The notes below the pieces were generated by a model. That model saw only the letters and a list, made by a program, of their open reading frames with translations, made no database searches and was not told the DNA's origin. The translations under genes and the position numbers were made by a program. DNA of 64,000 bases, from positions 52,795 to 116,794 of the IMG/VR virus record IMGVR_UViG_3300045684_000050. One strand, written 5' to 3'. This document shows positions 1-64,000 of this stretch, piece after piece. Each line of letters opens with the position of its first letter. Position 1 is the first letter of the stretch. Source of the DNA: a virus.

Positions 1-126
1 TATATATCTGATAAACCCTCTACTTACTTCTGCAGTTAACTTAGGTGATGCTTCTGGAGGAGTATCATTACCTTCTAAATCTTGAACGGTTGTCTGTGCT
101 GCTTCTTGTAATTCTTCTTCTTCCAT
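1..126 (-). CDS. 5' start of a gene running off the left edge (MEEEELQEAAQTTVQDLEG...); by position possibly another ejection/cargo protein
   Basis: ATG at 126 just after the stop of the 885-aa gene; open for 42 codons to the window edge. Confidence 0.6.
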   Translation of the reverse strand, partial: MEEEELQEAAQTTVQDLEGNDTPPEASPKLTAEVSRGFIRYI

Positions 127-129
127 TAT

Positions 130-2787
130 TTATTGGATTCCAGTTTTTTTATTAATACTATCGAAAAAATCTATATCTGATACAGGATCAGACGCTAACA
201 CAGGACCAACATTAGATGTTGTATTACCACTAACTAATTGATCATAATAAACCAAAGCATTCTCAATCAATGGATTAGTTTTTTTAGGGAGCCCATCACT
301 TTTTCTAGCACTACCATGCCATTTCTTTTTACTCAATCCTTTATTTAAATCAAATCCATCTAAAAATGTAGTCTCATCTCCGACACCTGACTTTGGTAAC
401 TTTTTACCAGGTGCCTTAACAGTAGTTTCATATTGACCTAGAACCCTTTGCATCACATCTTCTTTTGTAATACCGTTCTCTATCATTTTAACTGCAAGCA
501 ATTTAGCACCTGCATCTAATTGTGCATCAGTCCACGTTTCATATGTACCTCTTTTAGGATCTATCTGTAAAGCCTCAAACTCTATTCCAAGGAAATTTGC
601 ATTGATATCATTACTACCTTTATATTTAGCTAAATGTTTTCCTTTTCCACCTCCATGATGTGCAACTAAATCATCATTAACTAACTGTATTATATTTCCA
701 GACTTTGTAACTAAGTAATGGGCAGAAGTGCTGCTGTCTTTTGTAAATGTATCTAATGCACTGGCACTACTTGATCCGGTCTCATGAATCATTATACCAT
801 ATTTCTTAGTGCTTAAATCTGGATTAATAACTTTACCTCCAGAACTTCTTCCTAAATTAGTTTTAGGAACACTATCAGCATAACTATTTATTGTTATAAA
901 GTCACTAGGAATACTAACATCTTTCGTAGAATTATATAACTCTAAAATGCGATTCCTTTCATTAAAAAACCTCTGCTCTACATGTGGATGCTTTCTAATT
1001 ACACTGTTATATGCCTTTACTTTTTGATTAGCAAAATCTACAGCAAATTCTCCACTGTTAGTATACGTCTTTTTAGGTAAACCTTCTAAAGCTTTTTTAA
1101 ATGATACAGGACCCTGATTGTAAGAACCAAACAGAATATCACCAATTACAGGAGACATAACAGATCCTAAATTAACCCCTAAATCATTCAAAACAGTCTC
1201 AACTTTTGGGACTACTTTATTTACAACAAAATCATCTTGTAATCTAGCAAATCCTCCAAAATTTGCATCCGTTGAATCATTGAACCACTTATCTATATCA
1301 TCGTCATGTCCTGATATAGGTCTTCCGTATCCATTCTCTTCAGCATAATTAATAAATTCGTCTAACTTGCCACTCTCCCTATTAAATTGATATAACCCCC
1401 AGGAGTCCTCTTGCTCACCTGTATCCGGATTTATTATTTGACTTCTCATCGCTGGGTTTAAAACAGATCCACTTTCTGCACCTATTGTAATTGGAAATGT
1501 TAAATCATCAATAGTGAAAGTATTACCACTTCTATTCTCAATAACTTCACCTGTACCAGTACTTGATGTTGCTAATTGGTTATTTGCTTTTTTTTTATTA
1601 TTACTATTGCTAAAGGTAGTAGCTCCTAATTCTTCCTCAATAACCTGATCTATTGCATCTCCATTGGCTCCTGCACCAGCCTTCTTAAATGGAATAAATA
1701 TTCTGGTCGTCTTGTCAGGATCAGAACCATATTCTAATTCTATCCCTCCATCTACATCTCTAATTTTCTTGAAATTAGCCTTCGCATAACCAAATACATC
1801 ATTTTGGAAATTAGTGAAATCTACATTAGGATATAACCTAGAAAATGCATCTGTCTGAACCAATGCCCTTTTCTCTCCTTCTGTTAAGTTCTCTCCACTT
1901 CTACCTCTACTGTTATTCCTACTGGCTAAATCAGCTTCAGCTTGAGTAGTAGTAACTCTCCTAGATGCATAATTATCAATAACTTCATTCAGGTAATTAT
2001 TAATTACCGTTTTATCATTAGGATCTCCATACTCAGAATTAGTAGCTATCAACGCTTTTAAATTGTTGTTGAATGCAGGACTATTTCTTAATTGATCAGT
2101 AAACCGAGATACAATGCCTTTTACTTGTTCACTATTTAGATTGACTCCAGTAGTCTCATCAACAAAAACATATCCATTTGGCCCCTGCCTAATATCTAGT
2201 CCTAATTGCTCAACAAAACTATTCAATCTGTCTCCTACTACCTGATCTACATCCATGCTCTGGAATGGAGCCGTAGATAATGATAGATCTCCTCTTTCCT
2301 TCTTGGTAGTATTGTAATAATTTAAAAGCTCTCCCCTAGCTAATGTAGCCAATCCACTATTTACACCCTGCAAATCAGATATATGAGTCTTTAATTCATC
2401 AGCCTTTTGTTGATCATTAATTACATCAATAAAATCTGCATCTTTTAACATGCCTTGGACACCTTTTTGGATAAAAGAAACCTTTGCAGGATTACTCAAA
2501 TCCTCAATACCTAATGATATGTCATCCTCATGGACACCATATTTTTTCTTCAAATCATTAATTACTGATCTCTGATGATCATTGTCAAGTCTTAATCCCA
2601 ATACAGTATCAAAACTTTCAGCAACAGTAGAGAAACCTTCCTCTATCTGATTTAATGTTAACTCTCTGGAATTGGAAATACGATCACTGAAATTTAATAA
2701 CTGATCTACCGGTATTACCGTATTCGATTGTCCAGGTACATATTGTCTTTGTCCTGCACCAAAACTTTTAAAGACGTCGTAGGGCAT
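130..2787 (-). CDS. Putative virion ejection/cargo protein with a lysozyme-like domain and a C-terminal Amidase_2-like domain
   Basis: GAESGS...WGLYQFN resembles the lysozyme/SLT Glu-Ser...GLxQ motif; IHETG...SAHYLV...AHHGGG...LGIEFE resembles T7-lysozyme/AmpD amidases; lies after the tail ring genes as crAss-like cargo genes do. Confidence 0.7.
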   Translation of the reverse strand: MPYDVFKSFGAGQRQYVPGQSNTVIPVDQLLNFSDRISNSRELTLNQIEEGFSTVAESFDTVLGLRLDNDHQRSVINDLKKKYGVHEDDISLGIEDLSNPAKVSFIQKGVQGMLKDADFIDVINDQQKADELKTHISDLQGVNSGLATLARGELLNYYNTTKKERGDLSLSTAPFQSMDVDQVVGDRLNSFVEQLGLDIRQGPNGYVFVDETTGVNLNSEQVKGIVSRFTDQLRNSPAFNNNLKALIATNSEYGDPNDKTVINNYLNEVIDNYASRRVTTTQAEADLASRNNSRGRSGENLTEGEKRALVQTDAFSRLYPNVDFTNFQNDVFGYAKANFKKIRDVDGGIELEYGSDPDKTTRIFIPFKKAGAGANGDAIDQVIEEELGATTFSNSNNKKKANNQLATSSTGTGEVIENRSGNTFTIDDLTFPITIGAESGSVLNPAMRSQIINPDTGEQEDSWGLYQFNRESGKLDEFINYAEENGYGRPISGHDDDIDKWFNDSTDANFGGFARLQDDFVVNKVVPKVETVLNDLGVNLGSVMSPVIGDILFGSYNQGPVSFKKALEGLPKKTYTNSGEFAVDFANQKVKAYNSVIRKHPHVEQRFFNERNRILELYNSTKDVSIPSDFITINSYADSVPKTNLGRSSGGKVINPDLSTKKYGIMIHETGSSSASALDTFTKDSSTSAHYLVTKSGNIIQLVNDDLVAHHGGGKGKHLAKYKGSNDINANFLGIEFEALQIDPKRGTYETWTDAQLDAGAKLLAVKMIENGITKEDVMQRVLGQYETTVKAPGKKLPKSGVGDETTFLDGFDLNKGLSKKKWHGSARKSDGLPKKTNPLIENALVYYDQLVSGNTTSNVGPVLASDPVSDIDFFDSINKKTGIQ

Positions 2788-2789
2788 CG

Positions 2790-4697
2790 TTATCTTTTTA
2801 GGTTGTTTAACTTGTCTGTATATTGCTGTGCAGCATCTTTGAATTGCTTTAACCTTCTTAAAGCTAAATCTCTGTCAGCAGCAGTTTGAGCATTAATAAC
2901 ATCAAGTGTTAATCGCTGAGAAGATATATTGGAAAGATTTTGACCTACTTCTGAATCTATCTGCCTAGATACTAAATCTTCATTTAATAATCTCTGATTC
3001 TTACTATTTATATAATTTCCTAAAATCTGAGATCCTTGAGCTATTTTCTGATTTACTTCTTTTCTGCTTTGTTCGTCAGCAGCAGCTAATTGGCCTTGAT
3101 TGAAATCATTGACATTAGCTAGCTCATTATATTTTGCCTGCTCTTGTTGTCTATTGAAAATCGCTAGATTTTCCCTGGTGCCTGCAGACCTATTTAACAA
3201 TCTAGAAAATAAAATAGGAGCTACTGATGCAGCTACACCTTCAGCCCCCTGAAAACTCTTTACTATATTTTCTCCTTGGCCTAATATAGCATCAGATTGA
3301 GCACTTATTTGCTGAGGAGTAAAACCCCTAAATCTTTCTTCAATAAATTCAGGTCTTCTAAGTCTTACCTTTGGAGTTGTACTCTGAGCACCTAAAGCTA
3401 CAGTGCTACCTACCAATGATATCAAATCATTAGATCCTAGCATGCTAAATATATCTCTATTTTGTTGTTGCCTTTGCTCTCCATTAACAACCACAGCCTG
3501 AGCATCTTGATCTAAGATATCATTTGATCTCTCAAGCAAATTATCTAATCCACTGCCTGACAAACCTAGTGAATCTAATATATCATTTATATTCCCGGAT
3601 CCAGCACTGGCAGCAGCTGTAGAATTCCCTTCTCTTTGAATTAGAGGTGCCATCTGAGTTATAGTATCTGCTCCTTGATCAGAAGTAAAAGAACCATTAG
3701 ATTGACTTGTCAATTCATTAAGTAAATTTGGATCACCTAATACTTGCAATAAATTATTCCTGATAAATAAATCATTTAATGGCAATCCACCTAACAAATA
3801 TTGACCTATTGGGGTTATATCCTGATAATCTAATTCTATATCACCTTTAGCCTGTTCATTCGAAGCTAATAATGCTTGAATAGGAAGTCTCCTGCCCCTA
3901 ATGTTCTCTTTGTTTGTAACATCATCAAGATAACTAAGACCTCTTTTTTGGTCCTTTACCTTAAATTTCCTTCTTATTGTCTTTCCTGCATCAGCAATAG
4001 TCTCGTCACTCTCATTAACATAATCACTTAGCTCTATAGGCTCAGCCTTATAATTGCCTTTCCCTTCTTCATATACAGGAGTAGAATAACCTATAGTTCT
4101 ATCACGATTCTTTTGTGAAAGTTTAAGTTTATTGGAAAGTATATAATCGCCTGCAGATGCAAAATCAGTAACCTTGTTTTTTGACATATCACTATGCATT
4201 TCATCTGAATGCACATCAACTAAACTACCATCCTCCCTGACCATTATTTCATTGTATTCAGCCTGAATAGGAGCAATAATGCCAGATAATTCATCGCCAG
4301 GAGCAAGATTCTCTACATCAATATATCCTCCCTTTCCAAATAATCCAGATCCATCACCTATAGATCTTGAATACAACCTATTTCTTGTCTCGATCCTGTC
4401 TCTCTCCATGTTATTATTCTCCTGTAACCCTCCAGTGATACCACCTAATATGGAGCCTAACAATCCCCCACCTAATCCACCAAGCAATCCAAACTGACCT
4501 AAACCTAATCCACCAAACTGCAAAGCACCTCCAACAGCACCAGCTTCAGAAGTAGCATTGTCGCCTACATTTGTATTTAAAATTGCTTGCCCGGTAATCT
4601 GACCAATAGATGAAGTACTATTCCTTAACCCATCTAAAAACTTTCGCAATCTTTTTCGTTCAAGATCCTGAACATTTCCAACGATATCCTTTGGCAT
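2790..4697 (-). CDS. Putative ejection/cargo protein
   Basis: Gly-rich hydrophobic N-terminal segment, Gln-rich helical C-terminus, crAss-like FGKGG...AE..E...DG..H motif; position. Confidence 0.55.
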   Translation of the reverse strand: MPKDIVGNVQDLERKRLRKFLDGLRNSTSSIGQITGQAILNTNVGDNATSEAGAVGGALQFGGLGLGQFGLLGGLGGGLLGSILGGITGGLQENNNMERDRIETRNRLYSRSIGDGSGLFGKGGYIDVENLAPGDELSGIIAPIQAEYNEIMVREDGSLVDVHSDEMHSDMSKNKVTDFASAGDYILSNKLKLSQKNRDRTIGYSTPVYEEGKGNYKAEPIELSDYVNESDETIADAGKTIRRKFKVKDQKRGLSYLDDVTNKENIRGRRLPIQALLASNEQAKGDIELDYQDITPIGQYLLGGLPLNDLFIRNNLLQVLGDPNLLNELTSQSNGSFTSDQGADTITQMAPLIQREGNSTAAASAGSGNINDILDSLGLSGSGLDNLLERSNDILDQDAQAVVVNGEQRQQQNRDIFSMLGSNDLISLVGSTVALGAQSTTPKVRLRRPEFIEERFRGFTPQQISAQSDAILGQGENIVKSFQGAEGVAASVAPILFSRLLNRSAGTRENLAIFNRQQEQAKYNELANVNDFNQGQLAAADEQSRKEVNQKIAQGSQILGNYINSKNQRLLNEDLVSRQIDSEVGQNLSNISSQRLTLDVINAQTAADRDLALRRLKQFKDAAQQYTDKLNNLKR

Positions 4698-4780
4698 ATA
4701 ATAAATTATTTTATAAAATAATTAAAATATTAAAACCTAAAGGTAGTCATTTTTAACCAAAAGTGAAAGGGTAACTTTTG

Positions 4781-5797
4781 TTATGATAGGCCAGTAAAAA
4801 GATGATCGTCATAGATTTTCAGCCAATCCGGATAATTATGAGCACTACTCGATAGGAAGTTGTTATTTACATGGCCTCGTCTCATGAATGTTCCTAAAGC
4901 CATAGTTAGTTCATCGTAAGGTACATGGTATAAATCTCTCTCTGCAATGTTATGGGCATCGACCCATTCTTCCTTGTGTACTACAAATAAATTTCTATAG
5001 GTATTATCCTTGAATATCCTATACATATGAGTATACATCTCTTTCAAAGCATAAGCAGTAACAGCACTAATAAAACTCTCTATTTGAGGAATCATTACAG
5101 TTCCATCTTTATCCTTAGATTTACCTAGATAACTCAACAGAACTAATCCTTCTTTAAAATTAGTTTTAATTTTACCATTATAGATTTCGTATTCATAATC
5201 AGTACCTAAAGAATCATATAATCTAAGATTAAGACATTCATTAATATGAGAATCCTTCATATTGAAAAAAGGTGCCCTATTTGGTCTCATAAGGAAAAAC
5301 CTCCGATCATAAGGACTACACTTCTCTTTCTTTTCATTCTCCGAATATCCCCGGACATGTCTTGTTAACCAGTACTCTGTTCCTGAAGCTAACTCGTGCT
5401 GAAGATGTTTAGACGCTAATACTACAGGATGATCACAATCATCTTTATCACATTTATCACAATTCTTAAATACTGTATATGTACAACCTTCAGTAGCTTT
5501 CTTCATCCAACCCTGGATCTCTTTTCTCCAATGCATATGCCTTAACTTTTGATCAGTAGACCCACAAACCATAACAACACTATTGAATCCATCCGGAAGC
5601 TTTCCTTCCTTATTGTCAATATGAACAACAGTCACCATATGTTCCATCCATGACTTAGGCACCATTCGACTTACATAACCATCACAGACAGACTTTAAGA
5701 ACATCTTTAAATTAGATACATACATCCTGTCATCTTCAGGAATTCGCATCATAATCTCAGCCAATATGCTGTCTAATGTAATTAACTTGTAGTCCAT
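4781..5797 (-). CDS. crAss-like tail ring/tubular protein
   Basis: N-terminal ITLDSILAEI and YEIYNGKIKTNFKEGLVLLSYLG...DGTVMIP resemble crAss-like ring proteins; synteny with the HU-like gene. Confidence 0.6.
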   Translation of the reverse strand: MDYKLITLDSILAEIMMRIPEDDRMYVSNLKMFLKSVCDGYVSRMVPKSWMEHMVTVVHIDNKEGKLPDGFNSVVMVCGSTDQKLRHMHWRKEIQGWMKKATEGCTYTVFKNCDKCDKDDCDHPVVLASKHLQHELASGTEYWLTRHVRGYSENEKKEKCSPYDRRFFLMRPNRAPFFNMKDSHINECLNLRLYDSLGTDYEYEIYNGKIKTNFKEGLVLLSYLGKSKDKDGTVMIPQIESFISAVTAYALKEMYTHMYRIFKDNTYRNLFVVHKEEWVDAHNIAERDLYHVPYDELTMALGTFMRRGHVNNNFLSSSAHNYPDWLKIYDDHLFTGLS

Positions 5798-5799
5798 GG

Positions 5800-6390
5800 C
5801 TAACTTTCTTCTAGTGCTTCAAAATCTTTAATGTATTTGTTCTTTATTTTTTCCTCTATGATATTTATCAACTTACGGTACCCTTTAGCTTCCTTATAAC
5901 CCCTTGAAAAAGAAGAATGATAATTAGTATTATACATCCTATTAAATCCAGACTTTCTATGCTCTAAGAACATATTATATGTCCTGAAAAAAGAATCTAA
6001 TGCTAGAACTGTTTTATTAACAAATACACCTTTCTTTTCGTCAAACATTTTTCCTCTAGCCCTTTTAAACCTTCGCTTTAATTTGCGAACAACAAACTTA
6101 CCCCATCCTGCAGGTAGATCTAAAAACTTATAAGACTCAGCCATCTCCTCCCAAAAATAAAACCCAATTCGCATTAATATCTTCTTATATAATCGAAATG
6201 ATTTTATCGCATTATTCCCATCCATATAACCTATATACCAGTAATAAAAACTTTTTAAAGGAACCCACCTTACAGCATATTTATCAATGGTGCCTTTGGA
6301 TATTGCTTCCACCACCATTTTCTCAAACTTAATATGCGTCTCTAAGTCCGTCGTATTTTTATTATATTGATATAGTAAATCTAATGGCAT
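5800..6390 (-). CDS. HU/IHF-like protein of the crAss-like tail module
   Basis: LYKKIL...FLDLPAGWGKFVVRK motif, basic C-terminus, located between ring genes. Confidence 0.55.
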   Translation of the reverse strand: MPLDLLYQYNKNTTDLETHIKFEKMVVEAISKGTIDKYAVRWVPLKSFYYWYIGYMDGNNAIKSFRLYKKILMRIGFYFWEEMAESYKFLDLPAGWGKFVVRKLKRRFKRARGKMFDEKKGVFVNKTVLALDSFFRTYNMFLEHRKSGFNRMYNTNYHSSFSRGYKEAKGYRKLINIIEEKIKNKYIKDFEALEES

Positions 6391-7110
6391 CTATAAAGGA
6401 TTTACCGTCTGTGAAGCATCTTTGTCATCTGACTTGACATCAGTAGCTAATGTTATATTCAATAAGCCAGCAAGTAACTGTATACATCTCTGGACAACCG
6501 ACTCTTGATACTTAGGATCTAAGAAAAACTCTTGGTCTAAGAACTTACATATTGTCTTTTCATCACAAGTCTCATACTTAACTAAATCTAATGGATTCGT
6601 AAATGGGCCTTCTACACTTAATGTCTTTGGCTTCGCTCCTTCTCCATGCAACACATATAAACTTTTCTTACCGGCACGATCTTTTATACTGTAAATATTG
6701 CCAGATGAAATAAATGACTTTCTCGATCCAGAAAACATAGATAAGTCTCCCCAATTGATAAAATCAAAATTGGTGCCATCAGGTAAAGTGATTTGCTTCA
6801 ATTGATCTCCTAAAAATTCCGGAAGATGCTTTTCAGACTTCATCCAGGTACATCCTACAGGAGGCAGACATGGACACTCATTTAAATCAACTTCACACAT
6901 ATGAACACAATCAAGAAAATATTGATCGATAGTTTCTCTAATTCCGGCCTTTAATTTAGTCTCTTGTTGATTAAAAATAACAGCATTCTTGACCATCATA
7001 AAAAAACGATACACTAACATATTTGGAAGTGAAATTGCTCGCTGGGGATGCAAACTCTTATCCTCTAGTGGTAAGCGAATATCATCAATATATGATTGTA
7101 TAGTCCTCAT
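6391..7110 (-). CDS. crAss-like tail ring protein
   Basis: N-terminal TIQSYIDDIR, CPCLPPVGCTWMKSEKHLP motif, C-terminal EFFLDP; synteny. Confidence 0.55.
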   Translation of the reverse strand: MRTIQSYIDDIRLPLEDKSLHPQRAISLPNMLVYRFFMMVKNAVIFNQQETKLKAGIRETIDQYFLDCVHMCEVDLNECPCLPPVGCTWMKSEKHLPEFLGDQLKQITLPDGTNFDFINWGDLSMFSGSRKSFISSGNIYSIKDRAGKKSLYVLHGEGAKPKTLSVEGPFTNPLDLVKYETCDEKTICKFLDQEFFLDPKYQESVVQRCIQLLAGLLNITLATDVKSDDKDASQTVNPL

Positions 7111-7174
7111 TTATCTTTTACGTTTACCCTTCTTCTTTGGATTTTTATTCTTGTTTTTTCCCATGCCATAATTT

Positions 7175-7684
7175 CTATATTTTAGTAGCCAATAAATATC
7201 CAGCGGCCCCCGGAACTAAATACTTTAGCTTCAAAGGACCAAACCCAAAACTAATAATATTTTCAAAAACAGATTTCCTTTTTAATTGCTTGACTTCTAA
7301 CTCTAACTTTTCAATCAAGACATTAGACTCATTTATACTCTTTATGCTCATGTTATACATGGTAGCATATCTCTGAATTTGCATATCCTTCTCTTCAATC
7401 TGCATTCTTAGATTGTCCTTGATATTCACCAAAGACCCTACTACTAAGCTATCTGACTCTATCTGTTTGCCTAATGAAGCAATATACTTATAATTCTGCT
7501 CTATCTCATTCTTGAGCAATGGATTCTCCTCCCATGCTTTATAAAGACTATGCACAACCCAATCATCCAATACAAAAGTCTTGGTCTTAGCTTGGTATAG
7601 TTTTATTCCTACCTGTGAACTAATACTACTGGATAGTATCAGACTTGTAGAAAGTATTAATAAGATGTATCTCAAGCTCTGCAT
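7175..7684 (-). CDS. Spanin-like secreted coiled-coil protein
   Basis: Signal-peptide-like N-terminus, coiled coil, hydrophobic C-terminus; overlaps the upstream spanin-like gene within the lysis cassette. Confidence 0.45.
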   Translation of the reverse strand: MQSLRYILLILSTSLILSSSISSQVGIKLYQAKTKTFVLDDWVVHSLYKAWEENPLLKNEIEQNYKYIASLGKQIESDSLVVGSLVNIKDNLRMQIEEKDMQIQRYATMYNMSIKSINESNVLIEKLELEVKQLKRKSVFENIISFGFGPLKLKYLVPGAAGYLLATKI

Positions 7685-8051
7685 TATTATAGATTTTCTT
7701 TGACATTAATTCTTCTCTAGCTGCTTTCATTTGATCTAGTGCTTTCGCTCTGGTCTTATTTGACCAAGCTAACTTCTTATTCCTGTCTATGTGCTCATCC
7801 AAATTTCTACTCAATACCTCATTCAAAATCTCCAAATCTGCAATCTCATTAGAGGTTACATTTATGCTATCTTGATATATTTCCAACACTTGATTAATTG
7901 AATCTATGTATTGCTTATGCTTATCGATAGCTAACTCATTGTCACTTGTACGCGTAAAAAACCACCAATTCAATATAAAGCTACATATAAATAAGACACT
8001 AAGCAATATTGTCTTATTGTATGATATAAATGCTAGTATTTTTTTAGCCAT
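7626..8051 (-). CDS. Inner-membrane spanin (Rz-like) candidate
   Basis: One N-terminal TM helix followed by a coiled coil; directly downstream of the endolysin. Confidence 0.5.
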   Translation of the reverse strand: MAKKILAFISYNKTILLSVLFICSFILNWWFFTRTSDNELAIDKHKQYIDSINQVLEIYQDSINVTSNEIADLEILNEVLSRNLDEHIDRNKKLAWSNKTRAKALDQMKAAREELMSKKIYNNAELEIHLINTFYKSDTIQ

Positions 8052-8053
8052 GG

Positions 8054-8593
8054 TTATTCTCCTATAAAATTAGTAATCGCATAAACAGTGCTCTTTGCCC
8101 TGATACTTCTAAATATCCCATCATTACCATTGTCACCCATATCACTCGTATTGGCCTCCACCGTATATAGATAGTTGCCGTGACTTTTGAGATAAAGACC
8201 TACGTGACCTATTCTACCTTTACTTTCTCTCCAATAAGTTACTGCGTCTCCTGGCTTCGCATCCGTAATCTTACCTCTTTTATTTTTCACGTAAACAGCT
8301 TCTGACTTCTTAAACCACGAAGGGCTCCAAGCACTATTAGGATTATTAAGAATACCACACTCTCGATATATGTAAGATGTAAATAGAGCACAATAGGGGG
8401 TGCCTTTGCTAAATCCCATTGAACGCTGAAGTTTCTCTATAAAATCCCCATCATTATTATTCGTTTTCTCTCTTATACCAATATAGGTTTCTGCACATTC
8501 AATAACACATGATCTATCACTTGACTCATTTGCATAAACAGGTCCACATAATATAATAGACAATGCAATAAGAAACTTTGGCAATATTTTCAT
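8054..8593 (-). CDS. CHAP-family endolysin with a predicted signal peptide
   Basis: YCALF (Cys) ... GHVG (His) ... TVEANT CHAP motifs; hydrophobic N-terminus ending VYA-N. Confidence 0.8.
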   Translation of the reverse strand: MKILPKFLIALSIILCGPVYANESSDRSCVIECAETYIGIREKTNNNDGDFIEKLQRSMGFSKGTPYCALFTSYIYRECGILNNPNSAWSPSWFKKSEAVYVKNKRGKITDAKPGDAVTYWRESKGRIGHVGLYLKSHGNYLYTVEANTSDMGDNGNDGIFRSIRAKSTVYAITNFIGE

Positions 8594-8648
8594 CCTCCTT
8601 GGCTTTTAATTCACGGAATTCTTTAACATTACAAAGATAATCTTTTTT

Positions 8649-9077
8649 CTATAATCCGGTTGGAGGTGAATTTAGAATCGCAAAAATTATTGAGAATAAA
8701 AAAACAACAGAAATAGTCGCTCTTTGCCATCCTTCAAGCTCAGCAAACTGTCCATTAAATATCCCCTCAATGCCTTTATGGATAGAATTGAAACCTATAA
8801 ATATGAATACCCTGGCAAGCAAATATATCGTAAGAAACGACACCATCTTAGTTATCAATATTGAGATAACAGGTAATTGCAAATTATAAATTTCAACAGT
8901 TCCTGGATCTGATCCGACATTTTCTAAATAATCCTTAAACCAATATAATCCTATAAATATTGTAAGTATTATGAACGTTGCAGGCAGCTCCTTTAGCTGT
9001 TTTAATGTAGTCCATAAACTCCATTTCTCTTTCACTAATTTTTTCATTGAATCTATTTTTAATTTGTATTGTGCCAT
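8649..9077 (-). CDS. Holin candidate
   Basis: 142 aa with about 3 hydrophobic segments, immediately upstream of the endolysin. Confidence 0.55.
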   Translation of the reverse strand: MAQYKLKIDSMKKLVKEKWSLWTTLKQLKELPATFIILTIFIGLYWFKDYLENVGSDPGTVEIYNLQLPVISILITKMVSFLTIYLLARVFIFIGFNSIHKGIEGIFNGQFAELEGWQRATISVVFLFSIIFAILNSPPTGL

Positions 9078-9175
9078 TTCCTGTGATTTTAGTTAATATT
9101 TGATACACTCAAGTATTTCTAAAACCGGAATTTAATATTGTTTTTAAATCCTATTTATGTTTAAGCTCATATCGC

Positions 9176-9343
9176 TTATATTATATTTGCATCTTGCGTT
9201 AGTCTACCAAGAATATTGTTTACATTTACCAACGATCCTATACTGTTTGCGTTAGTGGCATCAATATCTGTCCCTTTTCTAAAACCCTTAAACTCCCCGT
9301 TGTAGAACTTGATTCTAAGAAGATACTGTATCTTATGACTCAT
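9176..9343 (-). CDS. 55-aa mini-paralog of the tailspike-like family (MSHKIQYLL...NSIGSLVNVNNILGRLTQDANII)
   Basis: Translated by hand and absent from the ORF track; N-terminus matches MSHKI of two paralogs and C-terminus matches the end of 17880..19286. Confidence 0.6.
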   Translation of the reverse strand: MSHKIQYLLRIKFYNGEFKGFRKGTDIDATNANSIGSLVNVNNILGRLTQDANII

Positions 9344-9352
9344 ATTACTTCA

Positions 9353-10882
9353 TTATTTAAAATTAGCATCCCTTAATATTGTTCCTCCAACAGGATTAAC
9401 ATTTGGATCTGCATTACCGATTAATACATTAGTTGCCACATTATTTATAATAACATCATTAGCTTCATCAATATCATCATTAGCAATTGCAGCTACTGTA
9501 CCATCATTTATAAGTTTAGCATTTTGAACTGTTAAACCTAAATCTTGATTACCAGGAGTATCTTGCAATCTAATTACACTTTGAGCGGCTTCTTTAGTAT
9601 AAAAATTACCAGATACTATAGTAGATTGATTAGTAATAAGTTGAGTTGTCCATACAACAGGTCCAGTTTCAGCAACACCATGATTAACATTAATCATAGA
9701 TTTATGATTACCTGCGGAACCATATGCTGTGACAGCAGCAACTGGACAATTATTAGTTGTATAAGCATTATTTACATTAATAGAATTAACACAATTCCTA
9801 GAAATAAACCCACCATTATCTATTAATGCAGTAAATATTCCAGCAGAAATAGTGCCGCGTAAAGTATTGATATTTATATTAATAGCACTATTACCTCCAC
9901 TAGCTGTTCCATTTTGTTGATATATAAATCCTAAATTACTTAATTTATTAGCACTTACAGCATCTGCATTATTAACCTCCGTTGTATCATCTAATACAAA
10001 ATCTGTAAAATTACCTAATTCTATACCTGGATGTTGAACATCAAATGTTCCTATATTAACATTTATACTAGAATTATTAAAGTATCTACCATAAGAGTTA
10101 AATCCTGCAACTACTGAATTACCAGAACTATATCCGTAAAAATTACCAACATTAGCAGTAACTTTAAGATTTTCACAACTTCTAAGATTTGCTATACCTC
10201 TTAAATCTTTTGCTACATTAGCACCTCTCTCGTCTACAAAATAGTTTCCTATCTCAATAGCTATATTTCCTGATTGTACCACATTAGTACCACTATCACC
10301 AACATAAAAAAAAGCTAATCCCCATGTTTCTAATGAACTTTCAATAGCATTTACTTGATTAACTTTAATAATAGCATTTACATTTTCTGCTGCCCTAAAA
10401 AGAAAACCTAGAGGACCAAATGTTATAGTATCTGCATTAAATACTACATCGACCATATCTGTTATATCACCATCTTGTTTTTCAAAAAGAGAACTATTTG
10501 CTGCAATAAATTTACCGTGTCCTAATATTTTAGTAGATAAATTTCCAGCAACTCTTTTAGAAAATAAATATGGTGATACAGTAACAGCATCATTAACAGA
10601 AGTTAATCCTGTGTTTTGTTCCCAATACCAGTTTACATTATCTTTTAACAAAAAATCAGTACCCGCACCAGTATGAATGATATCAGGAGATGCCTCTGCA
10701 AGACCTACTGTCCAAGTACCATCTAATACATGAATTATATCACCAGTTTCTGCTGCTAACCAAGCAGTATGTGGATCTTTCCATGATCTAGATGTATAAC
10801 CTTTTAATGCAGATTGATTATTCCCAGTACTCTTACTAACATATAGTATTCTAGAATTATCTTTTTCAATTAAATATGTCAT
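9353..10882 (-). CDS. Right-handed beta-helix tailspike/depolymerase-like protein (paralog 1)
   Basis: LYVSKSTGNN...SWKDPHTAWLAAETGDIIHVLDGTW is a typical pectate-lyase-like beta-helix start; Asn/Ile/Gly-rich coils. Confidence 0.6.
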   Translation of the reverse strand: MTYLIEKDNSRILYVSKSTGNNQSALKGYTSRSWKDPHTAWLAAETGDIIHVLDGTWTVGLAEASPDIIHTGAGTDFLLKDNVNWYWEQNTGLTSVNDAVTVSPYLFSKRVAGNLSTKILGHGKFIAANSSLFEKQDGDITDMVDVVFNADTITFGPLGFLFRAAENVNAIIKVNQVNAIESSLETWGLAFFYVGDSGTNVVQSGNIAIEIGNYFVDERGANVAKDLRGIANLRSCENLKVTANVGNFYGYSSGNSVVAGFNSYGRYFNNSSINVNIGTFDVQHPGIELGNFTDFVLDDTTEVNNADAVSANKLSNLGFIYQQNGTASGGNSAINININTLRGTISAGIFTALIDNGGFISRNCVNSINVNNAYTTNNCPVAAVTAYGSAGNHKSMINVNHGVAETGPVVWTTQLITNQSTIVSGNFYTKEAAQSVIRLQDTPGNQDLGLTVQNAKLINDGTVAAIANDDIDEANDVIINNVATNVLIGNADPNVNPVGGTILRDANFK

Positions 10883-10935
10883 TTTTATAATACTTTACTT
10901 ATAATAGATTCCAAATATTAAATCATGTGCTGCCA

Positions 10936-12354
10936 TTATATAATATTTGTGTTCCGAGTAATAGTGTCAATGGTCTCTGTTATGTTTACATCTAATACTA
11001 AGGAGTTAGCATAACAATTTATAAAATTAATATTTATAGGAGCACCAGCATTACTAACTACAGGAGCAACATTCATATCATTTATGAAAGTACAATTCTC
11101 AAATTGAATTGTACTATGATCAACAGAATTTCCATTAATTGCAACCACTGGTTGGCCAATTCCTTGTGATTCAAATCTACAGTCTTTAAATATGAGCTTA
11201 CCTGTACCATCTCCGAATTGAAGTTGATTGATTAAAACACAAGGACTTGCTGCTGAAGTAGTATAGTTTCCTGAAATAATAACTCTACTGCTTTCAGAAA
11301 TATGTGGATCATATACTCCTATTGCAGGTTGACCTGTAGTAAATCCATTTTCACAATGAAATTTAGCCATACTACCAAGTCTAAAGTCACTACCTTGAAG
11401 AGATAAAATTTGCCTATTTGAATAAACTGCTCCATAATTGATATCCCATATACAAGCCTCGTTTAATGCTCCACCCGGTCCAGCAAAAGCAAACATTCCT
11501 CCAATTAATCCAGCATCATTTGAAACAGATGAATAAGGTTGCAATAAATTACCAGAATTAGAAAAATCTCGTATACTTCCAACTCTTACAACATAATTAC
11601 CTCTTGTAACTCCAACATCTGTTTGAAAATATACAGGTGTCAATCTCATGTATGAGCCTGGATTGCATCTTATGTGACCTATTTCTATGAAATCGAGAGT
11701 ATCTGAAGGACCTCCTGAAGGTTGCATTCTACATCCTCTTGAAACAACAGGATTTTGATCCATTTCAAGATAATCAATTTTAATATATCTTTCATATGTG
11801 TTAGCTCCATTAGGAGAAGTTCTTGAAGAATATCCTGTCCTTCCTGTACCTTGAATAAGCTCCCTTATTTTTATGTCAGACCTATTAGCATGACTATAAA
11901 CACCATCAACTCCGTCAGTAATAGTAATTCTATCAGATTCAAGATTAAATTGACCATTATATTGACCTACACCTAATACTCGCCCACTTGAACTATTTGA
12001 AGAAAATTCACCATGTCCCAGAATAGATACATCATATCCAGATAGATCAGTCTCAACGATTTCATCACCAAATCCAAAAGCGATGACATTTGTAATCATG
12101 TCATTTTTTATAAACTTAACACCTGCTTCTAGGTAGTAGAATATTCTTATACCGTCACGACCAAAAGACGGATTTATTCCTGCAAAATCATAAACACCTT
12201 GTCTAACATGAATAGTATCTCCATCATTTACAAGAGGTATTACCGTCTGTATGTTTTGATACGGACGCTCTGCATCACCCATTCTACCTGACATATCGTT
12301 ACCATCAAGAGATACGAACCAAGTTCTATTATGTTTATGTATTTTATGACTCAT
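10936..12354 (-). CDS. Beta-helix tailspike/depolymerase-like protein (paralog 2)
   Basis: WFVSLDGNDMSG...RPYQNIQ...GDTIHVRQGVY motif; C-terminal FKDCRFES...FENCTFIND shared with paralog 3. Confidence 0.6.
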   Translation of the reverse strand: MSHKIHKHNRTWFVSLDGNDMSGRMGDAERPYQNIQTVIPLVNDGDTIHVRQGVYDFAGINPSFGRDGIRIFYYLEAGVKFIKNDMITNVIAFGFGDEIVETDLSGYDVSILGHGEFSSNSSSGRVLGVGQYNGQFNLESDRITITDGVDGVYSHANRSDIKIRELIQGTGRTGYSSRTSPNGANTYERYIKIDYLEMDQNPVVSRGCRMQPSGGPSDTLDFIEIGHIRCNPGSYMRLTPVYFQTDVGVTRGNYVVRVGSIRDFSNSGNLLQPYSSVSNDAGLIGGMFAFAGPGGALNEACIWDINYGAVYSNRQILSLQGSDFRLGSMAKFHCENGFTTGQPAIGVYDPHISESSRVIISGNYTTSAASPCVLINQLQFGDGTGKLIFKDCRFESQGIGQPVVAINGNSVDHSTIQFENCTFINDMNVAPVVSNAGAPININFINCYANSLVLDVNITETIDTITRNTNII

Positions 12355-12427
12355 TTTATATATATAGCGTTTGTCTATCTATTGTCTGACCAACTTCTAT
12401 TACATTAGGGTCTGTTATTAATTCTTT

Positions 12428-12694
12428 TTATATCATTATGCCGTTAATAGCTGCTGAAACATCTTGATTAGATGCGTTAGCTTCTATTGTTAATACTAAC
12501 TCATCATATACTCCAGCAATTGTTCTCCCTAGCCTTAATGCTCGTGATATGTTACCTACTGTTTGAGCTGATCTTGACGCTCCTACGCCACTAGCTACTA
12601 CATATCCTCTGTTAGCCGCACTTGCTACATTGACATCTAACTTACCGTATGTGGTAGAGCCTGAACCTGATTTAATATATGAGCTATTAATCAT
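12428..12694 (-). CDS. Small structural-protein-like ORF, possibly a fragment
   Basis: 88 aa, beta-strand rich; its start overlaps the upstream stop. Confidence 0.45.
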   Translation of the reverse strand: MINSSYIKSGSGSTTYGKLDVNVASAANRGYVVASGVGASRSAQTVGNISRALRLGRTIAGVYDELVLTIEANASNQDVSAAINGIMI

Positions 12695-12860
12695 TTAAAT
12701 TTAACTTTATTTCCACCTCGATACTTTCCACTTTATCTTGGATGCCTTTGGTGATTATGAATGTTTTAAGTATTTCCTGCCCTAATTCTGTTTTAGATGC
12801 TATATCCAACAACCTATCTGCTATTTCTTTAGGTAAATTTACTTCTTTAATTTTAGTCAT
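12687..12860 (-). CDS. 57-aa small protein (MTKIKEVNLPKEIADRLLDIASK...), possible fibre chaperone
   Basis: Hand-translated ORF filling the gap after the tail fibre gene; its stop overlaps the next ATG. Confidence 0.55.
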   Translation of the reverse strand: MTKIKEVNLPKEIADRLLDIASKTELGQEILKTFIITKGIQDKVESIEVEIKLNLND

Positions 12861-12871
12861 TGTTTATTTTT

Positions 12872-14809
12872 TTAATACATTGCATTCCAGCTACTACCAT
12901 CGTAACCTTCATGTTTACTTGTTGTTGCATTCCATCTAATATCGCCAGCAGTAGCCGAAGAAAATGCTACTTGATTTGTTAATCTTAGTATATCTGTTTT
13001 AGTGTTCCCACTAACTTCTAATGTTTCAGAAGGAGCTGAATTATTAATTCCTACTCTTTTTGTATTTCCTGTTAAAAACAAAACATCAGCTTCAGTACCA
13101 TGAGTTGTTCTATATGAAAAAGCTAAATTAGCTAGATTTCCTGTAGTTGTAATAGCTCTAATACCCATTCCTCTAGAACCATCTCCAAAATTCATTACAG
13201 GTGTCATACCTGCTCCTGCTGTAATTGGGATATTAAATTTATATCCAGAACTTCCTATTGATCCTCCAAAACTAGTACTAGTTGCTTTAAATGTTAAATA
13301 ACCTGTACCACTTCCTCCTGAAGTATAACAATCTATTGTACTTGAGTTAGTTGTAGTGTTATACATTCTAAGACTATTAGTACCATAGGTAATCCTTAAT
13401 CCATCTGCATCTGTTACTCCTGATTGCTCAACTTGTAATTTTGATGATGGTATTATAGTTCCTATTCCGACGTTGCCTGTGTTTTTAATTGTTAACCTAT
13501 CATTACTTAAAAATACATCACCGTCTGCTTCTGCTTCAAATGAAAATTCACCAGCAAGATAATTATACAAACTAAATTGACCACCTTCGCCTGTTTGACC
13601 CAAATAAAAGTCGTCCTGCCCTGTCGATTTTTCCCAAATTATTAACGAGTTACCACTACCTCCTGGACTTTTTAAAACCAAATCAGTATTTGCCGCATCG
13701 TTTAATCTTAACGATCCTGTTACATCTAACTTATAAATTGGAGAACTTGTTCCTATTCCGACGTTACCATCATCGTCAATAATCATTCTGTCTAAAGGAG
13801 TGTTATTAAGTTTGGATGTTTGGAATAATAACCTACTTCCTGCTAATGCATTTACATCGTTGTATATTGTTGCAGGATAATAATTTCCGTCTGTTCCTTT
13901 TGCTCCTAAAATTAAAGAACTGTTCGATCCATCTTGATAAGAATGATTATTAATTCTTATTGAATTTGTACCTGATATATTAGCCTTTGATATATCTAAA
14001 AGAAACTCAGGAGAACTTGTTCCTATTCCGACGTTACCATCATCTCTTACGTTAAAAATAACGGCATCAGCAGAGTCTTGTACCCTAAATGAATGAGTGG
14101 CTGATGTAGCACCTACTCCTTTTACATGTAAAGTCGTTGAGGGTGATGTAATATTAACCCCATAAAAGTTTGAGTTTACATTAAACCTGCTTTTTAAACT
14201 AAAGTTATTTGCAAGCCATATATCCCCTCCTGTTATAGTATTTAAATATAAATCTTGAGTGCTTGAAATGTATCCGTAAGAATCATCTTGATTCATAGAT
14301 AAATACTTAGTTCCATCATTATTATATGTTCTTAAATATCTACCATCAAAAGCACTTATTCCTCCAGTAGTTATTTCTCCGTAAACTTGAGCAGTAGCCG
14401 ATGGTTGACCATCATAAACTTTTAAACCCCCCGAAGACGTTGCTGTTTCATCTCTATTAATATTAAGAGGGAAATTTCCATACGCATTTATTGAAGATGC
14501 CCCTGTATTACTCAAAAACATAGGATGATATGTTAAATCATCATTATAGGCTATAAATGAATTCTCCCTATTCCATCCTAACAACGATCTTCTTGTATCA
14601 TCAAAATTCAACCATTCCATATACGCACGGTAAGTCGAAGTATTACCTGCTTTGAACGTTATTAGATCATAAGAATCAGTATCAGTATCATTTATAATAG
14701 AAATACTAGATTGTTGTATACTAACTGTCCCTGTACCTTCAATAATACCATCCCCAGAAGACAACCTTTCCCAGAAACCCTTCTTATATGTAGTTTCTAT
14801 ATTAATCAT
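12872..14809 (-). CDS. Tail fibre protein
   Basis: Three GNVGIGT repeats plus RVGINNSAP, and a C-terminal GDIRWNATTSKHEGYDGSSW motif typical of Bacteroidota phage fibres. Confidence 0.75.
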   Translation of the reverse strand: MINIETTYKKGFWERLSSGDGIIEGTGTVSIQQSSISIINDTDTDSYDLITFKAGNTSTYRAYMEWLNFDDTRRSLLGWNRENSFIAYNDDLTYHPMFLSNTGASSINAYGNFPLNINRDETATSSGGLKVYDGQPSATAQVYGEITTGGISAFDGRYLRTYNNDGTKYLSMNQDDSYGYISSTQDLYLNTITGGDIWLANNFSLKSRFNVNSNFYGVNITSPSTTLHVKGVGATSATHSFRVQDSADAVIFNVRDDGNVGIGTSSPEFLLDISKANISGTNSIRINNHSYQDGSNSSLILGAKGTDGNYYPATIYNDVNALAGSRLLFQTSKLNNTPLDRMIIDDDGNVGIGTSSPIYKLDVTGSLRLNDAANTDLVLKSPGGSGNSLIIWEKSTGQDDFYLGQTGEGGQFSLYNYLAGEFSFEAEADGDVFLSNDRLTIKNTGNVGIGTIIPSSKLQVEQSGVTDADGLRITYGTNSLRMYNTTTNSSTIDCYTSGGSGTGYLTFKATSTSFGGSIGSSGYKFNIPITAGAGMTPVMNFGDGSRGMGIRAITTTGNLANLAFSYRTTHGTEADVLFLTGNTKRVGINNSAPSETLEVSGNTKTDILRLTNQVAFSSATAGDIRWNATTSKHEGYDGSSWNAMY

Positions 14810-17280
14810 TAAAATCTTGTTTCAGATGAGTAATTAATTACTACATCACTAGCCGTTGCTTCTGTTGCTGTAACAGTTATGCTTTTTATTGCCGCTCTAT
14901 TAAGAGGTATGACATCAGAGTACGAACCTCCGTATATTATGTGTCGATATGTTTCGTTATCATATAAAACTATATCTATTAACACTTTTACATTTTCCCG
15001 AACTTGAATATTAATTTTTCTTACATGAACTGTTGATGTAAATCCAGTAGCCACAATACTAGTTGTACCTCCTGTAGATATAGTACCTTCTACACTTCCA
15101 CTACCTGTTTCTGCAAGATATTGATGCTTAGGTGATGGAATAACATTATCATCATTCCCATATTCACTTTCCGACCCTATTACTGTATAAGGTTCTCCAT
15201 TTTCGTTAATATCACTGTATGTTACGGTCCCCCCGTAATTAAAAAATTGTCTATAAAAGGTAGTTTCAGTTTCTTGATATTCAATAGTTAAGTTTCTATT
15301 AGCAGTTACTCCCATATCACTATCTGTCCAAAAACTCCACTCTTTTATATTATCAGCATAAACATAAAATGAGGTTAATGCGTCTGCGGTGTTAGTATAC
15401 CATCCATTTGAAATAGTTACATTTGTAGTTCCTCTAAGGGTACTTGTAATAGCATTTATATTTTTAGAAAAGAATCCAATTCTGGTAATGGTTAGACCTC
15501 CTGGATCAGGTAAACCTATTTTAATCCATCCAGTGAAAGGTCGATTTAGATGTATTAAATGATTTTGAAGTGAGTTTGTAATAACAACCTCTGCCCCAGT
15601 CAAAGACCCCCCTTGTCCATAAATAGAATTACTTGGACTAAACCTGCCAGTATGTAATATGTGAGTTATATCCTGAGATAAATTAGATGTATGAGTATTC
15701 GTAATATCTTGCCCAAATCCAGGAAATGCTGGATAGAGTTCAGAGTATGTTCCAGGTGTAAATATAGTAGGTGTTTCAAGATGACTATCTTTCATCTTAA
15801 CTACTGTATAAGGTCTAACCCCTATTACTTCTTCACTATAAGGTAATGAGGTGTCTGCATTATCCCAGGCAGTTACATTGCCCAACACTGTATATGGTGT
15901 ACCATCAAATTTAAGATCAGATGTAGTTATAGTACCACCATCATTATTATACTCACGAATAAATCTAGTCTTTGTTTCTTGTAAAGAAACACTAAATGTT
16001 CTTGCTGTTGGGCTTCCACTTTTTAAATCTGTAAAAAATGTAAAATAATGACAATCCTCCACATCATATGTTACTGTAGCAACTAGTGTATTATTTGTTT
16101 GAGAATACCACCCATCACCTTCATCAGTTGCATTAGTAAGTGTAGAAGGTATATTTAAATTCTCCGATACCTGTCCAATAAGATTTCCTACAGTAGAGCT
16201 ATTATCTTCTATCGTTAATAATACCCTACCAGTAAATGCCCTGTTGAAATCAACCCTCCACTTAGAAACTCCTGTTAAAAACTGGGTTATTTTAGAACCC
16301 GAAGGGAATGGATTATTACCTGAAGGTGAACTGGTTTTTTGTATAATATCCCCCCCAACCGTGGATGTGTGAGTGTTAAATAATAGAGTGTCAAGATTTA
16401 ATACCCCATCTTCCCTATTTAATGTAACAGGTGTTTCGGGATAATAATCCTCCATAACCAACGACTGGGAACTTCTGTTAATATCCCCATCGCTAAAACC
16501 AACAATACTTTCTATACCTTGTACAGTATAAGGTGTTCCATCCGCTAAGTAATCTACACTGCTAATTACACCATTTGTATTTATAAACTCTCTTATGAAG
16601 GTTACTTCTGTTTCTAAAAACTCAACAGTAAATAAAGTATCTGCAGTAGAATCATTAATAAACTCTACATCAAAAAAGAATGTTCTTACATCTTTTCCGT
16701 AAAAAGCGAGTAATCCATCAAGGAATTGAAGTGTATGGGTATAAGTTAAATCCCCATTATTGGTCATGCTGGATATAGTGTACAGGAATTCCTCTGAAGC
16801 ATTACTTATAGTCCCTCCACTAGTAAATACCCCGTCTCTTCCCCCTAATCTTACTCTAATTTGCCCAGTAAATGGTCTATTTAAAGTTACTTTAATTGTA
16901 TTAGGACCTGCATTATTTACAGCAATATATCTATTTACATCTAAAACGAATCCCCCATGATCTGCCACAGCTGGGTTAACATCCAGAGCTATATCTGAAT
17001 TCACAACTTCCAAATAGGATACTAAGTCTGGTAATCCAAAAGCAGCAGTGTGTACTTGTCTAACAATAGGACTATTAGTTCCTGTAGCTGTATTTATTAT
17101 GCTGGTGGCAGGGCCTACTTGAAAAGTAGCACTATCAAATGTTTCATCGAAACTATCCCGCATTATAACAGATTGCGGCTTATCACTAAGTAACTTTTCA
17201 ATGTTACATAAGTGTGCCTGAATCTTACTAGACAAGAATAATTGCTGTTGTATTTGTCCACTTTTCGCTGATCCAGCCAT
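14809..17280 (-). CDS. Tail-associated protein with three internal modules
   Basis: Three copies of ET..F.R....G.....D....G.PYTV.G and of NR.FTG; located among the fibre genes. Confidence 0.55.
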   Translation of the reverse strand: MAGSAKSGQIQQQLFLSSKIQAHLCNIEKLLSDKPQSVIMRDSFDETFDSATFQVGPATSIINTATGTNSPIVRQVHTAAFGLPDLVSYLEVVNSDIALDVNPAVADHGGFVLDVNRYIAVNNAGPNTIKVTLNRPFTGQIRVRLGGRDGVFTSGGTISNASEEFLYTISSMTNNGDLTYTHTLQFLDGLLAFYGKDVRTFFFDVEFINDSTADTLFTVEFLETEVTFIREFINTNGVISSVDYLADGTPYTVQGIESIVGFSDGDINRSSQSLVMEDYYPETPVTLNREDGVLNLDTLLFNTHTSTVGGDIIQKTSSPSGNNPFPSGSKITQFLTGVSKWRVDFNRAFTGRVLLTIEDNSSTVGNLIGQVSENLNIPSTLTNATDEGDGWYSQTNNTLVATVTYDVEDCHYFTFFTDLKSGSPTARTFSVSLQETKTRFIREYNNDGGTITTSDLKFDGTPYTVLGNVTAWDNADTSLPYSEEVIGVRPYTVVKMKDSHLETPTIFTPGTYSELYPAFPGFGQDITNTHTSNLSQDITHILHTGRFSPSNSIYGQGGSLTGAEVVITNSLQNHLIHLNRPFTGWIKIGLPDPGGLTITRIGFFSKNINAITSTLRGTTNVTISNGWYTNTADALTSFYVYADNIKEWSFWTDSDMGVTANRNLTIEYQETETTFYRQFFNYGGTVTYSDINENGEPYTVIGSESEYGNDDNVIPSPKHQYLAETGSGSVEGTISTGGTTSIVATGFTSTVHVRKINIQVRENVKVLIDIVLYDNETYRHIIYGGSYSDVIPLNRAAIKSITVTATEATASDVVINYSSETRF

Positions 17281-17290
17281 TTGCTTTTGT

Positions 17291-17878
17291 TTATGCTATG
17301 TAATTAATTAAAAACAAGGAAATCAATAATGCCAATATCTTACTTCCGATATATAACCAATTATTCCCTCTAAAAAACTTATCAGTAATTGCTGTATTAC
17401 CAATATAAAATATATCTCGGCCCCATAATACATTTAGTGTTGCATCAAAAAACACCCAAAATATAAATGGGAATAAAAGTAAAAACCAAATATTAATGAA
17501 AGAGGATAGCACTATAACTATCCCTCTTTGAACTATTCTCGAAGTATGATCTTCAATATAATCTTTATCCTTAATATGCTCTACATCTATGTAGGCACTA
17601 ATCACCGTATAAGACAAAAAAAGAATAATAGGTATATAAACAGTCGTAGATCCAAAAATATGTAACAGGATGTAAGCTAATGCTCCACCTAATACAGTAT
17701 AAATAAGATCGATAAAATCAAACCCTTTAGATTTTATCTGATCATATACTTCTTTCCCAAACCCAGACAGGATAGCTAAAGACAATCCTATCATAGGGTG
17801 AGCAAAGAATGATACAACTAAACAGATAATAAAACCGGCTATAGCATGTAGTATATAATCTTTTCTAAAATAATCCAT
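17291..17878 (-). CDS. Multi-pass membrane protein
   Basis: D..LH..AG...GKEVYD...FDFIDL..T..GG motif common in phage membrane proteins; several TM segments. Confidence 0.6.
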   Translation of the reverse strand: MDYFRKDYILHAIAGFIICLVVSFFAHPMIGLSLAILSGFGKEVYDQIKSKGFDFIDLIYTVLGGALAYILLHIFGSTTVYIPIILFLSYTVISAYIDVEHIKDKDYIEDHTSRIVQRGIVIVLSSFINIWFLLLFPFIFWVFFDATLNVLWGRDIFYIGNTAITDKFFRGNNWLYIGSKILALLISLFLINYIA

Positions 17879-17879
17879 A

Positions 17880-19286
17880 TTATATCACATTTGTGTCCAT
17901 AGTTAATCCTGATAAAACATCTACTATATTCACTAAGGCCCCTATAGAATTTGTATAGCAATTAATCATTCTAACATTAATCGGTGTAACATTATTAGTC
18001 GCAATACATGGAGTTATTCCATCATTAATGAAAATACAATCTTGAAAGATAATTTCTTCATGATTAAACGACGCACCAATGCTAATAACTTCTATCCCGT
18101 TTTGTGTACTTTCAAATCTACAATTCTTAAATATAAACCTTCCCGTACCATCTCCAAACTGATTTTGATTTAACATAACACAAGGATGTAGTGTTGAATG
18201 ACTTTTATAATTACCTTCAATAACTACTTTTGAATTATTTAAACACTCAAAATCAAAAAAGCCTATACAATAATAATTTTCAGATATTGCACTTTTAATA
18301 TTAATATGAACAAGTGAATCATCTGAAATTATGAAACCTTGCATACTAAGTGTTGGATTAGGCGTTCTAATATAATTAGCTATAACTGTGCTATGAAATC
18401 TAAAATTTGGATCACTGGCTCCTCCAGCATAACCTATTTCAGGTTCTGCTTCCCCAGCAGCAGTAGAAGTCCCTGTATATCTAGGAACTACAGCAACAGA
18501 CTCTCTTTCAGATATTATACTATCTATAGTGAAAAAAGCACTACCATCAAATCCTCCTAAATCTGACTGAAGACTTATACCTCCTCTTCCTGAAGACTCT
18601 ATAAATATAGATCCAATATTATATTTACCATACATACCATCATAGGCAAATTGTCCAGGTTGCCATCTAATTATTCCATGCCTAGTAACATTGCTACTTT
18701 TAATATGTTTGACAATAAAAGTAGAATATACATCTGAGTATTCTGTAGCTCCCGTTAAAGAAAAAACAATACCTTCTCCTGAATTTATTACAGTATTAAC
18801 TTTCACTATAGAATCTTTAGACACTCCCTGAAAACCCCAACCTCCTAAAAGTGTTAAGGTATCTATTTCTATTCGAACACTATCTGTCCCATAAAAAGGA
18901 ATAGCAATATCAACGCCTGCAACATCATAAGTAATATTTGAATATCCTAATAAATTAAAAGTAGTGTTTGGTGTAGCATAAGTATCATATTTACCACTTC
19001 CAAATGGGACCGTAACACCATCTGCTAATAAATTAACGTATGGATCACAATAAACATTAATCTTTCCACCATCAATAGCAAGTTGATCTTGTAATACCGT
19101 GCCATTTGTTGCTGTTAATTCATAACTACCATTTAAAATATAAATAGTATCACCATCTATAGCAGCATCTCTACACACATCTAATGTTTTCCAAGGACGT
19201 TCTCGATCACCTTTCCTAGCAGAAATATCATTGCCTTCTACACTTAAATATAGTACATTACCATCTCTATGTATTTTATGACTCAT
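17880..19286 (-). CDS. Beta-helix tailspike/depolymerase-like protein (paralog 3)
   Basis: LYLSVEGNDISARKGDRERPWKT...DGDTIYILNGSY; C-terminus homologous to paralog 2. Confidence 0.6.
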   Translation of the reverse strand: MSHKIHRDGNVLYLSVEGNDISARKGDRERPWKTLDVCRDAAIDGDTIYILNGSYELTATNGTVLQDQLAIDGGKINVYCDPYVNLLADGVTVPFGSGKYDTYATPNTTFNLLGYSNITYDVAGVDIAIPFYGTDSVRIEIDTLTLLGGWGFQGVSKDSIVKVNTVINSGEGIVFSLTGATEYSDVYSTFIVKHIKSSNVTRHGIIRWQPGQFAYDGMYGKYNIGSIFIESSGRGGISLQSDLGGFDGSAFFTIDSIISERESVAVVPRYTGTSTAAGEAEPEIGYAGGASDPNFRFHSTVIANYIRTPNPTLSMQGFIISDDSLVHINIKSAISENYYCIGFFDFECLNNSKVVIEGNYKSHSTLHPCVMLNQNQFGDGTGRFIFKNCRFESTQNGIEVISIGASFNHEEIIFQDCIFINDGITPCIATNNVTPINVRMINCYTNSIGALVNIVDVLSGLTMDTNVI

Positions 19287-19292
19287 ATTATT

Positions 19293-20501
19293 TTATTTCA
19301 AATATATATTACTACCATCTGAGATGAAAGTAATGTTTTCTCCAAGAGTAGCAAAAGTATAAACATTACCCACAGCTATATCGTCAAATATCACACCTGA
19401 AGTAGCAGTAAGTGTTACAGTATTTGCATTTGTTGGTTCTACACCAACAACCTTCATATCAAACACTACAGAGCACCCTGCCATAGTTAACATTATCGTA
19501 GGATCAACAGTAATATTTATTGGGCCACCTGTATTATTAACGAAAATCATACCATCTGTTACAACAAATGAATCATCTGCAGTAACTGTTCTAAATCTAG
19601 TGGTTGTTCCACAAGTTTTTAAATCAGTAAACTCTGGTATCCAACTTGCACCTCCCCATCTATAATAGACCCTCCCATTATTAAAACTTATAATATAAGT
19701 ATCGCCTGTAACTAACCCACTAGTAAGAGGAACTTCAGTGCCTGTATAATTTTCATTCCTTTCCAAAATTGTTGTGACAACATTAGTAACAACAGTACTA
19801 TCATTTAATGTCCAACGTTGATCGTTATTCTCTGTATGAGTTACTGATAATTCATAATCAGAACCATTAAGATTTACGTCTACACTATTATCTGGAGAAG
19901 AAACAGTTTTAATCTTTGCTCCTATTGGAATATCAAATGTAGATAGGATAGTTGTTCCAACTACATCAATAATATTGAATCTCAAATCTCCATTTGGTAA
20001 TACTTCTACAAAATCTAATCTTGTATTAGTATCATATGTACCTACAAGAGTATCTATATTCCAGGTAGTGTCTCCATTTGCATCAATAACAGCCGTTATA
20101 TCGATAGACCCTTGTGGAGAAACAATACTATATGAAGGTAAACATTCTCTTATATCACAACAGGTTATATAGTCCAAAGGAATACATATCTCGTTATTTA
20201 ATGTATTGCTATCACAATCCGCATTAATTAGCTTTATAGTAGCTTCAGATCCATCAGGGCATTCTTCACTTACCAAAAACGTAACAACAAGACATGGAGT
20301 CGTATCAGTATTGGCATAAGTGCCTATGGTCCATATACCACTACTTTTATCAAATGTACCTTTTGTAGGGACTCCATCTGAAATAGTAATACCATCTGGC
20401 ACTTCAATCTCATACTGAACACCAGTAACAGTACCTGTTGTTAACTTGGGGATACAAATTGTTTTCGTAATTGTATCATTAATTTTAGCTATTTTACTCA
20501 T
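19293..20501 (-). CDS. Virion fibre-like protein with an N-terminal DUF11-like Ig domain
   Basis: IEVPDGIT...GTFDKSSGIWTIG...DSNTLNN matches the DUF11 pattern; fibre-tip-like C-terminus. Confidence 0.55.
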   Translation of the reverse strand: MSKIAKINDTITKTICIPKLTTGTVTGVQYEIEVPDGITISDGVPTKGTFDKSSGIWTIGTYANTDTTPCLVVTFLVSEECPDGSEATIKLINADCDSNTLNNEICIPLDYITCCDIRECLPSYSIVSPQGSIDITAVIDANGDTTWNIDTLVGTYDTNTRLDFVEVLPNGDLRFNIIDVVGTTILSTFDIPIGAKIKTVSSPDNSVDVNLNGSDYELSVTHTENNDQRWTLNDSTVVTNVVTTILERNENYTGTEVPLTSGLVTGDTYIISFNNGRVYYRWGGASWIPEFTDLKTCGTTTRFRTVTADDSFVVTDGMIFVNNTGGPINITVDPTIMLTMAGCSVVFDMKVVGVEPTNANTVTLTATSGVIFDDIAVGNVYTFATLGENITFISDGSNIYLK

Positions 20502-20507
20502 GGTCTA

Positions 20508-21494
20508 CTAATTTGTATTTCCTTCAAGAGCAGCTATCCTACTCTCATAATTTTTTAATAATGTATTTATACTACTTAATGATTCTGGTATAGTTCCAGT
20601 AACAACATCATTACATCCTGAATCCGGAACTGATACTTTATTCAATATGCTTAAATCTTGAATCGCTTTATCTGCAACTGTAGCCGTACTTCCCAGACAA
20701 TTAGTTATTCCCCTTGAAGTTATACTGCCATTATTAATCGTATATCCTTTCAATGTAGCGATATAATTATCAACTAAAGATATTTTGTTAAATAGATGAT
20801 CAGTAATATCCGACAATGACATATTCGACGATATACTCTTTTCAGAGAAATCTTTAACTTCAAATACTTCACTTCCGGAATATGTTGAAGCCGTATTCAT
20901 ATGAACATTAGAGTCTAACACTACATTTCCATTTGGTGTCAGTAAAGTGACTTCTGATTGTACAGTAGCGGGAAACCTATCAAAATCTATATTGATGGTT
21001 CCTGATTCAGCACTCGTAGACTGAACTAATGTAGTTCCATTCTTTAGTGCTCCATAAGACCTCGATCTTACAGAAAGAATCTGATATCCCTCCGGCAAGC
21101 TATTCTTAAGATTACTCAAATCGTAAGTAAACGCTGTACCTCTATTTGTGGTAACAGATGAATAATCAAAACTTAATCCTGAAAGAGCACTCGCATCTAT
21201 TCCGGAAATAGAACCTATGTTTTTCAAAGATCCAGAATACTTTAAATCTGAACTCGATAGATCACAAATTTTAGAAATAATAGAACTCAATGCTGAATGA
21301 ACGTCAGTTTCATAATCACAGTTATCACATTCCCCAGTAAAAGCACAATCTAATGCAATCTTCTTTTCAGTAAAGCCAAGGATGTATGCTATAAGTTTAG
21401 AAATGACTTCTGACAGCATCATACCTTTGGTAATGCCCATTGATTCCACATCCGGGCCGGTATATTTTACTTGACTATCAGGAAATATTTTCAT
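20508..21494 (-). CDS. Putative fibre/structural protein
   Basis: Two Y.G..L..I repeats, KIC motif, coiled-coil end RIAALE. Confidence 0.45.
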   Translation of the reverse strand: MKIFPDSQVKYTGPDVESMGITKGMMLSEVISKLIAYILGFTEKKIALDCAFTGECDNCDYETDVHSALSSIISKICDLSSSDLKYSGSLKNIGSISGIDASALSGLSFDYSSVTTNRGTAFTYDLSNLKNSLPEGYQILSVRSRSYGALKNGTTLVQSTSAESGTINIDFDRFPATVQSEVTLLTPNGNVVLDSNVHMNTASTYSGSEVFEVKDFSEKSISSNMSLSDITDHLFNKISLVDNYIATLKGYTINNGSITSRGITNCLGSTATVADKAIQDLSILNKVSVPDSGCNDVVTGTIPESLSSINTLLKNYESRIAALEGNTN

Positions 21495-21514
21495 CTCTTT
21501 TTTAATTTATTTTA

Positions 21515-24500
21515 TTAGCAACAAGTACATGCAATGTCATCTACACATCCATAATTTGTTCCGTCACATGATCCCCAGCAATTACCAGGAAAGCTACATG
21601 ATCCTGCAGTTGTAGCACAAGTACCAGTACATATTGTAGATACAGGATCAACACAAGTAGCAGCACAATTCGATGTAGCACATGTAGACCCATCACCTAG
21701 ATAAGTTTGGAATGGTCCCGGACATGCAGCTGCAGTAATTCCATCTGTACAAGTGTTGCCACTACAACAAGCACCTGTAACTACAGAACATATATTATTA
21801 CAAGTAGGATCATTAACGAACAATCCAGATCCATTATCTAAAACACAAGTATTTCCTGAACATGAATAATATTGTACACAGTTTCCAGCACCATCACAAA
21901 CAAAGTTTGCTGGACATATATCTGTACATACTCCATTTGAACATTCTTCACAGTCATTAGCACTACAATTCGCATCTACGTCAACACAAGTTCCACTTGA
22001 ACAATCTTGACATCCTGTACATGCTGGTTCACAACAATTTCCAGCTTCACAACCTGCAGGTAAAGTTAAACAACCATCAGGACGACCATCATTGTAAGCA
22101 CAACAACAAGCACAAAAATCTCCATTAGAAAGACATGATTTTCTGCAATCGGCAGCTCCATCAGCAGCACATTGAATACAAGAACAACCTCCATCACATG
22201 TTGTTGTAATACGAGCATTTTGACATGCAGATAATGTAGTATAACTTCCACTATTACCTGAAGCTTGAGAACAAGAACCTTGTGAACATTCATATGTTAC
22301 ACAGTTAAGTAAATCACAAACCATGGTTCCGTCAAGACATGTTTCTACAGCAGCATTACATGCATCTAATGTTGCAAACGTGCCTCCATTACCTGTCACA
22401 CTACTACACGTTCCATTACTACAGTTATAGGTTGTACATGATCCTGAGTTACATTCTGTACTTCCGTCTAGACAAGTAACTACTGATAGATTACAATCCT
22501 CTAATGTTGAAAAAGTTCCTCCAACACCTATAACATTAACACAATTTCCATTGCTACAATTATATGTCGTACATTCAGCAGCCGTACATTCTGTAGTGCC
22601 GTCTGGACATCCAGTCCTTGATGCTGCACAAATAGTACTTGTTGCGAATGTTCCACTTATTCCTTGAACACCAAAACAACCTCCATTAACACAATTATAT
22701 GTCGTACATCCATTAGCACTACAAGCATCAGTACCATCAGGACAATTGAAGTATGATGCCTCACAAGCATCGAATGTAGCAAAGTTTCCACCATCTCCTG
22801 CAACAGCAATACATGCATTCATGGAACAATTATAAGTCGTACAGTCATTAGCATTACAAACATCAGTACCATCTTGACATGTATAGATGCTTGCATCACA
22901 TAATTCTAACGTAGTAAATGCTCCACCTAATCCTGCTACAGAAATACAGTTTCCATTACTACAATTATATGTCGTACATGCGTTTGTATTACATTCATCA
23001 CTTCCATCTGGACAATTAATAATAGCAGCATTACATAATTCTAACGTAGTAAATGCTCCACCTAATCCTGCTACAGAAATACAGTTTCCATTACTACAAT
23101 TATATGTCGTACATTCATTAGCACTACATACCTCTGTACCATCTGGACAATTAATAACAGCTGCATTACAATCTCCCATGTTTCCATAAGTTCCTCCGGT
23201 TCCATTAACTGGAACACAAGATCCACTTATACAATTATAAGTAGTACATTCAGCAGCTGTACATTCTAAACCTCCACCAGGACATCCAACCCTTGAATTC
23301 TCACATTGAGAGAATGTATTAAATGCTCCACCTACTCCTCCTACAGGACTACAAATACCATTACTACAATTATATGTAGTACATTCTCCTGGACTACATT
23401 TTGTAGTTCCATCAGGACAGTTAGTTACTGCTGCATTACAATCTCCTATAGTATCATAAACTCCTCCTAATCCTCCAACAGGACTACAAATACCATTAAC
23501 ACAATTATAAGTCGTACATTCTCCTGGACTACATTTTGTAGTTCCATCAGGACAGTTAGTTACTGCTGCATTACAATCTCCTATAGTATCATAAACTCCT
23601 CCAACTCCTCCAACAGCACTACACACTCCATTAACACAATTATAAGTCGTACATTGACTGTCTACACATTTAGTAGATCCATCAGGACATGTAAATAAAT
23701 TCGCATTACATTGATCCAATGTATTAAAAGTTCCACCTACACCACTAATCATCACACAATTACCATTACTGCAATTATAAGTAATACATTGATTTGATGC
23801 ACATTGGTTAGATCCATCAGGACAAGGATATAATGAAGCATTACATAATGCTAACGTAGTAAAAGTTCCACCTACACCACTAATCATCACACAATTACCA
23901 TTACTGCAATTATAAGTAATACATTGACTGTCTACACATTTATTAGATCCATCAGGACAATTAAATATAGATGCTTGACAAGCGGGTAATGTTCCAAAAG
24001 CTCCTCCTATTCCATTTACAGGCAAACAATTACCATTACTGCAATTATAAGTAATGCACTCGTTTGACGTACATTTCAAAGATCCGTCAGGACACCCTAC
24101 TCTTGAATTAATACATTGAGCAAATGTTCCAAAAGCTCCTCCTATTCCAGGCACTGTTTGGCAATTACCATTATTACAATTATATGTTGTACATTCATTC
24201 GACGTACATTCTGTAGTTCCATCAGGGCAAGTAAATATTGAAGCATTACATTGAGCCGATGTATTAAAAGTTCCTCCAACACCTATAACACTAACACAAT
24301 TTCCATTGCTACAATTATATGTTGTACAACCATTGGAAGTACATTTAATAGATCCATCAGGACAAGGAAATAAATTCGCGTTACATTGACCTAGTGTAGC
24401 ATACATGCCTTGAGCTCCAGCTCCTTGAATAATACAACTTCCATTTATACAATTATATCCATAATTACAACTACCATCATCTACAGTAGCAGCAGGATTA

Positions 24501-27500
24501 TAATTATAGGCTATTGGATCAGTACATCCAGTTACCTGACAATTACCTCCACACGTAGGATCATTTGGGAATGTTCCTGAAGGATTATTAAGTAGACAAC
24601 TTGTTCCATTACATGCATAATACTTAATACAACTACCATCATCTTGGGTAGCAGCTGGATTATAATTTGCAGCAGTAGGATCCGTACATCCTAAAACTAA
24701 ACAAGAGTTATTACATGTAGGATCATTCGCGAATGTTCCAGAAGTATTATCAAGCCCACAGTTAACACCACTACACGAATAGAATGTAACACAACTACCA
24801 TCATCTTGGGTAGCAGCTGGATTATAATTTGCAGCAGTAGGATCCGTACATCCTAATATTTCACAAGTATTATTACAGGTTGGGTCATTTACGAATGTTC
24901 CAGAAGCATTATTTAATATACAATTAGTTCCACTACATGAATAATATTGTACACAGTTTCCTGCACCATCACAAACAAAGTTTGGAGGACAAATACTTAC
25001 ACACACGCCATTTGTACATTCCTCGCAATCATTAGCATCACAATTCGGATTATGATCTATACATATATCTGCTTGGCAATTTTCACAACCATTACATCGT
25101 GCATTATCATCTTGACATACTCCATTATTACAACTTCCACAATTCTCACATGGACCTCCTTCATTTATATTGTTTATTTGATCAGCACCATTATCACAAA
25201 TACATTCTTGACACCCAGCATTAAATGGAGTACTACATACCCATCCATCGCATACATCAACACATCCTGTTTGACATCCTGACAATGTTGCATACATACC
25301 TCCATTTCCTGAAACGGAATCACACGTATACCCTGGGCCTCCTGAACAATTATATGTAGTGCAATCATTTACGTCACAAGCACTGGTTCCATCAGCACAA
25401 GTGTTTAATGCAGCACAACATGTATTTCCATAATCATCAGCATTAGGAACACAACATGAATTTCCATAACTATCAAGTATTGTATTGTCTTCACATGCCC
25501 CATCAAGACAAGTATCGCATCCAGATGTCCCACAAGAACCTCCATTATTTATATTATTAATTTGATCAACACCATTATTACAAACACATTCTTGACAATC
25601 TGCATTAAATGAGGTACTACATACCCATCCGTTACATAAATCACAATTAACACCATCACAAGACAACGAACCATCTAAACAAACAACAGGAGAACAACAA
25701 TCACTTCCATAATCATCTGTTTGCAATCCTGGGTCAGTACAGTTCCCATATCCATCACATACACCACAAACCCCACAAGCAGTATTCATTGGTTCATGAG
25801 TATAAACTGGCACTGAAACACCACTACTTCCATCACAGGTACAACTTATAGTACATGCATCTAAAGCATGTTGTGGTTGCCTAGAAATAATAACATCTGG
25901 ATTTATAGATAGACAAGTATTTGATGTATTAGAATTTATATAAAATATAGTCGGGTTAATCATGTAATCAGGATGAACTTCAAAGTTCAACCCATTAACT
26001 TTTCCCGGAAGAATATCTGTAATATTTAAACTAAAAACAGCTTCATAATTTGCAACTGTTCTTTCTAACTTAAGCTCAATATCATTATAATAAATAGATA
26101 ATAAATCAAGTTTGTTTTTTATGAAATTACCTATTTGAGCTAATGAACCAATAACCCTATTATTATGCAACACTATAAATATTGGTGAAGGAGGAGGATA
26201 TATGATTCCATTAATAACTATATTTTTAAATGATATAGCAATGTTTGTTGTATTTTGACTAAAAATAATTGTATTAGAAGCACATACGACTCCTGCAGGT
26301 GGTGGATCAATAACTACTGGTTGAAAACAAGGATTATATTGATTGCAAGGGTCACAACTAGCTATATCGCAAGCTAATCCTATGCCATTTTCACAAATTA
26401 TAGGATCACAACATTCATTTCCCAAACGATCTAATTGTAAATCCGGATCAATACATGTTCCCATCCCATTACACTCTCCACAATCCCCACATGGATCGCC
26501 AGGTTGTGCATAAGTATATACTGCAACAGGATCTCCTGAGCTGTCATCACAATCACAAGATAAAACACATTCAGTAGCAACAAATCCTGTACATACATTT
26601 ACATTATTACAGCTTGGACAATCATTTAAATCACATGCTTGTGTTCCATCACCGCAATTAAGTACAGTACAACATGTACTGCCATAATCATCAGGCACTT
26701 CTCCAGGATCATTACAATTACCAGATCCATCACAAGTTCCACAATCCCCACATGTGTCTCCATTTTCTCCATAAATATATACAGCAATAGGATCTCCTGA
26801 GCTATGATCACAAGTACATCCTATAATACAAGGTGATGGAAGAAAACCAGAACATGGATCTTCATTAAAACAATTAGGACATAATGCAGAATTACATTGA
26901 AGTGTTCCATTATTACAAACATAAATATCACAACATGTATTTCCATAATCATCCATTACTAATTCGCCTGGACAACACTCTTGGCCATAGCCATCATCCA
27001 CTTCCCCTGGTACACAATCTCCAGCTTGACAATATCCGCAACTTCCTGTAGAACAAATAAAACCTTCTCTTATATTTGTTATTAATGCTGTAGCAATGCC
27101 ATTTTGATTCTGACAATTACACTCTTGACATTCATTATTATAAATAGCAGTATTACAAGGATTATTTAAGGCACATGGACTCTTGCATTGATTAATGCAA
27201 TCTGTTATAGTATCATAATCTCCTCCCATTCCGGAAACAGCATAACACTGATATAATGGACTACCTGTACATTTATAAGTAGTTTCACAATAATGAACTT
27301 TTACGCTTTCTACGAACTGATAATCACACTCACCTGATTTAACATCAAAAGTCAACGTGAAGTCATCAGTAACTACATCGTCCCATGGAACAACAAGTTC
27401 TACATTTGTATTTTCATTACCATTTACGATGATAGGATTAACGAAACCAGTTATAGTCCCAGACCAAGCTTTTTCTGTAGGGAAATGCACACCATAATAT

Positions 27501-27940
27501 ATTTTTACATCATCTCCATGACATACAGATGAAGATGATACATAAACATATCCGGTACAACCTGCACCTGGTGGCGGCATAGTATCTATTATCTCACATT
27601 TTGTTATAATATCTAAATCCGCACAATCGACATCATTATCCAGATAATCATTTGGAGTAGCACTTATGATCTCAGCTTTAATTGCCTTCTTAGGACAATC
27701 TATTAAAGCTACAAGAGTAAGCTCTACACACTTAACCTCTCCGGGCAATAGATACAAACACTTCAAAGTGTTCGTATTATTATCATAAGAACAGTTTATC
27801 TCAGGATTGGAGCCAACCAATTCCCATCCAACCGGTAATGTTACTTTTGCAACAATATCGTCAACTCTTCCTCCGATAGGCGAAGTGTTATTCAGACAGA
27901 CTGTAGTCTTTACTATGCTATTTTTTGATACTAAGCTCAA
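21515..27940 (-). CDS. 2141-aa cysteine-rich repeat protein (DUF11-like N-terminus, PTAANYNP repeats, about 17 copies of a 45-aa six-Cys repeat)
   Basis: Direct reading of the translation; located in the structural operon. Confidence 0.85.
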   Translation of the reverse strand: MSLVSKNSIVKTTVCLNNTSPIGGRVDDIVAKVTLPVGWELVGSNPEINCSYDNNTNTLKCLYLLPGEVKCVELTLVALIDCPKKAIKAEIISATPNDYLDNDVDCADLDIITKCEIIDTMPPPGAGCTGYVYVSSSSVCHGDDVKIYYGVHFPTEKAWSGTITGFVNPIIVNGNENTNVELVVPWDDVVTDDFTLTFDVKSGECDYQFVESVKVHYCETTYKCTGSPLYQCYAVSGMGGDYDTITDCINQCKSPCALNNPCNTAIYNNECQECNCQNQNGIATALITNIREGFICSTGSCGYCQAGDCVPGEVDDGYGQECCPGELVMDDYGNTCCDIYVCNNGTLQCNSALCPNCFNEDPCSGFLPSPCIIGCTCDHSSGDPIAVYIYGENGDTCGDCGTCDGSGNCNDPGEVPDDYGSTCCTVLNCGDGTQACDLNDCPSCNNVNVCTGFVATECVLSCDCDDSSGDPVAVYTYAQPGDPCGDCGECNGMGTCIDPDLQLDRLGNECCDPIICENGIGLACDIASCDPCNQYNPCFQPVVIDPPPAGVVCASNTIIFSQNTTNIAISFKNIVINGIIYPPPSPIFIVLHNNRVIGSLAQIGNFIKNKLDLLSIYYNDIELKLERTVANYEAVFSLNITDILPGKVNGLNFEVHPDYMINPTIFYINSNTSNTCLSINPDVIISRQPQHALDACTISCTCDGSSGVSVPVYTHEPMNTACGVCGVCDGYGNCTDPGLQTDDYGSDCCSPVVCLDGSLSCDGVNCDLCNGWVCSTSFNADCQECVCNNGVDQINNINNGGSCGTSGCDTCLDGACEDNTILDSYGNSCCVPNADDYGNTCCAALNTCADGTSACDVNDCTTYNCSGGPGYTCDSVSGNGGMYATLSGCQTGCVDVCDGWVCSTPFNAGCQECICDNGADQINNINEGGPCENCGSCNNGVCQDDNARCNGCENCQADICIDHNPNCDANDCEECTNGVCVSICPPNFVCDGAGNCVQYYSCSGTNCILNNASGTFVNDPTCNNTCEILGCTDPTAANYNPAATQDDGSCVTFYSCSGVNCGLDNTSGTFANDPTCNNSCLVLGCTDPTAANYNPAATQDDGSCIKYYACNGTSCLLNNPSGTFPNDPTCGGNCQVTGCTDPIAYNYNPAATVDDGSCNYGYNCINGSCIIQGAGAQGMYATLGQCNANLFPCPDGSIKCTSNGCTTYNCSNGNCVSVIGVGGTFNTSAQCNASIFTCPDGTTECTSNECTTYNCNNGNCQTVPGIGGAFGTFAQCINSRVGCPDGSLKCTSNECITYNCSNGNCLPVNGIGGAFGTLPACQASIFNCPDGSNKCVDSQCITYNCSNGNCVMISGVGGTFTTLALCNASLYPCPDGSNQCASNQCITYNCSNGNCVMISGVGGTFNTLDQCNANLFTCPDGSTKCVDSQCTTYNCVNGVCSAVGGVGGVYDTIGDCNAAVTNCPDGTTKCSPGECTTYNCVNGICSPVGGLGGVYDTIGDCNAAVTNCPDGTTKCSPGECTTYNCSNGICSPVGGVGGAFNTFSQCENSRVGCPGGGLECTAAECTTYNCISGSCVPVNGTGGTYGNMGDCNAAVINCPDGTEVCSANECTTYNCSNGNCISVAGLGGAFTTLELCNAAIINCPDGSDECNTNACTTYNCSNGNCISVAGLGGAFTTLELCDASIYTCQDGTDVCNANDCTTYNCSMNACIAVAGDGGNFATFDACEASYFNCPDGTDACSANGCTTYNCVNGGCFGVQGISGTFATSTICAASRTGCPDGTTECTAAECTTYNCSNGNCVNVIGVGGTFSTLEDCNLSVVTCLDGSTECNSGSCTTYNCSNGTCSSVTGNGGTFATLDACNAAVETCLDGTMVCDLLNCVTYECSQGSCSQASGNSGSYTTLSACQNARITTTCDGGCSCIQCAADGAADCRKSCLSNGDFCACCCAYNDGRPDGCLTLPAGCEAGNCCEPACTGCQDCSSGTCVDVDANCSANDCEECSNGVCTDICPANFVCDGAGNCVQYYSCSGNTCVLDNGSGLFVNDPTCNNICSVVTGACCSGNTCTDGITAAACPGPFQTYLGDGSTCATSNCAATCVDPVSTICTGTCATTAGSCSFPGNCWGSCDGTNYGCVDDIACTCC
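22200..24470 (-). repeat. Coding tandem array of about 17 x 135-bp (45-aa) units: C(T/I)TYNCxNGxC...GGxFxTxxxC......CPDG...C
   Basis: acaattataagtcgtacatt recurs at 23501 and 23636 (period 135); units aligned by hand; boundaries approximate. Confidence 0.9.
24470..24930 (-). repeat. Three GCTDP(T/I)A(A/Y)NYNPAAT(Q/V)DDGSC modules
   Basis: Seen in the translation; near-identical DNA at about 24630-24690 and 24795-24855. Confidence 0.85.
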
Positions 27941-27944
27941 AGTT

Positions 27945-28760
27945 CTATTGTATTATGATCCCTGGGTCTCCTCCTCCGATACCTGGATCTATTTCTATTC
28001 CTAAATCAGCACAAGTTTTTATACAATCACCCGTACATTTATCACATTCATGGCAACTATCACAACATACGTTTCCACATAAATCTGCAATTTTTAATAT
28101 TATATCTATGCATTCCTGTGCAGTGTCTCTTACTATCTTAGCTTGGAAAGATACACTTTCTCCTACAGCTACACAATCTCCAATATTGCCGGTAATAGTT
28201 CCTCCTGTTGCGACAAGATTCGTTACACATGGATTTACATTAATAAACTCAATCGTAGTGTATATCCAATTCGTAATATCAATCGATATAGCTGAGCTAC
28301 AAGGAACCTCTAACATTTGAGGTATTCCATATACGCAATCTCCTGTAAGAGGATCACAAGTTCCTAAACAAGTAAGGCATTGATCAGCCATACATACATT
28401 AATACGGCCAGTTATGCTTCTCATTCCACCAACTTCTTTTATCTTGTACAAGATAGAGTAAGTCTTTCTGTGCTCATAGACTTTTCTTGTCTGAGCTACT
28501 ACATCGCCATTAGTTGCAATAGTGACAGAAGAAAACCCTGAATTATCAAAAGAGAATAAGCTAAACTCATAAGTACTTCCATCGCTAGGAAGGTTGATAT
28601 TAGCTATCCCATTTATATTGAAAGACATTGCTTCTCCTGGGGCCGGACCTTGATCACATGCCCACTCTATAGTAGGTGCTACTAGACAGTTAATACAATT
28701 CGTTGTAGGAATTGTTACTGTTGGAGTACCACAATTATTACAATTTGGATAATAATTCAT
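27945..28760 (-). CDS. Cys-rich structural protein with Ig-like segments
   Basis: CxxC clusters at both ends, beta-rich centre. Confidence 0.6.
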   Translation of the reverse strand: MNYYPNCNNCGTPTVTIPTTNCINCLVAPTIEWACDQGPAPGEAMSFNINGIANINLPSDGSTYEFSLFSFDNSGFSSVTIATNGDVVAQTRKVYEHRKTYSILYKIKEVGGMRSITGRINVCMADQCLTCLGTCDPLTGDCVYGIPQMLEVPCSSAISIDITNWIYTTIEFINVNPCVTNLVATGGTITGNIGDCVAVGESVSFQAKIVRDTAQECIDIILKIADLCGNVCCDSCHECDKCTGDCIKTCADLGIEIDPGIGGGDPGIIIQ

Positions 28761-28779
28761 TTTCTAAATTTTCTTTTTA

Positions 28780-31700
28780 TTAATTACAGCCGCAATCTTC
28801 ATTTGCACCAAAGGTGTTAAATTCACTTGATGATGCAGGTACACTATATCCTGGAACCATAAGATTATTTACCCATCTTTCACCTTGGTAAATAGATGTT
28901 AATGGAGAATTTATATCAACAAACAACTCAGAAGAATTTTCAAAATTATTCAAACAGCAAGTAAATGGACCCCAATTCACAGCACCTCCATAATCAATTC
29001 TAATTCTTACAGTATTCCCATCATCACTTACAACACTCAGCCCTCCATTAGGAATATAATAACTAGCTGACGTTAAACGTAAAACAGCAACTGGGCAAGT
29101 AAATTGAGCGAATGTTGAAGCTAAGTCTCCTTGAGTATAATTAGTAACAGTTATATCATAAACATCTACAGTTCCAGAAGAAGAAACCATCGTTTGCTGA
29201 ATAGGAGTAGCATTTACCCACATATTAGCTTCAGCATAACAATTAGCAGCTAAATCACACTCTATATCTTTTTTATGATAAGTCACTATGTCTTGTGACA
29301 TTGTTCCACATTCCGTATCTGTAACTGTTACACTAAATATTCCAGACTCCCCATCAGCTAATAACGGTAATGGATCTATAGACGCTCCAGAATATGTAGT
29401 AGAAGTACCTCCTATATTTACAGACCAACTATAACTATAGTTTCCACTTCCTCCAGATGCACTTGCAACTAATGGAGTATCACAACTATAAGGATATGAT
29501 GCACCTAAATCAATATTCGTGCTATTGGCATCTACAGTTAATGAGGGATAAAAAGCACAACAATCATCTGCATCTCCAACTATATAACTATATGTTCCTG
29601 TACATCCATTATCATCCGTGATGGTTCCACTATATGTGCCTTCTACTAATCCAGTAAATATCACATTTGGTCCGGTCTGATTATTAGCAGATAAATCTCC
29701 TGTTATATCATAAGGACCACTTCCTCCACTAATTATCATATTCACTACCCCATCTGCAGAATTAAATGAATTACAGGTTTCAGCAGTAGCTGTACCACCA
29801 GAAGTAATCGTTACTCCTGCACATACATCAGGACATGGCAATATAGTAAATGTATCAGTAGTCGTACAAAGTATTCCTCCACTACCATCATCACATATAT
29901 GTTCTAATGTTATGGTCCTTGTTATAGGTGAAGTAGAACAATTCAAATAGATTGCCCAACTTGGGAATTGAAGAGTTTGTATATAAATAGCTCCTGGCAA
30001 TGGGTGTAATGGTCCAGATACCGCAGCATCATAAACCTGAACTCTAGTCCCAATATTACCTTCTAAGTATGCATATAATTTACCTCCACATGCTCCTTCA
30101 TTAAATGGAGCAAAGAACATTTCAGTTAAATTGATAGCTACAACAAAACCAGATACATCTTGAGTAACTTCAGACTGATTACCTCCTCCTTGTGCCAACG
30201 TACATTGACATGCTGATCCTTCATTAAATACAGCAGTATCAGTACACGTAACTGGCCCAACACCATTAGATGTAGCCGTAACCGTATATGTTAACGTCTC
30301 ACCATTCATTAGGCAAGCATTAATAGGATTCGTAAACGTTACTAATCCTGTAGTAGGATTATAGTTATGTGCATAATTGGTTCCATTTACATTTACAGTA
30401 TTTACACTAATACCTGAACCTCCTGTCACTGTTATAGAACTAAAAGTATAACAACATTGTCCAGTAATAGTACTTGTTTCAGAATCAAAATCAATATCTG
30501 AATCTGTTATTTGGAAAATAGTACAATTAATCACATTGACAAACACTTGCCTTGTTTCACTACATCCAATTACATTGTCATAAATCGTTACAGTATATGT
30601 TGTGTCGCTTAATGGACTTACTGTTTGTGAATTACCAGTAGCTCCATTTGACCAACTGTAAGTATAGCTTCCGCTTCCACCTGTTACATTAAGTAATGCT
30701 AACGTAAGATTTTGTCCAATTGTATGATCAACTGTTTCTCCTTCAGCAATCGGAACTCCATTTGCTTCCAAAGTATAATTTATATCACATCCACAATTAG
30801 TAACAATAATAATAGCGGAAGCAGTACAACTACCATCTATATAAAGAGCATTGATTTGAGTTACAGCTCCAGCTCCATACAATGGAACTACAATCTGATT
30901 ACCATTTACAACAGTAAGTGGATTGTTATTTTGGTCAGTAGCAGATGTTATGTAATTAAAAGTATATGTCTTCTGAGTAAGATCTTGACTACAATCTTGA
31001 TTTATAGCAACAATATTTTGACCTTGAGTCACATTCAACATTATTTGCTGGCCACCCACACCAGTACATGTTCCTGATGCTGATATACTATCTACAGTAT
31101 AAATAGTACTTGTATTAGGATTAACACTGATTAGATTCACTCCTGGAACAGTCGTTAATGTATAACTACTACCGTCATCTCCTGATATAACTACAATAGA
31201 TCCTACGGCATTAGTAGAAATCTGCAAATTAGTAGACGACCCTACACATATTGTTGAATCCTCAAGAGAGAAGTCAGTAATCATAGGAGCACTCACCACA
31301 TCAATAGTTACAACTTCATTAATATCTATAACACAACTGCCTGAAGTCAATGACACAAAAGTATAAGTTACTGAACTATTAATAGGTCCAAATGTAGCAA
31401 CACCATTGTTTGGTACTGTTGTAGTTAAAATTGTACCTCCATTTATCCTATATCTTAATACGGCTCCTGCTCCTGATGCACTTGTAGTAAATGTTATATT
31501 CGTTGTTTCATTATCACATAATGTCTTATCCTCAGAAAGAGTATATGTTATATTCGGAGTAGATGTAACAGAAACAGTTTTAGTACTTGATTCACATCCT
31601 GATGCATCTACAGCTTTAATGCTATATGTTCCTGCATCATAATTTGATAAACTAAATGTATTTGTTGTTACAGTTGAAGAATTTCCATCCGGATAAGTAA

Positions 31701-34518
31701 TAGTATAACTTATAGGCGTTACGCCTCCATTTGGAGTAAAGTCAAAACTTAAGTCGCCGCCACAAGAATTTGTATTGTTAGCAACAGTAAAATCAAATGT
31801 ATCACAACAGTTATTATTAGCCTGAATAGTTGTTTTACATCCATCACTATAAAGTACGTCTATTGAATATACAGTTCCTTTTGTCAAGAACATTTTTAAT
31901 GTAGATCCTTGATCAATATAATTTGCAGCTGGGGTAGCACTCAATCCGGTAATAATAAATGAACCTACTTGCTTAGAAAATATAAGACCATATTCTGATC
32001 CAGAAGTAGAACAATCTACTGTAGTCTCTGGAATTCTATCATCAGCATCTTCTAGTGCATATTCTAAAGAACATTCTACAGAAGAACCATAGATTACATC
32101 TAATTTTATAGTTTTAATCGCTGCTCCACCAAGGTTATATTTACCAAACATAGAAGTAGTGGTGCCATCGATAACCATACCCGCTGTTTTGTTATGTACA
32201 AATCGCTGAACGAATGTTCCATTAAGGTATAAATTATACTTAGCTTGAACATCAGAAGGTATATCATAACCCCATTTTGTAATGTCTTGATTTACATCAC
32301 AGGGAACAAATGGATTCTTTAATAATATCTCTGTATTACAATTTTTTGCTTCATAAAATAATTTTTCTGGATGACAAAAACCAACTTTTCCAAGGTCTAA
32401 AGCATCCGTACATCCACAATCAGGACGTACTAAATAATATCTATTACCCCAAAGCTCTCCATTTGGATCGCTTAATGGATATGCTGTTGAACTAGGTATC
32501 TCACCAGGCCCATACAATATATCTTCATAAGTACCATTACCTGGAAGTGTAACATAAACTTTTCTAAACACTTCTGATTCGTCATATGAACCATCTATAG
32601 ACTTATACCATTTCCATAATGGAGGCCTTGTATCCTCAGATGTCAATTGACCTATTGCTGGCGAATAATCTCCTGCAGCAACTAAATCCATGGCAGTATT
32701 ATTGCTAAATGTCCATTTACCTACGGATATATCTCCATTATAACCACATGTATTTGGCATTGCCATAACACCTGTCTTAGTAACGGTAATCTCTATCCTA
32801 TTAACAACCTTAGTTTCAGTTCCAGAACCAATAGCAGGAAGAACAAGAGCATCAAATGTATGAGAGTCTTTGTCAGATAATGATCCCCCTAGTTTTGCTA
32901 ATTTTTCTCCTATTGTTCCTACCCAAACCAATCTACCTTGAGAATCAGTCTTATATACATCATAAAATACGGTAGCAACTAATTCAACAAATCCTGAAGT
33001 AGGCTTTTCATTTTCAGCAATATCTGGATGGCCTATATTTCCAAGTTTCGGAAGTGTTGAATAAGTATTTTCGTTAGAACTACCTTTTCGTAATTCAGCA
33101 TTATAAATAAATGTATATGTCCCAGTGTTAGCATTTTTGCTGGCTAAAGATATACCTGAGTTTATTGTTACAACCGGACATGCACAGTTCTCTGTCTTCT
33201 GAGTAACTTTTATATCACAATTGGTTTTTGTGAATGTCATTTCATCTGTACCTACTGCTGCTCCACATCCGGGGATACCTGCTGCCTGAGAAGTAGTGAA
33301 ATTAGAGCAATGGACACATTTACCTTTAAAACATCCATAACCTAGTCCACATTCACATCCTGTAGTACAATCATCCCCATCCGGAACATCGGTACATATA
33401 CTTCCTATACAATCACAACCTAATTTTTGATCACAAGTAGTATCACAGACTGAAGATCCACAAGGTTCACATTTTTTAGTAGTAGCATTACATCCACAAC
33501 CTTTTCCGCAATCAGTACCATTATTACATGAACCGGTACAAGTATTTACTTCACATGAGTTTGTAGATTTATTGCAATAGCAACCTTCTCCACAACCTGT
33601 AGCACAACTACCTGTACAAGACTTACAATAACAAGTATCTGCATTTAACCTTACACAAGCTTTTGTTCCTCCACACGATTCAGGATCATTGCAATCACAA
33701 ATATCTTCACACTTTCCATCCACACAAACTTGTCCAGAAGGACATTGGATAGGAGAACATTTACCTGTTATGTGATTGCAACTTTGACAAGGATCTTTAC
33801 AATCGTCATCAGAAGTACATTCAGGTGCCGGCAAGCAATCGCCAGTTTCTGGATCTCTTATATATCCAGGCTTACACTTACACTCACCTAGTACGCATTC
33901 TTCATTAGGATCACAATTAGTATCAACTAAACATTCTACACATTCATCTGTCTTTGGATCACATACACCAACTGGACAAACAATAGGAACGATACCTTTA
34001 ATTGTACATATAGTACATGGAGGCCATGAATCAGGATCATTTATATCACAATCAACACACTCTCCATTTTCGTTTTTATGAGGTTTGTCTGGAGGACACT
34101 TACACTTTCCATTAACACATACTTGACCATCTGTACAAGGATGTTCGTCATCACACTCTACACATGTCTCAGTCTTTGGATCACAAAATTCTCCAGGTAA
34201 ACATTTACTTATACATCCTAAAACAGGATCGCATATTTCACAAGGCCCACATGAAGGATTGTCAGGATCACAAGGACAAATTTTTATCCTCTGATCATCA
34301 CATTCATTACAGTCTCCCTTACAGCGTACTACACCATAAAAGCACTTTTCATCACAACCTTCTGGAATCTGAACTTCGATATGACCTGTAGTATAGATAC
34401 ATACGATATCAGCACATTTAGGCTGATCCCATATAATTTCTAAATCTGAGGTTTTACAAGCAGAAAGCCCGGCTTGATTGGCCAGGTCTCGAATTTTAAG
34501 AGTGTATGTTGTACTCAT
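28780..34518 (-). CDS. 1912-aa protein with an EGF-like Cys-rich N-terminus and SprB/PKD-like Ig repeats at the C-terminus
   Basis: CxxxxxCxxGxxCxxGxC units; SGGSGPYDI...FTGLVEGTYSGTITDDNGC and GGSGSYTYSWSNG...TTYTVTI resemble the repeats of Bacteroidota SprB/T9SS-secreted proteins. Confidence 0.8.
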   Translation of the reverse strand: MSTTYTLKIRDLANQAGLSACKTSDLEIIWDQPKCADIVCIYTTGHIEVQIPEGCDEKCFYGVVRCKGDCNECDDQRIKICPCDPDNPSCGPCEICDPVLGCISKCLPGEFCDPKTETCVECDDEHPCTDGQVCVNGKCKCPPDKPHKNENGECVDCDINDPDSWPPCTICTIKGIVPIVCPVGVCDPKTDECVECLVDTNCDPNEECVLGECKCKPGYIRDPETGDCLPAPECTSDDDCKDPCQSCNHITGKCSPIQCPSGQVCVDGKCEDICDCNDPESCGGTKACVRLNADTCYCKSCTGSCATGCGEGCYCNKSTNSCEVNTCTGSCNNGTDCGKGCGCNATTKKCEPCGSSVCDTTCDQKLGCDCIGSICTDVPDGDDCTTGCECGLGYGCFKGKCVHCSNFTTSQAAGIPGCGAAVGTDEMTFTKTNCDIKVTQKTENCACPVVTINSGISLASKNANTGTYTFIYNAELRKGSSNENTYSTLPKLGNIGHPDIAENEKPTSGFVELVATVFYDVYKTDSQGRLVWVGTIGEKLAKLGGSLSDKDSHTFDALVLPAIGSGTETKVVNRIEITVTKTGVMAMPNTCGYNGDISVGKWTFSNNTAMDLVAAGDYSPAIGQLTSEDTRPPLWKWYKSIDGSYDESEVFRKVYVTLPGNGTYEDILYGPGEIPSSTAYPLSDPNGELWGNRYYLVRPDCGCTDALDLGKVGFCHPEKLFYEAKNCNTEILLKNPFVPCDVNQDITKWGYDIPSDVQAKYNLYLNGTFVQRFVHNKTAGMVIDGTTTSMFGKYNLGGAAIKTIKLDVIYGSSVECSLEYALEDADDRIPETTVDCSTSGSEYGLIFSKQVGSFIITGLSATPAANYIDQGSTLKMFLTKGTVYSIDVLYSDGCKTTIQANNNCCDTFDFTVANNTNSCGGDLSFDFTPNGGVTPISYTITYPDGNSSTVTTNTFSLSNYDAGTYSIKAVDASGCESSTKTVSVTSTPNITYTLSEDKTLCDNETTNITFTTSASGAGAVLRYRINGGTILTTTVPNNGVATFGPINSSVTYTFVSLTSGSCVIDINEVVTIDVVSAPMITDFSLEDSTICVGSSTNLQISTNAVGSIVVISGDDGSSYTLTTVPGVNLISVNPNTSTIYTVDSISASGTCTGVGGQQIMLNVTQGQNIVAINQDCSQDLTQKTYTFNYITSATDQNNNPLTVVNGNQIVVPLYGAGAVTQINALYIDGSCTASAIIIVTNCGCDINYTLEANGVPIAEGETVDHTIGQNLTLALLNVTGGSGSYTYSWSNGATGNSQTVSPLSDTTYTVTIYDNVIGCSETRQVFVNVINCTIFQITDSDIDFDSETSTITGQCCYTFSSITVTGGSGISVNTVNVNGTNYAHNYNPTTGLVTFTNPINACLMNGETLTYTVTATSNGVGPVTCTDTAVFNEGSACQCTLAQGGGNQSEVTQDVSGFVVAINLTEMFFAPFNEGACGGKLYAYLEGNIGTRVQVYDAAVSGPLHPLPGAIYIQTLQFPSWAIYLNCSTSPITRTITLEHICDDGSGGILCTTTDTFTILPCPDVCAGVTITSGGTATAETCNSFNSADGVVNMIISGGSGPYDITGDLSANNQTGPNVIFTGLVEGTYSGTITDDNGCTGTYSYIVGDADDCCAFYPSLTVDANSTNIDLGASYPYSCDTPLVASASGGSGNYSYSWSVNIGGTSTTYSGASIDPLPLLADGESGIFSVTVTDTECGTMSQDIVTYHKKDIECDLAANCYAEANMWVNATPIQQTMVSSSGTVDVYDITVTNYTQGDLASTFAQFTCPVAVLRLTSASYYIPNGGLSVVSDDGNTVRIRIDYGGAVNWGPFTCCLNNFENSSELFVDINSPLTSIYQGERWVNNLMVPGYSVPASSSEFNTFGANEDCGCN

Positions 34519-34564
34519 TTGTCTTTTTGTTCAATAGAATAAATGAACTCAAAGACACTGCCTA

Positions 34565-35395
34565 TTATAAATAACAGGAATTTACAGACTTCATTATACT
34601 GTACAATTCCTTACAATTATTAGTCAAAGGTAACTGTTTTTTCTGATATATACACAAAATACAGTTCTGATTTTTCTTATCCAAACCAAATGTTATACCG
34701 CAAGATAATGACTTCTTTATGATGTCATAAGAAAGTCCGCATTCTACTAACTTTACATATATTTCAAATGAAATAGGAGTGCATTTTTTGTCTAGCTTAA
34801 CAATTTCGTATTGATATTTACATTCTTTTATATTAGCTTTTACACTATATTCTACAAAACATTCTGCAATATCCTGAACTACTTCATAAACTACCATACA
34901 TTCTGTTTCAGGCTTCATTGCTATCTCATAAATAAATTTACACTCATCTCGCTTTATTGAATCAATATAAACTTCTATCTTATTACATACTTGATAAAGA
35001 GCTTTTTCCCATGTTTCATAAGCGATACATCCAGGATTTTTTAATAACCACTGATCTTGTTTACTTCGGTCCACTTCTTGCTTTGACACTGCATCTTGCT
35101 TCCCGATAAGTTTAACAATATTTTCTCTTAGCCTAGAAAAATATTCTAAGCAAATACACTTTCCATTATATAATATTTGATTCTTCATATCCACAAGGAT
35201 ACTTTTGAACCTTCTTAATTTACGAATATTGTCAAAATTTGCTTTTGGATATCCATAACTATAAAATGATGCAAAATCACCACTAACCCCTATTATATAC
35301 GCATCCATATCTGCCAATAAAAAATTGATGTCATCTATTGATGGTATCAAGCATTCATCTGGACAATGATCACATGTTAGCACTTTCCTACGCAC
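34565..35395 (-). CDS. Cys-rich putative structural protein
   Basis: Four EC..xY.(I/V) repeats about 13-14 aa apart; in the head/fibre operon. Confidence 0.55.
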   Translation of the reverse strand: MRRKVLTCDHCPDECLIPSIDDINFLLADMDAYIIGVSGDFASFYSYGYPKANFDNIRKLRRFKSILVDMKNQILYNGKCICLEYFSRLRENIVKLIGKQDAVSKQEVDRSKQDQWLLKNPGCIAYETWEKALYQVCNKIEVYIDSIKRDECKFIYEIAMKPETECMVVYEVVQDIAECFVEYSVKANIKECKYQYEIVKLDKKCTPISFEIYVKLVECGLSYDIIKKSLSCGITFGLDKKNQNCILCIYQKKQLPLTNNCKELYSIMKSVNSCYL

Positions 35396-35865
35396 CCTTT
35401 TATTGTTTCCTCTATATTATTATAAATAGATTGGGCCTCATCTTTCATTTGATACCCGGCGACAGTTTCTAATACCTCAAATTTATCTTGAAGGCAAAGA
35501 AATAAATCAGGATCATCAATATTCCTAAGAAGTAAATTATCTATGTCACATTTTAAGTTGCCAAAATACCCAACATGTGTTGTTATATTTACTCCACAGC
35601 TTTCTGTATTAACACAATAAATACCATCAAGTAATGGACATATATTTAATTGACTTGCATCAAATACTAATGATGATCCTACAGGAATAGAAATAGAAAA
35701 AGTCTCCTTTGCAGGAGACTCGACGTTTAAATCAACATATAAAACTAAACCGTCTAATTTTTGATTAATACCCCATTGAATATCAGACAGATCTGTTATC
35801 TTGAATACCGTATCGGTAATCTTCTCTATCTTAATATTTAATTTCTTTATACAAAAACATGACAT
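35377..35865 (-). CDS. Putative structural protein (beta-rich N-terminus, helical C-terminus)
   Basis: DGIY.V motif, Cys-rich termini, synteny. Confidence 0.5.
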   Translation of the reverse strand: MSCFCIKKLNIKIEKITDTVFKITDLSDIQWGINQKLDGLVLYVDLNVESPAKETFSISIPVGSSLVFDASQLNICPLLDGIYCVNTESCGVNITTHVGYFGNLKCDIDNLLLRNIDDPDLFLCLQDKFEVLETVAGYQMKDEAQSIYNNIEETIKGCVGKC

Positions 35866-35868
35866 CAG

Positions 35869-36141
35869 TTAGGCATTTCGCAATTTATAAGCAGCAATAG
35901 CTTCTTCTTTTGTGCCGAATACTAAAGCTCCATTATCATTCCAGATATAATCTTTTCCATTTCCAGAAACATCTTGTAACTTCATAGTACCTGTACAGCA
36001 ATCATATCCAAAACAACCGCAATCCCAAAGATATGCGAACACATCATTCACAGAAGTAATCCAAGAGCCATCAGCTCTCTGAATTATTCCAGTCTTAATG
36101 CTAACATCATTGGCCAACTTAAAATTTTTATTACTTGCCAT
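35869..36141 (-). CDS. Small hypothetical virion protein
   Basis: 90-aa ORF with WDCGCFGYDCC in the structural operon. Confidence 0.55.
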   Translation of the reverse strand: MASNKNFKLANDVSIKTGIIQRADGSWITSVNDVFAYLWDCGCFGYDCCTGTMKLQDVSGNGKDYIWNDNGALVFGTKEEAIAAYKLRNA

Positions 36142-36158
36142 TTTTAATTATAATTTGA

Positions 36159-36186
36159 AGTGAGGTAGCTTTTAGACTACCTCACT
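36159..36186 (-). terminator. Perfect 10-bp hairpin AGTGAGGTAG/CTACCTCACT after the auxiliary capsid gene (terminator or mRNA-stabilising stem)
   Basis: Inverted repeat seen directly; only a weak U-tract. Confidence 0.55.
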
Positions 36187-36196
36187 ATATTTTTAA

Positions 36197-37774
36197 TTAT
36201 GCACCACAAGGAGTACCCAGCATATTACAATTACTTAGTGCGTCTAATTGAGCATAAATACTTTGCATAGCAGCAGCAGTAGTAGAATCCCCATTAGGAA
36301 TAAGTAATCTTGCATGAGCAACATTGGTATGATCCCACTTATTCATCGTCCATCCAGATCCAGATCGTCTGAATCTTATATTATTGGCACAATAAGTTTG
36401 CTCACAGACAACATTATTCTTAGCATCAATTATTTGATGATATTTCATTGGTGTTCCATGCATACCGTATCTATGGCCTCCATAATACCAATTACTTCCG
36501 TCACCACCTCTATAGTTATGCCTTAATGCAGCATTTACATATTGGTATCCGGTGCCCTCTGCTCTTCCTCCTTTTGTCTTCTCTACAGCAAAGAAATTAT
36601 CTTTAACCCAATCATCACCAAGGAAAGTAATTCTTTCAATAGTCTTTCTTGTGTTAATATAGTTTTGCTCATCGCCAGGTAATCCACAGCTACATGGCAA
36701 CATCAATGTGTCAACATGAAGTCTGATAAGACATTGTGGAGTAAAAGTAGGAGCTACTTCACCACAGTTAAGACAATTCTTTTTAAGTTCGATATCAGTA
36801 AATGGATCTTCTTCTTCAAGAACTACAGCTCCATTTATATCCACAAGATCTACAGTAGCAGCACAACTGATAATTGTTATTTTCCAGCAACAGCAATTTC
36901 CTTCTCCTGAATCAATCCACACTCTAAGTCTTTTGTCTTTTCCTTGTTCCCACAGATAATCTTCAAGATTTTTCAAAGTCTGAAGATCAGTCAGATCATC
37001 CATGTTATTGAATGGAGTAAGATCAATAACTAATTCAGTCTCTGTTGTTGCATCCAAAGTAAGACTTTCTAGACCAGTCAGAGCAGCACATGTATCACAT
37101 CCATTATCAACCGGTGCTAAACATGCATGATATACTTTTGTTCCTGCAGGTATAACAGCAGCAGAAATAGGCATATATAATGTTTCTGTATTATCAAGGT
37201 TCCCAATACCCGGCACATATATTTTCCCAGATTTCTCATTGATGTCCTGCTCTATTTTGCATGCCATTTCAAAACAATCTGTAGTTGGTAAACATTCGTC
37301 ACATCCTACATTTAATCCGGTAGAACCTTTGAAATAATATTCAATTTCTCCTTCACCACCATAAAGAACTTTGGTATATGCATCTCTGTAGTGAACAGCA
37401 AAAGCATAACTGGCATTTGGTTGAGGACAACCGAATGCTATATCCCAAACTGGTCCAGCCCCACATGAAGGCTCAGTAAAATCAATGTCTACTTCATCTT
37501 TGCAAAGATCAAACTCAGCACCTCCAATAGTGACAAGCCTATCTGCTAAAGATCCAGGAGATCCATTTCCTACGCCTACAGAAATCTTAAATTTCTTTTT
37601 TGTAGGAATATCAGCCGGTGCAAATGATTCATTAAGGATTGGGTCCCAAAGAACGGGTTGTCCTACTCGTGGCCCCCATGTCTTAGACTTCAATCTGACA
37701 GGTTGACCGGCTGGATATAATGCCTGGTCCCCACCTGTTGCTATTACTTGATTATAGGTTGTTAACGACAACAT
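36197..37774 (-). CDS. Auxiliary capsid/decoration protein (crAss gene-74-like by position), Cys-rich
   Basis: Position two genes after the MCP; many CxxC motifs; strong hairpin downstream suggests high expression. Confidence 0.55.
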   Translation of the reverse strand: MLSLTTYNQVIATGGDQALYPAGQPVRLKSKTWGPRVGQPVLWDPILNESFAPADIPTKKKFKISVGVGNGSPGSLADRLVTIGGAEFDLCKDEVDIDFTEPSCGAGPVWDIAFGCPQPNASYAFAVHYRDAYTKVLYGGEGEIEYYFKGSTGLNVGCDECLPTTDCFEMACKIEQDINEKSGKIYVPGIGNLDNTETLYMPISAAVIPAGTKVYHACLAPVDNGCDTCAALTGLESLTLDATTETELVIDLTPFNNMDDLTDLQTLKNLEDYLWEQGKDKRLRVWIDSGEGNCCCWKITIISCAATVDLVDINGAVVLEEEDPFTDIELKKNCLNCGEVAPTFTPQCLIRLHVDTLMLPCSCGLPGDEQNYINTRKTIERITFLGDDWVKDNFFAVEKTKGGRAEGTGYQYVNAALRHNYRGGDGSNWYYGGHRYGMHGTPMKYHQIIDAKNNVVCEQTYCANNIRFRRSGSGWTMNKWDHTNVAHARLLIPNGDSTTAAAMQSIYAQLDALSNCNMLGTPCGA

Positions 37775-38471
37775 CTGTTAGTATTTTATTTAAACTAAAA
37801 ATTTTATTTATCTCTAAGTTAAAGTCAGATACATCATCTCTTGCTTTAAGAACTGCTCCCTGAATGATTGGCGTTTCAGCACCGGTACCAAGTATAAGGT
37901 CTCTATCAAAAGTAATCTTACTGCCATCGGCATATACATAAGAATTACTTTCCGTTAATGATGCAGCATGAATCTCAGGAATATTCTCAACATAATTGGC
38001 TTCTGCTTTCACAATAAAGTAATCTCCATTATGATAAATCCTTATCCCTTCACTATCTATATCGTCAAATGCTTGTCTAAACTTAAAGCTTCCTATCCAT
38101 GTATCTGATACAGATGCTGAAAAGGTAGATTTATGTTTTAGAGGAGAACTTGGAAACCTATCGATACAATCATCTTTTTTAGCTGTAATAAGCAAACCTC
38201 CTAAGATGTTCATATTTTTAGGAACCTCAAATAGATCATGATCTTTATTCCTTTTGATTCTATCTAACTTTACTAAACTTTTTTTCAAGGGCCGGAACCA
38301 TCTTTCTAATAACTGATTCGTCTCATAATATGGACCTAACCTGGAATTAAACTGACTTATCGACCAATTAAGTATAGCCACCTTTCGGCTAACTTTTAAA
38401 TCTTTGTATTTTTTATCATTTACATGATGCAATGCATCTGTAAACTTATAAATCAACTCTACAGCTTTCAC
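37752..38471 (-). CDS. crAss-like ring/head-completion protein
   Basis: ELIYKF...LN.SI..F N-terminal pattern of crAss ring proteins; synteny. Confidence 0.55.
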   Translation of the reverse strand: MKAVELIYKFTDALHHVNDKKYKDLKVSRKVAILNWSISQFNSRLGPYYETNQLLERWFRPLKKSLVKLDRIKRNKDHDLFEVPKNMNILGGLLITAKKDDCIDRFPSSPLKHKSTFSASVSDTWIGSFKFRQAFDDIDSEGIRIYHNGDYFIVKAEANYVENIPEIHAASLTESNSYVYADGSKITFDRDLILGTGAETPIIQGAVLKARDDVSDFNLEINKIFSLNKILTDVVVNNL

Positions 38472-39391
38472 TTCTTAGCATTCAAGACCTCAGTAGCTTT
38501 TACATCTATTTCGGTCAATAACTCTAAATATTCTTCTCTATTTAAGGTAAGCTCTATCTCTTTATATGACTTACCTAGAGCATGATTCTTAAAGTAATAA
38601 ACACCTTTTTCTTTATGGAATACCATAGCTTTCCTAGCTCTTAATATAATACTAAGTACTGATGTCTGCTTGATATCTACATTTCTCATTCTGTCCATAA
38701 AGTCCATGGCTGTTTCTCCAGTAAATGTTGATTTACCAGGATTGTTTCCAAGCACTTTAATGATAATCTTGTCTAACTGCTTATCACTTGCATTTGTTGG
38801 ATACTTTTCGAACATAGCATCAAGAACAAACTTTTTTCTATCTGCATCCATGTTCATCAGATATCTAGTGATATCATAAATAGTATCTAACTCATTATCT
38901 CTGAACACTTCTTCGCCCACATCTTCTTTTGGTATCACCTTGAACATTACATTTTTTAATGTAGGTGGCCTCTTTTGATGTGTAGGGAAGTAAAATCTTT
39001 CATCAGAATAAGCTACACTAAGCCAAAAAGCATCAATAGGATTATTAGTGTCAAAATCAACACCTCTAAACTTAACAGGGAATCTCAGCTCATTTTTACA
39101 AAAAAATGGATCAGTAGCTATTTCTGGATTTGCATTATTTATTGGCATTCCTTCTCTATCAAAAAATCCAAATGTAGGAACAACAGAGCTAAGGTTTACA
39201 TTAAACTTCTCAAGATCTACACCAAAAGATCCTTTTCTAGTATTATATATAGGCTTAAGACCAAGTTCAGCATCAGGGACATATGGTTTATCATAAGTCC
39301 CTGCTGTAACTTCTCTTCCATTCACATCTTTTTTTACCGGGACAGAACCGAAATAATCACTTTTTCCTATATATTTTGCCGTGTACTTCAT
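38468..39391 (-). CDS. Conserved crAss-like protein downstream of the MCP (gene-75-like)
   Basis: Position; FD.NNP.D..W motif; C-terminal GVYYFKNHALG. Confidence 0.55.
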   Translation of the reverse strand: MKYTAKYIGKSDYFGSVPVKKDVNGREVTAGTYDKPYVPDAELGLKPIYNTRKGSFGVDLEKFNVNLSSVVPTFGFFDREGMPINNANPEIATDPFFCKNELRFPVKFRGVDFDTNNPIDAFWLSVAYSDERFYFPTHQKRPPTLKNVMFKVIPKEDVGEEVFRDNELDTIYDITRYLMNMDADRKKFVLDAMFEKYPTNASDKQLDKIIIKVLGNNPGKSTFTGETAMDFMDRMRNVDIKQTSVLSIILRARKAMVFHKEKGVYYFKNHALGKSYKEIELTLNREEYLELLTEIDVKATEVLNAKK

Positions 39392-39429
39392 AAAATTTTA
39401 TAGTTTATAACATATTAAAAATCACCAAA

Positions 39430-40998
39430 TTAGTACTGATCAGGATAGAAAATTCCAATATTATCAAAGTTAGGAATAAAAATACCCTTCATTTGCTCAT
39501 TGATAACCTTATAGGTATTACCTATATCTCCTCCTGAATTATATCGACCAGCTCCTACTTTACCAATCGGACCATTAGGAGTCCAGGAACCTACCAAGTA
39601 AGTCCTTTGTTCCATCATCTGATTAGTATAAAAGTAAACTGAGCTATTTCTTTCTGTTCCATCCATATTGTTGATGTTACCATACATCACCATAATCCAC
39701 CAAGCAGATGTTGGGAATCCTCTAAGCTGTTTATTTCCAGAGAGAATACCTGAATTCAACATAGAACTTATATGAAACTTAACTTTACCTACCGGATCCA
39801 GGTATATAGACCTATACTGTTTTTTGTTTATAGCTACACCTTTCCTCCTTGAATCAAATCCATCTTCATCACTATATTCATAGTGAGCTTCTACAACACC
39901 GCTTTGATCCAGCCTTCGCAGTTCTGGAGCTATAAGATGTCGAAATCCAGGAGTACCTGTAATCACATCAATAGTAGTATTTTTATTTGCTTCGAATCCG
40001 GACACATCTAGCTTCCTTGTAATCATATCAAGGATCCATTCAAGATTAAAATCATTTACAGAATAATGCTCACCACCACTTCCTCTAAAGAAATCCATAA
40101 GTGTAGGTCCCATTTGATAAGGATTGTGAGTCATTTGAGACATATGGCTGTTATGTCCTCTGGCAGGGGCAGAACCGGCAACAATATAGTTATCCATTTG
40201 CCTGTCAGCCTCAAAATTAAAATTCATCTCAATGTCAGACCAAGCAATTTGATTAGGCATTCCAGGAGGACAGGCACCTTCTGCAGAACTAACAAAGTAG
40301 TTACCTGCTTGCCATGCTTTATCAGAAACATTCATTTCCCAACCCATTCTTGTCATATCGAATTTGTAGACAGCAAATGCTTTACCGGCTGACATTTCAA
40401 TAGTACCTCTGCTGTAAGCTGCTTCTTCAAGAGGAGCACCATTAGGGATCAGCTCTGCCGCATCAAGATATGATACTGGAATAAAATCATCAACTGTTCC
40501 ATTGAACAGCTTCCATGAATATTTATATCCATCTACTCCATCAGGCATAGCTTCTGAAGTAGGCATAATTATGATCTCAGGATAATCCCTAAGAGCATAT
40601 ATGTTTTTTCTGGAAAGATTTCCAGAGTCTACTGTCATTTCCCACTCTGATCTATTGATACCAACTTCTTCAACAACATCATCAACATGTACTTTAATTA
40701 CTTCTAAAAAGAATTCCTGTTCCGGAAGTTCAATTTCAAATTCAATGAAATCTTTTGTCGTGGTATCATTCACCATTCTTTTCTTAAAGACTTCCATTAT
40801 ATCAGCACCTTCACCTATAAAGAAATTTTTTCTTCTTCCTAGTTGATTGGCAACAATTTTTAACCGTTCAGAATCTATCAAATTAGGATAAATTTCGTAC
40901 AAGGCTTTAGCATCAATTAAAGACCCGATTCCATGTTTCCCAACATTTATTTCTTTAGTCTTATACGACGCCAGTGAATTATTAGATCGTAAATTCAT
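39430..40998 (-). CDS. Major capsid protein
   Basis: 522 aa following terL-portal-scaffold in the Crassvirales order; TG..G motif typical of crAss MCPs. Confidence 0.75.
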   Translation of the reverse strand: MNLRSNNSLASYKTKEINVGKHGIGSLIDAKALYEIYPNLIDSERLKIVANQLGRRKNFFIGEGADIMEVFKKRMVNDTTTKDFIEFEIELPEQEFFLEVIKVHVDDVVEEVGINRSEWEMTVDSGNLSRKNIYALRDYPEIIIMPTSEAMPDGVDGYKYSWKLFNGTVDDFIPVSYLDAAELIPNGAPLEEAAYSRGTIEMSAGKAFAVYKFDMTRMGWEMNVSDKAWQAGNYFVSSAEGACPPGMPNQIAWSDIEMNFNFEADRQMDNYIVAGSAPARGHNSHMSQMTHNPYQMGPTLMDFFRGSGGEHYSVNDFNLEWILDMITRKLDVSGFEANKNTTIDVITGTPGFRHLIAPELRRLDQSGVVEAHYEYSDEDGFDSRRKGVAINKKQYRSIYLDPVGKVKFHISSMLNSGILSGNKQLRGFPTSAWWIMVMYGNINNMDGTERNSSVYFYTNQMMEQRTYLVGSWTPNGPIGKVGAGRYNSGGDIGNTYKVINEQMKGIFIPNFDNIGIFYPDQY

Positions 40999-41028
40999 TT
41001 TTATGTTTTTAAATTAAAAGCTTTTTAT

Positions 41029-42225
41029 TTAAAATTCTATCTTAAATTCTGCATCAGGCTTTTCACCAACTTTATTTTCTACAGTTGTAGCTTCAAAATT
41101 GGATAAAGGTTTTAAATCTTTATTCAGTTTATTAATGAACGATCCTCTTCTTTTATTTAATTGCCTTTCTGTCTCTGTCTCTTTTTTGATAATATCTTCA
41201 CCAAAATAAAAACTCATAGCTTGTTTAAGCTCATCTTCTACACTCCTTTCCATCAGTTTCTTTTGATATTTAGAAACTTTTTGAGTACGTCCATCCGGAA
41301 ATGTTACTGTCTCTGTCTTCTTAGTCATAGCTTCTCTAAACTCCAGGACTTTATCATATGGATATTTATTTCCTCCGACAATACCAGTTCTCAATAAGCT
41401 TTCAACTTGACTTCTACGTTCTTGGTTAAACTTAATTGCCTTTTTTTTGCGTTCTTCGATTGTTGTTTCAACATTCGTAACAACACCTGTAGCATATAGA
41501 TCAACCCACTCTTTTCTCTCTTTAATTAGATCCTCGACGTCTTCAGACTTTAAATCATTTTCAATGGCTCTTTTAGCATCTCTATCAGGCATTTTATTTA
41601 ACTTATAATACACCTGGAATAAATCTGTAGTGTCTTGAGTCGTTTCTTTTGTGAATTCAAAATCAGTAAATCTTTTTAATGCCAGAGCTTCAGTATATGA
41701 CTTCCTGTCTATTCCATATTCTATTCCGGTAGCCAGATAGGCATTTTGCTCTGTAAGTCCAAGATCTGCAATAACTTCTTCTTTCAATTGATTCCTCAAG
41801 TCACCATCTTCAGACAATCGCTTGTCAATAATCTTTTGCTCAAGTGATTGGTAAAAAGTATTAAGATCAGTAATTTCCTCCTTTTCAAATTTATGACCTG
41901 AAATTATCGATAAATCTTCTGCAATAGCAGAAAGAACAACTTCCTCAGTAAAACCTTCATCAGGTGTTTTAACATCTGTTTCTTGATTTTCTTCAATAGA
42001 AGCATCAACTTGTTGAGAATCAACCTGATCTTCAGTAGTTTTTACTTTAGGATCTGGTGGCGTCTCAATTTCTTGATTATCAGTAGTTTCGGGTAGTTTA
42101 TTTTCCTGTGTCGATTCTTTAATACGTCCAGGTTCAACACTAGGTATGGAGGTTTTTTCTTCACTAACAGGAATTGTTAAATCGAATAATTCTCCTGGAC
42201 TGCCAAATTTACTTGTAGCAAACAT
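41029..42225 (-). CDS. Scaffold-like acidic protein
   Basis: E/D-rich, low complexity, between portal and MCP. Confidence 0.65.
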   Translation of the reverse strand: MFATSKFGSPGELFDLTIPVSEEKTSIPSVEPGRIKESTQENKLPETTDNQEIETPPDPKVKTTEDQVDSQQVDASIEENQETDVKTPDEGFTEEVVLSAIAEDLSIISGHKFEKEEITDLNTFYQSLEQKIIDKRLSEDGDLRNQLKEEVIADLGLTEQNAYLATGIEYGIDRKSYTEALALKRFTDFEFTKETTQDTTDLFQVYYKLNKMPDRDAKRAIENDLKSEDVEDLIKERKEWVDLYATGVVTNVETTIEERKKKAIKFNQERRSQVESLLRTGIVGGNKYPYDKVLEFREAMTKKTETVTFPDGRTQKVSKYQKKLMERSVEDELKQAMSFYFGEDIIKKETETERQLNKRRGSFINKLNKDLKPLSNFEATTVENKVGEKPDAEFKIEF

Positions 42226-42246
42226 AAAGCTTTTTTTTAATTATTG

Positions 42247-42254
42247 CAAAATTA
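42247..42254 (-). promoter_or_regulatory. Candidate Bacteroidota -7 element (TAATTTTG) upstream of scaffold/MCP
   Basis: Matches TAnnTTTG, followed by CAATAAT; no -33 TTTG seen. Confidence 0.45.
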
Positions 42255-42273
42255 GTTTCATTTTTTGATTCTA

Positions 42274-44790
42274 TTATCCCTTTGATTTTTGCTCTTTGAT
42301 GTCTAATTCTCTTTCTTTTAACTTCATTTCATCCTCGTGAATTTTCTCTTTTAGCTTCCTATCATCGGCATGTCTTTCTATATGATCAGCTACTCCATCT
42401 TCATTAATATCATTTGCATTTGCTAATGTCAAGCTATGAAGGAGTGCACTTTCTTTTCTGACTTCAACTTCTTTATCTTTTCTATCGTTTTGTCCTTTTT
42501 CTTTTATAAGAATTTCTTCGCGTCTTGATTGCTCTGCAGCCTGTTGTAATGCCTCAGCCCTGGCCAATTGTTGCTCCTGTCGCTTTTGGACCTGCATCTC
42601 AGATCTTTTTGCAACAGTTATAGCTTCATCCATGGTCTCTGCATTTATAGACTCAGCTAAATCAACAAGGTTCCCATTTGTGGCCGCATAATTTAATAAA
42701 TACTGTTTGTATAAAGATAGATTTTGCGTATCCTTAAATCCATCCTTACATTCATAATATATTGGAGATCCTATTATTTCATCAAAATTTAATTCATAAT
42801 GAGCTAGTTCATCATCAGAAAGATACGATTCTTTTACTTCATAATTATCTTGATAAGCAAAAAATGCAGATTTCATTAAGCCATTATATAAATCCTCTCT
42901 AAGTTGAGATCTCATACTTATAATCCGGTACTGTTGCCTTTCTACATTATTTATCTGGTTATTAAGATTTGCAGTATTAGTGTATTGGCCAGGACTATCA
43001 ACTTTTGCTTTATTAGTACCCATGCTTCCTTGCATCTTAGATTCTATATATTCAAGAACCTGTATCATCTCCATTTTACTACGTCTATCTCCTAGCTCTA
43101 ATGCTCTGACTCCACCATCACTTCCAGGATCTTTACCTAATGATGATTTTCTTCCAATAAGAACTTTAAACTTATGAAGTGTAGATAGTGTCTCAAATGG
43201 ATTTACCTTATCACTACTTATAGCATCTTCTCTTGCATACAATACCGTTCCTAAGTCATTAGCTATTCTGTCATAAAATGTATCAGCAAGATGATTATAT
43301 CTCAACTGAAATGGTTTTCCTTTTTCTAATGAAGATAAATTTTTAATATGACCCTGAAAGCTATTATACTCACATCCATATATTGACAATTTTGGTTTGC
43401 TTAAATCATGTGGATCTTTATATTGATACTCTTCTGGTCCAATATCAAAATATATGTCATGTACATTAGAGCACTTATATGTCTGAGGGATAGCTACAGA
43501 TTGTTCTTTTAAATCTCCATTAGACTTATCTAGTCTATAATGTTCACCTCTAATTACCTGAATTACTTTATCATTATGTACTCTTGTAATTTTCTTTGCT
43601 TTTGCCAACCATCTCCATGATCCAAATTTCATTTCGAATCCTAATTGTCTATTAAAATATGCATCGTTAAGCTTATCTAATACATTTTCTGCCCAATAAT
43701 GTCCTTGCCTACCATCTAACTGATAAGGAACAAATTCTTCAGTATCAGTAATCTGCCCGGTTCCTGGACGAACAGGTATTTTTATCATAAAATTTCTGTT
43801 AACAGCAGTATTAGTATGCCTATAGCTTACATCGCGACCAGTATTGTATTGATAGTCAGGAATAGGCGATAGCATAGCTTCAAGCTCTTTCCAATCTTTA
43901 TTTTTAAAGATATGATAATAATCAGTAATGATTTCTATTGGAGACAAATAGGTTGTTATACTTGCATGCAATCCATCTTGTATATAATCAGATAATGTTT
44001 TTAACTGATAATTACATGTCAATGGACTTACATTATCAATATAAATATTATTTAATCCATATCTTATTCGATATATTTCTTTTCCTGTAGCCTCACAATA
44101 ATGAGCTCCACTCTCCCATTTATATTTAAACTTATTCCTTTTAAGAACAATGTCCAGAAGTTTATTGAATAACTTTTCAGATAATGTTTCTGTCTTTTCT
44201 AGCATGGTCTTTACATCAGGATCTATATTTTGTTCTACCATATTATTGATAGTGCTTTGTCGATCTTGTAAAGCTTCTTCGTTAAGTTTTGTAGGATCTG
44301 TCGTCTTTGATTGAACGTCTACTTGTTGGGTAATTTGTTGAATTAAAGGCTGGATATATTGTTCTCTAAGAAAATCGATAACAACTTGCCGTTGTTTTGT
44401 CTTTTTATAAATTACTGCATGTTTGCTATAATCTATAATTGATCCTAAATTAGGTTGATTTATATAATCCGTAACTCTTCCTTGTGTTATTGTGTCGAGT
44501 AAAGGATAATGATTTATATGATCTCTACCGAAAGATACATTTCCTTCTTCCAGTTGAATTTCCATATTTAGACCTTGTGTTGGCACCTTCGGCCAGCGTC
44601 CAAAGTGTATATTGATATTTTCCAACATACGAGCAACATCTACTGACGACACAGTAGTTCCAGTAATTAAATCCATTGCAGCCCTAGCAATCTCATATCC
44701 TTTCCGCTTCTTTTCATTGTCAGAATATACCAACTTATCTAGTGCAATTGTAGATTTGTTATCTCTATAGTATTCAGTTCTCTTAGCCAT
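42274..44790 (-). CDS. Portal protein
   Basis: 838 aa directly after terL; crAss-like N-terminus and Gln-rich coiled-coil end. Confidence 0.8.
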   Translation of the reverse strand: MAKRTEYYRDNKSTIALDKLVYSDNEKKRKGYEIARAAMDLITGTTVSSVDVARMLENINIHFGRWPKVPTQGLNMEIQLEEGNVSFGRDHINHYPLLDTITQGRVTDYINQPNLGSIIDYSKHAVIYKKTKQRQVVIDFLREQYIQPLIQQITQQVDVQSKTTDPTKLNEEALQDRQSTINNMVEQNIDPDVKTMLEKTETLSEKLFNKLLDIVLKRNKFKYKWESGAHYCEATGKEIYRIRYGLNNIYIDNVSPLTCNYQLKTLSDYIQDGLHASITTYLSPIEIITDYYHIFKNKDWKELEAMLSPIPDYQYNTGRDVSYRHTNTAVNRNFMIKIPVRPGTGQITDTEEFVPYQLDGRQGHYWAENVLDKLNDAYFNRQLGFEMKFGSWRWLAKAKKITRVHNDKVIQVIRGEHYRLDKSNGDLKEQSVAIPQTYKCSNVHDIYFDIGPEEYQYKDPHDLSKPKLSIYGCEYNSFQGHIKNLSSLEKGKPFQLRYNHLADTFYDRIANDLGTVLYAREDAISSDKVNPFETLSTLHKFKVLIGRKSSLGKDPGSDGGVRALELGDRRSKMEMIQVLEYIESKMQGSMGTNKAKVDSPGQYTNTANLNNQINNVERQQYRIISMRSQLREDLYNGLMKSAFFAYQDNYEVKESYLSDDELAHYELNFDEIIGSPIYYECKDGFKDTQNLSLYKQYLLNYAATNGNLVDLAESINAETMDEAITVAKRSEMQVQKRQEQQLARAEALQQAAEQSRREEILIKEKGQNDRKDKEVEVRKESALLHSLTLANANDINEDGVADHIERHADDRKLKEKIHEDEMKLKERELDIKEQKSKG

Positions 44791-44796
44791 TTTTTA

Positions 44797-47127
44797 TTAA
44801 TAATTAAATGCTCTATTTGTTTGAACTTTAGCTGACGCTAATGCTGCGATCAAGCTTTTACCTGCCGAGTTCCCTTGTGTTGGTTTTTGATTCCACCCTC
44901 CTTCTAATGTCCACTGTTTCAACTGTAAAGATATACCAAAAAAAGCAGACATGGGATCAAAGTTTCCATCTTTACTATAAAATATAATAGTATCAAGTAA
45001 TAATTCATCTCTTATTTCATCTACCATCAGTACGTCAGTAATACCTTCTTCACTTACAATTTGATCCACTAATGTATTTAAATATTCTGATGCCAATACT
45101 TCAAGTCCAGACTTTGTTCCTGGAGTAGTATACCAGCCTACATCATGCTTTGCAGTCACATTAGCTATTGTTCGATACGCTTGTAATGGGCATGGCATCA
45201 ATAAGTGTTCTAAATTCCATAATTCAGCATTAGAAATAACACTAGGAATATTAGTTTCCGGAAGCATATTACATTCATAAAACATAACAAGCTTCAACGC
45301 TTCTTTATCATTCATTTCTCTTTTAGTCATCCTGCATAATACCCTAGCTACTATATTCATCTTCATAGTCTTAGGAGGACCATATACTTTAAAAATATAA
45401 GCTATCGCCCAGGAATTACCTTCATCATATCTTACATTATCATATGTGCCAAAATATAACGATTTACCATCAAGAATAGGTGGTTCATAGATAGTAACTA
45501 TAGGCTTCTTTTTTATATCATCAGATGCTGATTCTAATTCTTCCAATGTTTTTATTATAGGCAAATCATTATCTTCACTAAAGAATACTTTCATTCTATT
45601 GCTATCTCCATCCCAATGTAATGTTCCTACTTTAATATTTTTTTCTTCATCTGGAATAGACTGTAATATAGATAATCTTTGTGATGCTCTTTCTACAGGC
45701 AAGTTTCCTGAAGAAGACTGCATAAATATATCCGCATGAGTCATAGGAAATGATGCTACATGCTTTATAGCTACAGATCCACCTTTATCTATTTCTTTCT
45801 TTCTTACCATCAGTTCATCCTGAAAGGCAGCTATATGGTCTAGGTTACCATTTTCATCTCTATGCCAATTCTGACGATATTGAGCAGGAACAAAACAGGC
45901 TATTGATCTACCTGTCATGTTATAGATATCAGGATATTCCACAAGATTCATAGATCTTGGATTATAAAAAGGCTTTCTTACATTTTTAACCTTTTTTAAC
46001 TGCCCACCGGTTCCTCCATATATACTTCTACCAAACTTAGTCTCTCTTATTTGAGCAGGACTATTTTCTTTATGCACACCTTCTACATTTTCCCACAGTC
46101 CTACCTCTTCATTCCAATAATAGTTTCCTGCATAACCTACTCCAGATGATATATTCTTACCGTAACTAACTCTACCCATTACTGATCCGGCACCTACACT
46201 ATGTTTTCCTCCTTCAGCTTTCACCCTGTTAGATATACCTTTATTTAAATCCTCAGATCCAGACTTAGGAAACCAAAAAACTCCATTATAAGATCTTAAA
46301 TCATCTCGATAGGCACCTAGCTCTTTAAGCATATCATAAGACCGGCCTAGTTTTCTGAAGTTTTCTTTTGTTGGTTTATCTTCCCATGCTCCGAATACAG
46401 AAATGAAGTTGGTATTCTTTTTATAATAATCTTGAAGATTAGTGGCATCATTAAAAACAAATCCTCTTTTTGCTAATGATATACCATGATATGATTTTCC
46501 TAAACGCCTAGTAGTAAGATAAAGGAAGTCTTTTTTCTCATTAAGATGCATGGCCTTGCCCATTGGCTTATCAAATGTTTTATACAGGTATTCTTTTGGT
46601 CCAATATATTTTTTCCACTTATTGTCTGGCGTTTTCAAGAAATCTTCATATTGTTTCAATACTATCTTTTCTCTCTGAAGCAATGGCTCCTTAGTCTCTA
46701 ACTTTCTTACTAGGTCATGAGATGTAAATTTTTTATCATCTTCGAATCCTGAAAATCCATCACTTTCTTCAAAACCATAAAACATATACCAATCGATATC
46801 TCTTAGTGTTGGATGTGCTAATACTCCAGATCTTGATACTTCATTTGGGTCAACACTAAGCTGCTGCATTTCTATCCAAAAAGCATTGACATAGAAGAAT
46901 AGATCATTAGTCATAAATCTCCATCCACCTTCACCAGTTTTCCTATTTCTATCTTCACCCCACATTCCCTGCATGCATTTCATAGCAAATTCTTCCCAAT
47001 ATTCAAAATATCGGACTTCTTCTAGGAATGGATTAATAACTGGATGATCCCTTTGAATAAAAGGTTCAATGTTTTGGAGCCTGAATGGTATCAGGTCTAC
47101 CGGTTTTAATTTAGAAATAGGTATCAT
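44797..47127 (-). CDS. terL: Terminase large subunit
   Basis: TTRRLGKSY Walker-A-like motif, EEVG Walker-B-like motif, GGTGG, C-terminal nuclease with TYDN and GNFDPMSA. Confidence 0.85.
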   Translation of the reverse strand: MIPISKLKPVDLIPFRLQNIEPFIQRDHPVINPFLEEVRYFEYWEEFAMKCMQGMWGEDRNRKTGEGGWRFMTNDLFFYVNAFWIEMQQLSVDPNEVSRSGVLAHPTLRDIDWYMFYGFEESDGFSGFEDDKKFTSHDLVRKLETKEPLLQREKIVLKQYEDFLKTPDNKWKKYIGPKEYLYKTFDKPMGKAMHLNEKKDFLYLTTRRLGKSYHGISLAKRGFVFNDATNLQDYYKKNTNFISVFGAWEDKPTKENFRKLGRSYDMLKELGAYRDDLRSYNGVFWFPKSGSEDLNKGISNRVKAEGGKHSVGAGSVMGRVSYGKNISSGVGYAGNYYWNEEVGLWENVEGVHKENSPAQIRETKFGRSIYGGTGGQLKKVKNVRKPFYNPRSMNLVEYPDIYNMTGRSIACFVPAQYRQNWHRDENGNLDHIAAFQDELMVRKKEIDKGGSVAIKHVASFPMTHADIFMQSSSGNLPVERASQRLSILQSIPDEEKNIKVGTLHWDGDSNRMKVFFSEDNDLPIIKTLEELESASDDIKKKPIVTIYEPPILDGKSLYFGTYDNVRYDEGNSWAIAYIFKVYGPPKTMKMNIVARVLCRMTKREMNDKEALKLVMFYECNMLPETNIPSVISNAELWNLEHLLMPCPLQAYRTIANVTAKHDVGWYTTPGTKSGLEVLASEYLNTLVDQIVSEEGITDVLMVDEIRDELLLDTIIFYSKDGNFDPMSAFFGISLQLKQWTLEGGWNQKPTQGNSAGKSLIAALASAKVQTNRAFNY

Positions 47128-47651
47128 TCTATGATTCTAGCAGCCAATAATCCAGGTTGTTCTTTACCCTGTGTTCTTATTAATTTTATGTTATTAATAA
47201 CGTTAAAAGCTTTTGCTTTAAATTCATCTAGAGCTTGTTTCTCCTCAAGCTTGCTTTTAACATTTAGTTTTCCTTTTGAATCTGTATCTTGTAAACTTTG
47301 CTCAAATCGTTCTCTAAGCATAAGATAGTACAATACATCATCATTTATAAGAATTTTGTTTTTGTAGAACGCTGCCAGTTCATCATATTCCTCCCATGCA
47401 ATAGGGTGGAAGTTCTTTTGGATTACTCCCTTTTTTTCATAATAAGTCATTTTCTGGTCTATAAAAGAACGCAAGTCATATAACAAAAAGAAGCACCATA
47501 ATAACTTAGATGCTTCTTTTTGTCCTACTTCTCTAACCAGATTATTTACTTGAGGATACAACTTAACTTCAGGGTTCATTGTAATAAAGTCATCCTTCAT
47601 AGGATTTCCTTTTATGTCTAATGGATATTCCTCTACATTAGTTGATGCCAT
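47124..47651 (-). CDS. Hypothetical protein, possible small terminase subunit
   Basis: ATGA-coupled to terL; helical. Confidence 0.4.
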   Translation of the reverse strand: MASTNVEEYPLDIKGNPMKDDFITMNPEVKLYPQVNNLVREVGQKEASKLLWCFFLLYDLRSFIDQKMTYYEKKGVIQKNFHPIAWEEYDELAAFYKNKILINDDVLYYLMLRERFEQSLQDTDSKGKLNVKSKLEEKQALDEFKAKAFNVINNIKLIRTQGKEQPGLLAARIIE

Positions 47652-47659
47652 TTCTTACA

Positions 47660-48190
47660 TTAAGTTTTTTTACATAGTGAAACCCTATTTAGTATAGAGT
47701 TTTTTGTATAATTTAAAACTCTAACCGCTGCATCCCTAGAGTGATTAGAGCTAATAAAATCATCATTTACTAATTTATCAAAGTACAATTTTTTCATTTT
47801 AGTGCCTGACGGTGCCACTAATTGAAAAGGTATCTCATATTCGATAAGGAAATGTTCCCATGTCCTACATGATCCTTTTATGTCTCCTGCACCCTGTATA
47901 GCTTCTTCTTTAGCATAAGATAGCATTTTTCCTTTTCTCTTTCTAGCATCTTCTACTACACAAAATACTATATTGTTTCTGTTTAATTTTTCAATTGTTC
48001 TGAATGCTTTAGCAATTGTCACTGTTTTAACATGAACGAACTTATTGATATCACACGAAAATATAGCTAGACCTGTCTGCACTCCTGGATCTATACCTAT
48101 TGCGAAAGTCATACCTGAAAGATCCAATAAAGTATCTACGGGAATCTCCCGATGTTTCTTTAAGGCAATTTTTTCTAATAGGTCCTTCAT
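47660..48190 (-). CDS. RuvC-like Holliday junction resolvase
   Basis: IGIDPG, VVED and NHSRDAA acidic motifs. Confidence 0.8.
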   Translation of the reverse strand: MKDLLEKIALKKHREIPVDTLLDLSGMTFAIGIDPGVQTGLAIFSCDINKFVHVKTVTIAKAFRTIEKLNRNNIVFCVVEDARKRKGKMLSYAKEEAIQGAGDIKGSCRTWEHFLIEYEIPFQLVAPSGTKMKKLYFDKLVNDDFISSNHSRDAAVRVLNYTKNSILNRVSLCKKT

Positions 48191-48348
48191 GTGGGCATTC
48201 CTTTAAGCAAACTTTAATATTCTTCAATCTTGGGTCCAGATATCCGGGAAATGGATTAATTATAACAATATGAGGTTGAGACATATTACTGTTTTATTTT
48301 CCAAACACCTGCCCCAAGATCAAAGTTCAAATTGGTTTTTAGCCTGTT

Positions 48349-48528
48349 TTATCTTTTCATAATCCACATGCCAACAATAAATGGGATTGAAATTGGTGCA
48401 ATTATGGTTACAGCTACCATAGGAAACATACCAATTTCAAATTCCCAGTCATTGTCAGACATTAATTGGAATGATATTCCAAGAGCCACCAAATATGTTG
48501 CGGCACAATATGTGATCAGTCCAATCAC
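48349..48528 (-). CDS. 59-aa membrane protein (GTG start)
   Basis: Hand-translated; GTGA overlap with the upstream stop; two hydrophobic stretches. Confidence 0.45.
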   Translation of the reverse strand: MIGLITYCAATYLVALGISFQLMSDNDWEFEIGMFPMVAVTIIAPISIPFIVGMWIMKR

Positions 48529-48920
48529 TTGCCGTCTTTCGTAACATTTATAGTCATCCTAAGCAAGGTGTGAGCCTTAAAAGGATTTGGTACCAAAACG
48601 CCTCTTGCGTTTTTAATCTTCATTTCTTTACCATCATTGTAATAGACGGTAATATCTCTACTGAAAGTAATTTTTGGTTGTTCAGGAGTAAGTTGGCTAT
48701 TATCTGAATATAATACTCTTAGTTTTCCTGTAATAAATATAGGATCTGTAGTACACCAGCATCCGGCTTCTACTTTTTCTACAGTTTCTGCATCTTTACC
48801 TTCAAATAGATCAAAAAATACTGGAAGGTTTGTAGTTCCAGGCTTAATGTTTAATGTCACCTCTGTAGTCTTAAAGATATTGTGTTCATTAAGTTCAGGA
48901 TTTGCTGAGTTCTGATTCAT
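48525..48920 (-). CDS. DUF1573-like Ig-fold protein
   Basis: VEKVEAGCWCTT resembles the DUF1573 I..V..SCGCT signature. Confidence 0.5.
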   Translation of the reverse strand: MNQNSANPELNEHNIFKTTEVTLNIKPGTTNLPVFFDLFEGKDAETVEKVEAGCWCTTDPIFITGKLRVLYSDNSQLTPEQPKITFSRDITVYYNDGKEMKIKNARGVLVPNPFKAHTLLRMTINVTKDGK

Positions 48921-49353
48921 TTTTGTAAATAATTTTAATGGTTATAGGAGAGTTCTCCCTTAAAGTTTGATATTCTTTTTTATTAAAAATAATTGGCCCC
49001 CATCTATGTCGTGAGTCTTTTTCTGTAGGTGCCCAGGCTTTCGCTCTTGCATCACATCCACAAGTTTCACATTTTCCGGAATCTGAATTATAACACTCTT
49101 TTATACAATCTTCATCATAATGTCTTAGGATATACTGCTCTAGTATATGCAGTGGTACTATGAGCTTCAGGATATATCCTAGCAGAACACTCATCCATTT
49201 GAAAGGATTAAAGCATTGTGCGTAGGATATTCCGGTGAAAGAGCCTTTCTTTAATTTCCAGTTATAAAAAACTGTAATCAAAGAGATAATAATGTATGCT
49301 GATATTGCATAATATCCCAAACCAAATATATTAAGAGTCAAGTATAGTATCAT
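48895..49353 (-). CDS. Membrane-anchored Cys-cluster protein
   Basis: N-terminal TM; CxxxC...GKCETCGC...RWGP. Confidence 0.55.
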   Translation of the reverse strand: MILYLTLNIFGLGYYAISAYIIISLITVFYNWKLKKGSFTGISYAQCFNPFKWMSVLLGYILKLIVPLHILEQYILRHYDEDCIKECYNSDSGKCETCGCDARAKAWAPTEKDSRHRWGPIIFNKKEYQTLRENSPITIKIIYKNESELSKS

Positions 49354-49946
49354 AATAAAACTTTTGGATCTTCAAATATAGCACATATATCAGGTTCTCC
49401 GATTCTTATAGTAAAATAATCTTCAAAATCTGGTTCATTTTTCATAGGGTCTATTATAAAGATATTTGAGCTATAATAATAGAAGAATTTATGCAGGAAT
49501 TTTGTTGATTGCTTAGACACCATTTCTGATGATGCGTTATTAAGTTTTTTTGCAGCAAATACTTCAAATACCGGATCTTTTTGAGTGATACATTTAGTGT
49601 CATGAAGTCTAATAACATCTCCTTCTTTAATTTCTATATCTTTCCATTTAAAACCTTCACCTGCTTTAATCACTACAGCGAATGGAAGTACTCTTGTTTT
49701 ATCAGCTTTTACATTTACAGCGTCTGTACTAAGGAGTGTGGTTTTGGTCCCTGTCATGTAAAAGCATACTCTCACCAAGATGTTGTTCGATGATAAAGTT
49801 AATCCCTTCAATATCTGTATTTCTCGCTCTGATAGAGATGGGCCAGACTTTAAGAGGTCCTGGAGAGAAGTTTTTTGCGGACAGTATTTCTCCTCTTGTT
49901 TCGTTTCCTTGGCTATAGTATTTTTTGAAGACATTCTTTTTAGCAA
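49350..49946 (-). CDS. GroES-like co-chaperonin candidate
   Basis: NNILVRV...AVVIKAGEG...IKEGDVI resembles the GroES strands. Confidence 0.4.
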   Translation of the reverse strand: MLKRMSSKNTIAKETKQEEKYCPQKTSLQDLLKSGPSLSEREIQILKGLTLSSNNILVRVCFYMTGTKTTLLSTDAVNVKADKTRVLPFAVVIKAGEGFKWKDIEIKEGDVIRLHDTKCITQKDPVFEVFAAKKLNNASSEMVSKQSTKFLHKFFYYYSSNIFIIDPMKNEPDFEDYFTIRIGEPDICAIFEDPKVLL

Positions 49947-50286
49947 ATTTTAAATAGTTTGAATAATATATTCTATGAACGGAATCATGAAGTCCTATAA
50001 ATATTTTAAAAAACTCATTAGGGCTCCAATCTTTCTTGATTCTATATTTATTAAATTGTTTATATGCTTTCTGAAGGAGTCCTTGAGACGGTTCCATTTT
50101 AACAAATCCTGGAAATTCAAAGGTAGGAAAAAATCCAGTAGTTGATATTTTCATTCCTAATATCCAAAACTGTTCAAAAGCTATTCTTATATCTTCTACT
50201 GTTCCATCCTTAAAATCTGGATCATCTTTCACTTCTTGGAAAGTTTTATCAAATATATTTGTCCATGATTTACCAGGTATCCACAT
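49729..50286 (-). CDS. HU/IHF-like protein
   Basis: DIRIAFEQFW...FEFPGFVKMEP resembles the HU helix and beta-arm start; the long C-terminal overlap with the next gene is suspicious. Confidence 0.4.
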   Translation of the reverse strand: MWIPGKSWTNIFDKTFQEVKDDPDFKDGTVEDIRIAFEQFWILGMKISTTGFFPTFEFPGFVKMEPSQGLLQKAYKQFNKYRIKKDWSPNEFFKIFIGLHDSVHRIYYSNYLKFAKKNVFKKYYSQGNETRGEILSAKNFSPGPLKVWPISIRARNTDIEGINFIIEQHLGESMLLHDRDQNHTP

Positions 50287-50290
50287 AATA

Positions 50291-50683
50291 TTACCATTTA
50301 CCGGTGAAGGTAACGCTAACTGTTATTTTTCTTGACTTTATCATGTTGATAATCACATCAGATACAACAATTGTATTTCTTTTAGGTGCATGTATCCATC
50401 CTTTTATTTTTAGTGACGATTTATTCACTGCCAATGTACTTTCATTCGTCACAAATTTCTCCTGGAGAATCCATTTTTTAAATTCCAAGTATTTGTCTTT
50501 GGTATTTATTTGGCCATTATCAATAATATAAAGGATAATTCCGGTAAGGCATAAGTTACCTTTTTTCCCAAGGTCACCTCCACTTGCAAACATATACCTC
50601 ATGTTCTCAATAAATAAGCTGACATACTCTTTTCTGTCATCTAATTCTATTGGTATGAGTTTAGTATCAATTACTTCTGCCAT
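50291..50683 (-). CDS. Winged-HTH-like protein heading the late operon
   Basis: NK..LK.KGWI motif; first gene of the minus-strand module. Confidence 0.45.
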   Translation of the reverse strand: MAEVIDTKLIPIELDDRKEYVSLFIENMRYMFASGGDLGKKGNLCLTGIILYIIDNGQINTKDKYLEFKKWILQEKFVTNESTLAVNKSSLKIKGWIHAPKRNTIVVSDVIINMIKSRKITVSVTFTGKW

Positions 50684-50711
50684 CCCTTTGATATTATTAT
50701 AAAATTAATTA

Positions 50712-50725
50712 TTATTGCAATACTA
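50712..50725 (-). promoter_or_regulatory. Candidate late-operon promoter TAGTATTGCAATAA
   Basis: One mismatch to TAnnTTTG; shares TTGCAATAAT with the 42.25-kb site; in the divergent intergenic region. Confidence 0.35.
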
Positions 50726-50762
50726 AGAATTATCAACGACAATAACAAGAAATTCTTAAAAT

Positions 50763-51623
50763 ATGTATTCTAATGTTTTTTTTACAGATGCTACACATAG
50801 GTATTTTGATGATAGTGATAATAGCTATCAATCTGTATCTGCAATGATAGGAGGCAAACACGAGCCTTTTGATGAATCCATGAATATTTATTGTGCTATC
50901 AAGGAGCTATTCCCTAATAAGTTGACTAATGCTAAGAAGAAGTATGAATGGAATGATCCTAAGTTAGTTCCTTATATTATGGATGAATTAACTGTAGATG
51001 AAGTAAATAAAGTGATAAAGAAGTCTTCGGAATTTACTAATCAGTGGGATGAAATGGCAAACTTTGGGACATCAATACATGACAATTTTGAGCAGAAGGA
51101 TATATCCCGGAGGTATAAGATAAGTCCGTTTGATGGAGAGAAATATAAAGTCATTGCTCGTCCTTTTAAGGAAGGAAAGTATGATAACAAGTTAGTTTTG
51201 CCATTTGCCTTAGATGATCATCATTGCAATATATACATTCCTGAATCTGTAGTAGCTTATCATCCAAGTAAGAAAGCTGGACAAATAGATAAGCTATGGT
51301 TATACTGGACTGGCTCCAGACACATAGCTATTGTTGGAGACTACAAGACAGACAATAAAATATCTAAATATCCTATGTGGAAGAAAGAGGATGGAAAAGG
51401 AAGAAAGAAGCCGATGATGTTTTACAAGCCATTGGATTATTTCCCTGATTCCAAATACTGGTATTACACTTTAAAGATGAGTTGTTATGCCTATATGCTT
51501 GAGTATTTAGGTATTCCGGTTCATAGTATGTACTTGTGGCATTTTTATGATAAAGATAATATGAGTCAATATAATCATATACCTATTACTTATTATCGTA
51601 ACCACATAAAAAATTTATTTTGA
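50763..51623 (+). CDS. PD-(D/E)XK exonuclease
   Basis: SVSAMIG...GTSIH...AGQIDKL...VGDYKT...MSCYAYML. Confidence 0.8.
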   Translation: MYSNVFFTDATHRYFDDSDNSYQSVSAMIGGKHEPFDESMNIYCAIKELFPNKLTNAKKKYEWNDPKLVPYIMDELTVDEVNKVIKKSSEFTNQWDEMANFGTSIHDNFEQKDISRRYKISPFDGEKYKVIARPFKEGKYDNKLVLPFALDDHHCNIYIPESVVAYHPSKKAGQIDKLWLYWTGSRHIAIVGDYKTDNKISKYPMWKKEDGKGRKKPMMFYKPLDYFPDSKYWYYTLKMSCYAYMLEYLGIPVHSMYLWHFYDKDNMSQYNHIPITYYRNHIKNLF

Positions 51624-51649
51624 AAGTATTGAATTTTAATTTATCTTTG
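51619..51649 (+). promoter_or_regulatory. Bacteroidota sigma70-type promoter (-33 TTTG, 19-nt spacer, -7 TATCTTTG)
   Basis: TTTG at 51619-51622 and TATCTTTG at 51642-51649 fit the known consensus and spacing. Confidence 0.7.
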
Positions 51650-51784
51650 GATTCATGTTTCGAAGCTAGTATGATAGGAAAAAGTTAAAACGATAAGTAA
51701 AAAAAATGTATCACCTCGCTTTTTTCTATTACATGTAGCTTCGAAACTCTATGTACGTTTAAAAAAGGGTGGTACATTTTTTTT

Positions 51785-53251
51785 ATGAACAATAAAAGCA
51801 CACGTCTTTTCCACATTAATTCAGAACCTAGTACGGTCAAGTACTTAATAAACCAAAGTCCTAAGATGGCTTATGTTTATTATATGATGCAGTATCTTTC
51901 TGCAGGAAAGGGGTGGGTAGATAAGGATGCTGTGATAGAGGTAATTTATTCCAGGGAAGCCGGAAACATATCTAAGAGATCTATAGCTAAGTACATATCC
52001 CAAGTAGTATCTTCTCCCGTGGGTTTAGCATGTTGGTCCGGTTTAGTTAAGGGCCGTATCTCATTAACTAGCTGGAAGAATATAAAGTACCGGGATAAAG
52101 ACAATGCTCACAACGATATTTATTATTTCAATGGCAAGTATGCGAGGATATTTTGTATAAAGGCAGAAGCATTAGAGAGTTTCAAATCATTTAGATTTCA
52201 TATAATATCGGCATGTTTCAGGTATAAGCAGTTCAATAACAGGATCGCCCACAAGAAGAACATCAAGATTGCGAAGGATAGAAAGAAGCGATCATTAAGA
52301 AAGAAATCTGAGAAAATTTTATTTAGAGAGCAAGGCGGCAGACATTTTGCTACTGGACTTTCTGATATGAAATATAAATTAAGACTTAAACAAATACTTA
52401 AATTTTTAGGAAACAATAATCAGACATATCTGGTAAACGGTGCTAACAGCAATGAGCCAAGCCAAAGAGGTGGAAGCAATGATATATGGAGAGCCTTGAG
52501 CAGAGGGTTATGCATCAATATGACAAATAGATATAAAGATTTAGATTCTGATAAATTGGGTGTTTCTTTTAGACAAATGGAAAATGAGCTCAATATTTCT
52601 AGTTCTACATTACATCGATACCTTCATGGATCTGGCGTTGTTAGAGAAGAAATATTTTTCAGTTTACACCAGAAGTATACGATAGATGCTGAGATGTTAA
52701 AGAGGTTTGTTTTTTTAAATCCGGACGTAAAGTATAAGTTCAATAAAGAAACCAATAAGTTGGATTTCATTAGAACTTTACCTACAGTTTATACTGATAA
52801 AGAAGACGACCTGGTTATCATTAAGTTTAAGAGTCGTAAATCTGGATGGGATGGTGCTCAAGTTCGGTCAGTAAGACATAAGAGAGTATCGGCAGGGAAG
52901 ACTAGGAATAGTTCTACATCCAATAAACTAAAGTCATTTGATTCAACATTGATTTCTAACAAGAAGGTAAAGAAGCTTTTTGGTAGAAGTGTAAAGGTTA
53001 AGACAACTAAGGTCGCCAATTTTGAAACTGTAACTAAGAGTCACAGAAAGTCATTGAGAAACAATTCAGTAGTAACTGATATTTTATTAAATGACCTTGA
53101 GAATACTGAGGCAACTTATCCTTATCCTTTATTTACTGATTCAGTTTCAGATTGTATTTTGATTAATGAGGGTGTAAGCCTTGGCAGGCTCACACCTATT
53201 GTCCCAAAACTTTACATAACAGTTGATGCTATTTTGCATAGCCATATTTGA
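51785..53251 (+). CDS. Putative replication initiator / HTH DNA-binding protein
   Basis: Very basic; GVSFRQMENELNISSSTLHRYL HTH; has its own promoter. Confidence 0.45.
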   Translation: MNNKSTRLFHINSEPSTVKYLINQSPKMAYVYYMMQYLSAGKGWVDKDAVIEVIYSREAGNISKRSIAKYISQVVSSPVGLACWSGLVKGRISLTSWKNIKYRDKDNAHNDIYYFNGKYARIFCIKAEALESFKSFRFHIISACFRYKQFNNRIAHKKNIKIAKDRKKRSLRKKSEKILFREQGGRHFATGLSDMKYKLRLKQILKFLGNNNQTYLVNGANSNEPSQRGGSNDIWRALSRGLCINMTNRYKDLDSDKLGVSFRQMENELNISSSTLHRYLHGSGVVREEIFFSLHQKYTIDAEMLKRFVFLNPDVKYKFNKETNKLDFIRTLPTVYTDKEDDLVIIKFKSRKSGWDGAQVRSVRHKRVSAGKTRNSSTSNKLKSFDSTLISNKKVKKLFGRSVKVKTTKVANFETVTKSHRKSLRNNSVVTDILLNDLENTEATYPYPLFTDSVSDCILINEGVSLGRLTPIVPKLYITVDAILHSHI

Positions 53252-53473
53252 AACACGATTTTTAATTGAAATAAAAATATTGATATGAAAAAATAAACTT
53301 CAAATTTACCACAAAACGAGGCTATGCAATATGATCTGCTTTCTAAAAAACAGAAACGAGAGTTACTCGAAAAATTACTATGTTAGCCACAGCAGACAAA
53401 GAATTAGGGTTGCCATTACCAGAAAACCCATAAAAATAAATTTTATTGCATATGAAGTTGAGTATATGAAACA

Positions 53474-53830
53474 TTGCGATTTGAAATACTAACTTTAAAA
53501 TTATTAGATATGTTAAAAAAAGAACAGAAACGACAAGCTATTACTAAGATTAGCAATGTTTTATATACATTATTAAGCACAGCAGCTTTAGGATTAACAC
53601 AAAGACAGACCTGGATGCTTAATTACTTACATTTACAATGGTGTGAGAACAAAGAGCGTTGGGTTTCCCCAACTGAAATAGGACAAGAATACGGTAAATG
53701 GTTACATTACGAAAATGAATTTGTACCACATAGTTATCATAGTGCAGCGGCTTCAAAACCGATAAGAGGACTTGTAGAAAAAGGTATAGTAGAACGAAAC
53801 GAGCGAGGGCTTTATCGCTATTGTGCCTAA
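53474..53830 (+). CDS. Winged-HTH-like hypothetical protein (the true start may be the ATG at 53510)
   Basis: SPTEIG...LVEKGIVERNERGLY. Confidence 0.55.
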   Translation: MRFEILTLKLLDMLKKEQKRQAITKISNVLYTLLSTAALGLTQRQTWMLNYLHLQWCENKERWVSPTEIGQEYGKWLHYENEFVPHSYHSAAASKPIRGLVEKGIVERNERGLYRYCA

Positions 53831-53872
53831 AGTGTAGTATAAGATTAGTAACGGATAAATAAAACAAAAAGT

Positions 53873-54025
53873 ATGAATGACAAAAGACTTGAACAAGTGC
53901 ACGATACACTAGCATTTCTAAGAAGTGTAATTATGTGTGGTGAGCAAATGACAATTGAAGTAAAAAACGCTATTGATAATGCAATCAACAATCTTAGAGA
54001 TGTGGATAAGGACATAAATAAGTAG
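53873..54025 (+). CDS. 50-aa hypothetical protein (MNDKRLEQVHDTLAFLRSVIMCGE...)
   Basis: Hand-translated; A-rich leader; lies inside an inverted repeat. Confidence 0.5.
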   Translation: MNDKRLEQVHDTLAFLRSVIMCGEQMTIEVKNAIDNAINNLRDVDKDINK

Positions 54026-54170
54026 TTATTAATTTTATGCGTTGTTCTATGTCTTTTATTATTGAAAAGGTATAAGGGGCAGCCATTATTAAAAACTTAA
54101 AATTAACCACGACACTTGACAGGACTATTACGCAAAACCCTTTTTATGTGCCGTTAAATATAGAAATTAA

Positions 54171-54401
54171 ATGTTCAATTTATTCGAGAAAAAAACAAAG
54201 TGGCAACCATTAATTGCTTACAACTCAAGCGGAATTGACTATATAGTTTTTATTCGAAAAGGATTAAAAACTGGAATGATTTATTTCAAAACAAAGCGTA
54301 TAACTCCGCTTTGCGTTTGTTCTTATAATTTCAATGAAACTTTGTTTGATATTAACAAACAGTTTGATAGTATGCTGTCCAATTATAAACAAAACAACTA
54401 A
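54171..54401 (+). CDS. Hypothetical protein
   Basis: ORF track; co-oriented and tightly packed. Confidence 0.55.
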   Translation: MFNLFEKKTKWQPLIAYNSSGIDYIVFIRKGLKTGMIYFKTKRITPLCVCSYNFNETLFDINKQFDSMLSNYKQNN

Positions 54402-54407
54402 AGAATT

Positions 54408-54992
54408 ATGGCAGAAAGCAAATATGATTACATTTTATTGGATATACAGTCTTCAAAAGTTAGATCCAGACTTGATGAGTGGTTCATCAATTACCATCAA
54501 CTCATTAATTTATTATATGATCACGTAAACAAGTCATATAATGACAAGAATTATCAGCAACTTATGTTTGAGATGTTGATAGATAAAGCTGGGAAAATAG
54601 CTAATCAGCTAAACATATCTGATTTACCTGATTGCATTATAAATAATGCTGTAATATTAGTTTCCAGATTTAGAGAGGTTTTTGGATACAATTACAAAGA
54701 GGCCCCTGTAAGTGATAGAGGGTTATATACTTTGTGGGATAGTTGGTTAGTAAGAAATGATCCATCGATTATATATCAGATATCTATTCCCTGGAAAGTA
54801 ATAGATTATGGAGGAGAAGGCAACTACATATACTTAGATGTTATAGGCGAAGTGGCCGCTTCTTTTATTATAAAAAGATACATAAAAGGAGGGGCTTATC
54901 TGATACTAGATAAAGAAGGAGATTATTTCTTAATGGCCAAAAAAAGAAAAGTAACAAAAAAGTCAGACTATTACGATAAAATAAAAAAATAA
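54408..54992 (+). CDS. Hypothetical protein
   Basis: 194-aa ORF in the operon. Confidence 0.65.
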   Translation: MAESKYDYILLDIQSSKVRSRLDEWFINYHQLINLLYDHVNKSYNDKNYQQLMFEMLIDKAGKIANQLNISDLPDCIINNAVILVSRFREVFGYNYKEAPVSDRGLYTLWDSWLVRNDPSIIYQISIPWKVIDYGGEGNYIYLDVIGEVAASFIIKRYIKGGAYLILDKEGDYFLMAKKRKVTKKSDYYDKIKK

Positions 54993-55006
54993 TTTACCTT
55001 TACTAT

Positions 55007-55192
55007 ATGAAGACAAGGATAGTAAGGCATACTAATGAACAATTCTTCAATAAAGAGTTAAGTTCATTTCTAAGTGAGGGGTGGAAGGTTGTAGGTTATT
55101 CTACTTACTATCACCCTACTGAAGGAGTTTGGTACACCGCACTAATTCAGATCAATACACTTAACTGTAGAGTAAAACGATACATAGATTAA
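55007..55192 (+). CDS. Small hypothetical protein
   Basis: FL.EGWKVVG motif of small phage proteins. Confidence 0.55.
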   Translation: MKTRIVRHTNEQFFNKELSSFLSEGWKVVGYSTYYHPTEGVWYTALIQINTLNCRVKRYID

Positions 55193-55196
55193 CATT

Positions 55197-55406
55197 ATGG
55201 ATGATATAAAAAAAGCTATAGAAACCTTCGTAAGTTATATAGCAGTAATTATAATAGCTATATATTTGACAGCCGCATCAGAAACAATAATGATGTATAT
55301 TCTTAATGATAAATATGCTATGTTTGGACAGGGATGTTTGTTTATGTTTTTAGTCATAAAGCTAAAAGTAATAATTTCAATATTTAAAGTTGATGACAAT
55401 GGATAA
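55197..55406 (+). CDS. Small membrane protein
   Basis: Two hydrophobic helices. Confidence 0.55.
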   Translation: MDDIKKAIETFVSYIAVIIIAIYLTAASETIMMYILNDKYAMFGQGCLFMFLVIKLKVIISIFKVDDNG

Positions 55407-55629
55407 TAACGAAAAAGGATTTAATGTAAATGACATAAATGTACATATACCTACCATAGAAGAAGCTGAAAAAGACACAACGGCTTTGGGCAACCTAGTT
55501 TATTTCTATGAGCCATTAGATAATGGTAACAATGCTGAGCGTTTTAGAAGGCTTCTTAAAGAATTTGCAGATAGTATGATCAGGCTGGGTTTCGAGCACA
55601 ATGCTAGGCATATTGAAAAAAAACCTTAA
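55390..55629 (+). CDS. Hypothetical protein
   Basis: Tightly packed ORF. Confidence 0.55.
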   Translation: MMTMDNNEKGFNVNDINVHIPTIEEAEKDTTALGNLVYFYEPLDNGNNAERFRRLLKEFADSMIRLGFEHNARHIEKKP

Positions 55630-55650
55630 ATTTGTAATTAACTAAAAAGA

Positions 55651-55860
55651 ATGATCATGTCAAAATTGCCAATTAAACAGATAGTAACGTCATTAGTTAT
55701 AGTAGGTTTAATTACTGTAGCTATCTATTTCGGAATAAAGTATACCTGGGAATTTATGGGTATAGATCCTGATTCCGGAGATGCCGTTCTTCCAGCACTT
55801 GGTGTATTCCTAGTATTAGGTCTTGCCGGATTGTTCCTTTGGAAGAAAGTAAAAGAGTAG
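55651..55860 (+). CDS. Small two-TM membrane protein
   Basis: Two TM helices with a basic C-terminal tail; followed by a terminator. Confidence 0.6.
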   Translation: MIMSKLPIKQIVTSLVIVGLITVAIYFGIKYTWEFMGIDPDSGDAVLPALGVFLVLGLAGLFLWKKVKE

Positions 55861-55884
55861 TAATTCAATTATTCCCATAATGAC

Positions 55885-55919
55885 AAACCTGGTCGATTAA
55901 TTTCTTCCAGGTTTTTTTT
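55885..55919 (+). terminator. Intrinsic terminator
   Basis: AAACCTGG...CCAGGTTT hairpin followed by a T-run. Confidence 0.7.
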
Positions 55920-55965
55920 CGTTAAATAATTATTTTATTTATAACAAAAGGGTTATATTTGGATT

Positions 55966-56523
55966 ATGAATAAAATAAAGGAAATAAGAAGGGATTCTAG
56001 TCAACTTGTGATGATATTAACCATCAATCAACTTGTAGAAGAAATAAATAGGCTTAATATGGTATTGGAGAAGCAAAAGGTATTCATTGATACTTTGGCT
56101 ATGCCTTCAGCGAATGAATCATCACCTTACGTTGTAGCTGCTCGAAGAATAGTAGAGACTATTAAGAATGTCCACAAGCATCCATTAAAAGGTTCTATAC
56201 AAGCAAAAGAAGCAGAAGAAGAATGGAAAGAATACTTAGAAGAAACAATCCCTTATAAAGAATTGATGCATGATGATGACACTTTAAAGCCAGGAAACAA
56301 AGTAGTAACAGTTGCCAGTTTCGAACTACTTAAGAATACTTATAATCTGCCTTATCCTACTAAAGGAGATGAATTAACTATCCGTTCTGTAAGACTTCAT
56401 CACAATCACGATCTAGCTAAGAAAGGAGTACTTCTATTAGAGTTTGAAGAAATTGGTGATATATTAAAAATTTGCAATAAAACTAAAGATGGTAAACCTA
56501 ACTTTATAAAAATACGCAAATGA
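55966..56523 (+). CDS. Hypothetical protein
   Basis: 185 aa; ATGA-coupled to the next gene. Confidence 0.65.
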   Translation: MNKIKEIRRDSSQLVMILTINQLVEEINRLNMVLEKQKVFIDTLAMPSANESSPYVVAARRIVETIKNVHKHPLKGSIQAKEAEEEWKEYLEETIPYKELMHDDDTLKPGNKVVTVASFELLKNTYNLPYPTKGDELTIRSVRLHHNHDLAKKGVLLLEFEEIGDILKICNKTKDGKPNFIKIRK

Positions 56524-56828
56524 AAGTATACGAAATAACATGGCATGGAGGCGAACAAGATTGGTTCTGTGCTAATAGTTCAGAAGAAGCTAAAAAAATA
56601 TGTGCTAATACTACAGGAGAAGATCCTTCTTATATACCTGAGCCTAGAGAGTTAACAGATGAAGAAGCAAAAAGCTCGTTACTTATAGACATTAATGAAT
56701 ATTATGAGGAGATTCCTGAAGGAGAAGAGGAAGAAAATTTTTGTGGAGGGTATAGGATTACGATGTCAATGTATGATGCAGTACAAAAAGAACCTGGACC
56801 TGGACCTTTAGCTTCTTCTGAATTTTAA
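56520..56828 (+). CDS. Acidic hypothetical protein
   Basis: ORF track; coupled. Confidence 0.65.
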   Translation: MKVYEITWHGGEQDWFCANSSEEAKKICANTTGEDPSYIPEPRELTDEEAKSSLLIDINEYYEEIPEGEEEENFCGGYRITMSMYDAVQKEPGPGPLASSEF

Positions 56829-56841
56829 ACAACCTAATAAT

Positions 56842-57114
56842 ATGATTAAGAACACATTCCGCAAGCTAGTGCCTTTCTTTAATTGGTACATCATACAGCT
56901 CACACTTAATTTAATAATAGCTATATGCTGTATGATGTACACAGAAGAACTATTCAGCAACAAATCATTTCGAATATCGATAATAGCTTATTTCTTTTTA
57001 AATGCATTGCTTTATTTCTTTGATTTCGTTGTCAGCAGATTATTCCGGAAGATAAAAGATAGCCAACGATTAGCAGAGGAATTTCTCACAAACGATAACT
57101 TAAATTTAAAATAA
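56842..57114 (+). CDS. Small membrane protein
   Basis: Two hydrophobic segments. Confidence 0.55.
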   Translation: MIKNTFRKLVPFFNWYIIQLTLNLIIAICCMMYTEELFSNKSFRISIIAYFFLNALLYFFDFVVSRLFRKIKDSQRLAEEFLTNDNLNLK

Positions 57115-57126
57115 AACAGAAATACT

Positions 57127-57387
57127 ATGAAGAGTGAGATGATAAAATGATTGGAGAAAGAAAATGGTGAATGGGCCCCAGATATGAAAAATGCGGATGA
57201 AAAAAAGTATTATGTGCTTTTTTCTGGATTCAGTGGAAGGGTTGTAGTTTCACATAGTTGGAGGGATAAATTATTTCCAGACTACTACTGCGCTAATAAT
57301 GTGTTCATACTTAAAAAGATGGTCGGAGTTTTTTGGAGAAAAAGATATAATTGAATATTGGATCGGTTAAACCTAAATAAGATATAA
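57127..57387 (+). pseudogene. 86-codon frame interrupted by two in-frame TGA codons (57148, 57352); pseudogene or recoded gene
   Basis: ATG at 57127, TAA at 57385-57387 one base before the next ATG; reads MKSEMIK*LEKENGEWAPD...RKRYN*ILDRLNLNKI. Confidence 0.5.
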
Positions 57388-57388
57388 C

Positions 57389-57679
57389 ATGAAAAACTTA
57401 CTATTACTTATCACCCTATTAACCTTCTACAGCTGCATGACAACTGACTGCATCCGTACTGATGCCACATTTGTAGCTTTTATGGATGAGCCAAGATTCG
57501 ATGTAGGAGATGGCCTGCAGCACCCTGTAGCGATATTAGTCCGTAAACAGGACAATACCTACATAAAGGTGACAAACTTCACCAGAGAGATTAATATGGG
57601 CGATGACCTGTCTATCCTCCTGCAACCGCTGAAGCTAACGAAGTCATTTCCTGTATACAAAACTTGTCAATCAGAATAA
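57389..57679 (+). CDS. Predicted lipoprotein
   Basis: MKNLLLLITLLTFYS-C lipoprotein-type signal. Confidence 0.6.
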   Translation: MKNLLLLITLLTFYSCMTTDCIRTDATFVAFMDEPRFDVGDGLQHPVAILVRKQDNTYIKVTNFTREINMGDDLSILLQPLKLTKSFPVYKTCQSE

Positions 57680-57680
57680 C

Positions 57681-58049
57681 ATGGAAGAGATCAAAGGGTA
57701 TTATTTTAAATCTGACAAAGATGTAGCTACCGATTATTTTATAGAAGTAGCTGATGGAGTTATTGATGGCAATAAAATAGCTAGAGTTTATGAAATAGAT
57801 AGTTTGCCTTCTATTTTTAATATAGGTGCAGAAGTGATTATCCGTCAAGATCAAATTACATTTATGGCAGTAGTTAATTTGTGGCCTAAACACTTCATCT
57901 TAACTATTTCTAGAGAATTTCAGTTTTATTATGATGACAAGAAGTATTATGGATCAACTCGGCCTAGTGACCAGGTAGCTTCTTTATCTGAAGCGATAAA
58001 TTTTGCAATAGAAAAAGGATTGAAAGACGGAAACATAAAACCATATTAA
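57681..58049 (+). CDS. Hypothetical protein
   Basis: Tightly packed ORF. Confidence 0.6.
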   Translation: MEEIKGYYFKSDKDVATDYFIEVADGVIDGNKIARVYEIDSLPSIFNIGAEVIIRQDQITFMAVVNLWPKHFILTISREFQFYYDDKKYYGSTRPSDQVASLSEAINFAIEKGLKDGNIKPY

Positions 58050-58051
58050 TA

Positions 58052-58405
58052 ATGAAAATAGAAGTAAACGAAAATAGACAAATGGTCCTCAAAGAAGTTT
58101 TTACTGGAGTAGGTCTTGAAACTGCAGATAAGGAATCCATGAATATATGTATGCGTGATAGTGGTTTTGAGTTCACCTATGAAGGTAAAGATTATTCGGC
58201 CCAGCGAGGAGTAATCCAGAGAATAGGTAAGGTAGATGAAAAAATGTCTATTCCTCTAACTCAAGATATGTTAAGGTTGATGGCAACAAGGCTGACGCGT
58301 AGAGTTGAAGTCCGCATGGAATCTACTGAACCTATGGATCTTGGAGAATTAGAGGTAGATATATACGATTTACTATTAAGGTGTTTGTTGACAATAATAG
58401 ATTAG
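58052..58405 (+). CDS. Hypothetical protein
   Basis: Tightly packed ORF. Confidence 0.6.
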   Translation: MKIEVNENRQMVLKEVFTGVGLETADKESMNICMRDSGFEFTYEGKDYSAQRGVIQRIGKVDEKMSIPLTQDMLRLMATRLTRRVEVRMESTEPMDLGELEVDIYDLLLRCLLTIID

Positions 58406-58406
58406 T

Positions 58407-59048
58407 ATGCCATTACAACTAACTGACATACCAGATAAGATATATGGGGCCTTAGTAGGCAATACTTTATGGAACCTTCCATCACCACATATTGTCGAGT
58501 ATGTAGGAATAGAATTAGAATTCATAAATGATATCATCCTAAATACTAAATACCCTGGCCGTAAAAAAGGAATATATCATTACTATTCTACTTATGGATT
58601 TACTAAAGCTTTGCTCCTGGGTAATCCTTTTGCTGTCATGAGCATGTTTGTTAATGAAATAGACTCAGATACCTATCACATATCCGGAGCTACACTTATC
58701 GACAATAGGAAGGAGTTTGTAGTAAAAGATTACTATACTAATGTAGTTAATGAAGTAAAAGTTCTTATAGATTACTCCAATACACTGCCTTATGATAAAC
58801 CTGAATTCTTACAGGTAGTTATGGAATATAAAACTTATGCTTACCATATGCTGATATCAGCAATACAGATATCTAAAAATAAAAATATCGAGGCAACCAA
58901 AGATTTTACTATTGTTGAAAATATTCAGCAGTTTGATGATCTGTTACAGAAGATATCTGAAGAAGTATCAGCTATCGAAGCTATCGATACTTTCGATCCT
59001 AAAGAATTACTACGCATATTGCGAGCTGAATACCTAAAAGTTAAGTAA
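58407..59048 (+). CDS. Hypothetical protein
   Basis: 213-aa ORF. Confidence 0.65.
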   Translation: MPLQLTDIPDKIYGALVGNTLWNLPSPHIVEYVGIELEFINDIILNTKYPGRKKGIYHYYSTYGFTKALLLGNPFAVMSMFVNEIDSDTYHISGATLIDNRKEFVVKDYYTNVVNEVKVLIDYSNTLPYDKPEFLQVVMEYKTYAYHMLISAIQISKNKNIEATKDFTIVENIQQFDDLLQKISEEVSAIEAIDTFDPKELLRILRAEYLKVK

Positions 59049-59051
59049 ATT

Positions 59052-59414
59052 ATGGAAAATACAATTAAAAACCCTTACCAAAAAGAAAGTTTAGAAAAGC
59101 AAACTGCAACTTGGAACAGTTTAGGAAGACAATCTAATGGACCTTACGTTGATGTACCTTACAATGAGGAATCTGCCACCATGCTAGACAATATAGAGTT
59201 CAGATTGGGTAACAATAACCACGATCTTATTAAGATAGAAAGTCAGCTTTCTGATATCTTAATGAAGATTTCCGGTAAGCCAGGACCTGGCAAAGAGAAC
59301 GTGGATAGCACCCCTGATGGATCCTTAGCCAGGATTGATAAAAAGTTAGTTGATGCAGAATTCCAAATTGGTAGCATCTACAAATTAATTGACGATTTAA
59401 AAAAATTGTTATGA
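59052..59414 (+). CDS. Coiled-coil hypothetical protein
   Basis: ATGA-coupled to the next gene. Confidence 0.6.
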   Translation: MENTIKNPYQKESLEKQTATWNSLGRQSNGPYVDVPYNEESATMLDNIEFRLGNNNHDLIKIESQLSDILMKISGKPGPGKENVDSTPDGSLARIDKKLVDAEFQIGSIYKLIDDLKKLL

Positions 59415-60004
59415 GCAGATGGACCACAAACCATACAGGAGAATTCTTTAGTAAGCAAAAACGCACCAATGAATTGGATAAAGATATGCAAGAAACTATA
59501 GATAAAGTTAAATTGTATGACCAGAAGCAAGAACGAGCTATAATGGAAAACAATTACGACAGTACAGCTGATACCCTTAAACACATCAAAAAGGTAAACA
59601 AATACCTTATCAATGCTGCCATGGAGCTGCTTAAAAGAGCACAAGTTCATGATGACTCTAAATTAGGACCTAATGAGAAGCCATTCTTCGATGAAGAAAC
59701 TCCTAAGCTGGCCGGCCTTACTTATGGATCTGATGAATACTCAGAATCTCTAAAGAGATTGGGCCCAGCACTAGACCACCATTACGCAAATAATTCGCAC
59801 CACCCACAACACTTTCCTAATGGCATCGACGGAATGAACCTATTCGATATCATAGAGATGTACCTGGATTGGCAAGCAGCTTCAGAAAGACATACAAACG
59901 GCAACCTTATCAGATCCTTATCAATCAATGCAGAAAGATTCAAAATGTCTCCCCAGCTGGTAAAAATATTTATGAATACCTATGAATATTTGTTACCTTT
60001 CTAG
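59411..60004 (+). CDS. DUF5662-like (HD-related) protein
   Basis: HDDSKL...HHYANNSHHPQHF...MNLFDIIEMYLDWQAAS. Confidence 0.75.
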   Translation: MSRWTTNHTGEFFSKQKRTNELDKDMQETIDKVKLYDQKQERAIMENNYDSTADTLKHIKKVNKYLINAAMELLKRAQVHDDSKLGPNEKPFFDEETPKLAGLTYGSDEYSESLKRLGPALDHHYANNSHHPQHFPNGIDGMNLFDIIEMYLDWQAASERHTNGNLIRSLSINAERFKMSPQLVKIFMNTYEYLLPF

Positions 60005-60035
60005 CTATTATTAACTAACATAATCAATCCCAAAC

Positions 60036-60227
60036 ATGCAAATTTATACAAACGAAAATAATGAAATTGTTATCGAAGGTATTCCACCACAAGGAATTAC
60101 CATAGTCCACAACGAACATAAAATAAAAGTACTTGCAGATACTGTTCAATTCTATATAGAGAATGAAGATACAACAGAACATATACAAGGTATGCCAATT
60201 ACTGAAAAAGACGTATCTTTACTATAA
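60036..60227 (+). CDS. Small hypothetical protein
   Basis: ORF track. Confidence 0.55.
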   Translation: MQIYTNENNEIVIEGIPPQGITIVHNEHKIKVLADTVQFYIENEDTTEHIQGMPITEKDVSLL

Positions 60228-60240
60228 AACACATAGAATC

Positions 60241-60537
60241 ATGGATAATAAAAATGAAAAAGATAAAATTATAAGAATACAACAGCTGATGGCAATAATC
60301 CCTTCTATACCTATAGTCTATTGTAATCTAAATCATTTTGGCAAATTCCTGAAAACAATACCTACATCAGAGCTCATGAAGATTAGATACCTCCTCGATG
60401 AACTGGATCCAACTGATCATAATTACGAACTATCTTCTATCCTAAGAATAGAAATAAATCTTAGAAAACAAAATAAATCAATACAACAAGTACTGCCTCC
60501 AGGTTATGATGTCAATATCAATAATAACCTAAATTAA
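60241..60537 (+). CDS. Hypothetical protein (likely start MDNKNEK at 60241, not 60163)
   Basis: The ATG at 60241 avoids overlap with the previous gene. Confidence 0.5.
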   Translation: MDNKNEKDKIIRIQQLMAIIPSIPIVYCNLNHFGKFLKTIPTSELMKIRYLLDELDPTDHNYELSSILRIEINLRKQNKSIQQVLPPGYDVNINNNLN

Positions 60538-60717
60538 ACCAAACTACACATCAGGTATATTTAATAATTTAATACCCAAAAATACAATCCCTACTGAAAA
60601 CACTTAACAAAAAAAACCTGTACCTGGAAATCATGTACCTGGAGATCAAATACCAATACTAGACTGGATCACAGTAAGACATATCCTTAATACAACATAT
60701 GGAATAAACCTGCCATC

Positions 60718-60882
60718 ATGATAACAAAAACAAAATCCAGAACCGTAACCTGTAATAACTGCCAAAAACCATTCACCATAACCATAACACCCCAAAGAAC
60801 AGTATACTACTGCCCACATTGCAATACAAGAAAATTTATGAATTACGAACCACCATATATTCCTATGAAGTCAGAATGGTGA
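60718..60882 (+). CDS. 54-aa zinc-ribbon protein
   Basis: Hand-translated: CNNC...CPHC. Confidence 0.6.
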   Translation: MITKTKSRTVTCNNCQKPFTITITPQRTVYYCPHCNTRKFMNYEPPYIPMKSEW

Positions 60883-61603
60883 GCCCCTAACACTCTCCTA
60901 CCTCCACATTCCAATACTTTATAAATACTCCCCGAAATATATACATCACCCCGTAATCAACATATATCAATATGTTCACACTATCCTTACCATTACTGGG
61001 ATCTACATAAAATACTACACTATCATCCTCCATTGTGTGAAGCCACACCGGCTATTTAGTTCAGGACCAAATATACTTCCATTTTTTTTACTACCCTAAA
61101 TAACCACCCCCCACTTATCCTACAAAATAACCCCCCCCCCTCCTACTCAAAAACTAACTTTCTTACTAGCTAACATGTTTAATTTTTTAAAATAATTTAT
61201 TACCTATACCCATGCCCAAAACTAAACTTTTCGACTACATACCAAAATATTAATATTGTATAGGGGCTGTCGATTTCGGTTTTTTGGTGCCCCGTCATGA
61301 ATATATAGGTATATACTTTTTGTGGAATAAAAGAGATAGGAAAGTATATACAGGTAGATGTTAGAGTTTAGATACATACCTATATGTTAAACATGTATTT
61401 ATATAGTGATGTGAATGATTGAACATGTAGGCATATATTGAAAGTGAAAAATATATGTAGATCTATATTAGTAATAAGCCTTATAAACCTGATCCAGATA
61501 CGCAAGTTGTTAAAAATATATTTTATTTATGTGTCTAGATATTAGGTTTAATAGATAATTAAAGTTATCTTTAAGTTATTATTTAATTAAACAATAACAA
61601 CTT
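60883..61603. other. Long noncoding region with a C10 tract and an abrupt A/C-rich to G/T-richer switch near 61260; candidate origin or genome-end region
   Basis: No ORF in the track; composition seen directly. Confidence 0.45.
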
Positions 61604-62446
61604 ATGAAAAATTTAAATTTATTTGACGTAGTGAAAATCGCCCAATTACCAACAGTAAAAGATATTAATGGTATATCATTAATAGACGACGAAAAAACTT
61701 TTTGCACTTACAGGACTGATACAGGTGCAAAACTTGGAACAGTTGGTCAGTCTTATAAGGTGATGCAAAACAGCGGAATTTATAACATTATGCAACAAGC
61801 TTGCGACATTGCAAAAATTGACCCTGAAGGCATCAAATTTCTACCTTTACAAGGAGGTCAAAAAGTGAGTTTTCAGGTACAGTTAAAGGACATTAAGGTA
61901 TCAGGATATGACATGGTAAACATGTATTATTCATTCCTTACTTCTCACGATGGAAGTACAGGCACTGCAACTGATCTAATTAATTTTCGTGTATATTGTT
62001 CCAATACATGGAGACAGGCAATGAAAATGATGAAGAAGTATAAACACACCGTTAACGGTAACCATGCAGCCATTGAGCAAGCTAACCACATTTTAGAAGC
62101 CATTGAAGAATCCATGATGCTACAAGAATTGTATACATCAATGCATGAAACGCCTTTCAGCAAGTCAGATGCAAAAGAATTTTGCTTTGAACTTTTAGGA
62201 TTCGACGATGAAGCAATTGAAAAGAGTGCACGCAAATTTGGTAAATATGATCGTTTTATGGAAGGTCTTGGACACGAATTAAAAGAAGTAGGCGAGACTG
62301 TATGGGGAGCATATAACGGTATAACGTACACGACAAACCACCTAATTAACAGGAAGGACAAACAAATGGATTATGTTCTTTTAAAGGAAGGTCACACTCT
62401 CACGAAGAAAGCTTTAAAAATCTTAGTTCCTGAATACGCGAATTAA
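61604..62446 (+). CDS. DUF932-like protein
   Basis: LGTVG..Y..MQN...SHDGS...R.YC.NT...KHT.N...W.AYNG.TY. Confidence 0.8.
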   Translation: MKNLNLFDVVKIAQLPTVKDINGISLIDDEKTFCTYRTDTGAKLGTVGQSYKVMQNSGIYNIMQQACDIAKIDPEGIKFLPLQGGQKVSFQVQLKDIKVSGYDMVNMYYSFLTSHDGSTGTATDLINFRVYCSNTWRQAMKMMKKYKHTVNGNHAAIEQANHILEAIEESMMLQELYTSMHETPFSKSDAKEFCFELLGFDDEAIEKSARKFGKYDRFMEGLGHELKEVGETVWGAYNGITYTTNHLINRKDKQMDYVLLKEGHTLTKKALKILVPEYAN

Positions 62447-62449
62447 TAC

Positions 62450-62508
62450 GGTTGACTGATGATATTTTAATAATCGAAAGGTAGGCAATAATTGCCTACC
62501 TTTCAACC
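62450..62508 (+). ncRNA. Type I hammerhead-ribozyme-like element, copy 1
   Basis: GGTTGA-CTGATGA-(short stem II)-GAAA-GGTAGGC..GCCTACC-TT-TCAACC; non-canonical U.C at the base of stem II. Confidence 0.55.
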
Positions 62509-62555
62509 ATAAAAAAGGTAAGTATTTATTAATTAACTAAAAAAACAATAACAAC

Positions 62556-62927
62556 ATGTTAGAACAAATTTACATCAGAAGTGATCAAGTGGAATATGTT
62601 ACAGGGAAAACATATTGCCCCAATGGATTGTATATTGATGGCTCTTTAATCCACAACAATCATTCATTGCCTGAAACATTTGACGAAATGCAAGAAGAAA
62701 TATTCCGAATGTTCATTATTTATGAACCTTGCGGGAATAGTTCTATTGGTCATGGTATCTCAGCACCTTCTCCAGAAGAAGCAATAGAAGAACTTTGTGA
62801 AATTCTCATGAATGAATACGATAGCCATGAGGAAATTCATTTATTTGCCATTAAAGAGATCATAACAACGACGCAAACAAGGACACAGCACTTGAGGAAG
62901 TTATCTGAATTATATAACCACATATAG
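62556..62927 (+). CDS. Acidic hypothetical early protein
   Basis: ORF flanked by the two hairpin elements. Confidence 0.7.
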   Translation: MLEQIYIRSDQVEYVTGKTYCPNGLYIDGSLIHNNHSLPETFDEMQEEIFRMFIIYEPCGNSSIGHGISAPSPEEAIEELCEILMNEYDSHEEIHLFAIKEIITTTQTRTQHLRKLSELYNHI

Positions 62928-62985
62928 GTTAACTGATGATATTTTAATAATCGATAGGTAGGCAATTATTGCCTACCTATTAACC
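62927..62985 (+). ncRNA. Hammerhead-like element, copy 2 (GAAA changed to GATA)
   Basis: Near-identical to copy 1 with compensatory base changes. Confidence 0.5.
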
Positions 62986-63005
62986 ATAAAAACAATAACA
63001 ACACC

Positions 63006-63179
63006 ATGAAAAACATTTTAATTTACACCTTTGCCACTATTGCATTTTTTGCATCTATGTATTTACTTGCATTATCTTTGCTCGAGAACAATTCCAAATA
63101 CTTTGCATCTGGTTTCATGTTCTTGATATTATGCTCTATTATCATTTTATTTATTGACTATAAAACCACATACAAATAA
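63006..63179 (+). CDS. 57-aa two-TM membrane protein
   Basis: Hand-translated; preceded by the AACAATAACAAC leader. Confidence 0.6.
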   Translation: MKNILIYTFATIAFFASMYLLALSLLENNSKYFASGFMFLILCSIIILFIDYKTTYK

Positions 63180-63250
63180 CCATAAAAATCGGCTCCAGAA
63201 CTTTTATACTCCGATAGGACTGATTATGTAATCATATAAACACATAAACC

Positions 63251-63505
63251 ATGAAAAATGAAAAATTGATAAACGTAAGTAAATATTGGCTAATTTGTAT
63301 TACCTCAGAGATGGCACTAAATTACAACACAGGACTTATTAATAGCCAAGGTAGTCCGTTCTCACAATTTAGAAAAGTAGTACCAGATTGCCCAAGGTTA
63401 AAAAAATCAGCCTTAATTTGGGTAGATCAACTACTCAAGGAGAATGAATTTAAACCAACTAATTATTTCACTAAGACAATAAACAAGATCAATGAGACAG
63501 CCTAA
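63251..63505 (+). CDS. Hypothetical early protein
   Basis: ORF track. Confidence 0.6.
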   Translation: MKNEKLINVSKYWLICITSEMALNYNTGLINSQGSPFSQFRKVVPDCPRLKKSALIWVDQLLKENEFKPTNYFTKTINKINETA

Positions 63506-63647
63506 GATTTATTATATAATCATCTTTGCCTTTTGTATGACCGCTTCAATTTTCACAGTAGATCATATAAATGGACTACTATGGACATTAATTACATTCA
63601 TTGGTTTCATCTCCTTTATGCTTACACTACATCACATGAATGATTGA
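63492..63647 (+). CDS. 51-aa two-TM membrane protein
   Basis: Hand-translated MRQPKIYYIIIFAFC...; followed by a terminator. Confidence 0.5.
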   Translation: MRQPKIYYIIIFAFCMTASIFTVDHINGLLWTLITFIGFISFMLTLHHMND

Positions 63648-63674
63648 TTGATTAACGGAAGAATATATACCTAC

Positions 63675-63709
63675 ATAGGCCATTATTAAATTAATGGCCT
63701 ATTTTTTTT
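63675..63709 (+). terminator. Intrinsic terminator
   Basis: ATAGGCCATTA/TAATGGCCTAT 11-bp stem plus a T-run. Confidence 0.8.
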
Positions 63710-63722
63710 ATCCATTGCCAGG

Positions 63723-64000
63723 TGAATATATACCTATATGTTCATTTATACAGGTACATATATTCATAGATGACTGAATATGTAACCAGATATATTCATA
63801 GATGGCTGAATATGTAACCAGATATATTCATAGATGGCTGAATATATACCTATATGTTCATTTATACAGGTACATATATTCATAGATGACTGAATATGTA
63901 ACCAGATATATTCATAGATGACTGAATATGTAACCAGATATATTCATAGATGACTGAATATGTAACCAGATATATTCATAGATGACTGAATATGTAACCA
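63723..64000. repeat. Noncoding tandem array of 32-bp units (ATATATTCATAGATGRCTGAATATGTAACCAG) interspersed with two 52-bp variant units; continues past the window end
   Basis: tgtaacca at 63781, 63813, 63897, 63929, 63961, 63993; 52-bp units start at 63723 and 63839. Confidence 0.95.

Follow-up and report, generated by a model that had tools for sequence, protein, structure and literature searches.

Twin hammerhead-like repeats in a crAss-like phage operon as candidate intercistronic stem-loops

In prophages, hammerhead ribozymes flank single genes; in these RNAs stem II may comprise as few as 2 bp, a U10.1-U11.1 mismatch is compatible with activity, and candidates with a mispair adjoining the core were rejected (Perreault et al. 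2011, PMC3088659). A second group of structured elements comprises the REP sequences and other intercistronic stabiliser hairpins, such as that of malE-malF, which are strong hairpins without a T-run located past stop codons within operons, and which are thought to block 3' exonucleases and to set relative gene dosage. In the early region of phage T7 the RNase III sites R0.3-R1.3 are stem-loops directly 3' of consecutive early genes on one polycistronic transcript, and they too have no T-run. Finally, in T4-type PeSL (promoter-early stem-loop) cassettes, direct repeats with a stem-loop bracket a small orphan early gene.

The twin elements described here share features with each of these systems. 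Like REP and the stabiliser hairpins they are strong hairpins that follow stop codons inside an operon with no T-run; in contrast to REP, which occur in tens to hundreds of copies with a cognate transposase, they are present in two copies and have an additional outer helix and a conserved 22-nt segment. Like the T7 sites they form a quasi-continuous helix of ~18 bp that is broken on one strand only, with the junction 12 bp from the loop on the 3' side, but the interruption is a 22-nt one-sided bulge instead of a small internal loop and the host is presumably of Bacteroidota type. As with PeSL, the repeats bracket a small orphan early gene, but there is no promoter consensus, there are two copies only and there is no sign of excision. 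In common with the prophage hammerheads (PMC3088659) they occur in phage DNA and flank a single gene on both sides, and copy 1 has the helix order, CUGAUGA, GAAA, A15.1-U16.1 and a non-G at position 17; they differ in the U.C at 10.1/11.1, a stem II of three A-U pairs, the pairing of position 14 with 17 and the U14 of copy 2, and in that no covariance-model match, tertiary contact or relative accompanies the twins.

The repeats and the operon that contains them

The window analysed is the final 64 kb (64,000 nt) of virus record IMGVR_UViG_3300045684_000050, which comprises 116,794 bp with a G+C content of 34%; positions are those of the window unless the genome or a contig is named. The relevant features are as follows.

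61604-63647, + strand, five-gene same-strand operon, flanked by a ~1-kb non-coding region and a canonical terminator
61604-62446, + strand, DUF932-family gene, operon gene 1, 280 aa (PF06067, E 7.8e-22)
62450-62515, + strand, twin element copy 1, 66 nt, direct repeat
62450-62455 and 62503-62508, + strand, outer helix arms of copy 1
62456-62477, + strand, A/U-rich 22-nt segment of copy 1, CTGATGATATTTTAATAATCGA
62478-62502, + strand, hairpin of copy 1 (the perfect 13-bp stem spans 62476-62504)
62509-62515, + strand, tail of copy 1, ATAAAAA, shared by both copies
62556-62927, + strand, 123-aa gene between the twin copies (open reading frame and family search; no family assigned)
62927-62992, + strand, twin element copy 2, 66 nt, direct repeat, 61/66 identical to copy 1
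62927-62932 and 62980-62985, + strand, outer helix arms of copy 2
62933-62954, + strand, 22-nt segment of copy 2, same as that of copy 1
62955-62979, + strand, hairpin of copy 2
62986-62992, + strand, tail of copy 2
63006-63179, + strand, 57-aa hydrophobic small gene (open reading frame), starting 13 nt past copy 2
63675-63710, + strand, canonical intrinsic terminator at the operon end, an 11-bp stem followed by eight T

The terminase and portal of the phage match crAss-type PHROG families. Its closest named relative is Cellulophaga phage phi14:2, with a TerL that is 27% identical, and the closest metagenomic relatives, on contigs of up to ~112 kb, have TerL proteins that are 30-41% identical. 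Judged by these identities, the phage belongs to a distant crAss-like lineage, within which it is an orphan. A public-run lookup placed the sequence in one sediment metagenome DNA run, which is probably its source, and listed no RNA run.

The two elements occupy equivalent positions, in accord with the description given by the sequence-only reading, which had located them at or near the stop codons of the DUF932-like gene and of the gene that follows. Copy 1 begins with GGTTGA at 62450, 3 nt past the TAA of the DUF932 gene (62444-62446), and copy 2 begins with GGTTAA, the first base of which (62927) is the final G of the TAG that ends the 123-aa gene (62925-62927), such that this base is shared by the two features. 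As both copies start no more than 3 nt from the upstream stop codon, whereas the distance to the next ATG is 40 nt for copy 1 and 13 nt for copy 2, the elements are tied to gene 3' ends. Within the element, stop codons in all three frames (TGA, TGA, TAG) precede the hairpin. The conserved 22-mer also contains a three-codon mini-ORF, ATG ATA TTT TAA TAA, at 62459-62473 and 62936-62950.

The copies are 92% identical and lie 477 nt apart. Both contain CTGATGA, a 13-nt A/T-rich stretch, a 10-bp GGTAGGCAAT/ATTGCCTACC stem and a T plus H; GAAA in copy 1 corresponds to GATA in copy 2, and the 3' arms are TCAACC and TTAACC, respectively. The elements had been described as 59 nt long; the number of elements holds, but the repeat extends to 66 nt through the seven additional shared bases ATAAAAA. 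The five differences between the copies are at element positions 5 (G>A; 62454/62931), 29 (A>T; 62478/62955), 41 (A>T at the centre of the loop; 62490/62967), 53 (T>A; 62502/62979) and 55 (C>T; 62504/62981). Four of the five form two compensatory pairs, one in the 6-bp outer helix and the other at the base of the hairpin. Thus the earlier statement that the differences are paired is correct for these four, but had left out the fifth, the central loop base. The 22-nt segment and the 7-nt tail are identical at 29 of 29 positions, and the variation falls in the stems. A 40-nt pattern describing the element had 0 expected matches in shuffled sequences. The twin feature is real, structured and non-random, and its two members are paralogous copies of one structured intercistronic element.

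Fold, sequence relatives and the possible role of the elements

Both elements contain a perfect hairpin with a 3-nt loop, the stem of which is 13 bp in copy 1 and 12 bp in copy 2; in both it is enclosed by a 6-bp outer helix, GGTTGA/TCAACC in copy 1. The twins are among just 13 perfect hairpins with a stem of at least 9 bp genome-wide and, with the exception of two terminators, are the strongest hairpins 3' of + strand genes anywhere in the genome. The predicted fold energies of 72-nt stretches of the + strand are -22.1 and -20.7 kcal/mol, compared with ~-8.5 kcal/mol for shuffles (z -6.0 and -4.7). When the outer helix and a 12-bp hairpin are taken as the model, 17 of 17 pairs are standard in both copies, and in two of them both bases differ (G-C has become A-U, and A-U has become U-A), which confirms the paired differences that had been noticed from the sequence. 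For five random substitutions the probability of obtaining at least two double-compensated pairs is 1.8e-4, and that of at least one is 0.035. The minimum-free-energy fold consists of a weak 5' hairpin and a 14-bp hairpin. No pair of this fold is broken between the copies, the changes being G.U to A-U, G-C to G.U and A-U to U-A (P = 0.006). It should be emphasized that the G>A change at position 5 also fits the conversion of G5.U22 to A5-U22 in the weak 5' hairpin, and hence that the covariation of stem I, the outer helix, is not unique to that helix. The covariation of positions 14 and 17 (hammerhead numbering) had been thought to favour an extended hairpin, and this proposal is borne out by a pair probability of 0.94-0.98 in the ensemble.

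The reading we favour, to which we would assign a probability of roughly 0.4, is that the twins are intercistronic RNA stem-loops that govern mRNA processing or stability. Each copy in the mRNA would fold into a closed domain comprising the 6-bp outer helix, the 22-nt A/U-rich segment in single-stranded form and a perfect 12-14-bp hairpin, the 3' strand running uninterrupted through the hairpin and the outer helix, which stack directly upon each other. Such an element might punctuate the transcript without terminating it. Ribosomes would stop ahead of the hairpin, which could act as a barrier to 3'-to-5' exonucleases, and either the hairpin or the exposed A/U-rich segment may be a site for a host endonuclease of the RNase III type or the RNase E/Y type, respectively; an exposed A/U-rich 22-mer is the kind of sequence that RNase E/Y-type enzymes cut. 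The outcome would be that the DUF932 and 123-aa gene segments obtain separate stability and dosage. The two-copy repeat, the stable + strand fold, the standard pairs with their double changes, the invariance of the unpaired segment and tail, the tie to gene 3' ends and the missing T-run are consistent with this proposal, as is the T-less intercistronic hairpin of the nearest available relative (see below), and the predicted fold, in which 6 and 12 bp are stacked around the 22-nt one-sided bulge, is loosely compatible with T7-type RNase III geometry. In contrast, a plain stabiliser hairpin leaves both the conserved 22-nt segment and the kept outer helix unexplained, and the hammerhead-like layout of copy 1 (see below) is improbable by chance in one genome. 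If the stem-loop reading is correct, the elements are one more example of a structure that tunes gene dosage in a phage operon, which would be unsurprising but would aid the annotation of an orphan lineage of ~105-117-kb crAss-like phages.

The further copies in the genome and in relatives that the sequence-only reading had looked to were not found in any of the collections searched. Neither BLAST nor R1, a covariance model built from both twin copies, identified a third copy in the 116.8-kb genome. Exact 22-mer and 21-mer patterns from the conserved segment and a 23-mer from the hairpin had no match in viral or metagenome contig collections. The same patterns gave one match in a genome contig collection, at 6398-6422 of JBLHWU010000013.1, a Saprospiraceae metagenome-assembled genome. 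The 25-nt identity to the conserved segment is located within a coding sequence (NPADDILIIES) and has no flanking helices; as the stems are missing we treat the match as probably due to chance, although it is rarer than expected for a 25-mer. The peptide resembles the start of a type IX secretion sorting domain. Comparison with GenBank phages by blastn returned noise only, pattern searches for the DUF932 protein and TerL in viral contigs returned nothing, and no homologue of the DUF932 protein at E <= 1e-10 was present among 5.8 billion proteins. On phi14:2 and Rudgehvirus, R1 detected only hairpins at E 0.2-0.6; in Rudgehvirus the DUF932 homologue overlaps the next gene. The nearest available relative (TerL 41% identical) is syntenic, displaying a ~1-kb non-coding gap (16500-17460 of its contig) followed by a small-gene operon, and after the first gene of that operon there is a different, T-less intercistronic hairpin. 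The one contig of this relative that was covered contained neither CUGAUGA nor a layout resembling a hammerhead, and no R1 match in it was better than E 0.8.

Few relatives of the 123-aa protein were identified, and these are 26-44% identical over ~100 aa. In homologues of its gene on short contigs the 3' flank is a plain spacer in one and a canonical terminator in the other. The protein also matches 13 stretches of a 2384-aa protein that contains HYR-like repeats and a CHU_C sorting signal. In a Logan contig, a tRNA-like 3' half (GGTTCGAGTCC...) is present at 1310-1410, 5' of a homologue of the 123-aa gene.

It could be argued that the elements act at the level of DNA, the 27-29-bp perfect palindrome and its flanking 6-bp inverted repeat serving either as a recombination linker or cassette boundary, or as a cruciform or operator for a dimeric protein. 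In one version of this proposal the 123-aa gene would be inserted or lost by exchange between the direct repeats, as occurs with PeSL and boundary sequences. The direct repeats indeed bracket exactly one small orphan gene, homologues of which are found in unrelated contexts without the element; changes from one Watson-Crick pair to another suit DNA as well as RNA, both strands are able to fold, and many long palindromes follow small genes in the 20.4-26.4-kb region of the genome. Set against these observations, the element occurs just twice, and in no other record searched, the missing promoter consensus sets the elements apart from PeSL, the polarity is opposite to that of attC, and both copies maintain the orientation and the adjacency to stop codons that are expected of a transcript feature. 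Among the contigs of the sediment run only the source contig matched, and no joint skipping the 123-aa gene was observed. We regard a DNA-level role as unlikely. A processing site and a recombination site, the fallback ideas in the sequence-only reading, both count as candidates.

The covariation data could also reflect a neutral history, in which a hairpin-bearing intergenic stretch was recently duplicated in place and the paired differences arose through template-switch correction and not through selection. Such correction in palindromes can yield paired changes without selection. A local duplication accords with two copies that are 92% identical at a distance of 477 nt and with the lack of conservation outside the source genome. 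In addition, a covariation shuffle control, which has little power with two sequences, was non-significant (127 of 500 shuffles reached the observed value). Thus, the earlier claim that the covariation reveals selection on structure survives in part: the paired changes are real, but with two copies and no relatives selection is indistinguishable from templated mutation in a palindrome. Against the neutral history are the location of four of the five differences at paired positions, with none in the 29 unpaired conserved bases, the 50 nt that separate the two sides of the outer-helix pair, which is far for templated correction, and the finding that the boundaries of the repeat match the structure and not the adjoining coding sequence. 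A neutral remnant is, in our judgement, quite unlikely.

A further possibility, which is pure analogy, is that the elements are promoters or signals for a phage RNA polymerase, in which case the polymerase would recognise the template strand of a DNA hairpin extruded with a 3-nt loop, in the manner of the N4 early promoters, and transcription starting near AACCATAAAAA would drive the next gene. The stems of the twins are, however, twice the length of those in N4 promoter hairpins; the third AACCATAAAAA lacks a hairpin, the spacing to the next ATG varies and no other early gene carries such an element. In its favour, AACCATAAAAA recurs at three consecutive gene junctions and TAnnTTTG, a -7 motif of Bacteroidota type, is absent from the + strand between 56 and 63 kb, and thus the genes of the DUF932 operon may use a different type of promoter. 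There is also a precedent in the virion polymerase of phi14:2, which prefers single-stranded DNA and the early transcripts of which have no common upstream motif (bioRxiv 10.1101/2020.03.07.982082). We consider this role for the twins improbable.

The hammerhead likeness

Copy 1 has the order of a type I hammerhead, as had been recognized from the sequence: stem I, CUGAUGA, a short stem II, GAAA (GATA in copy 2), stem III, U, H and the return strand of stem I. The C3-U4-G5-A6-N7-G8-A9 core is located directly 3' of stem I in both copies (CTGATGA at 62456-62462 and 62933-62939), and the cuts predicted after 62502 and 62979 do correspond to element position 53 in each. If copy 1, at least, were a self-cleaving non-canonical type I hammerhead that cuts after 62502, early polycistronic RNA would be processed gene by gene. 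Copy 1 indeed combines CUGAUGA, GAAA, A15.1-U16.1, U17 and a paired 1.1-2.1 between helices of 6 and 11 bp, and the prophage hammerheads, with their 2-bp stem II and tolerated U10.1-U11.1, provide a precedent (PMC3088659). It was also the only match in the genome to a lenient hammerhead descriptor (minimum lengths of 5 bp for stem I and 4 bp for stem III, with a mismatch permitted at 10.1/11.1). A strict descriptor matched nothing in the whole genome. Conditional simulation predicted 0.003 chance lenient matches per genome of the same size and composition, and therefore the likeness is not expected by chance within one genome; over the ~250,000 windows scanned, however, lenient layouts are expected many times by chance.

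The details of the core argue against catalysis. The G12-A13-A14 core with A15.1-U16.1 is broken in copy 2, which has GATA and hence U14, and position 14 pairs with 17. Position 17 itself is U in copy 1 and A in copy 2, which are permitted identities, yet the base is complementary to 14 and predicted to be paired. In place of a Watson-Crick 10.1-11.1 pair there is a U.C mismatch followed by three A-U pairs, and a mismatch adjoining the core was a reason for rejection in PMC3088659. The pairing probability of stem II is 0.002-0.003, the hammerhead fold is 4.6-5.5 kcal/mol less favourable than the minimum-free-energy fold, and in the favoured fold G12 and A13 pair with 1.2 and 1.1 at a probability of 0.58-0.87. 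Stem I is an open 6-bp helix with no bulge, and no loop-loop or pseudoknot partner is evident; the sole tertiary or pseudoknot candidate, in which UUUUA would form 4-5 A-U pairs with UAAAA of the tail, is in competition with stem II. The Rfam hammerhead models (RF00163, RF00008 and others) gave no match at E <= 10 whether 801 nt, 81 nt or the whole genome was searched, although the 45-position RF00163 penalises a 10-bp stem III, and no hammerhead family reached its gathering score in the 64-kb window. As the change of A14 to U at an invariant core position of copy 2 is accompanied by U17A in its partner, and the hairpin pair is thereby kept, the substitution is a signature of selection on the hairpin and not on a catalytic core.

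The hammerhead reading has thus fared poorly: membership of the family is rejected on the lack of an Rfam match, the U.C mismatch with an unformed stem II, the pairing of A14 with U17 and the A14U change in copy 2. Judging from the predicted folds, the probability that copy 2 actively self-cleaves is near zero, and the CUGAUGA ... GAAA core would appear to be a coincidence or a relic that is non-catalytic in the favoured fold. Self-cleavage of copy 1 with gene-by-gene processing is very improbable. A related scenario has copy 1 cutting after 62502 as a minimal, non-canonical type I hammerhead with U10.1.C11.1, U17 and a 3-bp stem II made up wholly of A-U pairs, while copy 2 is a dead paralogue kept as a hairpin, the pair representing a hammerhead that is turning into a protein-dependent processing or stability site in an early operon; this we view as a long shot. 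Were copy 1 to cleave, hammerheads would be seen to tolerate a wider range of sequences at 10.1/11.1 and in stem II, and the twins would constitute a natural pair for the study of how ribozymes decay into, or originate from, simple hairpins. The elements also show that ribozymes called from motifs in A/T-rich phage DNA should be treated with caution.

The weakest proposal is that a - strand RNA acts, either as an antisense small RNA or as a terminator of antisense transcription, its hairpin reaching 19 bp via G.U pairs. It draws on a more stable fold (-27.0 and -24.3 kcal/mol; z -6.9 and -5.7), by which the - strand may be the acting one, and on a weak match of - strand 62945-63016 to FopS, a small RNA family of Bacteroidetes (22.6 bits, E 0.61). 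It is most improbable given that this match, to which the hairpin and the antisense of the beginning of the 57-aa gene give rise, falls far short of the gathering score of 56, that there are no nearby - strand genes or promoters and no U-tract 3' of the - strand hairpin, and that the C>T change at position 55 creates an A.C mismatch on the - strand and a G.U pair on the + strand.

Other element classes and neighbouring motifs

Several other classes of element were compared with the twins and rejected. They are not intrinsic terminators, as there is no T-run and their tails are TCAACCATAAAAA and TTAACCATAAAAA; a terminator scan called 63675-63710 and not the twins. The phage possesses at least eight canonical hairpin-plus-T-run terminators, including that at 63675-63710, whereas the twins precede AACCATAAAAA. 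A PeSL cassette boundary was dismissed because no promoter consensus is present in or beside the element, of which there are two copies only; no sigma-70-type site was found on the + strand within the elements. Integron attC sites (5' RYYYAAC ... GTTRRRY 3', with extrahelical bases) have the reverse arrangement, since the twins read GGTTGA ... TCAACC, their 5' arm bearing GTT and their 3' arm AAC, and have perfect stems without bulges. A link to the terminal iterons (32-nt tandem repeats) was discounted: TGACTGA is shared without the preceding ATATATTNATAGA, and copy 2 has TAACTGA. CUGAUGA lacks the suitably placed GA partner that a K-turn or C/D box would require, and the only snoRNA match scored 14.8 bits; for a MITE or target-site duplication there is only a trivial ATA.

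Window positions 60540-61600, ahead of the DUF932 operon, comprise ~1 kb without credible genes and contain many TATATACCTATAT-like motifs. The 32-nt tandem unit, ATATATTCATAGATGACTGAATATGTAACCAG, occurs in at least 11 copies in a single orientation across window 63758-64000 and genome 1-190, and genome positions 2126 and 2177 bear related motifs. The record's 127-nt 'direct terminal repeat' falls entirely within this array, and may therefore reflect the array or a circular assembly and not true ends. In the 20.4-26.4-kb region of the genome, long imperfect palindromes lie 3' of most small - strand genes. They often start with ...TAAC, which overlaps the stop codon, and end with GTTAGG or GTTAT, and they differ from the twin elements in both polarity and perfection.

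The motif AACCAT(A/G)AAAA is present at each junction of a four-gene run (62505, 62982, 63178 and 63247), these junctions holding 4 of the 10 genome-wide matches with no more than one mismatch. The third copy, an occurrence of TAACCATAAAAA, lacks a hairpin and shares bases with the stop codon at the end of the 57-aa gene. The motif may mark junctions, or it may echo the start context ACCATGAAAAA. A leader, ACAATAACAA(C/T), just 5' of many + strand starts (window 61591, 62545 and 62992; genome 289, 3257, 3801 and 6939), is probably an A-rich translation leader without a Shine-Dalgarno sequence.
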